Origin: an uncultured Planctomycetaceae bacterium
GTDB lineage: Bacteria; Planctomycetota; Planctomycetia; Planctomycetales; Planctomycetaceae
DNA: 64,000 nt
Assembly: GCA_963815195.1 (NCBI GenBank)
Contig: CAWFGE010000013.1
Location: 1,120,001-1,184,000 of the forward strand
Direction: 5' to 3'
Part shown: positions 1 to 64,000 of the stretch, piece after piece
How the letters are laid out: each line of letters begins with the position of its first letter
Position numbering within the stretch: position 1 is the stretch's first letter
Translations under genes and position numbers: made by a program
Notes under the pieces: model-generated
What the model saw: the letters and a program-made list of their open reading frames with translations, nothing else
What the model was told of the DNA's origin: nothing
The model's database searches: none

Positions 1-135
1 GAGGCGATTCTGAACGACACGCCGGTGCCCACGCCCATCGAAGATGCGGTCGCGAACATGGAAGTCATCGAAGCCGTCGTGAAAAGCGCCGAGCGGGAGT
101 CGTGGATCATCCCGGGCAAATCGGGCCGCGATTGA
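1..135 (+). CDS. 3' end of a probable Gfo/Idh/MocA-family oxidoreductase (partial)
   Basis: Frame 1 reads EAILNDTPVPTPIEDAVANMEVIEAVVKSAERES...*, typical of the Gfo/Idh/MocA C-terminus; TGA at 133-135. Confidence 0.6.
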   Translation, partial: EAILNDTPVPTPIEDAVANMEVIEAVVKSAERESWIIPGKSGRD

Positions 136-159
136 CAATTCGTCTCGGCGGGTTATGAT
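132..159 (+). promoter_or_regulatory. sigma70-type promoter
   Basis: TTGACA (132-137), 16-bp spacer, TATGAT (154-159), directly upstream of the riboswitch. Confidence 0.65.
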
Positions 160-165
160 CGGCGT

Positions 166-351
166 TCGACATGGGTGTTCCGTCGCACTCGGCGTGCCAC
201 GGAAAGAATAGGGAAGACGGTGCGAATCCGTCGCGGTCCCGCCGCTGTAATCGGGGACGAACACTGCAAGAAACCACTGCGGACAATCAAAACAAAAACT
301 CCGCGGGAAGGTGCAGCTACTAGATCGATCCGAGAGCCAGAAGACCTGCCC
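166..351 (+). ncRNA. cobalamin (B12) riboswitch
   Basis: Conserved blocks in order: AATAGGGAA-x-CGGTGCGAATCCG, CGGTCCCGCCGCTGTAA, CCACTG, GGGAAGG and B12 box GAGCCAGAAGACCTGCC; a BtuF-like gene lies downstream. Confidence 0.92.
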
Positions 352-534
352 AATCGTCGGTTTTGTCAACGAATCTTTCGAGGATCAAAGTCGTTGCGGC
401 TGTTTGCGCCGGCGGTTGCGCGAAAACGCTCTTCTGCTGCGCCCCTCTCCCTGCAAGGCTTATTCCCGAGCGATTCGCGGGCGGAAATGCGCATTCCGCT
501 TTGGATGATGCGAAAAAGACAACGGGAGATTGTC

Positions 535-1410
535 ATGCCACACGCTTTTAAGGAACGGTCGGCTTCAGAAACCCAAAACCCATCCAGAGGATTCACGCTG
601 ATCGAATTGCTGGTGGTGATTGCCATCATCGCCCTATTGATGGGCCTGTTGCTTCCCGCGGTTCAGCAGGCCCGGGAAGCCGCTCGGCGAACGCAATGCC
701 GGAGCCGATTGAAGCAAATCATCCTCGCCACGCACAACTATGCCGAGACCTTCGGCACCCTGCTTCCCTATAAGATCGACGACCGAACCGAAATCCAGTA
801 TCAGACGGCGGGCGGCGGGACGCGGGGCAAAATCCATTACTGGTTCGGCGTCGTCAACCACGCGGAGCCCGATCCCCTCAAACAATTGGACTTCGCGAAG
901 GGCTATCTTTCCCCCTATATGGAAACCAACCGCCAGGCGTTTCAATGCCCGGACTTCGGGCCCAATCAGGTCGATCGCGTGCGGTTTGGGGAGATGGCTT
1001 CCGGCTATGCCTATAATGGCCACTATCTCGGCCCGGGCATCAACTATGATTATTCCAACTGGCCGAACATCGGCGTGTCGTCCGAGCCGATCGTGTACCG
1101 GTTTCGCGACGTTCGGCAGACGACGCAAACCATCGCCTTCGCCGATAGCGCCATCTACAACACCTGGAGCTATTCGCCGGGCCAACTCGTCGAAAACTGG
1201 CTCCTGGAACCGCCGAGCAAAACCCAGCCCACCGTCCACTTTCGGCACAATCAGACCGCGAACGTGGCCTATGTCGACGGCCATGTGGAAACGAAAACGC
1301 CGAGCTTTATCACCTTGCCGTTCTGGTTTACGCCGGCGGACATTAAAGCCAACCGGGACCATGACCTCGGCTTTGTCGGCAAAGACGACGCCGATTATGA
1401 TCGCAACTAG
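535..1410 (+). CDS. DUF1559 family prepilin-type N-terminal / H-X9-DG protein
   Basis: [34 protein letters not shown] and C-terminal [16 protein letters not shown] 535 with GGGAG RBS. Confidence 0.92.
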
Positions 1411-1540
1411 TGCATTTTCAATGCTAGGAATTCGGATCAGCCGGAACGCGCTAGCGTCCGGTTCGCCGGCGAAAACCGGAGGCGAGCGCCCTGCGGCTAA
1501 TCTTTTCAACCCGAAATTCATGCTCTGACGGAGCACTAGT
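1406..1540. repeat. REP/MITE-like element with ACTAGTGC...GCACTAGT ends and an internal GCGCTAGC-type palindrome
   Basis: 8-bp terminal inverted repeats containing CTAG; internal hairpin about 1437-1501; begins at the TAG stop of the DUF1559 gene. Confidence 0.7.
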
Positions 1541-1588
1541 CTAGTATTCATAACTTCTTGGACTTAAACACCGACGAGGAGCGGATCC

Positions 1589-1933
1589 ATGCAATCATTG
1601 AAATACATCCTGCTATTAGCAACCGTCGGCGTGGCGGCTTACTGGATCTTGCCGTCGCGTTCCTCCAGAGGAAACGTCTCGCGGGACACCACTGAGGATG
1701 TGATGTATCTCTGCCGGGAGACGAAACAACGGATGCAAGCGCCTCCACAACAGGTGCCGGCGATGAATCCTCAGACCGGCCGGGCGACGCTTTATCGAGC
1801 GCTCTATTGTGCCGAGTGCAAAGGTTGGCGCGCCGTTCCTCCGCCGGAACTTTATCCGGGAAACCCGCTGACCTATCGTTGCCCGAAACATCACCGCCAA
1901 ATGACCTCCAGCGGACTTTTGGAAAACAACTAG
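1589..1933 (+). CDS. small membrane-anchored Cys-rich (Zn-ribbon-like) protein
   Basis: N-terminal hydrophobic segment; YLC, CAEC and CPKH motifs; GAGGAG RBS. Confidence 0.75.
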   Translation: MQSLKYILLLATVGVAAYWILPSRSSRGNVSRDTTEDVMYLCRETKQRMQAPPQQVPAMNPQTGRATLYRALYCAECKGWRAVPPPELYPGNPLTYRCPKHHRQMTSSGLLENN

Positions 1934-2011
1934 TGCTCCGTCAAAGCATGAATTTCGGGTTGAAAAAGTTAACCACAGGGCGCTCGCCCCGGTTCTCGCC
2001 GGGTGAACCGC
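1929..2011. repeat. second, inverted partial copy of the CTAG-ended REP/MITE element
   Basis: 1929-1966 is the reverse complement of 1503-1540 with 1 mismatch; similarity continues to about 2011. Confidence 0.75.
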
Positions 2012-2064
2012 ATTGGCACACAACATCTCAATCGAAAATTGATTGTCTCGCTGAGGAGCTATCC

Positions 2065-2766
2065 ATGTCGCCGCCGGAACCGATTGCCCTGTGTTGGAGC
2101 GGAGGAAAGGACAGCAGCCTCGCCCTCGATCGGCTGCGCGCCGGCAATCGGTTTCGCGTGGTGGCCCTCGTGACAACGTTTACGGAAGACTATCGCCGCG
2201 TGAGTATGCACGGCGTCCGCCGCGAGCTTTTGCTCGCGCAAGCCCAGGCCGTCGGTTTGCCCTTGGAAGAAGTCTGGATCCCGCGCGAGGCGAGCAATGT
2301 CATCTATGAGTCACGGATGGCCGAAGCGCTTTCCAACCTACGTGATGCCGGGGGCCTTCGCGCCGTTGCTTTCGGAGATATATTCCTTGAAGACCTCAAA
2401 ATTTACCGCGAGAAACAGCTTGCGGCTTTGAAGATGAACGGCCTGTTCCCGCTGTGGAAACGCGATACCCGCGAACTCGCCCGCGAGTTTGTCGACGCGG
2501 GATTCCGCGGCGTGACGACTTGCATCGATCCCCGCCGGCTGGACGCTTCGTTTGCCGGTCGCGAGCTCGATGCCCGGTTCTTTGCGGAATTGCCCGCCGG
2601 CTGCGACCCGTGCGGCGAGAACGGCGAGTATCATTCCTTCGTGTACGCCGGCCCGGATTGGGCGAACACGGTTGCGATGACTCGCGGCGAAATTGTCGAG
2701 AGAGATTCCTTTTTGTTCTGCGATTTGTTACCACTGGAGCAGACGACCCCGATCCCTAGCAAGTGA
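2065..2766 (+). CDS. adenine-nucleotide alpha hydrolase / PP-loop ATP pyrophosphatase (Dph6/MJ0570-like)
   Basis: WSGGKDS PP-loop, FGDIFLED, PLW, DPCGENGEYHSFV. Confidence 0.9.
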   Translation: MSPPEPIALCWSGGKDSSLALDRLRAGNRFRVVALVTTFTEDYRRVSMHGVRRELLLAQAQAVGLPLEEVWIPREASNVIYESRMAEALSNLRDAGGLRAVAFGDIFLEDLKIYREKQLAALKMNGLFPLWKRDTRELAREFVDAGFRGVTTCIDPRRLDASFAGRELDARFFAELPAGCDPCGENGEYHSFVYAGPDWANTVAMTRGEIVERDSFLFCDLLPLEQTTPIPSK

Positions 2767-3383
2767 GTGAAGTTATGACTCGTCCCAATGTCTTTTTTAT
2801 CGTCGGCCTGGCCGTTTATACGCTTTCGATGCGGTTGATGCCCTATGCGCTCAATCATTTGGGCGTGGCGATTGATCCGGAAAACACGTTTTATCCTTGG
2901 AACTTCTCGCCGATGTCGGCGTTTTGCCTGTTCGGCGCCGCCTACTGCGGCAGAAGATACCTGGCATTCTTCCTGCCCGTCCTTATCCTGCTGGAAGGGG
3001 ATCTCGGCATCTGGGCCCTGACGGGAAAAGTCGAATGGGCTTTTCATCAGAATATGGTCACCGTTTATAGCGGTTACCTATTGATCGCCGCACTCGGCAT
3101 GTGGTTGCGCGGCAAGCGCTCGTTGCCCGCCGTGTGGTGCACGGGGCTTATGGGCGAAATCCTCTTCTTTCTTCTGACGAACCTGGGCGTGTGGTATTTT
3201 TATGCGACCTATTCTAAAGATGCCGCGGGATTGTTGGCGTGTTATACGGCCGGCTTGCCCTACTTTGGGAAGTCGGTGGCGAGCACGCTGTTCTTTACAA
3301 CGCTGATCTTCCGCCCCTATATCCTCAAGGAACGCAAACTGCCGGCCGTTGTTTCGGAACCATCGCGCATTGCGGCCTCATAG
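2763..3383 (+). CDS. DUF6580-like multi-TM putative transport protein (S-component-like)
   Basis: Hydrophobic about 200 aa; WNFSPMSAFCLFGAAY, FFLLTN, CYTAGLPY. Confidence 0.7.
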   Translation: MSEVMTRPNVFFIVGLAVYTLSMRLMPYALNHLGVAIDPENTFYPWNFSPMSAFCLFGAAYCGRRYLAFFLPVLILLEGDLGIWALTGKVEWAFHQNMVTVYSGYLLIAALGMWLRGKRSLPAVWCTGLMGEILFFLLTNLGVWYFYATYSKDAAGLLACYTAGLPYFGKSVASTLFFTTLIFRPYILKERKLPAVVSEPSRIAAS

Positions 3384-3385
3384 GC

Positions 3386-3473
3386 CATGATTCTGTAACC
3401 AATGATTTTGTGCCCATGATGGCCCCGCTCTATCGCGCTAAAGAAAGTCACAAAATCATGGGGCACAGAATCA
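3386..3473. repeat. ATGATTCT/AGAATCAT short-unit inverted repeat cluster
   Basis: atgattctgt..atgattttgtgcccatgat facing aaaatcatggggcacagaatcat; a related unit lies at about 49460-49482. Confidence 0.55.
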
Positions 3474-3512
3474 TATCTCTGCTTTCAATCCCTCTGCCAT
3501 TCCGCATCCCGT

Positions 3513-4448
3513 ATGACCGAGCATCGCATTGTATCGCTGATTGCAAGCGCGACGGAAATTGTCGCGGCGCTCGGGCTCGCGGATCGGCTCGTGGGCCGGT
3601 CGCATGAATGCGACTATCCGTCTTCGGTGAAACGGCTGCCTCCTTGTTCCGAAGCCAAAATCGACGTCAATGCAACAAGCCGGGAAATCGACAACCGGGT
3701 CAAGGCGATCCTCCAGGATGCGGTTTCAGTGTATCGCGTGTTCCCGGATATTCTCGAGCGGCTGGCTCCCACGGTGATCATCACGCAAACCCAATGCGAA
3801 GTCTGCGCGGTGAGTCTGAAGGATGTGGAAGCCGCCGTCTGCAAATTGGTGACGTCCCGCCCGCAGATTGTGGCCCTCGAACCGATGTCGCTTGCGGATC
3901 TTTGGCAAGATATCCACGCCGTCGCCAAGGCGGTGGATGCCTGGGATCGGGCGGAGGTTTTGGTCGCGGACTTAAAGTCGCGGCTTGCGGTTCTTCAAGA
4001 GCGGGTTGCTCAAATTTCCGATCGGCCGCGGATCGCGTGTTTGGAATGGATCGATCCCTTGATGGCGGCGGGGAATTGGGTGCCGGAGTTGGTGGAGATT
4101 GCGGGCGGCGTGAATCTTTTCGGCGAAGCGGGCCGGCATTCGCCTTGGATGCGTTGGGAGGATCTCGTTGCGTCCGATCCCGATGTGGTCGCGATCATGC
4201 CCTGCGGTTTTGACATTCCGCGCACGCTGGCGGAGCTCGATCCGCTGACGAGCCGGCCGGAATGGGCAAAGCTCAAAGCGGTTCGGACCGGCCGAGTCTT
4301 TGTGACCGACGGCAATCAATACTTCAACCGCCCGGGGCCGCGGTTGGTGGATTCGGCCGAGATTCTCGCGGAACTTTTGCATCCCGAAACGTTCCATTTT
4401 GGACATGCGGGCGCGAGGCGACTTTCGTCATTCGGGAGGACACTGTGA
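3513..4448 (+). CDS. cobalamin-binding / helical-backbone ABC substrate-binding protein (BtuF-like)
   Basis: RIVSLIASATEI, VGRSHECDYP, TQTQCEVC, FNRPGPRL. Confidence 0.88.
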   Translation: MTEHRIVSLIASATEIVAALGLADRLVGRSHECDYPSSVKRLPPCSEAKIDVNATSREIDNRVKAILQDAVSVYRVFPDILERLAPTVIITQTQCEVCAVSLKDVEAAVCKLVTSRPQIVALEPMSLADLWQDIHAVAKAVDAWDRAEVLVADLKSRLAVLQERVAQISDRPRIACLEWIDPLMAAGNWVPELVEIAGGVNLFGEAGRHSPWMRWEDLVASDPDVVAIMPCGFDIPRTLAELDPLTSRPEWAKLKAVRTGRVFVTDGNQYFNRPGPRLVDSAEILAELLHPETFHFGHAGARRLSSFGRTL

Positions 4449-4615
4449 GCGGCACGGCGCTAGCCGCCGGCGTTAAGAACGGCACGGCGCTAGCCGCCGG
4501 CGTTAAGAGCGGCACGGCGCTAGCCGCCGGCGTTAAGAGCGGCACGGCGCTAGCCGCCGGCGTTGATATTGTGAGTCTGCTTTCATCGAAGCCGGAGGCG
4601 AGCGCCTACCGCTCA
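4446..4615. repeat. four tandem 30-bp REP arms plus one inverted closing arm
   Basis: GAGCGGCACGGCGCTAGCCGCCGGCGTTAA x4 (4447-4564); closing arm CCGGAGGCGAGCGCCTACCGCTCA at 4592-4615. Confidence 0.9.
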
Positions 4616-4662
4616 GATTTTCAAACGCGTTGAGCTAAGACAAAGCAACGAGGCAACCGAAC

Positions 4663-5574
4663 TCAGTAGGCTCCAACGGCCTCGCCGCCGTTCCGTGTGC
4701 CGAGGGCTTCAAAGATGGAGAGCTGGATGTTCTCGCTGATGAATACGACGTGGCCGTCGGCCATTACGAAGTGCGCGCCGCCGACGTGGGAGCTTCCGAA
4801 ATCCTCGATATCGTTGGCGATGTTGGGAACATCTCCCGCGTGCCCCATAAATCGGCCCGGCGCATCGTCCACGCCGGGGAGCGCCCCGGCCCAGGTTCCG
4901 TAGAAGGGGCCGTTCGTGGGATCCTGAAACGTCGTGCGTTCCCCGACGATCAGGGTGTTGCTCGCTCCGTCGGTGATGTCCCGGATCTTGACCGCGCTAT
5001 TGTGATAGAACATGCCGTCGCTTAAGCACTGCCCCTCTGGCGAGACGGGCGGCGTTCCCGCGGGCGATGTGTAACAGTCGTCGAGTTCCACCGTTCCAAA
5101 CACGCCCGCATAGTTGGCGGTCGCCATTTGGACGGGATTGCCGGTGCGGTCCGCCGTTTGGAACGTCTCCGGTTTGGGATCGCTGGGGCATTGGTAGACC
5201 GTCAAATGCTGGGCGAGCAAGGCCCGGTTCGGCGATGCATCCAGGGGACTGCTGAAATTGAACTGTCGATAAAGCGGGGCCTGATCGAGATAGGGCAGAA
5301 TCATCGTGCCCCAGGCGAAACCGCTTTCGCCCAAGACGCTGGCTCGGCCGTTCGTCACGCCGATCCATCCGGAAGGGAACGCGGCAGAGACATCGTGGTA
5401 ATTGTGGAGGGCCAGGCCGATCTGCTTCAAGTTATTCTTGCAGTTCGCCCGCCGGGCCGCTTCCCGGGCCTGCTGGACGGCGGGCAACAAGAGGGCGATT
5501 AAAATGGCGATGATCGCAATCACCACCAACAGTTCAATCAAAGTAAACCCGCGGCGGGCGCGTGGATGAGACAT
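4663..5574 (-). CDS. DUF1559 family prepilin-type / H-X9-DG protein
   Basis: [14 protein letters not shown]...AREAARR, CPSD, DITDG..NT..VGE, SHVGGAHFVMADG; GGGAG RBS. Confidence 0.93.
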   Translation of the reverse strand: MSHPRARRGFTLIELLVVIAIIAILIALLLPAVQQAREAARRANCKNNLKQIGLALHNYHDVSAAFPSGWIGVTNGRASVLGESGFAWGTMILPYLDQAPLYRQFNFSSPLDASPNRALLAQHLTVYQCPSDPKPETFQTADRTGNPVQMATANYAGVFGTVELDDCYTSPAGTPPVSPEGQCLSDGMFYHNSAVKIRDITDGASNTLIVGERTTFQDPTNGPFYGTWAGALPGVDDAPGRFMGHAGDVPNIANDIEDFGSSHVGGAHFVMADGHVVFISENIQLSIFEALGTRNGGEAVGAY

Positions 5575-5779
5575 GATGTTTCTCCCAATATTCGAAGCGC
5601 CGGGAATAAAGCAGCGGCGCAATGGAGGACTCAAAATCGAAAAATGCAGATCGCAAGGCGCGCAGCCGCGAGTTTCTTTTGAAAACCGGCGCGCGGAGTC
5701 GTTCGCTGCATCAACCGTAGCGGTGCCGAGCAAATCGGCGGCACGATGCCGCCGCTACGAGGATTGCGGCTCGACGCCT

Positions 5780-6193
5780 TTAAGCCGAAGGCGGGCCGCG
5801 GGAGTCGTAGACGGCCGGGAGAAAATTCGCCGTCACCGGGCAAGAAAGCAGGACCGGTTCCCGCACCGGCTCGGTTCCTTCCGCGAGCTCGATCGCGGGC
5901 GTCTCCAAAGGCGGATGGGCCAACGTCTGGCAGACGGGGCAGTCGTCATCGTGCCCAGGCGCCGGGCAAGGCGGATGGGGATGCGAGCCTTCCGCGCTGG
6001 ATTCCGGATGAGTCTCACCGCTGTGGCAATGGTGATGATGGGGACCATGCGGCGCGGCGGCGTGTTGATGCTCGACCGCCTGCGCAGGACAAGGCCCGTG
6101 GTGATGATCGTGCCACGCCGGTCCCCAGGTGACGACTAACAAATAGCCGACAACCGTCGCATAGGAGGCCAACTGGCGAAACAACCGGCTCAT
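5780..6193 (-). CDS. His-rich DUF2946/CruR-like leader protein
   Basis: N-terminal hydrophobic segment, poly-His tracts, CPVC, C-terminal SRGPP-SA-stop. Confidence 0.75.
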   Translation of the reverse strand: MSRLFRQLASYATVVGYLLVVTWGPAWHDHHHGPCPAQAVEHQHAAAPHGPHHHHCHSGETHPESSAEGSHPHPPCPAPGHDDDCPVCQTLAHPPLETPAIELAEGTEPVREPVLLSCPVTANFLPAVYDSRGPPSA

Positions 6194-6304
6194 CACGGAC
6201 TCGAAATGGAATAAGAATTCAGGCCAACGGATTTGATTATCGTTATTCGGTTTGTTTTTGCAATGCTTGTGCATTAAATAATTCTGAAAATTCACATTCC
6301 GAGC

Positions 6305-7480
6305 TCAGCGAAGGCGGGCGATGTAGCGGAGGAACTCTTGATCCAACTGTTTCAAGTCGTCTCCGAAGGCGGCCTGGAATTCCGCGAGGCGTTCTTTGGG
6401 GTTGTTCCACACGAGCGGTTTTTTTTGGGAGAGAGCATCGAGGTAGTTCTCGTATTGCCGCCGGTGTTTGTGGATCAGAAAGTACGTGAGGGCCCAGGCC
6501 TCCGCGTAGGCGTCGCCGGCGGTCTCGGCGTTTGTGAGGCGCGTGTCGCTGGAGATCAAGGTCGCCAGGGACTCCGGCGATTTGCGGCGGGCGAGGGTCT
6601 TTTTGAATTGACCCAGCCGCAGGCGGTTGACCTGGCCGATCGTCCGCCAACCGGTGCGGTTTTTGAGGTCGGGCGTCTCGAAATACATCGCCATGCCTTC
6701 GGTGAGCCACACCGGATTGTCGGCATAGCGGGTGTGCAGGCCGCAGTTGAAGGCGATCTGATGCGTCGCCTCGTGCACGACGGTCGCCACGTTGAACGGC
6801 GAGGCGGCCACCTTGCGGGCGACGTCCAACGGCGTTTGGGCCGGGGCGGAATTGGGGCCGGCCGTCAGATCGTAAAGCACGATGCGGTTCGTCCGCACCG
6901 AATAATAGCCCTTCGATTTGGCAGTCGCGGGGCTGGCATCCTTCGCGGCGAACTTCGCAAACTCGTCGGCCGAGGCAAACACGACCGCCGGCAGCGGGGC
7001 CTGGGGCTCTTCGAGCGACAGCGGCTTTCCGCGCCAATGCGTGAGAAACCCCGAGAGCAGCCGCTCGAACAAATTCCCGCACCACTCGGCGTAGGGCTTG
7101 CCGGCGTTGGTGCAGATGACGTAATGATCGGTCCGCACAATTTCGAACCCCTGGCCGAACTCGGCCAATAACTGCCGGCCCAATTCGTCCGCGGAGTCGG
7201 CGCGGTATTCGGCGTTGGTCGTCTTCACCGCCGGGCGCTGTTCGGCGGTGATCGTCCAAAGCTGTCCGGCCCGGTCTTCGAGCAAGACGCCGCCGTCGGC
7301 GGCTTCCACGAGCACCCGCCCCTCGCGAGTTTGGGGTTTTCCGTCTTTGCCGGTGTAGACGACTTCCACCAGCGGATCCCGGCCCCAAACCGGCCGGCCA
7401 TTCGCGCCAAGCACGATCGCCAATCCGATCATCAGCCATTGGAGTCGCAGGGAGACAAATAAGGACATCGGCCAACCCAT
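6305..7480 (-). CDS. DUF1570 domain protein (HExxH zincin-like)
   Basis: Signal peptide; HEATHQ and WLTEGMAMYFE. Confidence 0.85.
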   Translation of the reverse strand: MGWPMSLFVSLRLQWLMIGLAIVLGANGRPVWGRDPLVEVVYTGKDGKPQTREGRVLVEAADGGVLLEDRAGQLWTITAEQRPAVKTTNAEYRADSADELGRQLLAEFGQGFEIVRTDHYVICTNAGKPYAEWCGNLFERLLSGFLTHWRGKPLSLEEPQAPLPAVVFASADEFAKFAAKDASPATAKSKGYYSVRTNRIVLYDLTAGPNSAPAQTPLDVARKVAASPFNVATVVHEATHQIAFNCGLHTRYADNPVWLTEGMAMYFETPDLKNRTGWRTIGQVNRLRLGQFKKTLARRKSPESLATLISSDTRLTNAETAGDAYAEAWALTYFLIHKHRRQYENYLDALSQKKPLVWNNPKERLAEFQAAFGDDLKQLDQEFLRYIARLR

Positions 7481-7514
7481 TGTTTCGTTTCGTTCAATTT
7501 GTTTCGGCCGACCC

Positions 7515-9965
7515 TCACGAGCGCATCATCGTTTCGTGCAGGTTGAGCAGCACGCGCGCGACGGAAGTCCAGGCGGAAAGCTCCGCGGGATCGCCGGCTG
7601 CGCTCATCGGTTTTAAGCCGACGGTTTGGAGTTTCTTCGCGGCGTCGGCTTCGGATTTGTATTGGGCTTCGTGTTTGTGGAGTAACGTGATTAACACATC
7701 GCGCTCGGCATCCCTGGGCTTGCGGGAGAGCACGAGCCGATAGGCGAACTCCAACCGGGACGTTTCCGTGTCGCCGCCTTCCCGCAGGATTCGCTCGGCG
7801 AGCGCACGCGCGGCTTCGACATAGGTGGGATCGTTTAGTAGCACCAAGGCCTGGAGCGGCGTGTTGGAGCGCGGCCGCTCGACCGTGCATTCCTCCCGCG
7901 TGGGGGCGTCGAAGGCCAACAGGCTCGGGTGCAAAAACGTCCGGCACCAATAGGTGTAAAGGCCCCGGCGATATTGGCTCTCGCCCGCATCGTGCTGCCA
8001 GGTCCGCTTGGGAAAGTTGAGGTGCTTCCAATAGCCTGCGGGCTGGTAAGGCTTCACGCTGGGACCGCCCACGGTCTCCACCAACAGCCCGCTGACCGCG
8101 AGGGCGTTGTCGCGGATCATCTCCGCATCCAGCCGGAACCGCGATTGCCGGGCCAGCCATTTGTTGTACGGATCGGCCTGCCGAAGCTCCGCGGAGACCT
8201 CGGACATTTGCCGGTAGGTTTCGGAAGTCACCATCAGCCGCACGAGGTGTTTGACGTTCCAACCGCTGTCCCTGAACTCGACCGCGAGCCAATCCAAGAG
8301 CCGCGGATGCGTCGGCCATTGCCCCTGGGAGCCGAAGTCGTCGAGCGTCGCCACCAGGCCTTTGCCGTGGAACAATTTCCAGAGCCGATTCGCGAAGACC
8401 CGCGCGGTAAGCGGGTTTTCCGGCCGAACCAGCCATTCCGCAAGATCTTTCCGCGTGGCCCGTTGCTGTTTGGTTTCGAGTGGCGGAAGGAACTCCGGCA
8501 CCGCGGGCGTCACAACTTTGCCAGAGTCGTCCAGCCAATTGCCCCGCGGCAGCACCCGCATCGTGCGCGGGCTTCCGGACATGGAAACCAGCGTGGTGGG
8601 AATCGCCTCGTTCAAGGTTTTCAGCGCGGCTTCGGCTTTCGCAACTTTCTGGCGAAGCGGATTGAGCCGGGGCGTGTAAGCCTTGATGACGTCTTCCGGT
8701 TTCACGGGCTTGGCTTTTTGAGCCACGGCCACTTGCGGCGTTTTTTGTTCGAGTTCTTTTTTCAGATCGGCGATCTCGGCGGCGAGTCGTTTTTGCTCGG
8801 CAGCTTGTGGGGCGGAAGCGAACGGCGTGGGCGGCTGCTGGCCGACGGCCGTCTCTTGGATGTCCGCAAAGAACGCCTCGAAGCTATAAAAGTCTTTGGT
8901 GAGGTACGGATCGAACTTGTGATCATGGCATTCCGCGCAGCCGAGCGTCGCGCCCATCCAAACCGTGGAGACATTCCGCACGCGGTCCGCGGCATACTTC
9001 GCCAGGTATTCCTTCGCCTGCGCCCCGCCTTCGCGGGTCGTCATGAGCAGCCGGTTGTAACCGGAGGCAATCCGCGTCTCGCGAGTCGGCTCATCCAGCA
9101 AATCGCCCGCCAACTGCTCTTTGGTAAATTCGTCGAAAGGTTTGTTGCCGGCAAACGCCTGGATCACATAATCCCGGTACAGGGACACATCGCGGTGGTT
9201 GTCGCCGTGGATGCCGTTGGTGTCGGCATAGCGAACCAGATCGAGCCAATACACCGCCATCCGCTCGCCGTAATGCATGGAACCCCGATCCTGGCTGCCA
9301 AAGTCGGTGGAACCCAATAAACGATCCACCAGGCGGTCATAAGCATCGGGGCGTTTGTCGCTCAAGAACTCTTCGACCTCCGCCGGCGTGGGCGGGAGTC
9401 CCAACAGATCGAAATACAGCCGGCGGATCAAAGTCACCTTGTCCGCCCGCGGAGACGGCGAAAGTTTTCTCGCCGCCAGTTGGGCGCGGATAAACGCATC
9501 GATCGGATGGGCCGGTTGTTGGCCCGCGAGTTTGGGAACCTCCGGGCGGACCGGGGGAATGTACGCCCAATGGCCTTTCCACTCGGCTCCCTGGGCGATC
9601 CATTTCTTGATGAGATCTTTCTGTGACTCCGAGAGTTTGCCTCCCGACTTCGGCGGCGGCATTTGCATGTCGGGATCGGTAGAGAAAACGCGCGAGACGA
9701 GTTCGCTCTTCGCCGGCTGGCCGGGTTCGATCAAGCGATACCCGCCGCGGTCGGCATACAGGTCGTCTTTCCGATCGAGCCGGAGTTCCGCTTCGCGGGT
9801 GTTCTTGTCGGGGCCGTGGCATTGAAAACAGTGCTCGGAAAAAATCGGCCGAATGTCGCGGTTGAAATCCACGGCCTCATCCGCCGTCGTCGGCATTCCG
9901 AACAGGAGGAGCAAGCCGACGGTGAAAGTGCACCGAAATGTTAGACGATCTATCTGCCTCATCAT
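7515..9965 (-). CDS. planctomycete cytochrome c / DUF1549 / DUF1553 protein
   Basis: CFQCH, WLDLVRYADT, CAECHDHKFDP, HPRLLDWLA, NTPLQAL. Confidence 0.93.
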   Translation of the reverse strand: MMRQIDRLTFRCTFTVGLLLLFGMPTTADEAVDFNRDIRPIFSEHCFQCHGPDKNTREAELRLDRKDDLYADRGGYRLIEPGQPAKSELVSRVFSTDPDMQMPPPKSGGKLSESQKDLIKKWIAQGAEWKGHWAYIPPVRPEVPKLAGQQPAHPIDAFIRAQLAARKLSPSPRADKVTLIRRLYFDLLGLPPTPAEVEEFLSDKRPDAYDRLVDRLLGSTDFGSQDRGSMHYGERMAVYWLDLVRYADTNGIHGDNHRDVSLYRDYVIQAFAGNKPFDEFTKEQLAGDLLDEPTRETRIASGYNRLLMTTREGGAQAKEYLAKYAADRVRNVSTVWMGATLGCAECHDHKFDPYLTKDFYSFEAFFADIQETAVGQQPPTPFASAPQAAEQKRLAAEIADLKKELEQKTPQVAVAQKAKPVKPEDVIKAYTPRLNPLRQKVAKAEAALKTLNEAIPTTLVSMSGSPRTMRVLPRGNWLDDSGKVVTPAVPEFLPPLETKQQRATRKDLAEWLVRPENPLTARVFANRLWKLFHGKGLVATLDDFGSQGQWPTHPRLLDWLAVEFRDSGWNVKHLVRLMVTSETYRQMSEVSAELRQADPYNKWLARQSRFRLDAEMIRDNALAVSGLLVETVGGPSVKPYQPAGYWKHLNFPKRTWQHDAGESQYRRGLYTYWCRTFLHPSLLAFDAPTREECTVERPRSNTPLQALVLLNDPTYVEAARALAERILREGGDTETSRLEFAYRLVLSRKPRDAERDVLITLLHKHEAQYKSEADAAKKLQTVGLKPMSAAGDPAELSAWTSVARVLLNLHETMMRS

Positions 9966-10108
9966 GGCGACTCCCGCGGGTCATTCTGCGTTTAGGTTTC
10001 AAAGAACCGGGGCGGACCACCCTGCGGGCGGTGCCCCCTGCGGCTAATGAATGGAACAACAATTCATCACGTGATCCTAATCCATGATGACTTGTCGCGC
10101 CGGGTTTT

Positions 10109-10639
10109 TCAAAGCTGGGGCTGAATGAGGGCGGCGAGGTTGCAGTCTTCGCGGACCGTCAGGCCCGATTGCGCGAGATCGAAGCCCGCGGCAATCTCGG
10201 CGAGCGTCTGCCCGGTTTTTGGGTGAACAAACTCCGGAAACAACTCCGCGAGCGGAACCGCGACGAACGCCCGCGTGAGCATGTCCGCATCGAACGCCTC
10301 GGATTTCAGCGGCGTGATGAAAATCGAGAGATCCACATCGATCGTCCGCGGGCCATTGATGTTCTCCGGATCGCGCACGCGGTGCAGGTGGAGTTCGACT
10401 CGGCGGAGGACGTTGTGCTTGAGTTCGGCCGCGGAAAACGGCGTCTCCAAAAGCACGGCGGCGTTCAGGAAGTTGGGCTGATCGAGAAACCCGGCCGGCG
10501 GCGATTCCCAGACCCGCGAGGCTTGTTTGACGTTGCCGCCGCTTTGAAGCTCGCGAACGGCCGCCTGCAGGTTAGAAACGGGATCGATGTTCGATCCCAG
10601 CGAAATCAGCGCCCGGTTGGGCGAAAACCAGTCACGCAT
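10109..10639 (-). CDS. folK: 2-amino-4-hydroxy-6-hydroxymethyldihydropteridine pyrophosphokinase
   Basis: SLGSN, FLNAA, GPRTIDVD, RAFVAVPLAE. Confidence 0.92.
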   Translation of the reverse strand: MRDWFSPNRALISLGSNIDPVSNLQAAVRELQSGGNVKQASRVWESPPAGFLDQPNFLNAAVLLETPFSAAELKHNVLRRVELHLHRVRDPENINGPRTIDVDLSIFITPLKSEAFDADMLTRAFVAVPLAELFPEFVHPKTGQTLAEIAAGFDLAQSGLTVREDCNLAALIQPQL

Positions 10640-10994
10640 CGTCCTGGCTCCGCTCGATCTCGACGCCCACGGACCGCGCGAACCGCAGGGCCTGGGGCTT
10701 TTCCACGGTGACTTTCACCCGCTCGATGCGGGCATCGGCGAGGCAGACGCGGGCGATCTCCTCGGCCAGCCGCTCCACCAACAGGAACCGCGACGTCTCC
10801 ACAAGCTGGATGATCTGCTTGGTCAGCGTGCGGTAGTTGACGGCGTCGGCGATTTCGTCCGATCGGCCCGCGGCTCGCGTGTCGGTGTCCACGACAAGGT
10901 TCACGAGCACATCCTGCCGTTCGGTGCGCTCGTCCTCGTTGATGCCGATGATGGTTCGCAGCAAGAGATCCTTGATGAGGATGCGGTCGGTCAT
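10632..10994 (-). CDS. folB: dihydroneopterin aldolase
   Basis: IIGINEDER, VNY, LVERLAEEIA, VEKPQA; overlaps the folK start. Confidence 0.93.
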   Translation of the reverse strand: MTDRILIKDLLLRTIIGINEDERTERQDVLVNLVVDTDTRAAGRSDEIADAVNYRTLTKQIIQLVETSRFLLVERLAEEIARVCLADARIERVKVTVEKPQALRFARSVGVEIERSQDDA

Positions 10995-11041
10995 GGGGCG
11001 GCTTCTCGGCGGGAAAGGGACATCAAAACATCCTGTTTTAA

Positions 11042-11809
11042 TCAAGCCGAGAGATGCTCGCCACCGTTGACGTGCAGAATTTCTCCGGTGACGAACTCGG
11101 CCTGGAGCAAATACAGCGCGGCCTGCACGATGTCCTCCGGCGATCCCACGCGGTGCAGTGGATTGTTCTGGGCGAGCGAGTTCAAATAGTCGCCGCCTTG
11201 GCCGGGCGGCGGCAAAATCGCGCCGGGGGCGATGGCGTTGACGCGGATGTTCGACGGTCCCAACTCGGCGGCCAGCGCTTTCGTCAGCGCCGCGAGGCCG
11301 CTTTTGGCGATGGTGTAAGCGAGATGGCTGGTCCCCGCCGCCGGGTGGGTCGTGCGCCAATCGAGGATGTTCAAGATCTGGGCCGTTGCCCGCGGCGAAT
11401 CTTCACGTTTTGCAAACTGGAAGGCAAACTCTTTGGCGAGAAAACACGGGGCTTTGAGGTTGATCGCGAAATGGCGGTCCCAGATTTCGCCGGTGGTTTC
11501 GGCGAGTGTCGCCGGCTCGAAAATGGCCGCGCTGTTGATGAGCAGGTCCGCGCCGCCGAACGCGGCCGCGGCGATTTCCATCACCTGCCGGGCGGCTTTC
11601 TCCGGTTCTTCAAAATCCGCGCGGATCAACCGCACCTCGCCGCCGAGGTGTTCGATTTCGTTCGCGGTTTCGCGGGCGGCTTTTTCGGAGGCGTTGTAAT
11701 GCAGGACGATCTTCGCCCCCGCGCCGGCGAGAGCCAACGCCAGCGCCCGCCCCAACCGCACGGCTCCGCCCGTCACAATCACCGATTTGTTCCGAAGTCC
11801 CATCGCCAC
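11042..11809 (-). CDS. SDR oxidoreductase, pteridine reductase/FolM-like
   Basis: TGGAVRLG, INSA, YTIAK, VNAIAPG; upstream of folB-folK. Confidence 0.85.
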   Translation of the reverse strand: MAMGLRNKSVIVTGGAVRLGRALALALAGAGAKIVLHYNASEKAARETANEIEHLGGEVRLIRADFEEPEKAARQVMEIAAAAFGGADLLINSAAIFEPATLAETTGEIWDRHFAINLKAPCFLAKEFAFQFAKREDSPRATAQILNILDWRTTHPAAGTSHLAYTIAKSGLAALTKALAAELGPSNIRVNAIAPGAILPPPGQGGDYLNSLAQNNPLHRVGSPEDIVQAALYLLQAEFVTGEILHVNGGEHLSA

Positions 11810-11856
11810 GGAATCCCGAAGTCAAAAGCTTTACGAAGCCACGGATGAAAAAAACC

Positions 11857-14047
11857 TCAGCGGGGCAATGGGGGCAGGATCGGGCCGCTTTTGGGGTCTT
11901 CTGTTTTGCCTTGTTTTTCTGGGGCCGATTCCGTTTGCGGCCGCGGCGCGGGCAAAGCCGGAATGTTTTCGCGTTGTTGGGGGAGCGGCGACGATGGACG
12001 ACTTTGCGGATACGTCTGCGAGGGGACACCGCGGTTGTCGTGGTACAGGGGGACGGCCACGTCGGGGTCGGGAATTGGCGGACCGAAGAATTGGGCCGCG
12101 CCACGGTTCCACCGCGAGGCCGCTTCCGCAAACACGTTGAAGTGCTCCCCCGACCGCAGGTAAAGGCCGGGCGGAAGGCTGAACACGCCCAGGCTCACGT
12201 TGTTCTTCAAGTCAAAATCGGGCAGCACGCTGATGTGCTTGGGGTCAATGTATTTATAGGTCACGCGCTTGGCCCACACGACCAGCGTGGGGCCGGGCTG
12301 CGGCGGGATGGGAAGGCTCAAGACTTGCGGAACCCAACTGCCCGCCGGCCCGGGCACGAGATGGACTTCGTTCAATGTTCCGCCGCCGCTGCGACTGATC
12401 TGGCGCGGCACGCTGCCGCCGGCGGGGATGTTGAACTGCTGCGGAGGCACCGGGGCGAACGGATAAACCATCTGCACGACAAGTTCATCCTGGCTGGGAT
12501 TGTCGAAATAAATCGTGGCCGGGGTCAATGCGGTGTTGAGAGCCACCTGCCTTTGCACCAAAGGCGAGGCATAACCGACGCCGGGCTGGAGCAAATACGG
12601 ATGCCAATCGCCGTTCCAATAGCCGTCGGCGATCAATCGCCCGGTGGCATCGACGCCGAAGGCCGTTTGCGAAAACGGATCGGCCGCGACGGGGGCCCCG
12701 GTGAAAAAGCCCTGGGTGAGCGTGGTCTGATTCCATCCGCCCGCCGTGTTGGTCCAGGCGTTCCAGGCTCCGCCCTGGCCGAACCCGACCAGCGACAGGT
12801 TGGCTCCCGATTGGGAAAACGCGACCGGGCTTCCCGGCGGCAGCGTGGCTCCCCGCACCGGGATTGCCTGCCAACGTCCTTGGGCTTGCTCCAAAGTTTG
12901 CACCTGCCCGCGGGCGTCGACGCCGGCCAACCACACCTGGGATGTTCCCGCCGCCGTTTGCACCGTCGCCGAGATGGGGGCATCGGGCGGAAAGCCCGCG
13001 GCCACGGCTTCCGGGCCGTTCCATCGGCCTCGGGTGCTCTGGTAATTCAGCAGCTGCCCCTGCCGGTCCACAAGGTACAGATTCTCCCCGGAACCTAAGC
13101 GGGTCGAATGCGACACGACGGAAATCGGGGCGCCGGAAGTGAAGCGGCCGGCTTGCCCGTCGATCAATTGATGCCGGCCGCCCGACAAGTCGAGATTCCA
13201 CAAACGCCCCTGTTTGTCCACTGCGAAGCCTTCCGCTCCGCCATCGTCCGAGCGGGTGCGGACATGCGAGGCGGGGGCGAATTGCAAATCGTCCGCGACC
13301 GGCCGGATTTGATGTCCGTTCGAGATCTCCACCAACTTCCCGCCGGAGTTGACGGTGTAGGCCAGCGGGGCTTGTTCGCCGCGGCGGGAAACGAGCGACA
13401 GCGGCGCGCCGGGAATCAACCCCGATTGATTGGCCACGCCCTGATTGGCAACAGGATAGGGCTGCCATTGATCCCGCCAACCGTGATACGCCTGCAGCCG
13501 GCCTTTCTGATCGATGAAGCCGACGTCGAGCCTTTGGTTTCCCGCGGGCGTGTAGGCGACTTCCATCGGTCCCGCGGAACGTTGCCCGCCGGCAATGGGC
13601 GCGCGGCGCGGGCGTTTCATTTCCGCGCGGCGAAACGGCGGCCGGTCGCCGGGCGGTGACCGTGTTGGGCATCGGCGGTGCCGCTTGCATGGCCTGAATC
13701 TGCTGCTGGCTCGCCCGCCAGTTCTGGCCGTTCGCGGTGCCGATCTGCATCGAGCCGGCATCCTTCACCGGCCAACGCAACGCCTGACCGGCGGCCGGCG
13801 AAAAATAGCCCAGATACCGTCCATCCGGCGAATCGAACAGCCGCTGCCTTTGATACACGAACGTCTGGTTCTGCCGATCGGTGATCGTCAACTGCTCCGG
13901 GCTTTGAACGGCAGTGGACGTGAGGTCGTTCCGTCCGGGCACCTGGAGCACAAAACGCTCCTGGGCCAGAGCCGCTTGCGCGAATCCGGCCAGGCAGCCC
14001 AAGATTGCCAGGAACAGCCAACGGCGAGTTCGGAGAGGGAAATCCAT
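11857..14047 (-). CDS. secreted repeat protein, beta-propeller/lectin-like (frameshift near 13600)
   Basis: Signal peptide in ORF 12485-14047 continues into ORF 11857-13761, which has repeated D..G.L / W / PG.P units. Confidence 0.6.
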
Positions 14048-14301
14048 GAGCGTCTCCTCAATGGGGAATCATTCGTCTTTCTTCCATTTCCATTATAGAA
14101 AGTTCGTGCCGGGAATGTCGCGATTTTTCACAGGGCCGGGGTTTTCCGGGTTTTTGTCAGAACCGGCGGAATCCGGAGAACCCTTTTCATCGGACTTCAA
14201 AATCCGCGACCGGTCCCGGGAAATGTCCTCGTCCCATAAAACCTGAGGTAAACTTGGGACGAACCATTTCCGCGCGACTTGCCTGACACGGGATATCGGC
14301 A

Positions 14302-14757
14302 ATGTTGAATTTTGACTTTTTCACCGAACGGTCGGATGTCTACCGGGCCCTGTCGAGCCGGCTGAATGACCAATGTATGGACGGGCTGCGCTATCAGGAC
14401 CGAAAAGTCCAGCGCAGCGAATTCTGCGAAGTCATCTGGCTCGTTTCCAAAAAAGGCAAAGGCTTCGACTATTCCCAAGCAGTCCCGGCGATCAGCCGAG
14501 ATCTCAGCATCCGGGGATTGTCGCTGGTTCACACGGCCCCCATTGCCGGCGGCGAGCTGGTCGTGGCGATCCCCGGAAAGCACGGCTTTAGCTTCTTGCA
14601 CTGCAACGTGCAGCATTGCTCCGACCTGGGATACGGGTTTTTCCAGATCGGATTGTACGCCGCGAAAGTCGTCACGCCGAACATGGCCGACATGACCATT
14701 TGGGAAAAACGCAAAGCCCAATTCCGCCAGGAAGCGCCCGCCGAACCCATCGTCTGA
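14302..14757 (+). CDS. PilZ-like domain protein
   Basis: RKVQR and DLSIRG motifs (RxxxR / DxSxxG). Confidence 0.65.
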   Translation: MLNFDFFTERSDVYRALSSRLNDQCMDGLRYQDRKVQRSEFCEVIWLVSKKGKGFDYSQAVPAISRDLSIRGLSLVHTAPIAGGELVVAIPGKHGFSFLHCNVQHCSDLGYGFFQIGLYAAKVVTPNMADMTIWEKRKAQFRQEAPAEPIV

Positions 14758-14802
14758 CGGTTCCGACTTAAAGCCTCGAAGAATTCAATCCGTCCGCGAT
14801 TG

Positions 14803-14834
14803 AGCCCTGGGGAAATCCATAATTTCCCAGGGCT
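14803..14834 (+). terminator. hairpin, possible terminator
   Basis: AGCCCTGGGGAAAT / ATTTCCCAGGGCT. Confidence 0.45.
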
Positions 14835-15065
14835 TCGTTCATTGGCATCCGCTCGCGGGCCGGCAATCGTGCAGAATTACAAATAACTCAAGCCCGGCAA
14901 ATATCCCTCAAAACAAGTTGCCACGCCACATTATCCGTGGTTCAATGTTTTGGAGCGCCACTCTTGTTCGCGAGTTTAATACGAGCGGTCGCTGCGCGCT
15001 CCGTTGGGTTGAGCGCGATGCCGGTTTCGCCCGTGCTCAAGATCGTTGTGTAGGAACATAGGACC

Positions 15066-15800
15066 ATGGACACCGCCGTCACATTCGGCCTGTTGATCGT
15101 CGCCTTCGCCGGGGTGGCTTGGTTTTTTGCGCGGCGTTACGAGCAAAAACGCACGCGGGAGTTCGCAGCCGTCGCCGAGGTGTGGGGCATGGAGTTTTTT
15201 CCCAAGGGCGACTCTTCGCTCAAGGACAAGGACGGCGAATATGCCGGGACGCTCGGGGATTTTTCGCTTTTGAAGGAGGGGCATGGGCAGAAGCTCAAGA
15301 ACCTGATTCGCGGCCGGACCCAGAGCGTCGATGTGTCGGTTTTCGATTACACCTACACCGTCGGCGGCGGGGATTCTTCCTCCACGCACCGGCAGACCGT
15401 GGTGCACTTCGAATGTGACCGGCTCGCGTTGCCCAAGTTCGAGCTTCGCCCCGAGCACCTGGGCCATCGCCTGGCGAAACTGTTCGGCTACCAGGACATC
15501 AACTTTCCCGAGTCCCCCAAGTTCTCCAAGAAGTATCTGCTCCGCGGCGAAGACGAGCCGGCGATTCGCGATGCATTTACGGCCGACGTGCTCGAACATC
15601 TGGAATCGCTGGACGGATTGCACGTTGCCGGGGACCGATCGAAACTGATCGTGTATCGGCACGACAAACGCGTCCGCCCCGCGGAGCTGGACGGGTTTTT
15701 GAGAGAGGCGTTCGGGATCTACTCGCAATTCAAAGCCGCGTGCGATGCATCGCTCGGCACCGGCGAGCGATCTGAAGTGACGATGGAGGAGGGCAGTTAG
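15066..15800 (+). CDS. hypothetical membrane-anchored protein
   Basis: N-terminal TM, plausible codon usage, AGGA RBS. Confidence 0.75.
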   Translation: MDTAVTFGLLIVAFAGVAWFFARRYEQKRTREFAAVAEVWGMEFFPKGDSSLKDKDGEYAGTLGDFSLLKEGHGQKLKNLIRGRTQSVDVSVFDYTYTVGGGDSSSTHRQTVVHFECDRLALPKFELRPEHLGHRLAKLFGYQDINFPESPKFSKKYLLRGEDEPAIRDAFTADVLEHLESLDGLHVAGDRSKLIVYRHDKRVRPAELDGFLREAFGIYSQFKAACDASLGTGERSEVTMEEGS

Positions 15801-15856
15801 AAGTTACGATTGCCCTTTCAATTTTTTGATTGCCTTTGGATGATTCGAGAAATAAC

Positions 15857-15924
15857 TGAGCGGAATGGCGCTAGCCACCGGTTGGTGCAACGTGAAAAGC
15901 CGGCGGCTAGCGCCCAGCCGCTCA
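15857..15924. repeat. REP-like palindrome (GCGCTAGCC family)
   Basis: TGAGCGG..GCGCTAGCC.CCGG / CCGGCGGCTAGCGC..CCGCTCA. Confidence 0.8.
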
Positions 15925-16049
15925 AAGAATAGAGGACACTTATTTCTCGAACCATCCTTTGCCAAACTCCATCCTCTATCCTCCATCCTCATTTACAACG
16001 GAGTGGATGACATGCTCCCCACCTCGCGCTTTGACATCGCGGCCGACGC

Positions 16050-16784
16050 ATGAAATGGTTCAAGGCCCGGATTTTTGGCGTCGCGTTCTTTGTGATGGGG
16101 CTGCTCTTGGCGATCCATGCGGTGCGGCGGGGCGGTTGGTGGTGGGGGCTGTTGTGGCCCGCGGTTTCGTTGTGGGCGGCGGGGATCGCCTATTTGTGGC
16201 TGGGGCCGGGCGTGTTCGGCAAAACGCCCCTGGGCACGCGGCGGCTTCATTCCCGGCTGATCTTGATGCCTTACTGCGGGGCGAACTGGCTGGGCTGGCG
16301 GCTGTTGCGGTTTGTGGTGCGGGAGGACTGCTGGAACGAGGCGGCCCCGAAGCTCTACATCGGCCGCCGGGCTTACGGCCACGAACTTCCGCCGGACGCG
16401 GGACTGATCGTGGACTTGACGGCGGAGTTCATCGAACCGATCGCCGTCCGCACGGGCCGGCGTTATGTGAGCTTTCCCATCCTGGACGCCTACATTCCCC
16501 ACAGCGATGAGGAGGTGCTCATTCTCATCGAGGAACTGGGCAACTCGACGGAGTCCATATACATCCACTGTGCCGAGGGCCACGGCCGGGCCGCGATGAT
16601 TGCAGCGCTCGTCTTGGTGCACCGAGGCGTCGCGACGGACGGGGAGTCGGCGTTGGCCCATCTGCAAAAAATCCGCCCCCGCATCAAACTCCGCCCCCAC
16701 CAGCGCGAGGCTTTGGAACGCTGGATCAAACTCTTATTCGCGGCGGCCGTCACTCCGCGGCAAACAGATGAAAATGCGAGTTGA
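16050..16784 (+). CDS. membrane-bound dual-specificity (CX5R) phosphatase family protein
   Basis: N-terminal TMs; HCAEGHGRAA P-loop; DLTAE. Confidence 0.85.
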   Translation: MKWFKARIFGVAFFVMGLLLAIHAVRRGGWWWGLLWPAVSLWAAGIAYLWLGPGVFGKTPLGTRRLHSRLILMPYCGANWLGWRLLRFVVREDCWNEAAPKLYIGRRAYGHELPPDAGLIVDLTAEFIEPIAVRTGRRYVSFPILDAYIPHSDEEVLILIEELGNSTESIYIHCAEGHGRAAMIAALVLVHRGVATDGESALAHLQKIRPRIKLRPHQREALERWIKLLFAAAVTPRQTDENAS

Positions 16785-17397
16785 GCGTAAGAAGCTCGGA
16801 CTTTCCATCCTTGTGGCGGATGATGTTGATGCAGCAGTTCGCCTGGTGGATGTCCTTGGCCCGCTTGAGATCGAGGCCCAAAACATCGGCGAGATAAGCC
16901 CGGTTGACGACGTTATGAGCCACGGCCACGATCGATTCGCCGCGGTGCTTTTCGAGCAGCCCTTCGAGAGCCGGCTTCGCGCGGCCGAGCACATCGCGGT
17001 AAGATTCGCCCCCCAGGTAAGGCGTGTCGCCGGGGTCTTCCATGAAGGCCCGGTACGCGGTTTCGTTCTCTTCCATAATCATGCTCCACGACTTGCCTTC
17101 CCACTCGCCGACGTTGACTTCGTGAATGCCTTCCAAAGATCGCGGCTCGAGATAAAGCAGCCGGGCGATCTCGCCGGCGGTTTCGCGGGCGCGGAGCAGC
17201 GTGCTCGAATAGACAGCGTGGATCGAAATCTTCGCCAGGAACTTCGCCACCGCCCGGGCCTGGGCGCGGCCGTTTTCGCTCAGCGGGAAATTGATGCCAT
17301 GCCCCTGGAGCACATAAGGCCTCCGTTCGTTGGCTTCCGTCGCTCCGTGGCGAACCAAAAACAAATGCGTGGTCTGGTCATCCGAATCCGGCCACAT
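16750..17397 (-). CDS. histidine phosphatase family protein
   Basis: LVRHG, RARETA, GEWEG, GGES, VAHN. Confidence 0.9.
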   Translation of the reverse strand: MWPDSDDQTTHLFLVRHGATEANERRPYVLQGHGINFPLSENGRAQARAVAKFLAKISIHAVYSSTLLRARETAGEIARLLYLEPRSLEGIHEVNVGEWEGKSWSMIMEENETAYRAFMEDPGDTPYLGGESYRDVLGRAKPALEGLLEKHRGESIVAVAHNVVNRAYLADVLGLDLKRAKDIHQANCCINIIRHKDGKSELLTLNSHFHLFAAE

Positions 17398-17435
17398 GTT
17401 TCAAAATCCATTCTGTTCTATTCATGGTTTGGAAA

Positions 17436-17471
17436 GAAAACAAAAAGCCGCCTCCCGTTGGGAAAGCGGCT
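17436..17471 (-). terminator. intrinsic terminator
   Basis: AGCCGC..CCC/GGG..GCGGCT hairpin followed by a U-tract on the minus strand. Confidence 0.6.
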
Positions 17472-17491
17472 CTGTGCGAAGGCGGGGAGCC

Positions 17492-17656
17492 TCAGGATTC
17501 CCGCAGGCGGGCGCCGATGGTGAAGAGGATAATCCCCAACAGCAAAAGGCTCGGCATGTAAATCAGCGGGAACCCGAACTCCAACTGCCAGATGATGAGC
17601 ATCGGCAGAAAGATCAGCACCAGAAACTGAAGTCCCATTCCCAGGCGGTGGCGCAT
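17492..17656 (-). CDS. small two-TM membrane protein (54 aa, absent from the ORF track)
   Basis: MRHRLGMGLQFLVLIFLPMLIIWQLEFGFPLIYMPSLLLLGIILFTIGARLRES*; starts 4 nt after the upstream stop and precedes the terminator. Confidence 0.65.
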   Translation of the reverse strand: MRHRLGMGLQFLVLIFLPMLIIWQLEFGFPLIYMPSLLLLGIILFTIGARLRES

Positions 17657-17660
17657 CGGA

Positions 17661-18419
17661 TCAGTCGAGCTTGAATTTGGAAACGGGGACTTTGATCGGA
17701 TCGAGCTTCTCGGTTTCGCCGGCGAAGATGTCGACCTTCATCGCGCGGTCGATGTAGCCCACCCGCTCGTGCCAGACGGTGAACGTATATTCGCCCTCGG
17801 GCAGGTTGTCGATTTTGAACTTGCCTTCGGAATCCGTCACCGCCACGTAAGGATGATCGACCACCACCCAGTAGGCCTTCATGTGGGGATGCAAATCGCA
17901 GTTCACGGGCATCGGCAGGAGCTCGCGCTCGCCGTATTTTATCGGAAAGCCTTCCCGGTCCTTGGGCTTGACGATGAAGTTCAACTCTTCGTTGATGAAC
18001 GGGTGCGTGTGCGTGTTGTGGTTGATCGGATCGTCCGATTTCACCAGCACTTCCTGATCCGTGCGGACGACGAGGATGTGCGGCTCGAACCGGCAGTTCT
18101 TCTGGTCGAAGACGACCTGTTTTTCCTTGGAGTCTTTGACCTTCGCGGGGATGTTCTCGGGGGCTTTTTTCAAATACACCACGACGTTCGCGATGCCCTT
18201 GGTTTTGGGATCGACGATCAACGTGTTCTCGGGCAGCTTTTTCGCGGCACAGACCGCGGCATCTTTGGTGATCGTGGGCGGCTTGATATCGGGAATCGCC
18301 CCGTCCAGCACGAATTGCCCGGAAAAGCCCCCGGTGTCCGCCGCCAAGGCTTCACCGGCGGGGACGGCCAAAACGACGCCGGCACCGAAGAGGGCCAGGC
18401 ACGATAACATCTTTCTCAT
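17661..18419 (-). CDS. secreted carboxypeptidase-regulatory-like / cupredoxin-like protein
   Basis: Signal peptide; DQKNCRFEPH, HNTH, CDLHPHM, VTDSEGKF, WHE. Confidence 0.8.
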   Translation of the reverse strand: MRKMLSCLALFGAGVVLAVPAGEALAADTGGFSGQFVLDGAIPDIKPPTITKDAAVCAAKKLPENTLIVDPKTKGIANVVVYLKKAPENIPAKVKDSKEKQVVFDQKNCRFEPHILVVRTDQEVLVKSDDPINHNTHTHPFINEELNFIVKPKDREGFPIKYGERELLPMPVNCDLHPHMKAYWVVVDHPYVAVTDSEGKFKIDNLPEGEYTFTVWHERVGYIDRAMKVDIFAGETEKLDPIKVPVSKFKLD

Positions 18420-18712
18420 CAACACACCTCGAAAGGATTTGAGTGCGAGTTTTCGGATTGGATTCCGAAAACGGCGGGATACCAACAGGACGGACCTCGC
18501 ACGGACCGCCCGTTCGACAAACTTTTAGACTAGCAAGACCAATCCGGAAAATCGACCCGCACACGCCAAAAAATCGGCCCATCCGAGATTCCCACCGGCC
18601 TCAAAAGGGCTTTCTCGGCCCGGTGGCTTGCAAGCCGCGGGCGGGGATTCAAGAATGGGACTGCGTCTTGGAGGATTCATCTTTGAGAACATTAAAGCCG
18701 GGGAAACAGCCA

Positions 18713-19753
18713 ATGGCCACAGACAATTCCGCACGGGTCATCATCAGCGCATTCGCCGATGAAGCGGCCAACCACAAGACGGCGATCGAGCAACTCGCCG
18801 CGCTCGCCGCGATTGGATTGAGCTATTACAGCCCGCGGTTCGTCGATGTCACCGGCAGCGGGCAGGTCAAGCACGTCGTCGAGTTGAGCGATCATGAATA
18901 TGCCGCCCTGAAAACCCTCCACGCCGAGTACGGCATGCACGTCACCAGCATCGGCTCGCGGGTGGGCAAGGTGAAGCTGCTCGATCAGGACGACGGCTCG
19001 CACAACAAGTTCGTGCCCTTCGACAAATACCTGGAAACCGAAGTCGCCGCGACCATCCGCGCTGCATTGGCTTTGGACACCAAATTGATCCGCGGGTTTT
19101 CGTTTTATCATCCCCAAGGCACGGCTCCGGAAAAACACATCCCGCAGGCGGTCGATCAACTCGGAAAGATCGTCGATCTCTGCGCAAAAGAAGGTTTGGT
19201 TTATGGCCTGGAGATCGAACCCAATCTCGTGGGAGAAACGGGGCCGTTGCTCGCGGAACTTCACAAGCAAGTCGGCCGGGACAACATGGTGCTGATCTTC
19301 GACGGCGGCAACGTCGCGGCCCAGAACAAAAACCCGCTGATCTGCTACCAGGAATACACCACGATGCGCCCCGGCCTGGGTTGGATGCATATCAAAGATT
19401 ACGCCCGCCAGCCGGGCATCACCTGGACCGGCGACCGCGATTCCGCCGTCATCGATGAAGACAAGCTGAAGAACTTCGTGCCCGCGAACATCGGCGACGC
19501 CGGGCACGAACACGTCCTCCGGGACTTGAAACTCCACCTGCCGGCCCTCACCGAAAAGATGCAGAAGATGGGCGTGCCGGGCTTCTTTCTGGAAGTCGAG
19601 CCGCACCTCAAAGGGGGCGGGCAGTTCGGGGGCTTCAGCGGTCCCGACGGGATGGGCGTCGCCGTGCGTGCGTTGTGCCGGGTGCTGGATTACGTCGGCA
19701 TCGGTTATCATATTCGTGACTTCGGCGACATCCGCGAAGCCCGCGGCTTTTAA
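18713..19753 (+). CDS. sugar phosphate isomerase/epimerase (xylose-isomerase-like TIM barrel)
   Basis: SAFADE, IRGFSFY, FDGGN, MHIKD, EPHL. Confidence 0.85.
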
Positions 19754-19770
19754 TTCCAGGAACTCCCGCC

Positions 19771-20028
19771 ATGCCCGCCTTCGATTACGACAACCTCAAA
19801 GACATCTTGCGCTGCCCCAATTCCTTATCGCCGCTGGTGCACGACGGCGATTCGCTCATCTGCATCGATCCCGAATGCCGATTGCAATACTCGATCATGG
19901 ACGGCATTCCCAACATGCTCGTCGATGATGCCAAAGAGTTGCCGGCCGATGAATGGCACGATTTGATGTCCCGCCACAACCTGTCCCCCACAACCGACAC
20001 CAGCGAAAACCACCTCGCGGACGATTGA
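19771..20028 (+). CDS. Trm112 family protein
   Basis: ILRCP...YSIMDGIPNMLVDDA. Confidence 0.85.
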   Translation: MPAFDYDNLKDILRCPNSLSPLVHDGDSLICIDPECRLQYSIMDGIPNMLVDDAKELPADEWHDLMSRHNLSPTTDTSENHLADD

Positions 20029-20109
20029 GGACTTTCGGCGGGAGCGTTTCGCGAATCCAGCAAAACATCTATAATGATGGATGTTATTTGGATTCGCATG
20101 ATCGAGGAA

Positions 20110-22719
20110 ATGATGCTCAGAGTTTTTGCATTCAGCCTGGTTTCGGGGTTGTGTCTGGTGGCTTCGGTGCGGGCGGAAGCTCCAGAGGCTCCGCTGACGT
20201 TCGAAAAAGACGTGCAGCCGCTACTCAAAACGCATTGCCTGCATTGCCACGGCGAGGAAGAGGAACTGAAGGGCGGTTTGGATCTCCGGCTCAAGCGGCT
20301 GATGCTCAAGGGCGGGGATTCGAGCCCGGCGATTGTTCCCAAAAACGCGGCCGAGAGTTATCTGATCGAGCGGCTCCGCGCGGGCGAGATGCCGCCGGCC
20401 GATGCGGGCAAACCGCTTTCCAAAACAGAGATCGACCGCATCGCCCGCTGGATCGATGAAGGAGCCGCCACGCTGGCCCCGGAACCGGAGGACATCGGCC
20501 GCGGAATGTTGATCACTCCCGCCGACCGCCAGTTTTGGGCGTTCCAACCGATCCGCCGCCCGCCGGTGCCGAAAGTGAAACATCCCGAAGAGCCCGCCAA
20601 TCCGATCGACGCCTTCATCTTGAGCAAGCTCGAATCGCACGACTTGAGATTTTCGCCGGCCGCGGACCGGCGGACGTTGATCCGCCGGCTGTGTTTTGAT
20701 CTGTGGGGCCTGCCGCCCGAACCCGCTGCGGTCGAGGAGTTCCTCAATGACCCATCGCCGTTGGCTTGGGAAAATCTGATCGACCGGATGCTCGCCTCCC
20801 CGCGGTTTGGCGAGCGATGGGCCAGGCATTGGCTGGACGTCGCGGGCTACGCGGATTCGGAAGGCGCGACCAATGATGACGCCGAACGCCAATGGGCCTG
20901 GAAGTACCGCGATTATGTGATCCGCTCGTTCAACGAAGACAAGCCGTTTAACGAGTTCATCATCGAGCAGCTCGCCGGCGATGAGTTGGTGGAACTGCCC
21001 TCGAAGAATTTGACGCCCGATGAGATCGAAAAGCTGACCGCGACGGGGTTTTTGCGGATGGCTCCCGACGGCACGGCCTCTGCGGGCATTGACAAAGCCC
21101 TCGCTCAGAACCAGGTGATCGCCGACACGTTGGAGATCGTCACGGGGACGCTGTTGGGGCTGACGGTCAAATGTGCCCAATGCCACGAGCATCGTTACGA
21201 TCCCATCTCGCAAGCCGACTATTACGAGTTGCGGGCGGTGTTCGAGCCGGCCTGGAATTGGAAACAGTGGCGCACGCCGCCCAATCGGTTGATCTCGCTG
21301 ACGACCGACGCCGACCGCAAACGATCCACCGAGTTGGAAGCCGAGGCGAAACAGATCGACGAAGAGCGCCGGAAACGCCAAGACGAACTGATCGAAGCCG
21401 TGTTCGAGCGGGAGCTGAAGAAAGTCCCCGACGCCGACCGCGAAGCGATCGTCGAAGCGAGAAAGATTCCCGAAAAGAAACGCACGAAAGAGCAATCGGC
21501 CCTCTTGCGGAAATATCCGAACGTGAATGTCTCGGCGGGCTCGTTGTATCTTTACGACAAGAAAGCCGCCGATGAACTCAAGGACCTCGCGGCGAAGGCG
21601 AAAGCCGTCCGCGATCAGAAACCACAGTCCGAGTTCGTGCGGGCGCTCACGGAAACACCGGGGCAGGTGCCGGCGACGTTTTTGTTCCACCGGGGCGACC
21701 ACGAACAGCCGAAGCAACAACTCGCGCCCGCGGCCCTCACGATCCTCGCGCCTTACGCCCAGGACCATCCGCTGCCGGCGAACGACCCGGCCCGCAAAAC
21801 CACGGGCCGGCGGCTGGCGTATGCCCACTGGCTGACCTCGGGCGAGCATCCGCTGGTGTCGCGCGTGCTGGTCAACCGCATGTGGCGGCATCTCTTGGGG
21901 CGGGGCATCGTCGATACCCCCAGCGATTTCGGCCGGCTCGGCGATCGGCCCACGCACCCCGAGCTTCTGGATTGGCTCGCGACGGAGTTCGTCGATCGCG
22001 GCTGGAGTCAAAAGGAGTTGCTGCGGTTGATTCTCACGTCCCGCACCTATCGGCAAGCGCTGCGCACGGACCAGAAACATCAGGAACTCGATCCCGACAA
22101 CCGGCTGTTCGGCGGCGCGCGACTCCGGCGGGTGGAAGCGGAGGTCCTCCGGGACAGCATCCTCGCGGTCAGCGGGAAGCTCAACTCCAAGCCCTTCGGG
22201 CCCCCGGTGCCGGTGATGGCAGACCTGGTCGGGCAATGGGTCATCGGCATCGAAAACCTCAACGCCGGCCGCCCGGGTGCGGTGATTGATATGAACGGCG
22301 AGGAGTTCCGCCGCAGCATTTACGTGCAAGTTCGCCGCAGCCGCCCGCTCGCGGTTTTGGACACCTTCGACGCCCCGCGGATGGAGCCCCACTGCGAAGC
22401 CCGCAGCACCTCGACGGTCGCCCCGCAATCGCTGATGCTGATGAACGGCCCCTTCCCGCTCGAAGAGGCGAACCATTTCGCCGACCGCATCGTCCAAGAA
22501 GCCGGCGATGTTCCCGCCGCCCAGATCGAACTCGCCTGGAAACTCGTCTATTGCCGGGACCCCAATCCCACGGAGCAAGCCGATGCGATCGAGTTCCTCA
22601 CCGAGCAAACCGGGAAACTGAAAAACCGGGCCGACAAGAAAACCGATCCCGCGAAACTCGCCCTCGCGAGTCTGTGCCAGGTGCTCTTCGGCTCGAATGA
22701 GTTTCTTTATGTGGATTGA
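20110..22719 (+). CDS. planctomycete cytochrome c / DUF1549 / DUF1553 protein
   Basis: CLHCH, WLDVAGYADS, CAQCHEH, HPELLDWLA. Confidence 0.93.
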   Translation: MMLRVFAFSLVSGLCLVASVRAEAPEAPLTFEKDVQPLLKTHCLHCHGEEEELKGGLDLRLKRLMLKGGDSSPAIVPKNAAESYLIERLRAGEMPPADAGKPLSKTEIDRIARWIDEGAATLAPEPEDIGRGMLITPADRQFWAFQPIRRPPVPKVKHPEEPANPIDAFILSKLESHDLRFSPAADRRTLIRRLCFDLWGLPPEPAAVEEFLNDPSPLAWENLIDRMLASPRFGERWARHWLDVAGYADSEGATNDDAERQWAWKYRDYVIRSFNEDKPFNEFIIEQLAGDELVELPSKNLTPDEIEKLTATGFLRMAPDGTASAGIDKALAQNQVIADTLEIVTGTLLGLTVKCAQCHEHRYDPISQADYYELRAVFEPAWNWKQWRTPPNRLISLTTDADRKRSTELEAEAKQIDEERRKRQDELIEAVFERELKKVPDADREAIVEARKIPEKKRTKEQSALLRKYPNVNVSAGSLYLYDKKAADELKDLAAKAKAVRDQKPQSEFVRALTETPGQVPATFLFHRGDHEQPKQQLAPAALTILAPYAQDHPLPANDPARKTTGRRLAYAHWLTSGEHPLVSRVLVNRMWRHLLGRGIVDTPSDFGRLGDRPTHPELLDWLATEFVDRGWSQKELLRLILTSRTYRQALRTDQKHQELDPDNRLFGGARLRRVEAEVLRDSILAVSGKLNSKPFGPPVPVMADLVGQWVIGIENLNAGRPGAVIDMNGEEFRRSIYVQVRRSRPLAVLDTFDAPRMEPHCEARSTSTVAPQSLMLMNGPFPLEEANHFADRIVQEAGDVPAAQIELAWKLVYCRDPNPTEQADAIEFLTEQTGKLKNRADKKTDPAKLALASLCQVLFGSNEFLYVD

Positions 22720-22798
22720 TTCCGCCAGGCGAGCGCAGGGCGTAAGCCCTATGATTCTTTCCGAAGTCAAAAAAGCAGTGTAAGAGGTCAACGCGATC

Positions 22799-24268
22799 AT
22801 GCAGGACATGAATTCCAGCCGCCGGCATTTTCTATCGAGCAGTTCTCTGGGTCTCGGCAGCGTCGCTCTCACTTGGATGCTGCATCGGGACGGTTTGCTC
22901 GCGGCCCCGAAGAAGCCGCCGTTGGAACCGGTCGTTTATGACACCTTGCCCAAGGAACCGCATCACGCGCCTGAGGCCAAGGCGATGATTTCGCTGTGGA
23001 TGCAGGGCGGGCCGAGCCATCTGGATCTGTTCGACCCGAAGCCCGGCATGGCGAAGTACGACGGCCAGCCGTTCCCCGGCCAGATCAAATATGACAACGC
23101 GGCCCAGGCGAGTTCCAAGGTCCTCGCGTCGCCTTGGAAGTTTTCGCCGCGAGGCGAGTCGGGCATCGAGATGTCGGAACTGATCCCCTACATCGCGGAC
23201 ATCGCGGACGAGATGACGTTGATCCGCTCGACCTACACCAGCGTCAACAACCACGGGCAATCGATCCGGGCTTTGAACACCGGCCGGATTCTCGCGGGCC
23301 GGCCGGCTCTGGGAAGCTGGCTTACCTACGGATTGGGGGCCGAGACCCAGAACCTGCCCGCATACGTCGCGCTCATCGATCCCGGCCAACTGCCGGTGTT
23401 GGGCGTCGAAAACTGGTCCAACGGCTGGCTGCCTTCGATTTATCAAGGCACGGTAGTCCGGCCGCAAGAGCCGCGGATCATGAATCTCGATCCGCCTGCG
23501 CACCTGCAAGGCGAACCGCAAGCAGAGGCACTCAACTTCCTCCAGAAATTGAACGAACGCCATCGCGAGCATCGCCCGGGACAGAATGATCTGGATGCGC
23601 GGATCGCCTCTTATGAACTCGCCGCGCGGATGCAACTCGCGGCGAAAGAGGCGCTCGATATTTCCAAAGAGTCCAAAGCCACGCAGAAACTCTACGGCAT
23701 GGACGACCCCGCCACGAAAGATTACGGTGCCCGCTGCCTGATCGCCCGGCGGCTGATCGAGCGGGGCGTGCGGTTCGTGCAGGTCTTTACGCAGAACCAG
23801 TTCTGGGATCATCACGGTTCGATTCTCAGCCGGTTGCCCGCGGCGTGCAAGAAGGTGGATCAGCCCTCGGCCGCTTTGGTCAAGGATCTCAAGAGCCGGG
23901 GACTTTTGGATTCCACCGTCGTCCATTGGGGCGGCGAGATGGGGCGGCTGCCCGTGATTCAAAACGACGCCGGCCGCCAGAAAATCGGCCGCGATCACAA
24001 CACCTACGGGTTTTCGATGTGGGTCGCGGGTGGCGGCTTCAAGCGGGGCTACGTCCACGGAGAGACCGACGACTTCGGCCATCACGCCGTGGAGAACAAG
24101 GTCAGCCACACCGATTACCACGCGACGCTGCTGCATCTCTTTGGCGTCGATCACGAAAAGCTCGCCTACCGCCGCAACAACCGCGAGCAAACGCTGACCG
24201 ACGGCGAAACTTGCCACATCGTTGCCGAGCTTTTAGAAAAGCCGCCCGCCGGGAGAAATCTGGCGTAG
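22799..24268 (+). CDS. DUF1501 domain protein (Tat-like signal)
   Basis: SRRHFL, GGPSHLDLFDPKP, ARRLIERGVRFVQ, WDHH, GEMGR, GRDH. Confidence 0.93.
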   Translation: MQDMNSSRRHFLSSSSLGLGSVALTWMLHRDGLLAAPKKPPLEPVVYDTLPKEPHHAPEAKAMISLWMQGGPSHLDLFDPKPGMAKYDGQPFPGQIKYDNAAQASSKVLASPWKFSPRGESGIEMSELIPYIADIADEMTLIRSTYTSVNNHGQSIRALNTGRILAGRPALGSWLTYGLGAETQNLPAYVALIDPGQLPVLGVENWSNGWLPSIYQGTVVRPQEPRIMNLDPPAHLQGEPQAEALNFLQKLNERHREHRPGQNDLDARIASYELAARMQLAAKEALDISKESKATQKLYGMDDPATKDYGARCLIARRLIERGVRFVQVFTQNQFWDHHGSILSRLPAACKKVDQPSAALVKDLKSRGLLDSTVVHWGGEMGRLPVIQNDAGRQKIGRDHNTYGFSMWVAGGGFKRGYVHGETDDFGHHAVENKVSHTDYHATLLHLFGVDHEKLAYRRNNREQTLTDGETCHIVAELLEKPPAGRNLA

Positions 24269-24283
24269 CGCTGATTCAAGATC

Positions 24284-24368
24284 TTGGGTGGCACGCCCTG
24301 AGCGCAGCGAAGGGCGTGGTCTTTGCGATCGCCACGCCCTTCGCTGCGCTCAGAGTCTCGCCACCCAA
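24284..24368. repeat. REP-like palindrome (GGGTGGC...GCCACCC family)
   Basis: CTGAGCGCAGCGAAGGGCGTGG / CCACGCCCTTCGCTGCGCTCAG between convergent genes. Confidence 0.85.
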
Positions 24369-24373
24369 AGTGG

Positions 24374-25660
24374 CTATCCCCAGAGGCCTTTGAGTTTCTG
24401 TTCGTCTTTGACCTTGAACGGAAACTTTTCACTGTGGGGATGCTTCTCGATGCCTGCCAGTTGGCGGAGGGCGATGTGGATGTGCTCGGGGCGGACGCGC
24501 ATGCCCTGGTCTTTATTTTGCGTGAGCGTTTTGGGATCGATGGGAATTGTGAACTGGCCTTCGTCCGTGCCGCCGATGACGCGGTTGCCCTTCACGCCCG
24601 GCCCCAAAAACATCACCGAGCCGATCGACCAGTGGTCCTTGCCGTCGCCTTTGTTGTAGTTCGGCGTGCGGCCCATCTCGCTTTGGAGCACCAAGACCAG
24701 CTTCTCGCGAATTTTGAGATCCTCGGCCCGGCGGAGCAGATAGTCGATGCTCGATAAGAACCGGGGCAGGAGTTTCATCTGATCCTCATCGTTTTTTTGA
24801 TGGCTGTCGAACTGGCCGATCGTCAAATTCGCCGACACGCACACGCCCGCCTTGAACGAGGCCAAGGCGATCTCCGCCTGCTGCGAAAGCGGATCCTTGG
24901 GGATGTCTTTCGGGATATGAGGCGTCACCCGCGCGAGGGCTTGCGAGTTCCACTGGGCGGCATAGAGCATGTTCTCCGCCCGCTCGCGGCGGGGCAACAG
25001 CGGCAAGGGTTCCCGGCGATCGTTTTGCTCGGCGAGGGCCTGCTCGATGCGGTCAGTCACAAACGGATCGTGATAGGGACTTCGGGCATTCCCGTGGACT
25101 CCATCGGCGTTCGCCAGAAGCTTGAGCGAAGGGATATAAGGCACGCGGGCCATTGCCACGAGATTCCCCGTCGCCGAGTAGTTGCCGAAGGTCAAAAACG
25201 CCAGCGGGCAGTTCTTGCCCCGGCACGCCGCGACCAAGGCGGCAAACGTGGGATAGGCGAGGCTGTCGAGATTGCCCGTGGCCATGTACCGGCTGCACGG
25301 CGAGTGGTTGTTGACGGAATAATCGAGGCCATTGAGCACCAGAAGTTCCTTCGCGTACTTGGCGAAGAAATCCTCGTTGCTCATGCCTTCGGAAACATGC
25401 TTCGCGGTGGGGGCGAAGCGGATCTCGCCTTCGGTGAGGATGTCGCCTTCTTGATACAGCCGATTGATCCCGCCCACGCCTTTGGGATCCATGAGGTAGG
25501 TCGTATCCCAGCCGCCGGACGCGTTGCAGACGATATAGTAAGGGCCTTCGTAAACCGGCAGGTCTTTATCCTCTTCGGCCCGGCCGATCTTCGGAAAACT
25601 TCCGGGCACGGCCAAACCGAGCCCGGCGGCTGCACACCACTTCAGAAAATCTCGCCGCAT
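24374..25660 (-). CDS. DUF1501-like protein (Tat signal)
   Basis: MRRDFLK, GGWD, FDSH, SEMGRTP, GKDHW. Confidence 0.85.
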   Translation of the reverse strand: MRRDFLKWCAAAGLGLAVPGSFPKIGRAEEDKDLPVYEGPYYIVCNASGGWDTTYLMDPKGVGGINRLYQEGDILTEGEIRFAPTAKHVSEGMSNEDFFAKYAKELLVLNGLDYSVNNHSPCSRYMATGNLDSLAYPTFAALVAACRGKNCPLAFLTFGNYSATGNLVAMARVPYIPSLKLLANADGVHGNARSPYHDPFVTDRIEQALAEQNDRREPLPLLPRRERAENMLYAAQWNSQALARVTPHIPKDIPKDPLSQQAEIALASFKAGVCVSANLTIGQFDSHQKNDEDQMKLLPRFLSSIDYLLRRAEDLKIREKLVLVLQSEMGRTPNYNKGDGKDHWSIGSVMFLGPGVKGNRVIGGTDEGQFTIPIDPKTLTQNKDQGMRVRPEHIHIALRQLAGIEKHPHSEKFPFKVKDEQKLKGLWG

Positions 25661-25671
25661 CGCGCGGTCCT

Positions 25672-27999
25672 TTATTCGTAGAGGAAATCTTGCTGACGCA
25701 GTAAATAAGTCACCACCGCCCGCCAGGCCCGGATGGTGTAATGCGGATCGGGATCGCGCGGGCCTTCCTGCGGGCTGCTTTTGCAGTAGTAGCTTTCGGT
25801 TTGCTCGAACTTCCCGCGGTCGTGGGCTTCTTTCACGATTCCCGCGAACAAGCCGTAGGTCTGGTCGACGTCGGGGCCGTCGGGTTTGTCCTCCCGGCCC
25901 AAAATGTGCCGGTGCAGATGCACGATCGCCGCCCGGATGTTTTGCTCCGCCTGTTTGTGGTCGCCGGGGACCACGCCCGGTTCGATGCCGGGGAACAATT
26001 GGCGGTCCTTCGCCGGCAGGGCGAAGTCGGCGGCGACGTTTTTGCACGCGACATCGTTCGCCATGATCCGCTGAAGCGCCCCGATGGCTCCGCTGGGTTC
26101 GGTCAAACGTTCGGTGACTTCCTGCGAGTCGATGCCTCCGTACAAGATGGCGTAGCTGTCGTTCAATCGGCCCCAAGGCTTGCCGAAGACCGCGACGATC
26201 TTTCGCTCGATCTGCTCGGGGCTGAGCATCCGCACGACGCCGATGTCTTCGAGTTCCGCGAGACGCTCCGGGTCATTGGCGGCGATCTTCAAACCGTCGG
26301 CCCGGTAAAACGGCGAGTCGGTCAGCTCCTGAAAGACGACTTTCAAATTAAAATTCTCCCGCGCGAACCGTTCGGCCGCGCGCTCGATGACTTCCCGCTG
26401 TGCCCGGTACGCCCGCCGTTTGGCCGCGAAGTGCGGATCGTCGATGTCCTCCGGCGGCAGCAGAACATTTCGGCCCATGAGGATGTAATACACGTGTTCG
26501 GTCATCGCAATCGCGAACCGCGGATCGGAAACCGTTTTCTTGCCCAACCATTGTAGCGCCCGCCGGCGTTCGGATTCGGGCAGATCAATCCCTTCACGGC
26601 CGGGGCCGAACATGTCGGTAAACCAGCCGTCCTTTCGCGGGCCGTAGTGTCCCTGGTCGTTGTAATAGTCTTGAAAGAGACCCGCGATGGGGTCGATGAC
26701 TTTATGGCAGACCACGCACTCGGCGGCCTGCATGGTGGGGATTTCGTACTTGGCATCGATCGCGGCCGCGTCGCCGACGCGCGGGGCGAGGCTCATGATG
26801 TCCACGCCCAGGAAATGCTGGTAATACATCCGGGCCCTGAGGCGGTTGCGGTTGGTTTCGGTCGTGGGATACCGGCGGAGGTACTGAAACATCGTCAGCA
26901 ATCCCGCGTGCGGGTAGTTGCCATCCTCGGTCGGTTGCACTTTGCCGTTCCGGCTCTTGAGGGCTTTGACCTTGGCGGGGATGTATTCGAACGGAGCCTC
27001 CGGGTCTTGGAATTGATCTTTCAAATCGTCGTAAAGCCCGTAGCCCCGCGCGGTATAGGGAGAGATCATTGTGTAGTCGGCGGTGAGGATTTCCGTGAAG
27101 GGCCGGTCGTTCTTGACGATATACCTGATGAGTTCCAAGGGCTCCCGGCGGAGGGCATCGCGGTATTCCCTGGCCAGTTTGTAGCGGGCCTGCTGGCGTT
27201 CTTTTTCGGGGAGATGGTCGAGGCTGTGCTTCTGATACCAATGCCGGGTTTTCTCGAAGTGGTCGTAGGAGAGAGCATCATCGCCCAAGCCGTTGTAGCC
27301 CAGCGTGAGGAAGATGTCGTTAAAGCCTTCCATCAGGCGTTCTTCAAAGGCCTCTTCCCGCATGATGGCATCGAGGAGTTTGGGAAACGCCTTGAGTCCT
27401 TGATTTTCCATCGCCTTTTGTTCTTCTTCGGTGGGCAGCCGGGCCGCGAGCGAAAGCGTCACCCGCCGCAAGAGCCGCTGGTCGGAAATCATCTCCACGC
27501 CGTCGAAGAAGGATTCCGTGTCGTCGGCGAACAAGGCACCCGCCGCCGGCTTCGCGGAGTTGTCTTCCAGGCTGCGGACGAAATCCTCGAGCACGCGGAA
27601 CTCCGTGGAGTCGGCTTTCACCACTTCGCCGCCGCCGTGGTCCAAGCCGCCGGTGGCTTTGACCAAAATGCGAGCCCGGCCGTCTTTCTCTTTGGTGCGG
27701 GCCATCTTGGTGAAGGCGGCACAGTTTTGGATCATCGCCCCGGCCCGCTCGGCTGCCGGCACTCGGGAGATGTCATTCAACAGAAACTCGCTGCCCGACG
27801 CATCGCCCTCGGCCACGTGGCATTTGATGCAGGTTCGCTCGGCGACTTTGATCCAGGCCTCGTGAAATCGGCTTGCTCCGAAACACGCGGGAGCCTCCTT
27901 GGCCGGGGCTTTCTCGGCACGAGCGGCGGAACTCTCCGCCGCCGGCAGGTTGCCCCATGCCAGACTGCAGAGCAAAAACGAAAGACATGTTCGAGTCAT
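25672..27999 (-). CDS. secreted c-type heme protein, partner of the adjacent DUF1501-like gene
   Basis: Signal peptide, CIKCH and CVVCH, PHAGLLT, NRNRLRAR. Confidence 0.75.
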   Translation of the reverse strand: MTRTCLSFLLCSLAWGNLPAAESSAARAEKAPAKEAPACFGASRFHEAWIKVAERTCIKCHVAEGDASGSEFLLNDISRVPAAERAGAMIQNCAAFTKMARTKEKDGRARILVKATGGLDHGGGEVVKADSTEFRVLEDFVRSLEDNSAKPAAGALFADDTESFFDGVEMISDQRLLRRVTLSLAARLPTEEEQKAMENQGLKAFPKLLDAIMREEAFEERLMEGFNDIFLTLGYNGLGDDALSYDHFEKTRHWYQKHSLDHLPEKERQQARYKLAREYRDALRREPLELIRYIVKNDRPFTEILTADYTMISPYTARGYGLYDDLKDQFQDPEAPFEYIPAKVKALKSRNGKVQPTEDGNYPHAGLLTMFQYLRRYPTTETNRNRLRARMYYQHFLGVDIMSLAPRVGDAAAIDAKYEIPTMQAAECVVCHKVIDPIAGLFQDYYNDQGHYGPRKDGWFTDMFGPGREGIDLPESERRRALQWLGKKTVSDPRFAIAMTEHVYYILMGRNVLLPPEDIDDPHFAAKRRAYRAQREVIERAAERFARENFNLKVVFQELTDSPFYRADGLKIAANDPERLAELEDIGVVRMLSPEQIERKIVAVFGKPWGRLNDSYAILYGGIDSQEVTERLTEPSGAIGALQRIMANDVACKNVAADFALPAKDRQLFPGIEPGVVPGDHKQAEQNIRAAIVHLHRHILGREDKPDGPDVDQTYGLFAGIVKEAHDRGKFEQTESYYCKSSPQEGPRDPDPHYTIRAWRAVVTYLLRQQDFLYE

Positions 28000-28159
28000 G
28001 GAACATCCTCGTGCGAGTTTGGAACCTAAACCCTAGTTTACCCAGCCGCTCGGCAACGCAAAAGGGATGTCCGATCTGAGATTTCATTGCGAAGCCGCGG
28101 GCCTTGGGGCAAAATGATCGGAATGGTTTGGCTTCCTTGAAAATTTGGGAGGACGTTCG

Positions 28160-29341
28160 ATGACAAAGCTGCGTTGTTTTCTGCTGCTGGTGTCCGTCTT
28201 GTTGATTCCACCAGTTCCAACGGAGGCCCAAAAGCCGGAGCCCAAGGCTTCGAAGGAAACACAACAAACATCGGAAAAGATCGACTTCGACCGCGCCCGC
28301 GGGCTCTTGCGCAAAAAGCGAGACGGCGGAAAACTGACGGAGGCGGAAGAGGCCTACCTCAAGCGGGCCCAGGAAGAACGCCGCCGAAAGGGGGGTGGCA
28401 ATCCCGGTCGGGGCGGCGACCCGCGCACGCTGCCGGCGGGTGAAAAGACCGGGCTGAAACCGCTCACGGAAATGTCCGCCGAGGATCGCTACCTGGGCGA
28501 GGACGGGGGGTTGTATGGCGGAGGACGGAACGAGCCGCCCAAAGAACATCGCCAGGCGGCCGAGCGGGAGTTGGCGAAGATTCAGCCGCTGGATGCCGCG
28601 GGCGAACCCGCGGCGGGCGGCCGAATTGTGCTGGTTTCGATCAGCATGTCGAACGCCACACAGGAGTTCTCTCGGTTCAAGCAAATCGCCGATGCCGACC
28701 CGCAAAAGTCACCGAAGTTGACGATCGTGGACTGTGCGCAAGGCGGGCAGGCGATGGCGGAGTGGGTCGATCCCAATGCCCGCCCTTGGGCCGAGGCCGA
28801 GCGGCGGCTGGAACGCGCGGGCGTCACGCCGGCTCAGGTACAGGTCGCCTGGGTCAAACTCGCCAACAAAGGCCCGCGCGGCGACCTCGAAACTCACGGC
28901 CGTAAGTTGCAGCGGGACACGCTGGCCGTCATCCAGAACGCCAAGGCCAAGTTCCCCAACCTGCGGATCGCGTATTTATCCGGCCGGATCTACGGTGGCT
29001 ATTCGAGAGGGCCGCTGAATCCCGAACCGTTCGCGTACGAGTCCGCGTTTCCCGTGCGGTGGTTGATCCAAGATCAGATCGCAGGCAATGCCAAGCGGAA
29101 TGACAACGCCGAGGGCGGCGCGAAAGCGGTCAAAGCGCCGCTGTTGTTGTGGGGGCCGTATTTGTGGGCCGACGGCGTGACGCCGCGGAAAAGCGACGGG
29201 CTCGTCTGGAAGCGGGAAGACCTGGGTCCCGACGGCACGCATCCGTCCCAATCCGGCCGCAATAAAGTCGCCGGGATGCTTCTCAAATTCTTCAAAGAAG
29301 ACCCGCTCGCCAAAAGCTGGTTCGTCGGGTCGGGGAAATGA
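28160..29341 (+). CDS. secreted SGNH-hydrolase-like protein
   Basis: Signal peptide, ISMSN, DGTHP. Confidence 0.6.
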   Translation: MTKLRCFLLLVSVLLIPPVPTEAQKPEPKASKETQQTSEKIDFDRARGLLRKKRDGGKLTEAEEAYLKRAQEERRRKGGGNPGRGGDPRTLPAGEKTGLKPLTEMSAEDRYLGEDGGLYGGGRNEPPKEHRQAAERELAKIQPLDAAGEPAAGGRIVLVSISMSNATQEFSRFKQIADADPQKSPKLTIVDCAQGGQAMAEWVDPNARPWAEAERRLERAGVTPAQVQVAWVKLANKGPRGDLETHGRKLQRDTLAVIQNAKAKFPNLRIAYLSGRIYGGYSRGPLNPEPFAYESAFPVRWLIQDQIAGNAKRNDNAEGGAKAVKAPLLLWGPYLWADGVTPRKSDGLVWKREDLGPDGTHPSQSGRNKVAGMLLKFFKEDPLAKSWFVGSGK

Positions 29342-30049
29342 TTATTTCCGCCGCAGGACGAGATACCACATCGGCGAGAGGCCCCGCATCACCGCCAGGC
29401 GGGAGACGACTTCCAGGCCGGCCCGGTCCGCCTCTTCTTGAATCGAGCGGAGGGGGATGGGGATCCGGTCCGTGGGCGTGGTGCCGCGCCACATGTGTTT
29501 GAGCCGGAATTTCACCGCATCGACGGCGAAGGAGTTGAAGAACGAAACGATCGCCGCGCCCCGGCAAATCCGCCGCAGTTCGCAAAAGGCCGCGAACCGG
29601 GTTTCGGGTTCGTTGAAGTGATGGAACAGCCGGTTGCAGATCACGCCGTCGAACTGCCCATCGTCGTAGCTTGTCGCGAGGACTTGCTCGACGTGGAACT
29701 GCACCGGGACCGATGCGGGCGTTGCGCCTTCCGATTGATCGTTCCAACGGCGCTCCGCCAAGGCGAGCATGTGCGGCGAAGCGTCGGCGGCGGTCACTTG
29801 AAACCCCGCACCGACGAGAAGGGAGGTCAAACGCCCCGTCCCGCAAGGCAGGTCCAGCAGCGTGCCGCCGGGCTTCACAAACCTGAGCGACTTTTGAATG
29901 CAGCGGACTTCCCGCCGTTCCCGGAAGGAGTTCCCGTAAGCCGGCGGATAATCGCTGGCGACGTCTGCCTGGTCGAAGCGGGCGATGGTGCGTTCATAGG
30001 AAGCCCCCGGTTCGAGGGTTGGATCTTCCGCGGTGTGCAGTTTGGTCAC
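29342..30049 (-). CDS. class I SAM-dependent methyltransferase
   Basis: LLDLPCGTGR, DASPHM, FD..ICNRLFHH. Confidence 0.88.
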   Translation of the reverse strand: MTKLHTAEDPTLEPGASYERTIARFDQADVASDYPPAYGNSFRERREVRCIQKSLRFVKPGGTLLDLPCGTGRLTSLLVGAGFQVTAADASPHMLALAERRWNDQSEGATPASVPVQFHVEQVLATSYDDGQFDGVICNRLFHHFNEPETRFAAFCELRRICRGAAIVSFFNSFAVDAVKFRLKHMWRGTTPTDRIPIPLRSIQEEADRAGLEVVSRLAVMRGLSPMWYLVLRRK

Positions 30050-30070
30050 ATTGAACTCCGTTTCAAAAGA

Positions 30071-31213
30071 TTAAGGCGAGCCGGTTTGTTTCTGCGGCCG
30101 GCTCTTGTGTTGGGCCTCGTCTTCCAGGACTTCGTGGGCCTGGAAGCGGCGGTCGTAAACATCGTAATCGCGGGCATTCACGCCCACCGAATGAAGGACC
30201 TGCGCGGTCCAGGTCGGCCAAGGCGACCAGCGGGCGCGGGGGGATTTGGTGAGGTCGATCGGCGTCCAGACGAACCACGCCAATCCCACCGCCAGGACGA
30301 TCTCCGCGAGGAGGACCGGCCAACCGGAATCCGAAGAGGCTTGCGACAGGCCGTTTCGCGCCATCGTCACCAGCCGCGTGGCCCGGCGGGCGATCATGTG
30401 CTGTCCGCGGCCGAACGCGAGTTCGACGGATTGCGAATCCGCCTCTTCCTCGGCCCGTTCCACAATTTTTAAGAGGGACCGCAAATAATGGGCGATGTCG
30501 CTTTTGGAGGTCACTGCGGCTTCGTCGCAGGCCAGTTCCCGGCTGAGTGCCGACCGCCCCGACGACCACCACACGAGCGGATGAAACCAAAACAGCATTT
30601 CCACCAGCCGCTGCACGAACAGCGTCAGCGGATGCCCCGTCCGCAGGTGCTCCGATTCGTGCCGAACGATCAGGCGGATTTCTTCCGGTTCGAACTCCGT
30701 CAAGAACTCCGGCAGCACGATCAACGGCCGATGCACCTGCCAGCAAAAGGGGCTGCTCAGCCGGCGGCTCGTCAGGAATTCCACGTCCGGCAGCGCGTCC
30801 CGGCCATTCGCCGATTCCCCGCGGAGAATCGTCAACAACTCCGGATCCTGAACCGGCCGGCAGGACTTGAGAAAGCTATGCACCCGCCACCAATGGATGA
30901 GGAACAACATCAGCGAACACACGGCCCCCGCGGCCCAGACCACGAACAGCACAAGACCCAGCCGATCTTGCCAAAGCGTGATTTCGAGGTTCAGGGACGA
31001 ATCCACCGTCAACCACGCATGCAGCGGCCGAAAGCGGGGCAGCAAAACGGCCCGGAGCGCGAGGGCCAGGATCAGGAAATGGCAGCCGGCCCAGACGCGG
31101 CTCTTGACGGCTTCGCGGTTCACGAACCGGGCCAGGCCGTGGGCCAAGATCACCAGGAGCGCCACCTGGATCGACAACGAAACGAAGATCTCCAGAAACT
31201 CCGGCCTGCTCAT
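30071..31213 (-). CDS. BlaR1-like M56 family metallopeptidase
   Basis: TMs, HESEH, WFHPLVW, RELACD; overlaps the BlaI-family gene. Confidence 0.88.
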   Translation of the reverse strand: MSRPEFLEIFVSLSIQVALLVILAHGLARFVNREAVKSRVWAGCHFLILALALRAVLLPRFRPLHAWLTVDSSLNLEITLWQDRLGLVLFVVWAAGAVCSLMLFLIHWWRVHSFLKSCRPVQDPELLTILRGESANGRDALPDVEFLTSRRLSSPFCWQVHRPLIVLPEFLTEFEPEEIRLIVRHESEHLRTGHPLTLFVQRLVEMLFWFHPLVWWSSGRSALSRELACDEAAVTSKSDIAHYLRSLLKIVERAEEEADSQSVELAFGRGQHMIARRATRLVTMARNGLSQASSDSGWPVLLAEIVLAVGLAWFVWTPIDLTKSPRARWSPWPTWTAQVLHSVGVNARDYDVYDRRFQAHEVLEDEAQHKSRPQKQTGSP

Positions 31214-31584
31214 TCGTCGGCCTCCAGTTCGTCGATGGCCTGCTTGAGTTCCTCGATGTCTTCTTTGGTGAGACGTTCCCCTTGGAGCAGGTTCAGCACC
31301 AGCGACTTCGCCGACCCGCCGAAGAGCCGCTCTTTGAGTTCCAGGGACATGCTTCGCGAGACGTCCTCGCGCGAGACGGTCGGTTCGTAGACGTAAGCCC
31401 GGCCGCGTTTTTCCGCCCGGACGACGCCTCGCTTCGATCGCAGAATGCGGAGGGTGGTCATTACGGTCGTGTAAGCCAGGGGGCGCTCGAGGCCGTCCAC
31501 CACGTCCTGGACCGTCGCCCGGCCGAGCTGCCAGACCACGTCCATGACCTCCATTTCGCATTTTGTCAGATGGTATTCCGTCAT
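31210..31584 (-). CDS. BlaI/MecI/CopY family transcriptional repressor
   Basis: EMEVMDVVW, LAYTTVMTTLRIL, GRAYVYEP, LFGGS. Confidence 0.92.
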   Translation of the reverse strand: MTEYHLTKCEMEVMDVVWQLGRATVQDVVDGLERPLAYTTVMTTLRILRSKRGVVRAEKRGRAYVYEPTVSREDVSRSMSLELKERLFGGSAKSLVLNLLQGERLTKEDIEELKQAIDELEADE

Positions 31585-31634
31585 TGTGCAAGTTCTCTCA
31601 ATCCAAGCGTCTCGCCGGCAAAAGGAAACTCTTT

Positions 31635-31704
31635 CTGAGCGGCACGGCGCTAGCCGCCGGTTGGTGGAACACGGGAAACCGGCGGCTAGCGCCGTGCCGC
31701 TCAG
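31635..31704. repeat. REP-like palindrome (GCGCTAGCC family)
   Basis: CTGAGCGGCACGGCGCTAGCCGCCGGTT / AACCGGCGGCTAGCGCCGTGCCGCTCAG, perfect arms. Confidence 0.9.
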
Positions 31705-31722
31705 TAATTGTTGGAACGATCC

Positions 31723-32629
31723 TTACCGGCTCTGCCGCCGAGCCAGCGTCTGGTACTCCAAGGAACCGATGGTTTCAGAGATCAGGCTGACGCGGCCGTC
31801 GCCCCACAGAAAATTCGCCCCGCCGGGATGCCGGCTGCTGAATTCGCACTCGTCGCACCAGCCGCAATTCGGACCGGTGAAAGCATTGCCCACGACTCGG
31901 CACAGGGCATCTTCGCCCCGGCGATCGACCCCCAGCCATGTGGACGGAACGCGGGCCATCGTGCGCTCGCCGACGAACAGGCTGTTGCTGAGCCCGCGGG
32001 TCATGTCGGCAAACCGCACGCGGCGGGCTTCCACGAAAGCCCCTTCCCCGGTCGCGGCCAGGGTTTCATCATCATCCGGCTCGCTGACGCCGAAAACGCC
32101 GACATAGTTCGCCGACGGCAATTCCACCAGCGGTCCGACCGCCTGGCCCGCATCGTCGACTTCATAAAGCGTAAACTGCGCCAGCGTGATGTCCGAGGGA
32201 CAGAGGAACAAACCGAGCGACGTTTGCCGGCTAAAAGCATTGGCCGGATCGGCGATCGGGCGGTTCCGGTCGACCTGCCGAAACACCGCCGTCTGATCCA
32301 AAAACGACAGCAAAGGCACGCCCCAACCGTATGCGGATTGACGCTGCGATTCCCACTGCCAACCCGGCGGCAGGCAGTTGTGCTGGTCGTGATAATTGTG
32401 GAGAGCCAGGCCCAGTTGCTTGAGCTGATTGGTGCATTGAATCTTCCGGGCCGCCTCGCGCCGAAAACAAAGCCGGCAACACCAGCGCCACCAACACCCC
32501 GATAATGCCCACGCACACCAAAAGTTCGAGTATCGTAAACCCCGCACGCGCCCCATGTTTCAGGGCGCAATGTTCCGGTTGGGGAAATCGACGGGGGCAT
32601 CGGATGTGACATCCCGTGCGGCAATTCAT
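31723..32629 (-). CDS. DUF1559 family protein (frameshift near 32460)
   Basis: [24 protein letters not shown] in one frame; REAARKIQC...CPSD...[12 protein letters not shown] in another. Confidence 0.8.
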
Positions 32630-32779
32630 CCGCGGACTCCTTTCCGGCAAGGACTCGAAAATCTGGCGGGAATGCTATGAAGTCTTTAGTACTTCGTCAA
32701 GATGAGTCGCAAACTCCCCAAAGGGCTTTTGTGTTTTGTGTTGGTATGCCGCGAAGCCGGCGGGCCAGTGGGGGGAGCA

Positions 32780-33934
32780 TCAGCATCCAGACGCCTCCCG
32801 CTCCGTTGTCATTGCGGGGATCGGCAGCGGCGGGTGCTTTTGGTGCAGGAACCACTGATTCAATACGACGTGCTTCGCGAACCACCGGGTGGCCAGGGTT
32901 TTTGACGCGAGCCAATGCAGCCACGCGGCGGGAAGCCAGCCGGCGAGATCGCCCGAGCGCGGCTTACCGAACCGCTCGAGAATTTGCGTCTGATAGCCGG
33001 CCAGGTTCTCCCGGCGGTAATCTCCCTCGGCGTTTTGCACGACCTCGGCGGCGATCAGGCCGGATTCCACGGCGGGCCGGATGCCTTCGCCGCTTTGCGG
33101 ATAAGCCAGCCCCGCGGCATCGCCGATGAGCAGCACGCCCTCATCGAACAACAGCGGCTGTCTTCGCTCGTAGAGTTTGTACGCATGCCCTGAGAACTTG
33201 GGCGGGATCTCGCAGGCAACTTTGTTCCGCGCGCGGAGAAAATCGCAGAACTCCTCCACGTGCTTGGGAAGTTGATGGGAGTCCAACCGCCCCAAGCCGA
33301 TGTTGAGGTAATCCCCTTTCCGAAAACACCACCCGTAGCCTTTGAGGTCCGGGCAGAAGAACAATTCCGGCGTTTCGGCCTGGACGGTGCCCGCGCGGAG
33401 GTCCTCCGCGGCGGCGGCGAACTCGACTTCCCGCGCGAGGACGACCGACGCGGCGGCATCCCGAGACCCGTCCAAGTGCCGGGCCACCGGACAAAAATGT
33501 CCGCCCGCGCCGATCAACAGCGGCGTGCGGTAGCGGCCGTTGACGACCCAGTTTTTTCCTTCCCGCCGGAGGTCCTGGACCGCCTCGCCGAGCCGGCATT
33601 CGACGCCTGCCCGGCGGAGCAAATAGGCGTCGAACTCGCAGCGGCGGATGCCGAAGCTCACGGGCTTGGAATACGGAATCTCGACTTCCCCGCCGCCGAT
33701 GACGCCGGTGCGAAATCCGAGAATCGGCTGCCAGACCCGGCCTTGGGAGTATTCGCCGGGATCGAGTTCCAACTCTTCCACGACTTGGGGCGTGATCCAA
33801 CCGGCGCAGGGTTTGTTGCGGGGAAACGAGGCTTTGTCGAGAAGCAGCGCTTTCCATCCCGCGCGCTTCAGTCTTCCCGCGCACGTCGAACCGGCCGGGC
33901 CGCCGCCGATGATGAGAACGTCGTATGCATCCAT
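32780..33934 (-). CDS. FAD-dependent geranylgeranyl-reductase-family oxidoreductase
   Basis: IGGGPAG, FPRNKPCAG, GYGWCF, IGDAAG, GEGI. Confidence 0.88.
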   Translation of the reverse strand: MDAYDVLIIGGGPAGSTCAGRLKRAGWKALLLDKASFPRNKPCAGWITPQVVEELELDPGEYSQGRVWQPILGFRTGVIGGGEVEIPYSKPVSFGIRRCEFDAYLLRRAGVECRLGEAVQDLRREGKNWVVNGRYRTPLLIGAGGHFCPVARHLDGSRDAAASVVLAREVEFAAAAEDLRAGTVQAETPELFFCPDLKGYGWCFRKGDYLNIGLGRLDSHQLPKHVEEFCDFLRARNKVACEIPPKFSGHAYKLYERRQPLLFDEGVLLIGDAAGLAYPQSGEGIRPAVESGLIAAEVVQNAEGDYRRENLAGYQTQILERFGKPRSGDLAGWLPAAWLHWLASKTLATRWFAKHVVLNQWFLHQKHPPLPIPAMTTEREASGC

Positions 33935-34135
33935 CGTGGGCTTCTCTTTGTGGTTCTTCCGGATAGTCAGGGGGAACGACGACCGTGTTAAAGAATTCCT
34001 TGTCCGCGCTCTTTCACCTTCCCGTGGGGAGGTAAGATCCGTGGTTGATCGACACACAAAAAGATCATCAGCGTCCGCCCACCGATTCGCCGGAAGAGCC
34101 CTCTTTGTTTGGAATCGTGCCAGTTCGCGTCCGAA

Positions 34136-35499
34136 TCACGCGGGGCGGCCGTTGCCGTTGGACGACGGGCCGCCGCGTCCCTCCGGGTGATCGAGATACA
34201 TAGACTCCCGCGTCCAAGGGATTTCATTGTTGGGTCCGCGGGTAAACAGGACCTGAAACAATTGCAGGCCGCCGGTTTCGAACGCGGCAATCGATCCCGA
34301 AAGGTACAACCGCCAAATCCGCACAAACCGCTCGTCGAACATCCCGCGGACTTTGTCTTCCGGCGCGCGAAGCGCTCGAGCCAATGCCGGAGCGTGAGCG
34401 CGTAATGCAGCCGGAGGTTCTCCACGTCGAGGACGGAAAAGTTTCTCGGCTCGAACACAGGCATCATCTGGCCCAAGGTCGGCGGGCAGGCTCCGGGAAA
34501 GATGCGCCGCTCGATCCAGGGGTTCAATCGCTGGGCGAAGTTCTGGCCGATGGAGTGGATGAGCCCGAAGCCTTCGGGCCTCAGGCAGCGGTGCACCACG
34601 TCGCCCAATTGCTCATAATTCTTGAGCCCCACGTGTTCCAGCATGCCCACGGAGACGAACACGTCGCAGGACTGGTCCATCGTGCGCCAATCGTCTTCGA
34701 TAAACTCCACCCGCTGCTCCAATCCCCTTCGGCGGGCCTCTTCGCGGGCGTATTGGATCTGCTCGCGCGAGATGTTAAACGCCTTCACCGTCGCGCCGTA
34801 ATGCTCGGCCATGTGGAGCGCGAAGGCTCCCCATCCGCAGCCGGCTTCCAGCACCCTCTGCCCGGATCGCAGGCGAAGCTTTCGGCAGATGTGGTCCATC
34901 TTGGCGAGCTGGGCGGATTCGAGAGTCAAATTCGGTTTGGGAAAATACGCGCAGGTATAAAGCAGCCGCTCGTCCAGCCAAAGCCGGTAGAAGTCGTTCC
35001 CGATGTCATAATGGTGCCGGATGTTCTCGCGGGACCGCGCCGCCGTGGTCGCGCGGGGCCGGCGAAAGCATCTCACGAACCGAGCCGACAGGGACCGGTA
35101 CGCCCCCGGCTGGGTGAGGGCCTGGTAAACCATGACCAAGAGTTCCGTCAGGTCTCCATCGACTTCGATCCGGCCGTCGGTATAGGCTTCGCCGAATTCG
35201 TAGACGGGATCGATCACCAGTTTCCAGAGCGTGACGCGGTCGCGAATCCGCAGCCTAATGGCCGATGACGTTCCGGCGGGGGCAATCTCCCCGTGCCCCT
35301 CGAGCACGATCGACACCGGCGGATTGCCCAGGCGGTCGAGCAACCGCCCTAGCTTCCGCCGTTCCGGAGCGGTGAGCGAACGCTGCGCCGCGTCCGCTTC
35401 CTGCCGTTCCCAGGGGGGGGTTGCGGACTCGTCCAGTCGATCGGAATTTGCGGATGGGTTCAGATTGGGCGTCGGTGCATCTGGCATCCGGCGATTCAT
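34136..35499 (-). CDS. cyclopropane-fatty-acyl-phospholipid synthase family methyltransferase (frameshift near 34365)
   Basis: HHYDIGNDFY, LEAGCGWG, SVGMLEHVG, IFPG, HYALTLRHW; the C-terminal FDERFVRIWRLYL lies in another frame. Confidence 0.85.
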
Positions 35500-35811
35500 G
35501 CGTTGGGCCTCCCGGAATCAACAGGGACTTCTCCATGAAAAAAATCGGGAATGGACAAGGCAAACATCGGTTGATCTTCCGCTCGTGCTCCTCGATCCAA
35601 AGGTGATCAATCAACGGAAATCATATCCACTAAAGCAGAAACGCCGCTGATTATCCAGAAAAATCCGCCGGCCGGCCAAGTCAAGGGAAATTTCGCCCCC
35701 CTAGCTCGGGTTGGAAGAAAGCGGAAAACGGTGCGATCATCAACCGGAAGGCGCGAGTTCTGCGTCAAACCAAAAACTTGGAGTTGGAAAAAATAACTTG
35801 GGGTTGGAAAA

Positions 35812-35903
35812 ATTAGCCGCAGGGCGCTAGCCCCGGTTCACCTGAAGAACCGGGCGCGAGTGAACGATCACCGCAAAACCGGGGCGAGCGCCCGGCGGCT
35901 AAT
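35812..35903. repeat. REP-like palindrome (TTAGCCGCAGGGCGCTAGC family)
   Basis: ATTAGCCGCAGGGCGCTAGCCCCGGTT / AACCGGGGCGAGCGCCCGGCGGCTAAT. Confidence 0.8.
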
Positions 35904-36038
35904 GATTTTGGGTCATCCGGCCGGAAAGCCGGCGCGGAAATTCGGAAAGCCGTGCAAACCGCGTGTGTGTTTGGTTAGAATAACAGTCGAATTGCGTCCC
36001 CTCTCTGACGAGGACCCCCTGAGACCTGTGGAGCCGAG

Positions 36039-38934
36039 ATGATGTTTGCTGTCCTTCCCCGATCTATTTGGGTGCTGCTCGCCGCTGTGATCTTGGGCGT
36101 TTCTCCCTTGGCCGCCCAAGTGCGGGTTCAAGTCGAAACGAAGGAGGCGGCTCCGGAGGAAGACATCGTCCGGCCGGCAACGGAACCGGCGCCGCCCAGG
36201 GCCTCCACGCAGCGACCGTCCCAACCGGATTCCACGAATGCCAAGAAACCCCAAGTGGATCCCGAAAGTTTGGAAAGCATCCTCAAGCGGGCTCGCGACG
36301 TGCAATCGGAAAGGGCCCGTCTCGACAATCAGCCTGCTCCCAAACCGCCCGAGAAACCGGACCTGACGATCGTGCTCGAAAACCCGTTCCTCAGCCAGGG
36401 ACGTTATCGCTCGAACAACGAATACGACCGGGCGTTCGCGGTGCGGCTGTTGATCGCCAATCCCACGGACAAGGACGTGGAACTCAAGCGGGCCGGCGTT
36501 TCGCTCACTTTGGATCAAAAGACCTACAAAGCCGAGACGAACACGAACAACTATTCCACTTCGTTTTCCGTGGGCAACAAACACTTTTCGACCAGCTCGC
36601 TTAGCATGCCGGACGTGGTGAAGATCCCGGCGGGAAAATCGGCGTCGGCGTGGGCCACGTTCGGCAAGCTGCCGATGAATCCCGCCGTCCCCGATATGAA
36701 GCTCACATTGGACCTGGGCGAAGAGAAGCGGGAAATCGACGTCAACCGGTTCTGCCGGGGGCTGTTGAAAACCAGCGTCAAACGCCTGGGCCCCAAAGAT
36801 TGCCTGGCGATTCTTTCGATCGCGGGCGATCTCAACGCGGTCAACGCGCGGTCGCTGGTGGAAGAACTCGACGACCTGGCCATCAAGCAGAAAGTCGCGC
36901 GGGTCATCATTCGCTGGGAGAAAGACGCCGCCCCGGTCGAATCGAATTTGATGAACTGGCTGCAGCAAGCCGCCGTCCAAGCCGGGCAACCGCGGCCCAA
37001 CAATCAAAACAACAACCAGAATATCCTTTCCCATCGTGCCGATGGGCATTCGCGAATTGCATCTCACCGAGTTGCCCCAGGAGAACGGCCGGAATTCGTC
37101 GAGCGAAGCCCAATCGCGGATTCACAAGGACACAGGCGAGGCGATCATCGCGGCTTTGAGAACCGCCTATTTGGCGCTGCCCGCGGATGAGATCGTCGAC
37201 GACCTTCGGCATGAGGATCCCGTGATCCGCGCGGCGGCATTGATGGGCGGGGGCGGGCGACTGCCTCCCGACAAACTGCCCGTGCTCTTGGAGTTCGTCC
37301 ACAGCAAGGACCGGAACCTCGAGCGGGCGGCGATTTTCGCGATGCGGAACTTCGGCGAAGAGAACGCCATCCAAACCCTCGTCGAACTCATCCAAAAGAA
37401 CGAGAAACCCCGCTGCACCGAGGCGGCGGAAAGCCTCGCGACCTCGCGGTTCGCCGCCGCGTCGGAAGCGCTTCTGGACCTCTTGAAATCGGCGAAGCCC
37501 GAAGTCAAAACCAACATCGTCGAGGTACTCGCCAAATATCCCCGCCCCGTCTGGGCCGAGACGATCGCCGAGTACGCCCGGCATCCCGAAACGCCCATCG
37601 GCATGGCGTCCCTGCGGGCACTCGTCCGCATCGGGCATCCCGAACTGCCGTCGCTTTTAAGGAAAGCCTTGGAGCAACAGGACGAGCAGATCCAGGTGGA
37701 GGCCTTCAACATCCTCGCAGCGCGGAACGATACGGACAGCGAACGCCTCGCCGTGGACTACATGCTCAAATACCTCCGCAACAAACCGCCCATCGGACAG
37801 ATGCCGAACCTCATCAACCGCACCAAGGATCCCCGCACGATCCCGCTGTTGATCCGGCAGTATCAAAGCAAAATGGGCAACCGGTACACGATCATCAATA
37901 CCCTGTCCTTGATCGGGGATCAATCGGTGGTCGATCTCCTGGTCTCGGATTATCCAAAGCTCAACAACAACGAGAAACGGGCCGTGCTGCAAGGTCTCCA
38001 GCAGTTGCATTCTCCGGAGTTTCTCCGGCTCGCCGCGGAAGCGCTTTCGATCGACGATTCCTCGCTGGTCAATACCGCCTCTGACGGGCTTTACAAGCAA
38101 GGCAGCCTCGAGGCCGAGCGGGTGTTGATCGAAGGTCTGAAGAAAGAGGCCAAGCATTCCCGCTGGAGCTACCTTTGCAACGCCTTGGTGAACTTCGGCA
38201 CGCCAGAGGCCCGCGAAGCCCTCCGCGAAGCCCGCAGCTCGAGCAATGCCAACAAAAAGTCCTCGGCGATCAATGCGCTCAGGTCGCTGCAGCAGCGATC
38301 TCCGGGCAATCAATACATCTACCAGGCCCGGAATTTCGTCCAGCAGAAAAAGTGGGACGAGGCGATCAAGTATTACAACCTCTCCATCGAAGCCGATTCC
38401 GAGTTCGCCGAAGCCTACGCCGGCCGGGGGACCGCGTATCTCAATATGAACAAGCCCAAAGAAGCTCGCGCGGATTTCGACCGGGCGGTAAAGGCCGACC
38501 CCGAAAATTCCCAAGGCCAGACCGGGAAAGCGATTATGATGGTCCTGGACGGGCAGATCGAAGAGGGCGTGAAGTACGCGGAGGCGACGCGCACGAAGCT
38601 GGAAAAGCTCACCGGCACCAACCCTATGCTGATCTACAACACCGCCTGCGTTTACGGGCGGGCCGTGGGCCAACTCGCCAAGGAGCCGGAAGGTAAGCAA
38701 CGCGACGAGAAGTTAAAGAAGTATCAAACCAAGGCCGTCGCCATCCTGGACGAAGCGATCAAAAACCGCTTCAGCGATTTCAACCTGATGAAGAGCGACC
38801 CGGACCTCAAGCCGCTGGCCAAGCTGCCGGAGTTCCAAAAACTCTTGCCCGACGCCAAAAAGCCCGACCCCAACCGCAAACGCCCCAACCTGAATGTTCA
38901 AGAAAGGCCCGCTTTCGCCCCCGGGGTGTTTTAA
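36039..38934 (+). CDS. secreted HEAT-repeat + TPR protein (frameshift near 37030)
   Basis: Signal peptide in ORF 36039-37190; HEAT and TPR repeats (AYAGRG, YNTAC, SDPDL) in ORF 37036-38934. Confidence 0.75.
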
Positions 38935-39225
38935 CCGCGAGCCGGTGGTTCCTCTCTTCGGAGCGCATCTTCCGTAGCGGCGGCTTCCAGCCGGCGACTC
39001 GGAGGGCGTGGCACGTTCCTGTGCGCGGGCGCGGTCGTTGTGCTTCGCCACGCCTTTCGCTGCGCTCAGGGACCTGCCGCCCGGATTCTTGCTTGCAGGC
39101 CGCTTTTTCTTCCCGGAGCGTTGTTTTGAGGGCGGGCTTTGTTTCGCCGAGATCCCGAACCCATTATAGTACGCCCAACGGTCAGGCGGCGGCGCGGCAT
39201 CTGAAAGCAACGGAGGAGTGTATTC

Positions 39226-40830
39226 TTGATTTCCGAACCTGGTTCACCCGCGGGACGAAAATTCCTTTCGCCGGCCGGCTGGGGCAAACCCCGCCGGTCG
39301 CTGGTCCGCACGCTGGGCGGTTGGCCCCGCATCGTCCGCTGGCTGGTGCTGTTGTTTGCGGTCTCGCTGAGTTACGATTTCGGGTTTTTCTCGGGCTTTG
39401 GGAAAGCCACGCCCGCCGTCGCTCAAAACACATTCGCCCAGACCGAAGGCCGGGGCGAAGCCGATCTGGGCCTCGAACCCGTCGCAAAAGGAGAACAAGA
39501 GCACAGGCACGAAAACCCTGTCACGCCGGTGCTGGTCGCGATTGTGCTGATTTTGTTTCTGGCCAAAGTCGGCGGCGATTTGTTCGAGCGACTCGGAATG
39601 CCCGCGGTCTTAGGCGAATTGACCGTGGGAATTGTTCTGGGGAACACGGCGGTGTTCAATCCCTATTTTCAAGTGCCGGAGGTGCCCAAGCACGTCGATC
39701 GGGAAATGGCCGAGCGGATCGAGCACGCCGAACCGGAAGACGTGTTCTATCAGCCGGGGGCGATCGTCAGGATCCTCGCGGAAATCGGCGTGGTCCTCTT
39801 GCTGTTCGAAGTCGGCCTCGAATCCACCGTGCACGAGATGCTCTCGGTGGGCGTCTCGTCGCTGTTGGTGGCCGTGATGGGCGTCGTGGCCCCGATGATC
39901 CTGGGCTGGTTGGCCGGCTGGCTGTTGGTGCCGGAGCTAGGGCCGGAGGTGCATGCCTTCATCGGGGCGACGTTATGCGCGACGAGCGTGGGCATCACCG
40001 CGCGTGTCTTGAAAGACCTGGGCCGGAGCAAGCAGCGCGAATCGCAGATCATCCTCGGGGCGGCGGTCATCGATGATGTCTTGGGACTCGTGATCCTCAC
40101 CGTCGTTTCCGGCGTGATCAGCAGCGGGGAGTTTCATTATTACACGGTGGGCATCGTCGTTCTCAAGGCGGCCGTGTTTTTGTTCGGCGCGGTGTTTTTG
40201 GGGGCGTTCTTTTTTACGCGGCCGTTGTTCAAGTCGGCGACGTTTTTGCGGGGGCACGGGCTGTTGGTGTCGGTGTCGCTCGTGATTTGCTTCGGTTTCG
40301 CCTATCTCGCGACCCTGGTGCAGTTGGAACCGATCGTCGGTGCTTTCGCCGCCGGCCTGATTCTGGAACGCGCCCATTACAGCGACCTCGGCGAGAAGGA
40401 AAACTACCACGAGCTCGAGGAAGCCCTCGCTCCGATCAGCGCGCTTTTGGTGCCGATCTTCTTTGTGGAAATGGGCACGCAGGTCAACCTCAACAGTTTT
40501 GCGGACACGTCCGTGTGGGGCCTGGCCGCCGCAATCACGGTGATGGCGATCCTGGGCAAGCAGGTCTGCGCTTTGGGCGTTCGCGAGAAAGGCCTGAATC
40601 GCCTCGCCGTGGGTCTGGGGATGATTCCCCGCGGCGAAGTGGGCCTGATCTTCGCGGCCGTAGGCAAAAGCCTCAGAGTGAACGGCAAACCCGTCATCGA
40701 CGACAACACGTTTTCCGCCATCGTGGTGATGGTGATAATCACCACCATGGTCACCCCGCCGCTCCTCAAATGGGCTCTCGCGCGGGACGGAGATCGGGAG
40801 ACGGGAAGTGAGGGAGTGATCGAAAAATAA
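39226..40830 (+). CDS. cation:proton antiporter (CPA2 family)
   Basis: ATSVGITARVL, AAVIDDV, GAFAAG, MIPRGEV; start uncertain. Confidence 0.9.
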   Translation: MISEPGSPAGRKFLSPAGWGKPRRSLVRTLGGWPRIVRWLVLLFAVSLSYDFGFFSGFGKATPAVAQNTFAQTEGRGEADLGLEPVAKGEQEHRHENPVTPVLVAIVLILFLAKVGGDLFERLGMPAVLGELTVGIVLGNTAVFNPYFQVPEVPKHVDREMAERIEHAEPEDVFYQPGAIVRILAEIGVVLLLFEVGLESTVHEMLSVGVSSLLVAVMGVVAPMILGWLAGWLLVPELGPEVHAFIGATLCATSVGITARVLKDLGRSKQRESQIILGAAVIDDVLGLVILTVVSGVISSGEFHYYTVGIVVLKAAVFLFGAVFLGAFFFTRPLFKSATFLRGHGLLVSVSLVICFGFAYLATLVQLEPIVGAFAAGLILERAHYSDLGEKENYHELEEALAPISALLVPIFFVEMGTQVNLNSFADTSVWGLAAAITVMAILGKQVCALGVREKGLNRLAVGLGMIPRGEVGLIFAAVGKSLRVNGKPVIDDNTFSAIVVMVIITTMVTPPLLKWALARDGDRETGSEGVIEK

Positions 40831-41137
40831 CGGCCTTGCCTTCGTTTCGATCCGAATCGCCGTTCCGCGCTTTCGGCTCCCCCAAAAAAATTGCCCATCC
40901 CTCGCGCGCAAAAGCGGTGCATTGCAGGTGCGGGCCACCGAGATCGCACCGCGGAAGAGGCGGGATTGGGATTCTCAAACCGGGCAGAATGGCCATAATG
41001 CGCCGGCTCGGAAAGGCGTCCCGCTCGTCTTTCCCCGCGAGATTCAGTGTTTTGACAAGCCGGCTCAAGGTTGCCACGTCCCTGAGCCAAGCCAAGGGCG
41101 TGGCGAGCCGCAACAACTCCTCACGGAAGGACAAACC

Positions 41138-41839
41138 ATGCAACGACGAAAACTGGGAATGGGCGTGGTCTGGATGGTGTGCTTGTTGGGAATGGTCGCG
41201 GTGGTCTGGTCGCGTCCGCCGCTGGGCGGCTCGCGGGACAATTCGCATCCGCGGTTGGCCTTGTCCGCGGAAAAATCCGCTCCCGAACCCGAGCAGCCGC
41301 CCGCATCGGACGCGCCGTTGCCGCAGGAAGGCCGCGTCCCTCCGCTCCCGGAAGGGAACATCCCGGCAGTTTCTCAATCGGTTCGCGCGGAATCGCGGGC
41401 GCTGCCGACGGGCGAGTGGGTTCGCGAGTTTCCGCCCTGCAAAGTTTCCGTGACGGTCGAGGAAGGGCATCGCCTGCGCGCGGCGATTTCGGGCCAGATC
41501 GAAGAACTTCCGGCGGAATACCTCATCACGGCGGATTACCACATCACGCAGGACTCCATTCTGTATGGCGTCATCACCTCGGCCGAGATCCGCGTGGGCA
41601 GCGACAAGCCCGAGGACCAGATGCAAGTCGGCTGGATCGCGAGTTGGTTCTTCGATCAGCCGTTCGCCTTGCGTTACCGCTTGGATCAGGAGGCGCTGAC
41701 CGTCAAGGATCTGAAAATCGGCCAGCTTCCGAATCATGCGGAACTCGCGGAGGCGTTGGCCAGGTTCGCCGTCGGCCGTTACCATCCCCCCAAACCCGCC
41801 CCGCCGAGGCCCGATCCGGTGAGATCCATTTATCGATGA
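41138..41839 (+). CDS. hypothetical secreted/membrane-anchored protein
   Basis: GGAAGGA RBS, N-terminal hydrophobic helix, Pro-rich linker. Confidence 0.65.
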   Translation: MQRRKLGMGVVWMVCLLGMVAVVWSRPPLGGSRDNSHPRLALSAEKSAPEPEQPPASDAPLPQEGRVPPLPEGNIPAVSQSVRAESRALPTGEWVREFPPCKVSVTVEEGHRLRAAISGQIEELPAEYLITADYHITQDSILYGVITSAEIRVGSDKPEDQMQVGWIASWFFDQPFALRYRLDQEALTVKDLKIGQLPNHAELAEALARFAVGRYHPPKPAPPRPDPVRSIYR

Positions 41840-41880
41840 AAAGTTTTCAATCCGACTAGGAAGGCTACGCTTGGATCAAA

Positions 41881-42033
41881 GTGCCCCGCTACAAAGATGA
41901 TCTCCACTTATCCTGGGAAGAGCGTTACCGGCGTTTGGAACAACATCCTATTGCGGAGACCACGTTCCTGATCGAGGAAATCCGCAAGTTGGCGAAGATG
42001 TTGGACGAGGCGCGATCCCGACAACAGGAATAA
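41881..42033 (+). CDS. possible small helical protein (50 aa)
   Basis: GTG-start ORF PRYKDDLHLSWEERYRRLEQHP...* ending just before a terminator. Confidence 0.35.
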   Translation: MPRYKDDLHLSWEERYRRLEQHPIAETTFLIEEIRKLAKMLDEARSRQQE

Positions 42034-42073
42034 CAAAATCCCCCGCAGGTTCGGCCGGCGGGGGATTTGTTCT
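42034..42073. terminator. bidirectional terminator
   Basis: AAATCCCCCGC / GCGGGGGATTT hairpin between convergent genes. Confidence 0.65.
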
Positions 42074-42116
42074 TATCGGTCTGGCGTCGGCTTCGGTCAA
42101 ATTCCGGATCGTGCCG

Positions 42117-43094
42117 TCAGAAGATGATTTCGATTTCCTGCTTCTCTTCCAGGAGTTTCGATTCGACGGTGATTGTATCTTTCACCAACTGGGCGGCTCC
42201 GGGGACGATCGTGGCTTGCAGGCGGGCCCGGTTGTTTTTCACCGGCACATAGCCAGCTTCCGTCGGGCCGCCGAAGTGTTGCTTATAGCCGTCGGTGCCG
42301 ACGACGAACCCCGAAAGATCGCGGAGCGGGTAGCGTTTGGTGTTTTTGTCCAATTTGACTTCGATGATGATCGCATACCGCTCGCTGGGCTTGGGATCGT
42401 TGGGTTCGGTCCAGACGGTGAAGCTCCCTTTGGTGAAGACCCGCGAGGGCATCTCGAATTTGATCCCGCCCCCCTTCGTGTCCGTGGCGGTGGTGGCGGC
42501 GAGGTCGATTCCCAAATCGGGGGCGGACAGCGGGGCAGGATCCAGGAGCGGGTTGTTGATTTGCTCCTCGATGTCGGGAATCAGATCGACGTCCATATCC
42601 ACTTCCTGAAACGCGGCCACATCGTTGGGAGACTCGGTGATCGTTGTGACCAGCTCCTCCTCCTGGGGGTTCGAAAACATCCACAGGGACAAGATCAGCA
42701 GCAGCACGATGTGCACCAGCACCGAAACCCCGTAACCGGCTCCGCCTTCGCCCGTGATCCATCGCTTGACCTTTTCTTGCCAGGCCAACTCTTCCCCGCC
42801 TTCTTCGTCTTCGTCGGCCACGATCGGCGCCCGGCGTTTCGCGGGCTTTTGAGCCGGCGGCTTCGACTTGGACTGGGGCCGGGACGGCGCGGGCGGCGGT
42901 GCGGTGCGGGATTTGTTGCTCGGGCCGCGAAACCACGCGGGCATGCTTTCTTCGGGGGACGGGGACGCCTCGGCCGGCGGAGGGGACTTGTCGATTTCGA
43001 CGAAAAACGGCTCCTCCTCGGCCGCGGAGGACAGCGAAGAAAAGTCCGGTTGGTTCGAGGCGTGTCCCATCGTGTGTTGGCTGTTCCTGGACAT
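42117..43094 (-). CDS. hypothetical single-pass membrane protein
   Basis: Pro-rich N-terminus, SVLVHIVLLLIL TM (SxxxH, TonB/TolA-anchor-like), acidic linker, C-terminal domain. Confidence 0.7.
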   Translation of the reverse strand: MSRNSQHTMGHASNQPDFSSLSSAAEEEPFFVEIDKSPPPAEASPSPEESMPAWFRGPSNKSRTAPPPAPSRPQSKSKPPAQKPAKRRAPIVADEDEEGGEELAWQEKVKRWITGEGGAGYGVSVLVHIVLLLILSLWMFSNPQEEELVTTITESPNDVAAFQEVDMDVDLIPDIEEQINNPLLDPAPLSAPDLGIDLAATTATDTKGGGIKFEMPSRVFTKGSFTVWTEPNDPKPSERYAIIIEVKLDKNTKRYPLRDLSGFVVGTDGYKQHFGGPTEAGYVPVKNNRARLQATIVPGAAQLVKDTITVESKLLEEKQEIEIIF

Positions 43095-43267
43095 GTGAGT
43101 GGATTTTCCTTTTGTATCGAGGTGACGGACCCGGAGAAACCGGCTCCGTGAATTTCACCCCAAAACAAGTCAGAATGACTCGCTACCCTCCCCTACCATC
43201 CTACACGTCCCACCCGCATTCGCCTACTGCTTTTAGAGAAAAATCCTCGGCCCGCAGGAAAACCGCT

Positions 43268-44992
43268 TCACAAGCCGACGCCAAGCACCGCCCTCGCGGG
43301 CGAGTCGGGACACGCAGGACGGGTCGCCGCCGGTTTTGGCTCGTCGAGCGGTTCCCACGGCGGGAGTTTCACGGATTGATCCAGGCGGTATCGGTGTTTC
43401 GTCGCTTCGGAGAGAATGTCCAACTCGACTTGCCAATCAAGCCCCCGGACGCCGAAGATTTCGTCCACCATGTCGCGGGCCCGCTCCCGGCGAAGTTCCG
43501 TGGGCAGCGTTGGCCAGATTTCCCCCGCGATGCGTTTGCCCTCGGCGAGAAACGTTGGCTCGTCCCGCAATTCGATCATCACCGCCCGCCAGGCCCAAAG
43601 CGATTCGCCCAGGTTCTGGTAGTGCAAAATCAAGTCCCGATTGGGAATCAGAGCAAGCTGCCAGGCCCGCCGGTCGCGGTCCAGGATCTGGTCCATAATC
43701 CCAAGTGCTTGATATTTATCACCTTGCGACGAGAGTCTCTTCCAAATCGTGGCCGCCAGATTGGAGACGTCCGCCGCCTCGCCAATGGGAACACCGGATG
43801 GGGAATTGTGAGGCGGCTTGAACGTGCGAAGCAGCCGCATACACGACCGCCAGGCTCCCAGCGGCTCGTTTTGGGTCATTAAGAACATGAGGGACTGCCG
43901 CGGAGTGAGCAGGCGATCCCGCCAATAGTCGCGGTCGCCGGGGAATGTTTCGTCAAGCGTCTGCCACGCGGCTTTGCGGTCTTCCGGTCCCGGGAATCGG
44001 TCCCAGATTCGCCGGCTGAGGTTCTCGGCGTTTTGCAGGCCCCGATGGGCGTCCAATCCCCTGAGAAGTGTACGCCAGGACGGGCCGGGCTGCCCGGTTT
44101 CGAGTTCGGTTTCCGCCAGGGCATACCAGGGGTAAGTCAAAGTGGGTTCATGCTTTACAGCGGATTCGTAGTGGAGTTTTTTGGTGGCGGCGTCGGGACT
44201 CGTTTCCGCCAGCCACCAGTGATACCGGCCGTCGTCCCCGGGGTGCATGATGTGATGGAACGGGAACCACAATAAGCCGTGGGCCGCCACCAGCCCGATC
44301 GTCGCCATCGGCCTCGCGACGGGCGGCGCGGAGAGCACAAGCCCCCACACCAGGCCATAGAGCAGCCCGACGACGTGGGCGAGGTTGTCGACGCCCGTCG
44401 TCCAGCCGCCGACGGAAAGGGCCAAGAATCCAAGGCCGCAGACGGCTCCCAAAAGGATCCCGCCGTCGCTGAATTGGCGGTTGAGCGTCCGGTCGTCCCG
44501 GCGGAGCAAAAGCAGCGCGCCGAACGCGGCAAAAATCACGCCCGCCAGTCCGGTCATCGGATCCTCGCCGACGAACCAGTCGGAGAGCGCGGAAAACCGC
44601 CAGCGGGCGAGCGTGGTCGCCATCAGTGCCCCGACCACGAACAGCCCAAACGTCGCCGGATGCAGCCGAGGTTCCAACAAAACGCCCAGGTAGATCGTCG
44701 CCGGCACGATCAAGGCGATTTGCCACCAGCCCCCCTGATGCAGCCCGCCCATCGGAACCCGCCACCACTGGCCGGCCCACAAGTCAAACGGGCCGAACAA
44801 ATCGGGATGCTCGGGGGAATGCTGCACTTCCAGCAGGCCCAGGTCGCGATACGCGTCGGCCGGCTTCCGGTGGGGTGTCGTTCGCCAATCCACCGCAATC
44901 TGCAGGCAGACGACGATTAGAACCAGGATCGACGTGATGGGAATCGTCGATCGAACCCAACGGAACAGGGAAAAGGCAAAGTCGCGGTTCAT
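43268..44992 (-). CDS. rhomboid-family membrane protein with a helical C-terminal region
   Basis: GQWWR, GVLLE, GLAG, NLAHVVG. Confidence 0.75.
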   Translation of the reverse strand: MNRDFAFSLFRWVRSTIPITSILVLIVVCLQIAVDWRTTPHRKPADAYRDLGLLEVQHSPEHPDLFGPFDLWAGQWWRVPMGGLHQGGWWQIALIVPATIYLGVLLEPRLHPATFGLFVVGALMATTLARWRFSALSDWFVGEDPMTGLAGVIFAAFGALLLLRRDDRTLNRQFSDGGILLGAVCGLGFLALSVGGWTTGVDNLAHVVGLLYGLVWGLVLSAPPVARPMATIGLVAAHGLLWFPFHHIMHPGDDGRYHWWLAETSPDAATKKLHYESAVKHEPTLTYPWYALAETELETGQPGPSWRTLLRGLDAHRGLQNAENLSRRIWDRFPGPEDRKAAWQTLDETFPGDRDYWRDRLLTPRQSLMFLMTQNEPLGAWRSCMRLLRTFKPPHNSPSGVPIGEAADVSNLAATIWKRLSSQGDKYQALGIMDQILDRDRRAWQLALIPNRDLILHYQNLGESLWAWRAVMIELRDEPTFLAEGKRIAGEIWPTLPTELRRERARDMVDEIFGVRGLDWQVELDILSEATKHRYRLDQSVKLPPWEPLDEPKPAATRPACPDSPARAVLGVGL

Positions 44993-45285
44993 GAAGATCC
45001 GTCAAAAAGAGCACGCTATCGCATTTATGTTGGCAGTTTGAGCCGGCAATCGTCAACACCAACCGCAAAACCCGCGAATCCCGATACCTGATGCCCGCCT
45101 CCAAAAAGCACGGGCACCAGTTTTCCCCGACTTTCCTGAGACACACACTCGCCGGCCCAGTTTGACTGATGGGAATTGTCCGCATATTCGTTCCAGAAGG
45201 GCCGGCATCGCTGGGGTTGGCTTGGGGGAACCTCAGCCGCCGATACGAATTTCGTCGCTGCGTGTAATTTGGCAAAGGAACGGGG

Positions 45286-47208
45286 ATGTGCGGAATTCTC
45301 GGGTTGGTCGCCCCCGCGGGGCAAATTCTAGCGGTGCGGGATCCCGACGTCCTCGCGATGCGGGATGAAATGGCCGACCGCGGGCCCGACGATGCCGGCA
45401 TCTTTCGGCGGGAGAACGTCGCCTTGGCCCACCGCCGGTTGGCCATTCGAGACCTCGAAGCCGGCCGGCAGCCTTGGGTTTCCGCCGATGGAAACTCCGT
45501 CCTGGTTTACAACGGCGAATTGTATGGGGACCAACTCCGCCGGGACCTCGAAAAACGCGGGCACGTGTTTCGCACCCGCTGCGACACCGAAACCCTCATG
45601 GCGGCCTACGAGGAATGGGGGACCGCCTGCCTGTCCCGGCTGCGCGGCATGTTCGCCTTTGGGATTTACGATTTCCCCAACCGCCGGCTGTTTCTCGCGC
45701 GGGACCGGTTTGGGATCAAGCCCCTGTTTTTGACAAACCTGGGCAACGTGCTGGCGTTTGCGAGTTCCGTGCCCGCGCTGCTCAGGCATCCCGACATCCC
45801 CAGGCGGCCGAATTGGCCCGCGATCAGCCATTACCTGACGACGTTCCGCATCACGCTGGGGCGAGAAACGCTGTTTGCTGGGATTTGGCAGTTGCTGCCC
45901 GGCGAATGCCTGGTCTGGCAGGAGGGAACGCTCGAAATCCAAAAGTATTGGGACTACCCAGACGAGCGCGAGGACGTCGGTTTAGCGGAAGCCTCAGAGC
46001 GGCTCAAACGCGGCCTCGAAACCGCGGTCGAAGCCCGGCTCGTCAGCGATGTGCCCGTGGGGATGTTTTTGAGCGGGGGCGTCGATTCCAATACCATCGC
46101 CTGTCTCGTCCGCGGCGCCGCGGGACATCGCAGCATCCTGGGCGGCTGCGGCGGCGGGAACAATCCTGACAAATCGCCTGCGAATCCCCTCGACGATTTC
46201 ACCGCGGCCCGGCGGTGTGCCCGGCACGTGCGGTTCGACTATCACGAAACCCGGCTCTCCGCCGGCGAGTATTTTGAGACCTGGCGCGAGATGGTGCATC
46301 GGCAATCGCTGCCTCTCGCCACGCCGACCGATGTGATCCTGTATCGGCTGGCTCGAGACCTTAAACAATATGTCGGCGTCGTCTTCGGCGGCGAAGGGGC
46401 CGATGAGCTGCTTTGCGGATACGAGATCACCCATTGGTCCGGGCACGATTTCGATGCCTCGGAGCAGTTGACCGGGCACGACCCGCTGCCGTCCCGCCGA
46501 AAGTTGATCGAAGCCAGCCTGCACCGGCAATATGGCCGGGTGCGGTTTGCTTCGCTCGCCGATCATTATTTCGCCCTCAACAGCTTGATTCCCATCGCGG
46601 CAAAGCCTGCACTCTTTCGGCCGGAAATTTTCGCCGAGATCGACGGCGACGCCCCGCTTGTCGAACATTATGCCCGGCTGCTTGCGGAGCGTCCCGAGGA
46701 AAGCACCGCCGAGCGTTACCTGCGGCTGCTGCACCGGGTGAATCTGGAATCGCTGTTGTCTCGGCTCGATTCCGCGACGATGCTCGCCGGCCTCGAAGCC
46801 CGCGTGCCCTTTACCGATCATCTTCTGGTGGAGAGCCTGTTCCGCGTTCCGCTCGGGCAGAAAATCGATGTCGCCCCCCGCGAAACGCTGCCCTATCTCG
46901 CGTCGGGCGAGCTGTCTGAGCGGGGGAGTCTCAGGTCGAAACGTCCGCTGCGGCAACTGGCGTCCGAGATGATGCCCGCCGCGCTCGCCTTCCGGCCGAA
47001 AGCGAGTTTTCCCACGCCGGTGGCTGAGTGGATCGCCGGCCCCTGGCAAAACGCCATTCGCGTAAAGCTGGAGCGAAGCCCCTTCGGCCAGGCCATCTTT
47101 CAACAGCAAGCGCTCGGGGAACTCGCGGAGAACCTGCCCCAAACCGGCCTGTGGGCCTGGCCGGTCTTGAATCTGCTCGAATGGGGCGACCGCCAATTCG
47201 CCGCGTGA
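45286..47208 (+). CDS. asnB: asparagine synthase (glutamine-hydrolysing) family amidotransferase
   Basis: MCGI, HRRLAIRD, YNGE, RDRFGIKP, LSGGVDS, GEGADE, EARVPF. Confidence 0.9.
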   Translation: MCGILGLVAPAGQILAVRDPDVLAMRDEMADRGPDDAGIFRRENVALAHRRLAIRDLEAGRQPWVSADGNSVLVYNGELYGDQLRRDLEKRGHVFRTRCDTETLMAAYEEWGTACLSRLRGMFAFGIYDFPNRRLFLARDRFGIKPLFLTNLGNVLAFASSVPALLRHPDIPRRPNWPAISHYLTTFRITLGRETLFAGIWQLLPGECLVWQEGTLEIQKYWDYPDEREDVGLAEASERLKRGLETAVEARLVSDVPVGMFLSGGVDSNTIACLVRGAAGHRSILGGCGGGNNPDKSPANPLDDFTAARRCARHVRFDYHETRLSAGEYFETWREMVHRQSLPLATPTDVILYRLARDLKQYVGVVFGGEGADELLCGYEITHWSGHDFDASEQLTGHDPLPSRRKLIEASLHRQYGRVRFASLADHYFALNSLIPIAAKPALFRPEIFAEIDGDAPLVEHYARLLAERPEESTAERYLRLLHRVNLESLLSRLDSATMLAGLEARVPFTDHLLVESLFRVPLGQKIDVAPRETLPYLASGELSERGSLRSKRPLRQLASEMMPAALAFRPKASFPTPVAEWIAGPWQNAIRVKLERSPFGQAIFQQQALGELAENLPQTGLWAWPVLNLLEWGDRQFAA

Positions 47209-47310
47209 GAAAACCCGCGTGCGACCTCAGAATGTCATTTCTCCCGCTCCCGTGGTATTCTCGGCGCCTCCGTGCATTCCCCAGAATTCCCTGACAATTG
47301 TATTTGAGTT

Positions 47311-49445
47311 ATGACCTCGGCCGTCACGCTTTACGAATGCCGGCATTGCCGGACGCCTTTGCCGCCTTCGCGTCTCAATCGGCGGCCGGATGCGTGGAGT
47401 TCGCGTGAGGGCACGCCTTTCCCGCTCGGCGTGCGGTGGATTCCCGAAGAGCAGAGCTACAACTTCGCTTTGTATTCGAAACACGCCGAAGAAGTCGAGT
47501 TGTTGTTTTTCGCGGAGAACCGTCTCGAGGAGCCGGTTTACGTTTACCGTTTTGACATGCTCCGCAATAAGTCCGGACCGATCTGGCATTGCCGAATTCC
47601 CGTGGAGCGGGTCAACGAGGCCCGGTTCTATGGCTATCACATCGATGGCCCGCTGGCGCGGGCCGGTTTCGAGATGCACACCTTCGATCGGGAAAAGTTG
47701 CTTCTGGATCCCTACGCCGGGACGGTGTTCTTCCCCGCGGATTTCGACCGCACCGCGGCCCAGAGGCGGGGATCCACTGTGGGGCGGGCCCCCTTCGCGC
47801 TTCTGGACGAATGCCATTGCCCGTTCGAGTGGGACAGCGACCGGCATCTCCGGCACGAAGGCGACCTGGTGGTTTATGAAATGCACGTCCGGGGCTTCAC
47901 GAACAATCCCAACTCCGGCGTCCCCGCGGAGCGGCGGGGCACGTTTCTGGGCCTGATCGACAAGATTCCCCATCTCGTCGATCTCGGCGTGACCGCGGTG
48001 GAACTCATGCCGATCTTTCAGTTCGATCCGCAGGAAGAAAACTACTGGGGCTATATGCCCATGAGCTTTTTCGCGCCGCATCATGGCTATGCCGCGCAGC
48101 CGGGGGCCTGCGCCAGAAGAGCGAGTTTCGCGAAATGGTCAAGGCCCTGCACGCCGCGGGCATCGAGGTGATTCTCGACGTGGTCTATAACCACACCTGC
48201 GAAGGCAGCGAAGCCGGCCCGACGTATTCGTTCAAGGGGATCGACAACTCGACGTATTACATGATTATCCCCGGCACGCCGCCGAGCTATGCGAACTATA
48301 GCGGCTGCGGAAACACGCTGCACACGGCGAACCGCGCCGTCCGTCAGCTCATCGTCGACAGCCTCAGGTATTGGGCAACCGAGATGCGCGTGGACGGGTT
48401 TCGCTTCGATCTGGCTTCCGTGTTCACGCGGAGTTCCGACGGCTCGATGAACCTCACCGATCCGCCCATCTTCGCTCAGATCGCCGGCGACCCGGCCCTC
48501 GCCGATGTGCGGCTGATCGCGGAACCCTGGGACGCCGGCGGCGGGTTTTTGTTGGGCAAGCGGTTTCCCGGTACGCAATGGTTCCAGTGGAACGCCCAGT
48601 ATCGCGATACGCTCCAAAAGTTCGTGCGCGGCGATTCGGGGTTGGTGGGCGATTTGATGTCCCGGCTCTACGGCAGCAGCGATCTGTTTCCCGACGACCG
48701 CCTGAACGCTCTCAGGCCGTTTCAAAGCGTGAACTACGCCGCCTCGCACGATGGATTTACGCTTTACGATCTCGTGTCCTATAACCGAAAACACAACGAA
48801 GCCAACGGACATGACAACACCGACGGCGCCCACGAATATACTTGGAACTCTGGCACCGAGGGCGATTCCCAGCTCACGCCGGAAATCCTCCGTCTGCGAA
48901 AGCAGCAGGTCAAGAATTTCTTCTGCCTGCTGATGCTCTCCAACGGCACGCCGATGTTCCGCATGGGCGATGAGTTCCTGCAAACTCAAGGAGGCAACAA
49001 CAACCCGTTCAAAATCGACGGCAAGACGACCTGGCTGGACTGGAACCGGCTCGAAGACCACCGCGACGTGTACCGTTTCGTCAAGCACATGATCGCGTTC
49101 CGCAAGTCGCATCCTTCCATCTCCCGGCCGGAGTTTTGGCGGGAAGACATCGAGTGGCTCGGCCCCGACGGTCCGGTGGATTGGGGACCGAACTCCCGCA
49201 GCCTGGCGTATTGTCTCAATGGAAAACGCGAAAACGACCAGGATCTGTATGTAATGATCAACGGCGACGACGCGCCGCGGCGGTTCCGCATCCAAAAGCA
49301 AAACGTTCCCGGTTGGACGCTGGCCATCGACACGGGGGCCCGGTCGCCGCACGATATTCTCGCGGAAGGCAATCCAGTCCTCGTGAGTGCGGAATCCCTC
49401 CAAGTCCAACCCCGCTCCATCGTGGTCCTGGTGTCGAAAACCTGA
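47311..49445 (+). CDS. glgX: isoamylase / glycogen debranching enzyme GH13 (frameshift near 48115)
   Basis: YEMHVRGF, NYWGY, then DVVYNHT, DGFRFDLA, IAEPWD, HDGFTL in the next frame. Confidence 0.88.
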
Positions 49446-49623
49446 TGAACAGAATCCACAAAATCATGGGCACAGAATCATTGATACGTTGGCGGAACAA
49501 CAAAACCGACTGCGGTGAATTTCTTTTAAGATTTCTCGCCAGGGCCACGAGACGTGAGTTAAATACCCAAGTGATCTATGATTTCAAGCCATTGGGGCTT
49601 TGTGGACTGTCGGGGGAATCTGA

Positions 49624-51082
49624 ATGACTCCAGGGAATTTTGGGCAAAGCCGCTGCCGGTTTGGGATCGCCTGCGAGAAAATCACGCCGCCCGCGGGGAT
49701 TTATCACCGCATGTGGGGAGCCGCGAAGCACGACCGGGCGGCAGGGGTTCATCGCCCCTTGCGCCGACGGTGGTTGCGTTTTCGCCGCTTGCGGAAACGC
49801 GTCCGATGAAGGATGGTCAAATCCTTGTGGCGATCGATCATTGCATTCTGGCGCGAAAGAACTCGACATCATCCAAAAAGCCATCACATCCGCCGTCCCT
49901 GTTTCCGAAGAGCAGGTGGTCGTTGTCTGCTCGCATACGCACGCGGCGGGGTTGTTGAGCCTGGATCGCGTGAATCTTCCAGGCGGCGAACTGATCCCGG
50001 AATATCTCGATTCGCTCGCGGAGACAGTGAAAGGTCTCGTCCAAAAAGCCCTCGAAAGCCAGCAGCCGGCCACGATGATTTATGGCACCGGGCGGTGCAG
50101 CCTCGCGGCCAACCGCGACGCTTGGGATGAAGACAGCCGGCAATCTGTCTGCGGATACAACCCCGACGCACCGGCGGACGACACGCTCCTCGTCGCCCGC
50201 GTGGATGCGGACGACGATCGGGCGCTCGCCACGATCGTCAATTACGCCTGCCATCCGACGACGCTGGCTTGGGACAACACTCTCATCAGTCCCGATTTTC
50301 CCGGCATCATGCGGGACGTCGTGGAACAGGCCACCGGAGCGCCCTGTGTGTTTTTGCAAGGGGCTTCGGGCGAACTCGGTCCGCGGGAAGGCTTTGTCGG
50401 CGACGTGGCCGTTGCGGAGAAAAACGGGCGTCAGTTGGGCTACGCGGCTCTCTCGGTCATCGCGAGCCTGCCCGCCTCGAAGAAGGTTTACCACGATGCG
50501 GGCCCCGTGGTGTCCGGAGCGACGATCGGAACCTGGGCCTATCGGCCGATGCGCGAGGACGAGCTTCAAAATCTCGCTGACTGGTCGCGTTGGCGCGGGG
50601 CGATCGATTTGCCTTACCGGCCGGACTTGATCCCCTTGGACGAGATTCCCCAACTCCTCGAGCAGTTCGAATCCCAGGAAGCCCAGGCGCGCGCTCGAGG
50701 AGATGAGGCGGCGGCGCTCAACGGCCGGGCGCTGGCGGAACGCCGCCGGCGGGAATATGCGAGGCGATTGGCGCTTCCTCAAGGAGGCACGTTTCCCTAC
50801 CAAGCCGCGTTGTGGCGGATCGGAGACGCGGTGTGGGTTTGCGTTCAAGGAGAACCCTACAGCCTGTTGCAGACGAAACTGCGGGAGCGTTTTCCCGGTC
50901 GGCCGTTGATCGTCGCGTCGATCGGATTCTCTTGGGGCGTCGCCTATTTGCCGCCGGCGGACAAATATGGTCTCGGACTCTATCAAGAAAACATCGCCGT
51001 CGTGGCCCAGGGATCACTGGAAACGGCCATCGACGTGTTAGGCGGTCGGATCGAGGAATTGCTCCGCGGGCCGGCGTCATGA
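49624..51082 (+). CDS. neutral-ceramidase-N-terminal-like hydrolase (frameshifts near 49760 and 49850)
   Basis: [36 protein letters not shown] and QGASG spread over three frames. Confidence 0.7.
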
Positions 51083-51119
51083 ACTCGAAATCTGAATCTC
51101 AGTCGTTCCAAAAAACGTC

Positions 51120-51191
51120 AGAGCCGCGCACGAAGTAAGCGGTATTGCGATCTGTAAATCTCGAAAAACCGCTTACTTCGTGCGCGGCTCT
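51120..51191. repeat. REP-like 24-bp inverted repeat (GAGCCGCGCACG family)
   Basis: AGAGCCGCGCACGAAGTAAGCGGT / ACCGCTTACTTCGTGCGCGGCTCT. Confidence 0.88.
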
Positions 51192-51344
51192 TGGGGAACC
51201 GATCCTTTTTCCGGGACTTTTGAAACTACTGAATCTCGAAGCACTGAGAATGGAGATTGGATGTGTTTGACGCATTTTGATTTTGAGCTTTCGGATCGAA
51301 AAGCGCGCACGGTTATTACCTTTCCAAAAGGGTCACTCCCTCCC

Positions 51345-52521
51345 ATGAAAATCGCCGCGATTGAAACGCTCGTGTGTCATGCCCGGATGCGAAACTGGAT
51401 ATTCGTCAAAGTTGTGACCGATGAGCCAGGGCTTTTCGGTTGGGGCGAAGCCACGCTGGAATGGCACACGCGGAGCGTGGTCGGGGCGATCGAGGATCTT
51501 GCGGAACTGATCGCAGGCGAAGATCCCCGGAGGGTCGAATATCTCTGGCAGATGATGTATCGCCAGCACTTTTGGCACGGGCACGGGATCGTGCGGGCGA
51601 CGGCGATGGCGGGAATCGATCTGGCACTTTGGGACATCCTGGGGAAAGTTGCGGGGCTGCCCTGCGCAGCTTTGGGGCGGACCGGTCCGCGATTCGATTC
51701 GGACGTATTGCCATTTGGGCGGCGGCAAGCTCGAAGATTTTTACGAGACCGCGGCCGACGACGCCCGGCGGTTTGCGGAGCTCGCCCGGCAAGCGGTGGA
51801 GCAGGGCTACACGGCGTTCAAGAGCATGGCGGTGCCGCCGACGATGCCCATCGAAGGCTTGAAGCCGCTCCGCACCGCCGAACAAGCCGTCGCCGCGATG
51901 CGCGATGCCGTGGGCGAGGAAATCGACATCATGGTGGACTGCCACGCCCGCCCGTCGCCGGCGATGGGGCTGCAATTTGCCCGGGCTTTGGAGCCTTATG
52001 GGTTGTATTTCCTGGAAGAGCCCTGCTGGCCGGAAGAAGTCGGAGGGCTGGCGATGATTAACTCCTCGGTGGCCACGCCGATCGCCACGGGCGAACGCAT
52101 CACCCATGCGGCGGGTTTTCGCGAGCTGTTCGATCGGCGGGCCTGCGAGATTTGTCAGGCCGACATCACGCACTGCGGCGGATTGACGGAAGCCCGCCGC
52201 ATCGCCGCTTTGGCCGAAACCTACCGGATCGCCCTGGCCCCCCACAATCCGCAAGGCCCGGTGAGCACGGCGGCTTCACTGGAATTCGGCTTTTCGCAGC
52301 CGAGCTACATCATTTGCGAAACCGTGCACGAAGATGTGCCCTGGCGTGAGGACGTGGTCGAAGAAGGTTTTCGGATCGATCCCCAAGGCCGAACCGTGCA
52401 GCCGAACACACGCCCCGGACTGGGAATTTCCATTAACGAAGCGGAGGTCAAAAAGCACCCCTTCGAGCAGGAAATCCCCCAGCGGGTGTTCTATTCCGAT
52501 GGGAGCGTGGGGGACTGGTAA
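51345..52521 (+). CDS. galactonate-dehydratase-like mandelate racemase/enolase family protein (frameshift near 51670)
   Basis: [36 protein letters not shown]; ends DGSVGDW. Confidence 0.85.
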
Positions 52522-52716
52522 GTTCTCTGGGTGAAGAATTATTCACGCCAGGGCTTGCAATTCTCCTCCTGTTACGCGACTATAAACCTGTTCTTAACGG
52601 AATGTTCACTCTCCTTTCATTTTCCCGTCCGAACATCATCATTCCTATCTCTTTCGTCTTCTTTTCGCCCATGGTTTATGGGTTTTTCACTTCTCTTTTT
52701 TGTAAAGGGTGTATTG

Positions 52717-53727
52717 ATGAAGCGACGCCACATTCCCACTCGAAGCCCCGCCGCTCGGCAAGGTTTTACCCTGATCGAGCTCTTGGTGGTGATTGCGATC
52801 ATTGCAATTCTGATCGCATTGCTCCTCCCGGCGGTCCAGCAAGCCCGCGAAGCGGCCCGGCGGTCCACCTGCAAGAACAACATGAAGCAGTTGGGCATCG
52901 CCCTCCACAACCACCACGACGTTTATGGAAACTTCCCTCCCGGAGCGACCGACGACGACAACCACAATTTCGGCTGGGGAACTTACATTCTGCCGCAAAT
53001 GGACCAGGCCCCGATCTATAACGGTCTGAAAAATGGAGGCATGTTTCTTCTGCACAAAGGCGGGATCCCGAAAAATCAATTTCCAAACAGCACCAACACC
53101 AATACGGACGGCCATAACGGTCAATTGCGCATGGATCAAGGCCCCTTCCAAACCTACACAAAGACGATCCTTCCAGCTTATGTGTGTCCGTCGGATATCC
53201 TGCCGGCGGTGAATAACAACGGTTACGCCAAATCCAACTATTTGGGCAATGCCGGGTCTCGGCGAGATAGCAATTGGAATTCCTGTGCCGCGCAAAAGGG
53301 CAACGAACAGACTGGGGTGATCTTGTACGCCAACGAGAATAACACGACGTGGGTCGTGAAATTTCGCGACATTGTCGACGGCCCCAGCAATACGATTATG
53401 GTCGGCGAGGTTTCCGTCACGCGGCACGCCACGCTGACGAATATCAGCGACGGGACGTATCCAACGTGGTGCGGCGGCAACAATCACGGCGGCTGCAACG
53501 GTTTCCGCCGGCAATCCGCGTGCCGGCTGACCAACAACGCGACCTACATCAATCGGCGGGACAACAACGACCTTTCCGATGCCAGTTTCGGCAGCCAGCA
53601 TGTGGGCGGCGCTCAATTCTGCTTTGCCGATGGAGCCGTGCGGTTCCTCAGCGAGAACATCAATACGACCGTGTATATGAATCTCGGTGGCCGAAATGAG
53701 GGCAACCCCGTTACCGTTCCGAATTAG
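52717..53727 (+). CDS. DUF1559 family prepilin-type / H-X9-DG protein
   Basis: [32 protein letters not shown]. Confidence 0.93.
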
Positions 53728-53760
53728 TTTGGCGTATGTCGACTGCGAACGTCATCAATT

Positions 53761-53800
53761 CAACCCGCTGCCGATGTTCGGCAGCGGGTTGGATTTTTTT
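53761..53800 (+). terminator. intrinsic terminator
   Basis: CAACCCGCTGCCGA / TCGGCAGCGGGTTG followed by a T-tract. Confidence 0.8.
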
Positions 53801-53939
53801 ATGCTTCTTCTCACTGCGATTTCCGTTCGCCGATTCGAGATCCGTTGCGGTTGCCCTTTGGAGGCGGACTTCAAATAATGTCCGGCGTGCGCTGGATGCG
53901 CAGGTCCTCCAACCGATGGCTGAACGACCGGATCGAATC

Positions 53940-55253
53940 ATGTCTCGACTCAACGTGGCGATTGTGGGCCTGGGAACCGTGGGCGGCGGGGTCGCGAGGA
54001 TTCTGCTGTCCCATCCCGAACGCATCCGCCGCCGCGCGGGCCGCGAAATTCACCTCAAACACGCCGTCGTCCGCGATGTCAACCGCCGGCGGGATGTTCC
54101 GCTCCCCGACGGCGTGTTGACCGATGACTGGGAGCGGGTTCGCGACGATCCCGAAGTCGAAGTCGTGGTGCAGTTGGTCGGCGGCACGACGATCGCCCGC
54201 GAAATGATGGAGGCCTTTCTCCGCGCGGGGAAAAACATCGTCACGGCAAACAAGGCGCTCCTCTGCGAAAACGGGCCAGATCTGTTCGCCCTTGCCCGCG
54301 AGAACAATCGCACGATCGCGTTCGAGGCGGCGGTGGCGGGGGGCATTCCGATCATCGCCACCCTCACCCAGTCCATGACCGCCAACCAGATCACCTCGCT
54401 CGAAGCGATTTTGAACGGGACCAGCAATTTCATTCTCACCGAGATGCTCGCGTCGGGGCGGGCTTACGAGGACGTCCTGAAGCAAGCCCAGGCGTTGGGC
54501 TATGCCGAGGCCGACCCCTCGATGGACGTGGACGGCACCGATGCCGCGCAGAAGCTGGTCCTGCTCGCGCAGCTCGCGTATGGGAAACGGGTTTCGCTCG
54601 ACGAGTTTCCCCGGCAGGGCATCGATACGCTCGAGTTGGCGGATTTGATCTTCGCCCAAGAGTTGGGGTACATCGTCAAGCTGCTCGCGGTGGCGAAGCT
54701 GGTGGACGGGCAACTCGAAATGCACGTGCAGCCCACGCTGGTCCGCTCGGATCGCCCGCTGGCCCGCACCCAAGGAGCGTTCAATATGATCGCCTTGGAA
54801 GGCGACGCGGTGGGGCCCACGTGGTACGCCGGCGCGGGAGCCGGGCAGATGGCGACGGCCTCGGCGGTGGTGGCGGATTTGATCGACACCGCGGCCGGCC
54901 GCACGGCTCTGTCCTTCCCAAAATTGGACGTGTGGGACAGCGGCTCCGCGCTCGCCGTGCAGCCGCCGGAGGACTTCGCCAGCCGGTATTATTTGCGGTT
55001 CAACGTGGAAGACCGGCCGCACGTGTTCGCCGACATTGCGGACATCTTGGGCCGGCATCAGATCAGCCTGGCTTCGATCATTCAGCACGAATCCCCGGAA
55101 CCCGACGCCGAGATCCCAGGGGCCCATGCCGTGGTCCCCGTGGTCGTGATGACCCACCGCACCCGCCGCGGCCAGATTCAACAGGCGAACGCGGAACTCA
55201 ACCGGCTCGAAACCCTGCGTCCGCCGCTGGTTATGCTTCCCGTTGCCGATTAG
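53940..55253 (+). CDS. hom: homoserine dehydrogenase with a C-terminal ACT domain
   Basis: GLGTVG, TANK, EAAVAGGIP, ILNGTSNFIL, GYAEADP, GAGAG. Confidence 0.95.
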   Translation: MSRLNVAIVGLGTVGGGVARILLSHPERIRRRAGREIHLKHAVVRDVNRRRDVPLPDGVLTDDWERVRDDPEVEVVVQLVGGTTIAREMMEAFLRAGKNIVTANKALLCENGPDLFALARENNRTIAFEAAVAGGIPIIATLTQSMTANQITSLEAILNGTSNFILTEMLASGRAYEDVLKQAQALGYAEADPSMDVDGTDAAQKLVLLAQLAYGKRVSLDEFPRQGIDTLELADLIFAQELGYIVKLLAVAKLVDGQLEMHVQPTLVRSDRPLARTQGAFNMIALEGDAVGPTWYAGAGAGQMATASAVVADLIDTAAGRTALSFPKLDVWDSGSALAVQPPEDFASRYYLRFNVEDRPHVFADIADILGRHQISLASIIQHESPEPDAEIPGAHAVVPVVVMTHRTRRGQIQQANAELNRLETLRPPLVMLPVAD

Positions 55254-55263
55254 CGAATTGACG

Positions 55264-56146
55264 ATGAGCCCACCCGCGGATTCCACCGATTTCGAAAACC
55301 GCATCGCAATGGTCACCGGCGCAAATGCGGGCATCGGCCGCGAGACGGTGCGCGGCCTGGCAATCGCAGGGATGCGCGTGGTCCTCGTCTGCCGAAACCG
55401 CGAACGCGGCGAAGAGGCAATCGCGGATGTCCGAAAAGACACCGGCAACGACCGGCTGACTTTACTGCGCGCCGATCTCTCGTCGCAGGCGTCGATTCGC
55501 AACCTGGTCAAAACCTACTTGAGTGAGTTCTCCGAACTGCACGTGCTCATCAACAACGCCGCCGTCATTTCCGAGACGCGGGAACTTACGGAGGATGGCA
55601 TCGAAAAACAGTTCGCCGTCAACCACCTGGCCCCGTTTTTATTGACCCGCCTGCTCTTGGACGTGTTGAAGCAAAGTGCCCCCGCGCGGATCATCAATGT
55701 CTCTTCGCAAATGCACCAGCGGACGGATTGGGACTTCGGAAATCTGCAAGGCGAAAAAGATTACCACCCCCGGCGGGTCTATGCCCAAACCAAACTCGCG
55801 AATGTGCTGTTCACGAAGGAACTCGCCCGCCGGCTGGAGGGGACGGGCGTGACGGCGAATGCACTGCACCCCGGCACCGTCGCCACGGGATTGTTCGGCC
55901 GGTTTTTGGGATTGCCGCGCTGGCTGCGGTTTTTATCCGACTGGTATGGCATCAGCCCCGAGCGCGGGGCCGAGACTTCGATCTATCTGGCGACTTCGCC
56001 GGAAGTGGCTCAGACGACGGGCGAGTACTTTCGCAACTGCCGACCCTCTCCGTGCAATCCGCTGGCCGAGGACAAACAGACTCGCCGCCCGGTTGTGGGA
56101 CCGGAGCGAAAAACTGACCGGCCTTTCCCATGCGACTGCGGAATAA
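55264..56146 (+). CDS. SDR oxidoreductase, retinol-dehydrogenase-like (frameshift near 56080)
   Basis: TGANAGIG, NNAA, VNHLAPF, YAQTK, HPG; the expected C-terminus LAARLWDRSEKLTG is in another frame. Confidence 0.82.
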
Positions 56147-56270
56147 CCATTTCCGACATCTCAGGCTTGCTTGGTGTCGCTCGCAGTTTTCGGATAAGCT
56201 ACTTTGCATCGACGAGGCGGTTTTTCGATTCGATTCTTCTATTGAAGCTCCCAAGCACAGGACAGAACAC

Positions 56271-57959
56271 ATGCGCGACAGGTCCCTCAAAAAGGCGTGG
56301 GCTGACTCTCGGCTCGCAGTGGTCGTTTTTGTCGTGATGTTCCATTCGCTGGCGGCCGTCGGCTGGACGGAAGACAATGTCAACCTGGGTACGGTGCGCG
56401 AGGAACATCTGATGATCCCGATGCGCGATGGGAAACGCCTCTCCGCCTATGTGTATTTCCCGCCGGGACCGGGGCCTTGGCCGGTGGTTTTTCAGCAGCG
56501 TTATGCCAGCCTTCGCGGCAAGGGAACCCGCGAAGCCGCCGCCGAACTGGCGAAGGCGGGGTTTGTCGTGGCGATGGTCAATTTCCGCGGGACGCATGAA
56601 TCCGAGGGGACCTGGGTCGGCTACCGGGCTTTGCAATGGGGCGAGCTGAAAGACGGCTACGACGTTTGCGAATGGTTCGCGGCGCAGAATTGGAGCACCG
56701 GCAAAGTCGGCACGTTCGGGGGCTCGCAGGGCGGGTATGCCCAGAATTATCTGGCCGTCACGCAGCCGCCGCATCTCGTGTGCCAGTATATGACCGATAC
56801 CGGATTGAGCCTGTTTCAGGAAGGCTACCGCATCGGCGGCACCACACGCCCGGAACGGTTTAAGGGGATGGACGGCGTGTGCCGGAATCCAGAGGACAAT
56901 CGCCGCTTGCTCGCCGAGTGGTTCGAGCATCCCGATTACGATGCCTATTGGCAGGCCGAGGATTGCACGAGGCACTTCGACAAGATGAACGTGCCCTGTT
57001 TCACCATCGGCAGTTGGTACGACTTTATGAACCAGGGATCGATCGCCAGCTTCCAGGGTCGGCAGCACCAGGGCGGTCCCAAGTCGCGCGGCCGGCAGCA
57101 ACTCGTCATCGGGCCTTGGCTGCATGGCGGGCGGAAAACGAACCGCATCGGCGATCTGACTTATCCCGAGAACGCAAATTGGCCCGTGGCGGACCACATG
57201 GTGCGCTGGTTCAATCATTATCTCCAAGGCAGAGACAACGGCGTCGAGAAGGAACCCGCGGTCCGGTATTACGTCATGGGAGCCGCGGACGATCCCCAGG
57301 CTCCGGGAAACGTGTGGCGGTCGGCCGCGGATTTCCCGCCGCCTTCCACGCCGACGCCGCTTTATTTGCAGGCGGGTGGCAAGCTCTCGGCGTCTGCCTC
57401 TGCGGAACCGGAAAGTTCCACGAGCTACGTCAGCGATCCGCGACATCCCATGAAGATTCCCGGCCGGGCATTCCCCGGCGCGAAAGATGCGCGGGAGTTC
57501 GAGCAGCAATCGGAAGTCCGCACGTTTACGACCGAGCCACTCAAATCGCCCGTCGAATGGACCGGCCGCGTCCAGGCGGAAATCTATCTTTCCTCGACCG
57601 CGCGGGACACCGATTTGATCGTCCGCATCAGCGATGTGTATCCCGATGGGCGGTCCATTCTGATCGTCGATTACCCCTGGCGGGTGCGGTATCGGGAAGG
57701 CTTCGACCATCAGGTGCTGATGGAGCCCGGCGAAGTTTGCAAGGTCGCGTTTCCCGTCGGCTGGATGAGCCAGATTTTTAACACAGGCCACCGCATCCGC
57801 GTGACGATCTCCAGCACCGGGGCTCCGCTTTACGAGCCGAACTCGCAGACCGGCAAACCATTGACCATCGCGTTTCCCGACGATGCCTTGAAAGCGGTGA
57901 ATACGATCCACCACGATCGCGGGCACGCCTCGCGGATCCTGGCCCCGATCCCAAAATAG
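56271..57959 (+). CDS. CocE/NonD family hydrolase
   Basis: MRDGKRL, RG...SEG, GGSQGG, IGPWLH. Confidence 0.88.
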   Translation: MRDRSLKKAWADSRLAVVVFVVMFHSLAAVGWTEDNVNLGTVREEHLMIPMRDGKRLSAYVYFPPGPGPWPVVFQQRYASLRGKGTREAAAELAKAGFVVAMVNFRGTHESEGTWVGYRALQWGELKDGYDVCEWFAAQNWSTGKVGTFGGSQGGYAQNYLAVTQPPHLVCQYMTDTGLSLFQEGYRIGGTTRPERFKGMDGVCRNPEDNRRLLAEWFEHPDYDAYWQAEDCTRHFDKMNVPCFTIGSWYDFMNQGSIASFQGRQHQGGPKSRGRQQLVIGPWLHGGRKTNRIGDLTYPENANWPVADHMVRWFNHYLQGRDNGVEKEPAVRYYVMGAADDPQAPGNVWRSAADFPPPSTPTPLYLQAGGKLSASASAEPESSTSYVSDPRHPMKIPGRAFPGAKDAREFEQQSEVRTFTTEPLKSPVEWTGRVQAEIYLSSTARDTDLIVRISDVYPDGRSILIVDYPWRVRYREGFDHQVLMEPGEVCKVAFPVGWMSQIFNTGHRIRVTISSTGAPLYEPNSQTGKPLTIAFPDDALKAVNTIHHDRGHASRILAPIPK

Positions 57960-57998
57960 GTGATCTTGCCACTTAGGACACGGTCAGGAATGATGCGG

Positions 57999-59840
57999 AT
58001 GGGGTATAAAACCCTGAGACAATGCGTGGAGGACTTGGAGCGGCACGGGCAGTTGGTGCGGATCGCGTCGGAGGTCGATCCCCATCTGGAAGCCGCGGAA
58101 ATCCAGCGGCGAGTCTACCAAGCCCAGGGGCCGGCGGTCTTTTATGAGCGCGTCAAAGGCTGCCGGTTTCCGCTGGTCTCGAACCTCTTCGGCACCCGCG
58201 AGCGGACGCGGTTTTTGTTCCGCGATGCGCTCCGGGCGGTTCGGCATCTCGTGGAGATGAAGATCGATCCCGCGGCGTTCTGGAAAAGCCCGTTCAAATA
58301 CCGGGACGTGCCGCGAAGTTTACTGCACATGCTGCCGCGAACCTGCCGGCGCGGTCCGGTGCTTCGGCATCAAACGACCATCGACCAACTCCCGCAATTT
58401 GTGAGTTGGCCGGGCGACGGCGGGGCGTTTATCACGCTGCCCGAAGTTTATACCGAACATCCCGACAAGCCCGGGCTCATGAATTCCAACCTGGGCATGT
58501 ACCGCGTGCAGCTTTCGGGCGGCGAGTACGCGGCGAATCGGCAGATCGGAATGCATTATCAAATCCATCGCAGCATCGGCGTGCACCACGCGGCCGCGAT
58601 CCGGCGGGGCGAACGGCTGCCGGTGAATGTCTTCGTCGGCGGCACGCCCGCGATGATCCTCGCCGCCGTCATGCCTTTGCCCGAAGGGTTTTCGGAACTC
58701 ACCTTCGCCGGCGCCTTGGGCCGGCGGGCGATTCGGATGATCAAAGGCCAAAGCGGATTGCCGATCTATGCCGAGGCGGATTTTTGCATCGCGGGCTGGA
58801 TCGATCCCGAAAACACCTTGCCCGAAGGTCCGTTCGGCGATCACCTGGGCTATTACAGCAACGTGCACGATTTCCCGGTGATGGAAGTCGAGACGGTGTA
58901 TCACCGCGAAGGCGCGATCTGGCCGTTTACGGTCGTGGGCCGGCCGCCGCAGGAGGACACTTCGTTCGGGGAACTCATTCACGAACTCACCGGTCCGGTC
59001 ATTCCCACCGTGGTGCCGGGCGTGCGGGGCGTGCATGCCGTGGACGCGGCGGGCGTGCATCCGCTGCTTCTCGCGATCGGCAGCGAACGCTATGTGCCCT
59101 ATGCGCGCGAGCGCCGGCCGCAGGAACTCTTGACCGAAGCCCACGCGATTTTGGGGCAAGGCCAGTTGTCGCTCGCCAAGTATCTGCTGATCGTCGCGGA
59201 GGAAGACAATCCCGAATTGGACATCGAAGACATCGCTGCGTTCTTTCGGCATGTGTTGGAGCGGGTGGATTGGCGGCGGGATTTGCACTTTCAGACCGAG
59301 ACCACAATCGACACTTTGGATTATTCGGGTACGGGATTGAATGCGGGATCGAAAGTCATCCTCGCCGCCGCGGGTGCGAAACGCCGCGATTTGCCGACGA
59401 TGCTGTCTTCCGGTGCCGATTTGCCGGACGGATTTCGCGAACTGAAAGTGGCGCTTCCGGGCGTGCTGGTGATCGAAGCCCCGGCCTTTTCGCAATCCAA
59501 GAACGAAATCGAACCGCACGTCACGCGGCTGATTTCGGGCGTGTCCTCGGAGCATCCGCTGTGCGAGTTTCCGCTGTGGGTGCTCGCCGACGATGCGGAG
59601 TTCGCCGCGCGGACGGCAGGCAACTTTTTGTGGGTCACATTCACGCGGTCGAACCCGGCGGCGGACCTCCACGGAATCGGGGCTTTCGTCCATCAAAAAC
59701 ATTGGGGCTGCCGAGGCCCGTTAATCATCGATGCCCGCATCAAACCGCACCACGCTGCGCCGTTGGTGGAAGATCCCGCGGTGACGAAACGGGTCGACGG
59801 ACTCGCCGCCCCGGGCGGTCCGCTTCACGGGATCCTTTAA
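57999..59840 (+). CDS. UbiD family decarboxylase (long form)
   Basis: NLGMYR, EGPFGDHLGYY, GRPPQED, DTLDYSG. Confidence 0.92.
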   Translation: MGYKTLRQCVEDLERHGQLVRIASEVDPHLEAAEIQRRVYQAQGPAVFYERVKGCRFPLVSNLFGTRERTRFLFRDALRAVRHLVEMKIDPAAFWKSPFKYRDVPRSLLHMLPRTCRRGPVLRHQTTIDQLPQFVSWPGDGGAFITLPEVYTEHPDKPGLMNSNLGMYRVQLSGGEYAANRQIGMHYQIHRSIGVHHAAAIRRGERLPVNVFVGGTPAMILAAVMPLPEGFSELTFAGALGRRAIRMIKGQSGLPIYAEADFCIAGWIDPENTLPEGPFGDHLGYYSNVHDFPVMEVETVYHREGAIWPFTVVGRPPQEDTSFGELIHELTGPVIPTVVPGVRGVHAVDAAGVHPLLLAIGSERYVPYARERRPQELLTEAHAILGQGQLSLAKYLLIVAEEDNPELDIEDIAAFFRHVLERVDWRRDLHFQTETTIDTLDYSGTGLNAGSKVILAAAGAKRRDLPTMLSSGADLPDGFRELKVALPGVLVIEAPAFSQSKNEIEPHVTRLISGVSSEHPLCEFPLWVLADDAEFAARTAGNFLWVTFTRSNPAADLHGIGAFVHQKHWGCRGPLIIDARIKPHHAAPLVEDPAVTKRVDGLAAPGGPLHGIL

Positions 59841-59867
59841 GGCGTCCTTTCGCAAAAGGAAAGAGAC

Positions 59868-59938
59868 TTGGGTGGCAGGCCCTGAGGAACGAAGGGCGTG
59901 GTCTTCGCCCTTCGCTGCGCTCAGGGACGTGCCACCCA
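59868..59938. repeat. REP-like palindrome (GGGTGGC...GCCACCC family)
   Basis: Same arms as 24284-24368. Confidence 0.75.
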
Positions 59939-60355
59939 CGCATGACTAACTTCTCAAATTAATCGTAAGCGGTTGGGTGGCTAGGGCGCAAGTTCCCCTT
60001 TGAATAAGGCTTGAATTGCGAATGCTGGGGCTGTGGCCGGGCGAGAAAAACTTTGCACGGCCCCAGGCCTCAGAGTTCCTTTTTCCTCGGAACCTTCCTT
60101 AGCGCCCCAGCCACCCCGCCGCCGCCACGCCCTTCGCCACGCCCTTCGCTGCGCTCAGGGACGTGCCACCCACGCATGACTAACTTCTCAAATTAATCGT
60201 AAGCGGTTGGGTGGCTGGGGCGCAAGTTCCCCTTTGAATAAGGCTTGAATTGCGAATGCTGGGGCTGTGGCCGGGCGAGAAAAACTTTGCACGGCCCCAG
60301 GCCTCAGAGTTCCTTTTTCCTCGGAACCTTCCTTAGCGCCCCAGCCACCCCGCCG
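59906..60355. repeat. tandem duplication, two 216-bp copies (period 234)
   Basis: 59906-60121 versus 60140-60355, identical except 59983 A / 60217 G. Confidence 0.92.
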
Positions 60356-60377
60356 AATCAGGGGGTTCTCTAATCCA

Positions 60378-61970
60378 TCAGCCGAGTTTGTCCAGCGCCT
60401 GTTTCAAGGGTTCGCCTTGTTTCGGGTTGACCATGTGGATGTAGGCGATCATGCCGCGGACCCAGCCTTCGAAGTGCGGCCGGCCTTCGCGGTTCTGGCT
60501 TTCCAGGCCTTCAAACTGGGCGCGATGCAGAATCGCCCGCAGCCGGCGGACCAGTTTCCGCGGCACGCTGGGATGTTCGTTGACGACGATCCCCGTCACC
60601 ATTTGGGCGGTGTGCGGGCAGTGCACGCGGGTTTTCTTCTGGTTGATCCGAAAGCCCTCGTCCTCGGCGATGTGCCGGATTTTCGCGAGCAGCCAGCCGA
60701 TCTTTTCCGCCACCTCGCCGCTGCCTGAGAACGTGATGTCGTCCGCATACCGCGTATACCGGCTGTCCAGTTTTTCCGCGAGCCCCGTGAGGCGTTTGTC
60801 GAGTTTCCAGGCGACGAGATTGCTGATCGCCGGACTCGTGCACGCGCCCTGCGGCAGCGACCGCGGCCCGGTGGCGACGTGGAATTTCGTGCCGGCCAGG
60901 AGCACCGACCGGCGCGGGCATTCGGTGGTCAACAGGGCCAAGATCGTGGCGACCGCGGGCGAGTAACCGATCCGCCGAAAGAATCCCATCACGCGGGGAA
61001 AGGTGATCGAGGGGAAAAACTCTTCCAGATCGCAATTCACGACCGCGGACTGATGGGTGTGAAGCTTCGCCCCGGTGACGGTCGAGCGCCCGGCGACAAA
61101 CCCGTGGGCCGCGGCGTGCACGGGGATGTTTTTTAGGATGTTCGCGAGAATCCAGCGCTGGCAGCGGTCCATCTCGCGGTGCGGCTTGGCGAGTTCGCGG
61201 AGCCCGCCGCTCTTTTTGGGCACGCTGAAGCGAATGTAATGCGTCCGCGCCGAGGCCACGTTATGAAATGCCAGCCATCTTAACCGGGGAATCGAAACGT
61301 CGAGCGCCTTCGCCAGATCGCCTGGCGTCGCCAGCACCGGGAGGCCGAACTTTTGCAGCGATTCCACGTTCGCCCGGCGGTCGGCAAGGCCCTTGGAAAC
61401 GCCTCGGCCGAGAAAAATAATGTCCGCCTGACGCCGCTCCGCGATTTCCGCCTGCCGCTGCCTTCTTCGCTCGGCGGCTTCGGCTTTTTTTTGCTGCTTG
61501 AGGTCGGCCCGGGCCTCTTTTGTTTGTTCGAGCACGCGGTTCGCGCGGTGGGCGACGTGGCGCATCGTCGGGCGGACGGCGTCCATCTCCGCACCGATTT
61601 CGTGGATGTCCTCCAACTCTTCCGGCGTGATGAAACCGTGCGTGACCATCGCCCGGTCGATCAATCGCGTCCGCGGATCGTCCGGCGGCGGAATCAAATC
61701 CTGCCGACCAAACCAGGGGTTCATCCAGCCGAGTTGGTCGGCCTCGGCATGCATCTCCGCGTGGGACATCGTCGTGTATTGGCCCACGTCATAAGCTTCC
61801 GGCGGGATGATCCCCACGGGTTCAACGCGAACGGCTGGTGATTCCGCGGCGGGGGACGGCTTCTCGGGCGGCCAGCTTTCCGTGGGCGCCTGATGCGGTT
61901 CGAGCGGTTGATAGGGTTTGGCGGGCTCCGCCGGGCTGAACAAGGAGAGCAACCAATTGAAGAATCTCAT
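60378..61970 (-). CDS. retron-type reverse transcriptase with a long N-terminal extension (about 530 aa)
   Basis: KKSGGLR, AAHGF, DLEEFFPSI, LPQGACTSP, YTRYADDITFS, QMVTG; ATG 61970 with GAGGA RBS. Confidence 0.93.
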   Translation of the reverse strand: MRFFNWLLSLFSPAEPAKPYQPLEPHQAPTESWPPEKPSPAAESPAVRVEPVGIIPPEAYDVGQYTTMSHAEMHAEADQLGWMNPWFGRQDLIPPPDDPRTRLIDRAMVTHGFITPEELEDIHEIGAEMDAVRPTMRHVAHRANRVLEQTKEARADLKQQKKAEAAERRRQRQAEIAERRQADIIFLGRGVSKGLADRRANVESLQKFGLPVLATPGDLAKALDVSIPRLRWLAFHNVASARTHYIRFSVPKKSGGLRELAKPHREMDRCQRWILANILKNIPVHAAAHGFVAGRSTVTGAKLHTHQSAVVNCDLEEFFPSITFPRVMGFFRRIGYSPAVATILALLTTECPRRSVLLAGTKFHVATGPRSLPQGACTSPAISNLVAWKLDKRLTGLAEKLDSRYTRYADDITFSGSGEVAEKIGWLLAKIRHIAEDEGFRINQKKTRVHCPHTAQMVTGIVVNEHPSVPRKLVRRLRAILHRAQFEGLESQNREGRPHFEGWVRGMIAYIHMVNPKQGEPLKQALDKLG

Positions 61971-62013
61971 AACGCCGGCTGTTCCTCGCCTCGCCCGATC
62001 CTCTCGGAGGGAA

Positions 62014-62227
62014 AAACACGACCGGCCAACTGACTGCGAGCGGCGGACCAAGGTCGTTCACTCAGGCTCCCCGACGTACTGTCACGGGGGGAAGCCTTGG
62101 CTTGTCGTGGCCCACGTGACAGTACGTCGGGGAGCCACACGAACAACGGCCTTGGGGAAGCATGGCAGGGCAAACTCAACCACGGCGGATCGCCGTAGTA
62201 AATTGGTCTCAGTTGGCCGGCGTGTTT
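62014..62227 (-). ncRNA. retron msr-msd non-coding RNA
   Basis: a1/a2 inverted repeats at 62014-62033 and 62209-62227; msd hairpin 62048-62155 with a 22-bp perfect core; msr hairpin 62179-62199; lies directly upstream of the RT. Confidence 0.85.
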
Positions 62228-62282
62228 CCAAAGTTCAATTTCAGTCGTTACAAAAAAGTTCGGAGAATTGTGTTGGTTTTCT

Positions 62283-62354
62283 TGAGCCGCGCACGTAGTA
62301 AGCGGTTTTCAAGATCTCAGAAATCGTAATACCGCTTACTACGTGCGCGGCTCA
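62283..62354. repeat. REP-like 24-bp inverted repeat (GAGCCGCGCACG family)
   Basis: TGAGCCGCGCACGTAGTAAGCGGT / ACCGCTTACTACGTGCGCGGCTCA. Confidence 0.88.
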
Positions 62355-62422
62355 GCCGTTTTTTCGTATGGATTATCGCCATCCGGCCGAGGGATGCAAT
62401 CGTACTTTTCGAAAGATTGCCC

Positions 62423-62692
62423 TCATCCCTTCCGGCCGCCTTTTTGCCAGTTGATGCGGTTGTGGGTGAGGATGCCGTTCCGGAGGGCGCACTGCAGGCA
62501 GACTTTTTCGTCATCATGCTGCAGATAGACTTCGCCGTGCATCAACAAGTGGAAAAAATCCTCGCCGGGCTTTTTGTGAAAGCAGAACTCCTTCTCCCAG
62601 TTCTGCTTGACATGCGCGGCCCAGCCCTCGGGAGCGGACAGATAAGCCCGGACATCGGGGACATCGTCTTCGGTGGGATCTGTTTCGGCCAT
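62423..62692 (-). CDS. small hypothetical protein, possibly metal-binding
   Basis: GAGGTG RBS; Cys/His residues and CLQC. Confidence 0.65.
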   Translation of the reverse strand: MAETDPTEDDVPDVRAYLSAPEGWAAHVKQNWEKEFCFHKKPGEDFFHLLMHGEVYLQHDDEKVCLQCALRNGILTHNRINWQKGGRKG

Positions 62693-62718
62693 CACATCAC
62701 CTCGCAGGAAATAATGTC

Positions 62719-63777
62719 TCAACCGTCGCTCGGCAACTCGACGTTCAGGGACTTCGCCAGATCGACGAGGGCCGACCAGTTTCCTTCATCGAGCGGGATG
62801 CCTTCCGCGGAACGCTGTTTCAAAACCCGGCGTTCCGGGTCGCCGGGGAGCGTGATATTCTCGACTCCCTCGATCCGTGGAACGCTGCGGACGTAGTCTT
62901 CCAATTGGCTGACCTCTTTGGCGAGATGATCCCGGCCCGCGAGCTGATTGGGATCGATCACGACGAACAGGGCGCAGTTGCCGATGGGCGGGGGCGGATC
63001 GGGATAGGCGCACATGCCGCCGGAGAGCGCCCCGCAGAGCATCTCGATCATAAACGCGAGCCCGAAGCCTTTGTAAGCCTGGTCGCCGCCCATCGGGAGG
63101 ATCGTGCCCGGCGGATCGCCGTAGAGCTGGTTGGGGTCGGTCGTGGGTTTTCCGTCGGGATCCAACAGCCAACCGGGCGGGACCTGTTGGCCGGCGATGC
63201 GTTTCACGCGGACTTTGCCCTCGGCGGTCGCACTCGTGCCGAAGTCCAGAATAAACGGGCCTTCCTTGCCGCCGGGAAAGCCGATGCACAAGGGATTGGT
63301 CCCCAACCGGGGCCGTTTTCCGCCGACGGGCGCGACCCGCGGGGCGGCACCGTGGGTGTTTGCGCAAATGAGGGCGATCATCTGTTTCTCGGCGGCCATT
63401 TCCGCGTATTCGCCCAACCGGCCGATGTGGGCCGACTGCCGGAGTGTGCCGCAGGCAATGCCCGCCAAAGCGGCTTTTTGCATCAGGCGTTCGGTCAGAT
63501 CCCTTGAAAGCACCTGCCCGAATCCCCACCCGCCGTCGCAAACGAGGGCGCTCGCCGTTTCGTGGACGACTTTAAGCGTTGCCCCGGAATGCAGCCGGCC
63601 TTCCTGGACCTGTTTGACGTAAAACGGAATCCGCATCACGCCGTGGGAATCGTGCCCGCGGAGGTTGGCTTCGACGAGGCTCCGGCCGACGATCTGGGCT
63701 TCTTCCTCGTTCGCCCCGCCCGCGGAGAGCAGCGAGACTCCAAAATTCAACAGCACTTCGCGAGATAAAGTCGGCAA
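62719..63777 (-). CDS. Ldh_2 (malate/L-lactate/sulfolactate dehydrogenase) family oxidoreductase
   Basis: GHDSHG, HIGRLG, GTNP, YKGFGL, LPG. Confidence 0.92.
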   Translation of the reverse strand: MPTLSREVLLNFGVSLLSAGGANEEEAQIVGRSLVEANLRGHDSHGVMRIPFYVKQVQEGRLHSGATLKVVHETASALVCDGGWGFGQVLSRDLTERLMQKAALAGIACGTLRQSAHIGRLGEYAEMAAEKQMIALICANTHGAAPRVAPVGGKRPRLGTNPLCIGFPGGKEGPFILDFGTSATAEGKVRVKRIAGQQVPPGWLLDPDGKPTTDPNQLYGDPPGTILPMGGDQAYKGFGLAFMIEMLCGALSGGMCAYPDPPPPIGNCALFVVIDPNQLAGRDHLAKEVSQLEDYVRSVPRIEGVENITLPGDPERRVLKQRSAEGIPLDEGNWSALVDLAKSLNVELPSDG

Positions 63778-64000
63778 CGGTTCGGCTCCTTTTTCAGAGG
63801 CCAGAGGTCAGGGATCGGAGGTCAGTTTTATTTTCACCGAGCATAACGCAAGACACCCGGCGGCTCCAAGTCAGAGCCGCCGGGTGCGGGAAATTTGTCA
63901 GTCGTCCGTTGAAATTGGTCCGTTGTCACTAGGATCCCAAGACACTTTGGGAGTAATCCGCCATTACGCTGGTCGGCTCGCCTTTTCTGACCTCTGACCT

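Follow-up and report, generated by a model that had tools for sequence, protein, structure and literature searches.

A type XIII retron RNA in a Planctomycetaceae bacterium whose cognate partner genes lie at other loci and probably act in trans

Type XIII retrons were the first retrons to be discovered. They belong to reverse transcriptase (RT) clade 10 and include Retron-Mxa1 (Mx162), Mxa2 (Mx65), Sau1 (Sa163), and Nex2 (Ne144) (PMC7736814). In the passages of Mestre et al. 2020 that deal with this type, it is defined by linkage of the RT gene to a gene, upstream or downstream, for a SWIM zinc-finger protein (cluster 114); a HEAT/ARM gene often precedes the SWIM gene, in many but not all members, and an origin of the SWIM protein from a DEDE transposase is suggested (PMC7736814). 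According to the same passages, homologs of known partners are missing from most hosts of orphan retrons, and the question of action in trans is left undecided (PMC7736814). Type XIII has already been reported from Planctomycetota, with 26 of 143 candidates (PMC13712802); none of the 17 type XIII rows in the census table of another study comes from this phylum (PMC10849725). The literature we searched, in which subscription papers are thinly covered, yielded no split or trans-acting type XIII retron, no partner with a clamp fold, and no defense mechanism for type XIII. Some of the RTs discussed below may possibly be listed as partner-less in supplements of Mestre et al.

The window analyzed here is a stretch of 64,000 nucleotides from an uncultured Planctomycetaceae bacterium (genome G000). 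An earlier note, made from the sequence of this stretch, had read positions 62014-62227 as an msr-msd architecture on the minus strand, with a candidate branching G and an msDNA of about 125 nt. Comparative sequence analysis confirms this element as the msr-msd RNA gene of a type XIII retron, and the reading on the minus strand is supported by the adjacent type XIII RT gene, by a covarying structure, and by wobble pairs that split by strand. The features of the locus are as follows.

62209..62227, minus strand: a1, the 5′ inverted repeat, which pairs with 62014-62033 and shows two-sided change at 17 of 19 pairs among 22 homologs
62208, minus strand: candidate branching (priming) G in the context GAGA, the first base past the a1/a2 stem and presumed site of the 2′-5′ link; G in 22 of 22 homologs
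62179..62199, minus strand: msr hairpin of 9 bp with a 3-nt loop; 99% of cells paired
62153..62165, minus strand: conserved msr-msd linker; most columns conserved in 19-22 of 22 homologs
62048..62155, minus strand: msd hairpin with an outer stem, an internal loop with conserved sequence, a perfect 22-bp stem, and a cap hairpin at 62092-62103
62034, minus strand: G opposite the branching G; G in 22 of 22 homologs
62014..62033, minus strand: a2, the 3′ inverted repeat, which pairs with a1 and shows covariation
60378..61970, minus strand: type XIII retron RT of 530 aa with an N-terminal extension; PADLOC RT_XIII, YADD at residues 408-411, VTG at 458-460
62035..62170, plus strand: predicted RT-DNA (msDNA), with an inferred start and a 3′ end between about 62160 and 62175

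Every coordinate in the earlier description of the RNA was checked against the sequence, and all of the named stems lie where they had been placed. The a1/a2 pairing (62014-62033 with 62209-62227) contains one bulge, as described, and on the minus strand G residues at 62208 and 62034 do face each other. All nine pairs of the msr stem form, one of them as G·U, the 22-bp stem (62065-62086/62115-62136) has no mismatch, and the mini-palindrome AAGCC-TT-GGCTT assigned to the cap is found at 62092-62103. The outer msd stem (62048-62058/62145-62155) stands as to its position but not entirely as to its pairing, which consists of 10 Watson–Crick pairs plus one C·A mismatch in the RNA; the latter is a T·G wobble in DNA. 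RNA folding upholds the structure, with an energy of −124.3 kcal/mol (z −9.65) that 0 of 200 shuffles equal, and the DNA fold of 62035-62165 (z −6.44) is likewise equaled by 0 of 200.

The element combines the features of a retron noncoding RNA (ncRNA), namely contiguous a1 and a2 repeats, an unpaired G after a1, msr and msd hairpins, and covariation. The msr hairpin is probably the site recognized by the RT. The element is present as a single copy in the genome and as one copy each in genomes G000-G003. Searches of Rfam gave no family at the gathering score and no retron family, only chance miRNA-like matches, and a scan for sigma-70 promoters, uninformative for Planctomycetota, found none on the minus strand ahead of the RNA.

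Covariation was assessed with 22 homologous RNAs aligned on sequence alone. Two-sided change is seen at 46 of the 61 pairs of the structure proposed in the earlier note, which bears that structure out, and none of 500 shuffles reaches any of the measures used. In the true register 79.6% of cells are paired, compared to 33-52% in controls in which the structure was slid along the alignment, and RNAalifold recovers the same four helices. The proposal that G62208 is the branch point gains support from the invariance of G62208 and G62034 across the homologs, and the register of the branch site is supported by exchanges of U-A for C-G two pairs away from G62208. Realignment guided by the model, a procedure biased in favor of the structure, gives 97.8% pairing in the long msd stem, whose sequence is almost free. 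Our ncRNA model also matches RNAs adjoining other type XIII RTs, at 17-55 bits. Five genomes carry two ncRNA copies (L149:7404-7866, L146:3889-4434, L147:5521-6007, L050:3552-3778, and L051:5697-5917), arranged in tandem before the RT or SWIM gene or with one ahead of SWIM and one ahead of RT.

Wobble types were counted in 38 of the 46 model matches, with five distant matches, two truncated ones, and one weak second copy left out. The msr stem has 75 G·U pairs versus 1 A·C, whereas the msd stems have 2 G·U pairs versus 27 A·C pairs in the RNA, which correspond to G·T on the DNA strand. In the long msd stem, 823 of 832 cells are Watson–Crick and none is G·U; the longest perfect msd stem spans 14-27 bp (median 22.5, n = 38). 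Because the wobbles divide by strand in this manner, the msd appears to be selected as DNA. This division is what one expects if the msr is selected as RNA and the msd as DNA, and lends indirect support to such selection.

In retrons, copying starts one base inside the facing G, and on the strength of this rule we place the start of the msDNA at 62035, the start that the earlier note had put forward. Its 3′ end of about 62160, for a product of about 125 nt, is better regarded as a guess, given that 62160-62175 is possible; ends anywhere from 62156 to 62178 give equal fold energy. A length of 125-140 nt is plausible from these sequence considerations. In the relevant passage of Palka et al., msDNA termination is ascribed to RNase H1 and tertiary structure (PMC8989520), and an RNA:DNA overlap of 8 bases is given for Mx162 (PMC6868368). 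The conserved linker at 62153-62165 probably serves as the termination region or as the RNA:DNA overlap, and may be the latter.

The RNA lies upstream of the RT gene with a spacer of 43 nt (61971-62013). The RT scores 508.9 bits against the PADLOC RT_XIII model and 365.8 bits against the next-best model, falls within clade 10, and carries an extended N-terminus, as do type XIII RTs. The hallmarks of retron RTs in general are also present, since YADD is intact, as is the VTG with which region Y begins. The retron region X motif is NAxxH, which is also the family consensus (N-A-x-x-H); it reads G-A-K-L-H in this protein. The closest solved structure is that of the Ec86 retron RT, and dN/dS of the gene versus two sister genomes is 0.17. 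A homologous RT listed under the name of the cultured planctomycete Thalassoroseus pseudoceratinae is 61% identical. Only housekeeping neighbors surround the retron in the window: downstream lies a UbiD decarboxylase gene, upstream a 99-aa ORF and a gene for an Ldh_2 dehydrogenase.

Several other observations were made around this locus. The 99-aa ORF (62423-62722), upstream of the RNA, is conserved in sister genome G001 and has no match in Pfam or NCBIfam. A palindrome with 27-bp arms at 62283-62354, also upstream of the RNA, is REP-like, has many copies genome-wide, and is missing from the equivalent site in G001. Just downstream of the RT gene is a 216-nt near-identical tandem duplicate (59906-60121 and 60140-60355) built of genome-wide repeats, which may be genuine or may have been created by the assembly. 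The flanking palindromes were rejected as parts of the retron because copies occur genome-wide. In genome G002 (L001), a hairpin repeat of about 100 nt is inserted between a2 and the RT start. Further retron-like RTs of about 40% identity are common in the family (G000:C20:330446-331456, which is L008, and L022-L039); among the loci searched, the ncRNA model finds nothing at L008 and only weak matches at L023 and L024.

No SWIM or HEAT/ARM gene flanks the RT gene, a point that the earlier note overlooked, as it did the occurrence of these genes at other loci. Given this lack of linkage, we file the system as a dispersed variant of type XIII. A cognate ARM-SWIM gene pair, with ARM before SWIM, is found on contig C12 (G000:C12:1097005-1100451), flanked by a PCMT gene on one side and a large gene with PQQ repeats on the other, and no RNA or RT was detected nearby. 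The SWIM protein encoded there is 62% identical to that of locus L004, and in the close homologs L004-L006 the ARM and SWIM genes are immediately upstream. The split arrangement is seen in 4/4 genomes of the genus. In G001, the ARM gene is duplicated and separated from SWIM (L090:3783-5561 and L091:7081-8772), with one copy near an IS transposase gene.

A second type XIII system is also carried by this genome (G000:C23:234450-246878; L007, L047). Its RT is frameshifted and belongs to another subclade, two IS elements lie in the roughly 9.5 kb that separate the RT gene from its SWIM gene, and a large HEAT protein related to it is encoded on contig C4; no ncRNA was detected for this system. The RT and SWIM protein of C23 were rejected as partners of the RNA examined here, being of the other subclade and 33% identical.

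The RT subclade is present in 13 of 401 genomes sampled across the phylum. Among the 12 besides G000, the SWIM gene is directly upstream in 10, a partial SWIM gene is upstream in 1, and the contig ends in 1. We also surveyed 398 genomes of the Planctomycetaceae family, scoring three candidates per genome, and found the RT subclade in 48, the SWIM subclade in 40, and both in 38. A genome was called split if its contig reached at least 2.5 kb beyond RT on the upstream side or 1 kb beyond SWIM on the downstream side; these 38 genomes comprise 23 split, 11 linked, and 4 unclear cases. The linked layouts themselves differ, as both ARM-SWIM-RNA-RT and ARM-RNA-SWIM-RT occur. ARM is present at a third locus in 9 of the 10 split genomes tested. 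In genome G568, the RNA, RT, SWIM, and ARM genes are on four separate contigs, and the RNA sits alone between two genes that look metabolic, as named from their sequences. Several independent splits were considered, but this idea was dropped because a single origin is compatible with the AU test (p 0.46, 24 rows).

The dispersed genes nevertheless carry the marks of maintenance. In split genomes, dN/dS values are 0.03-0.17 for RT, 0.05-0.15 for SWIM, and 0.08-0.20 for ARM, resembling those of linked pairs. Distances between RTs correlate with those between SWIM proteins, both in 18 split genomes (r 0.96) and in 25 linked ones (r 0.81). We interpret this correlation as a sign of cognate orthology rather than of coevolution. 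Mirror trees and co-occurrence are also expected from shared descent, and kin are not independent. That the partner genes are scattered yet maintained suggests that the system works with scattered parts. Judged from these genome comparisons, the locus holds a retron of known type in dispersed form, which probably acts in trans.

The SWIM protein was modeled with AlphaFold2 from an alignment of 37 sequences (pLDDT 70.7); a single-sequence model reached a pLDDT of 36. In the predicted model, residues 34-374 match PCNA with a Z score of 15.2 and an rmsd of 3.4 over 225 aligned residues, and Foldseek places the model with PCNA at an E value of 8e-8 and with viral PCNAs as well. A winged helix and then the SWIM finger follow the clamp-like part, and conserved K/R residues are found on the four helices that would be expected to line a ring. 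Based on these data, we predict a PCNA-like fold for the SWIM protein. A profile search against solved structures gave no significant match, an internal-repeat test of the two clamp domains was negative (probability 0.8%), and a protein atlas contained only SWIM or unnamed clusters. No catalytic domain able to account for toxicity was found. A predicted complex of RT and SWIM scored 0.32, while the best control scored 0.00; the runs agree in at least 74% of contacts and the partner pLDDT is at least 69. The mark applied to such predictions is passed by 116 of 157 solved pairs and by 2 of 215 mismatched pairs, and passes as low as 0.32 are mostly wrong unless an interaction is already likely. 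The models hint weakly at contact between RT and SWIM.

We consider it likely that this locus belongs to an intact type XIII retron and that its partners operate from elsewhere in the genome. In the mechanism we propose, the RNA and RT would be transcribed from the minus strand. By analogy with established retron biochemistry, the RT would bind the msr hairpin, prime at the 2′-OH of G62208, and copy from 62035 to about 62160-62175. This would yield a branched msDNA carrying a DNA stem of 22 perfect base pairs; we take the sequence of the stem to be free because the covariation indicates so. Synthesis of such an msDNA seems highly likely. The HEAT/ARM and SWIM proteins encoded on C12 would then join the RT-msDNA in trans, a step that also appears likely. 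More tentatively, the predicted PCNA-like domain of SWIM could grip the sequence-free stem, with ARM as a scaffold. An equally speculative idea, drawn by analogy with other retrons and slightly favored over a housekeeping role, is that the complex could act as a double-stranded DNA decoy or sensor, such that a phage DNA-processing protein attacking the stem might release or activate a partner.

One alternative is that the parts were dispersed long ago in a domesticated retron that is inherited vertically and has a housekeeping role, for example in DNA-stress sensing or repair, where a clamp-like protein would be loaded on msDNA. All parts are kept in 4/4 genomes of the genus and are under purifying selection, the loci lie among metabolic genes instead of in defense islands, and Mestre et al. 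remark that type XIII is inherited vertically and suggest non-defense roles (PMC7736814). However, the system is patchy in the family (48/398), like defense genes, and the retrons with a tested function in the literature searched are anti-phage systems. We regard domestication as somewhat unlikely. It could be that the retron is both domesticated and fully dispersed, with RNA, RT, clamp-like SWIM, and HEAT scaffold as separate single-copy genes whose products assemble in trans, a PCNA-like ring around the two-turn sequence-free stem, and a role that is perhaps not defensive; this fuller picture is similarly on the unlikely side.

The genomes with RT and no match for SWIM bear on another alternative, in which the RNA and RT make msDNA as a retron on their own, while the SWIM and ARM genes are retained for a different task and their products no longer interact with it. 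Stand-alone retrons are known (PMC7736814), and RT persists without a SWIM match in 10 of the 48 RT-positive genomes, three of the ten being 91-98% complete. Three others (66-85% complete) retain a normal RNA, and in one the RNA was also not found. Six of the ten constitute one lineage with ARM matches and lower RNA scores. In that lineage, perfect msd stems are only 7-10 bp, and the RT match begins only at residue 122-183 in the five genomes with enough contig. These losses fit the idea that the stem and the RT N-terminus serve SWIM, although they amount to about one event. Against a stand-alone retron, the stem decays where SWIM is not found but stays perfect in split genomes, and the SWIM subfamily occurs without RT in only 2/40 genomes, both fragmented. 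We rate this stand-alone reading as quite improbable. Separately, an ORF of about 240 aa, labeled methyltransferase-like from its sequence, lies between RNA and RT at L174:2480-3193 and likewise in L175 and L176; these three genomes have no SWIM match and carry a diverged ARM gene upstream, and the ORF is a possible replacement partner.

A further alternative is that the system is decaying in this genome, or that the split is an assembly or binning artifact. The genomes are mostly metagenome bins, and in every one of the genus's four genomes one of the three proteins is frameshifted. The ARM gene of G000 has two one-base deletions, both in homopolymer runs, against a background of 9 frameshifts in 47 other genes of the assembly; reads of four DNA runs at the ARM-SWIM locus include none across the two breaks, and the gene may be a recent pseudogene. 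The frameshifted C23 RT, for which no ncRNA is detectable, also fits decay, as do the IS elements close to moved partner genes, which suggest a route by which parts get scattered. However, the RT and ARM-SWIM loci of G002 share one contig at a distance of about 283 kb, flanking genes of the loci are shared across sister genomes, and 23 split genomes have flank evidence. Moreover, dN/dS is far below 1, and the RT and RNA are intact here. Decay or artifact is a very unlikely explanation. That the hairpins are a REP-like repeat or terminator instead of a retron RNA, as genome-wide palindromic repeats on either side of the locus (62283-62354 and 59906-60355) might suggest, is refuted by single copy number and by covariation over four helices. 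The association of the element with type XIII genes in almost all homologs also speaks against this reading, which has a negligible chance.

Taken alone, the RNA simply adds one more ordinary member to a retron type already catalogued; it is the layout that matters. Retrons are classified by gene neighborhood, and this lineage presents a concrete case of distant partners under purifying selection, with the SWIM-less lineage and its decayed perfect stem as a natural control. It implies that some “orphan” retrons may be complete systems that neighborhood searches miss. If the picture of a domesticated, fully dispersed retron is true, then this would be a natural example of retron partners, RNA included, acting in trans. 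It also offers an entry into type XIII. A sequence-free 22-bp stem might be linked to a partner with a predicted clamp fold.

Compared to described type XIII retrons, this system has the RT_XIII best match with its N-terminal extension, the a1/a2 repeats, the msr hairpin, and the long msd hairpin, and the genome encodes cognate SWIM_XIII and HEAT-ARM_XIII proteins. It differs in the placement of SWIM and ARM, which here occupy another contig, and in relatives every part can be found apart from the others. The internal loop of the msd may resemble Myxococcus Mx162 msDNA, as the earlier note suggested; the likeness seen here is that of the RT type. A plasmid search made for the sake of comparison with the Mx162 and Sa163 RNAs returned one distant match. 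The priming context, GAGA here and GAGC in some homologs, is nearer to that of Mx65 (GAGC) than to that of Mx162 (CAGC) (PMC6868368). In contrast to the DEDE transposase origin proposed for the SWIM protein (PMC7736814), the protein here is predicted to be clamp-like. Its model shares with PCNA, 9-1-1, and viral processivity clamps, at the level of fold only, a two-domain clamp and basic inner helices, but sequence identity is about 10%, and the SWIM protein adds a long helical insert, a winged helix, and a SWIM finger. Finally, the locus is like orphan retrons (the Retron-Eco5/Ec107 branch of clade 2, and clade 11) in having an ncRNA-RT cassette with no adjacent partner and housekeeping surroundings, and unlike them in that cognate partners are conserved elsewhere in the genome.
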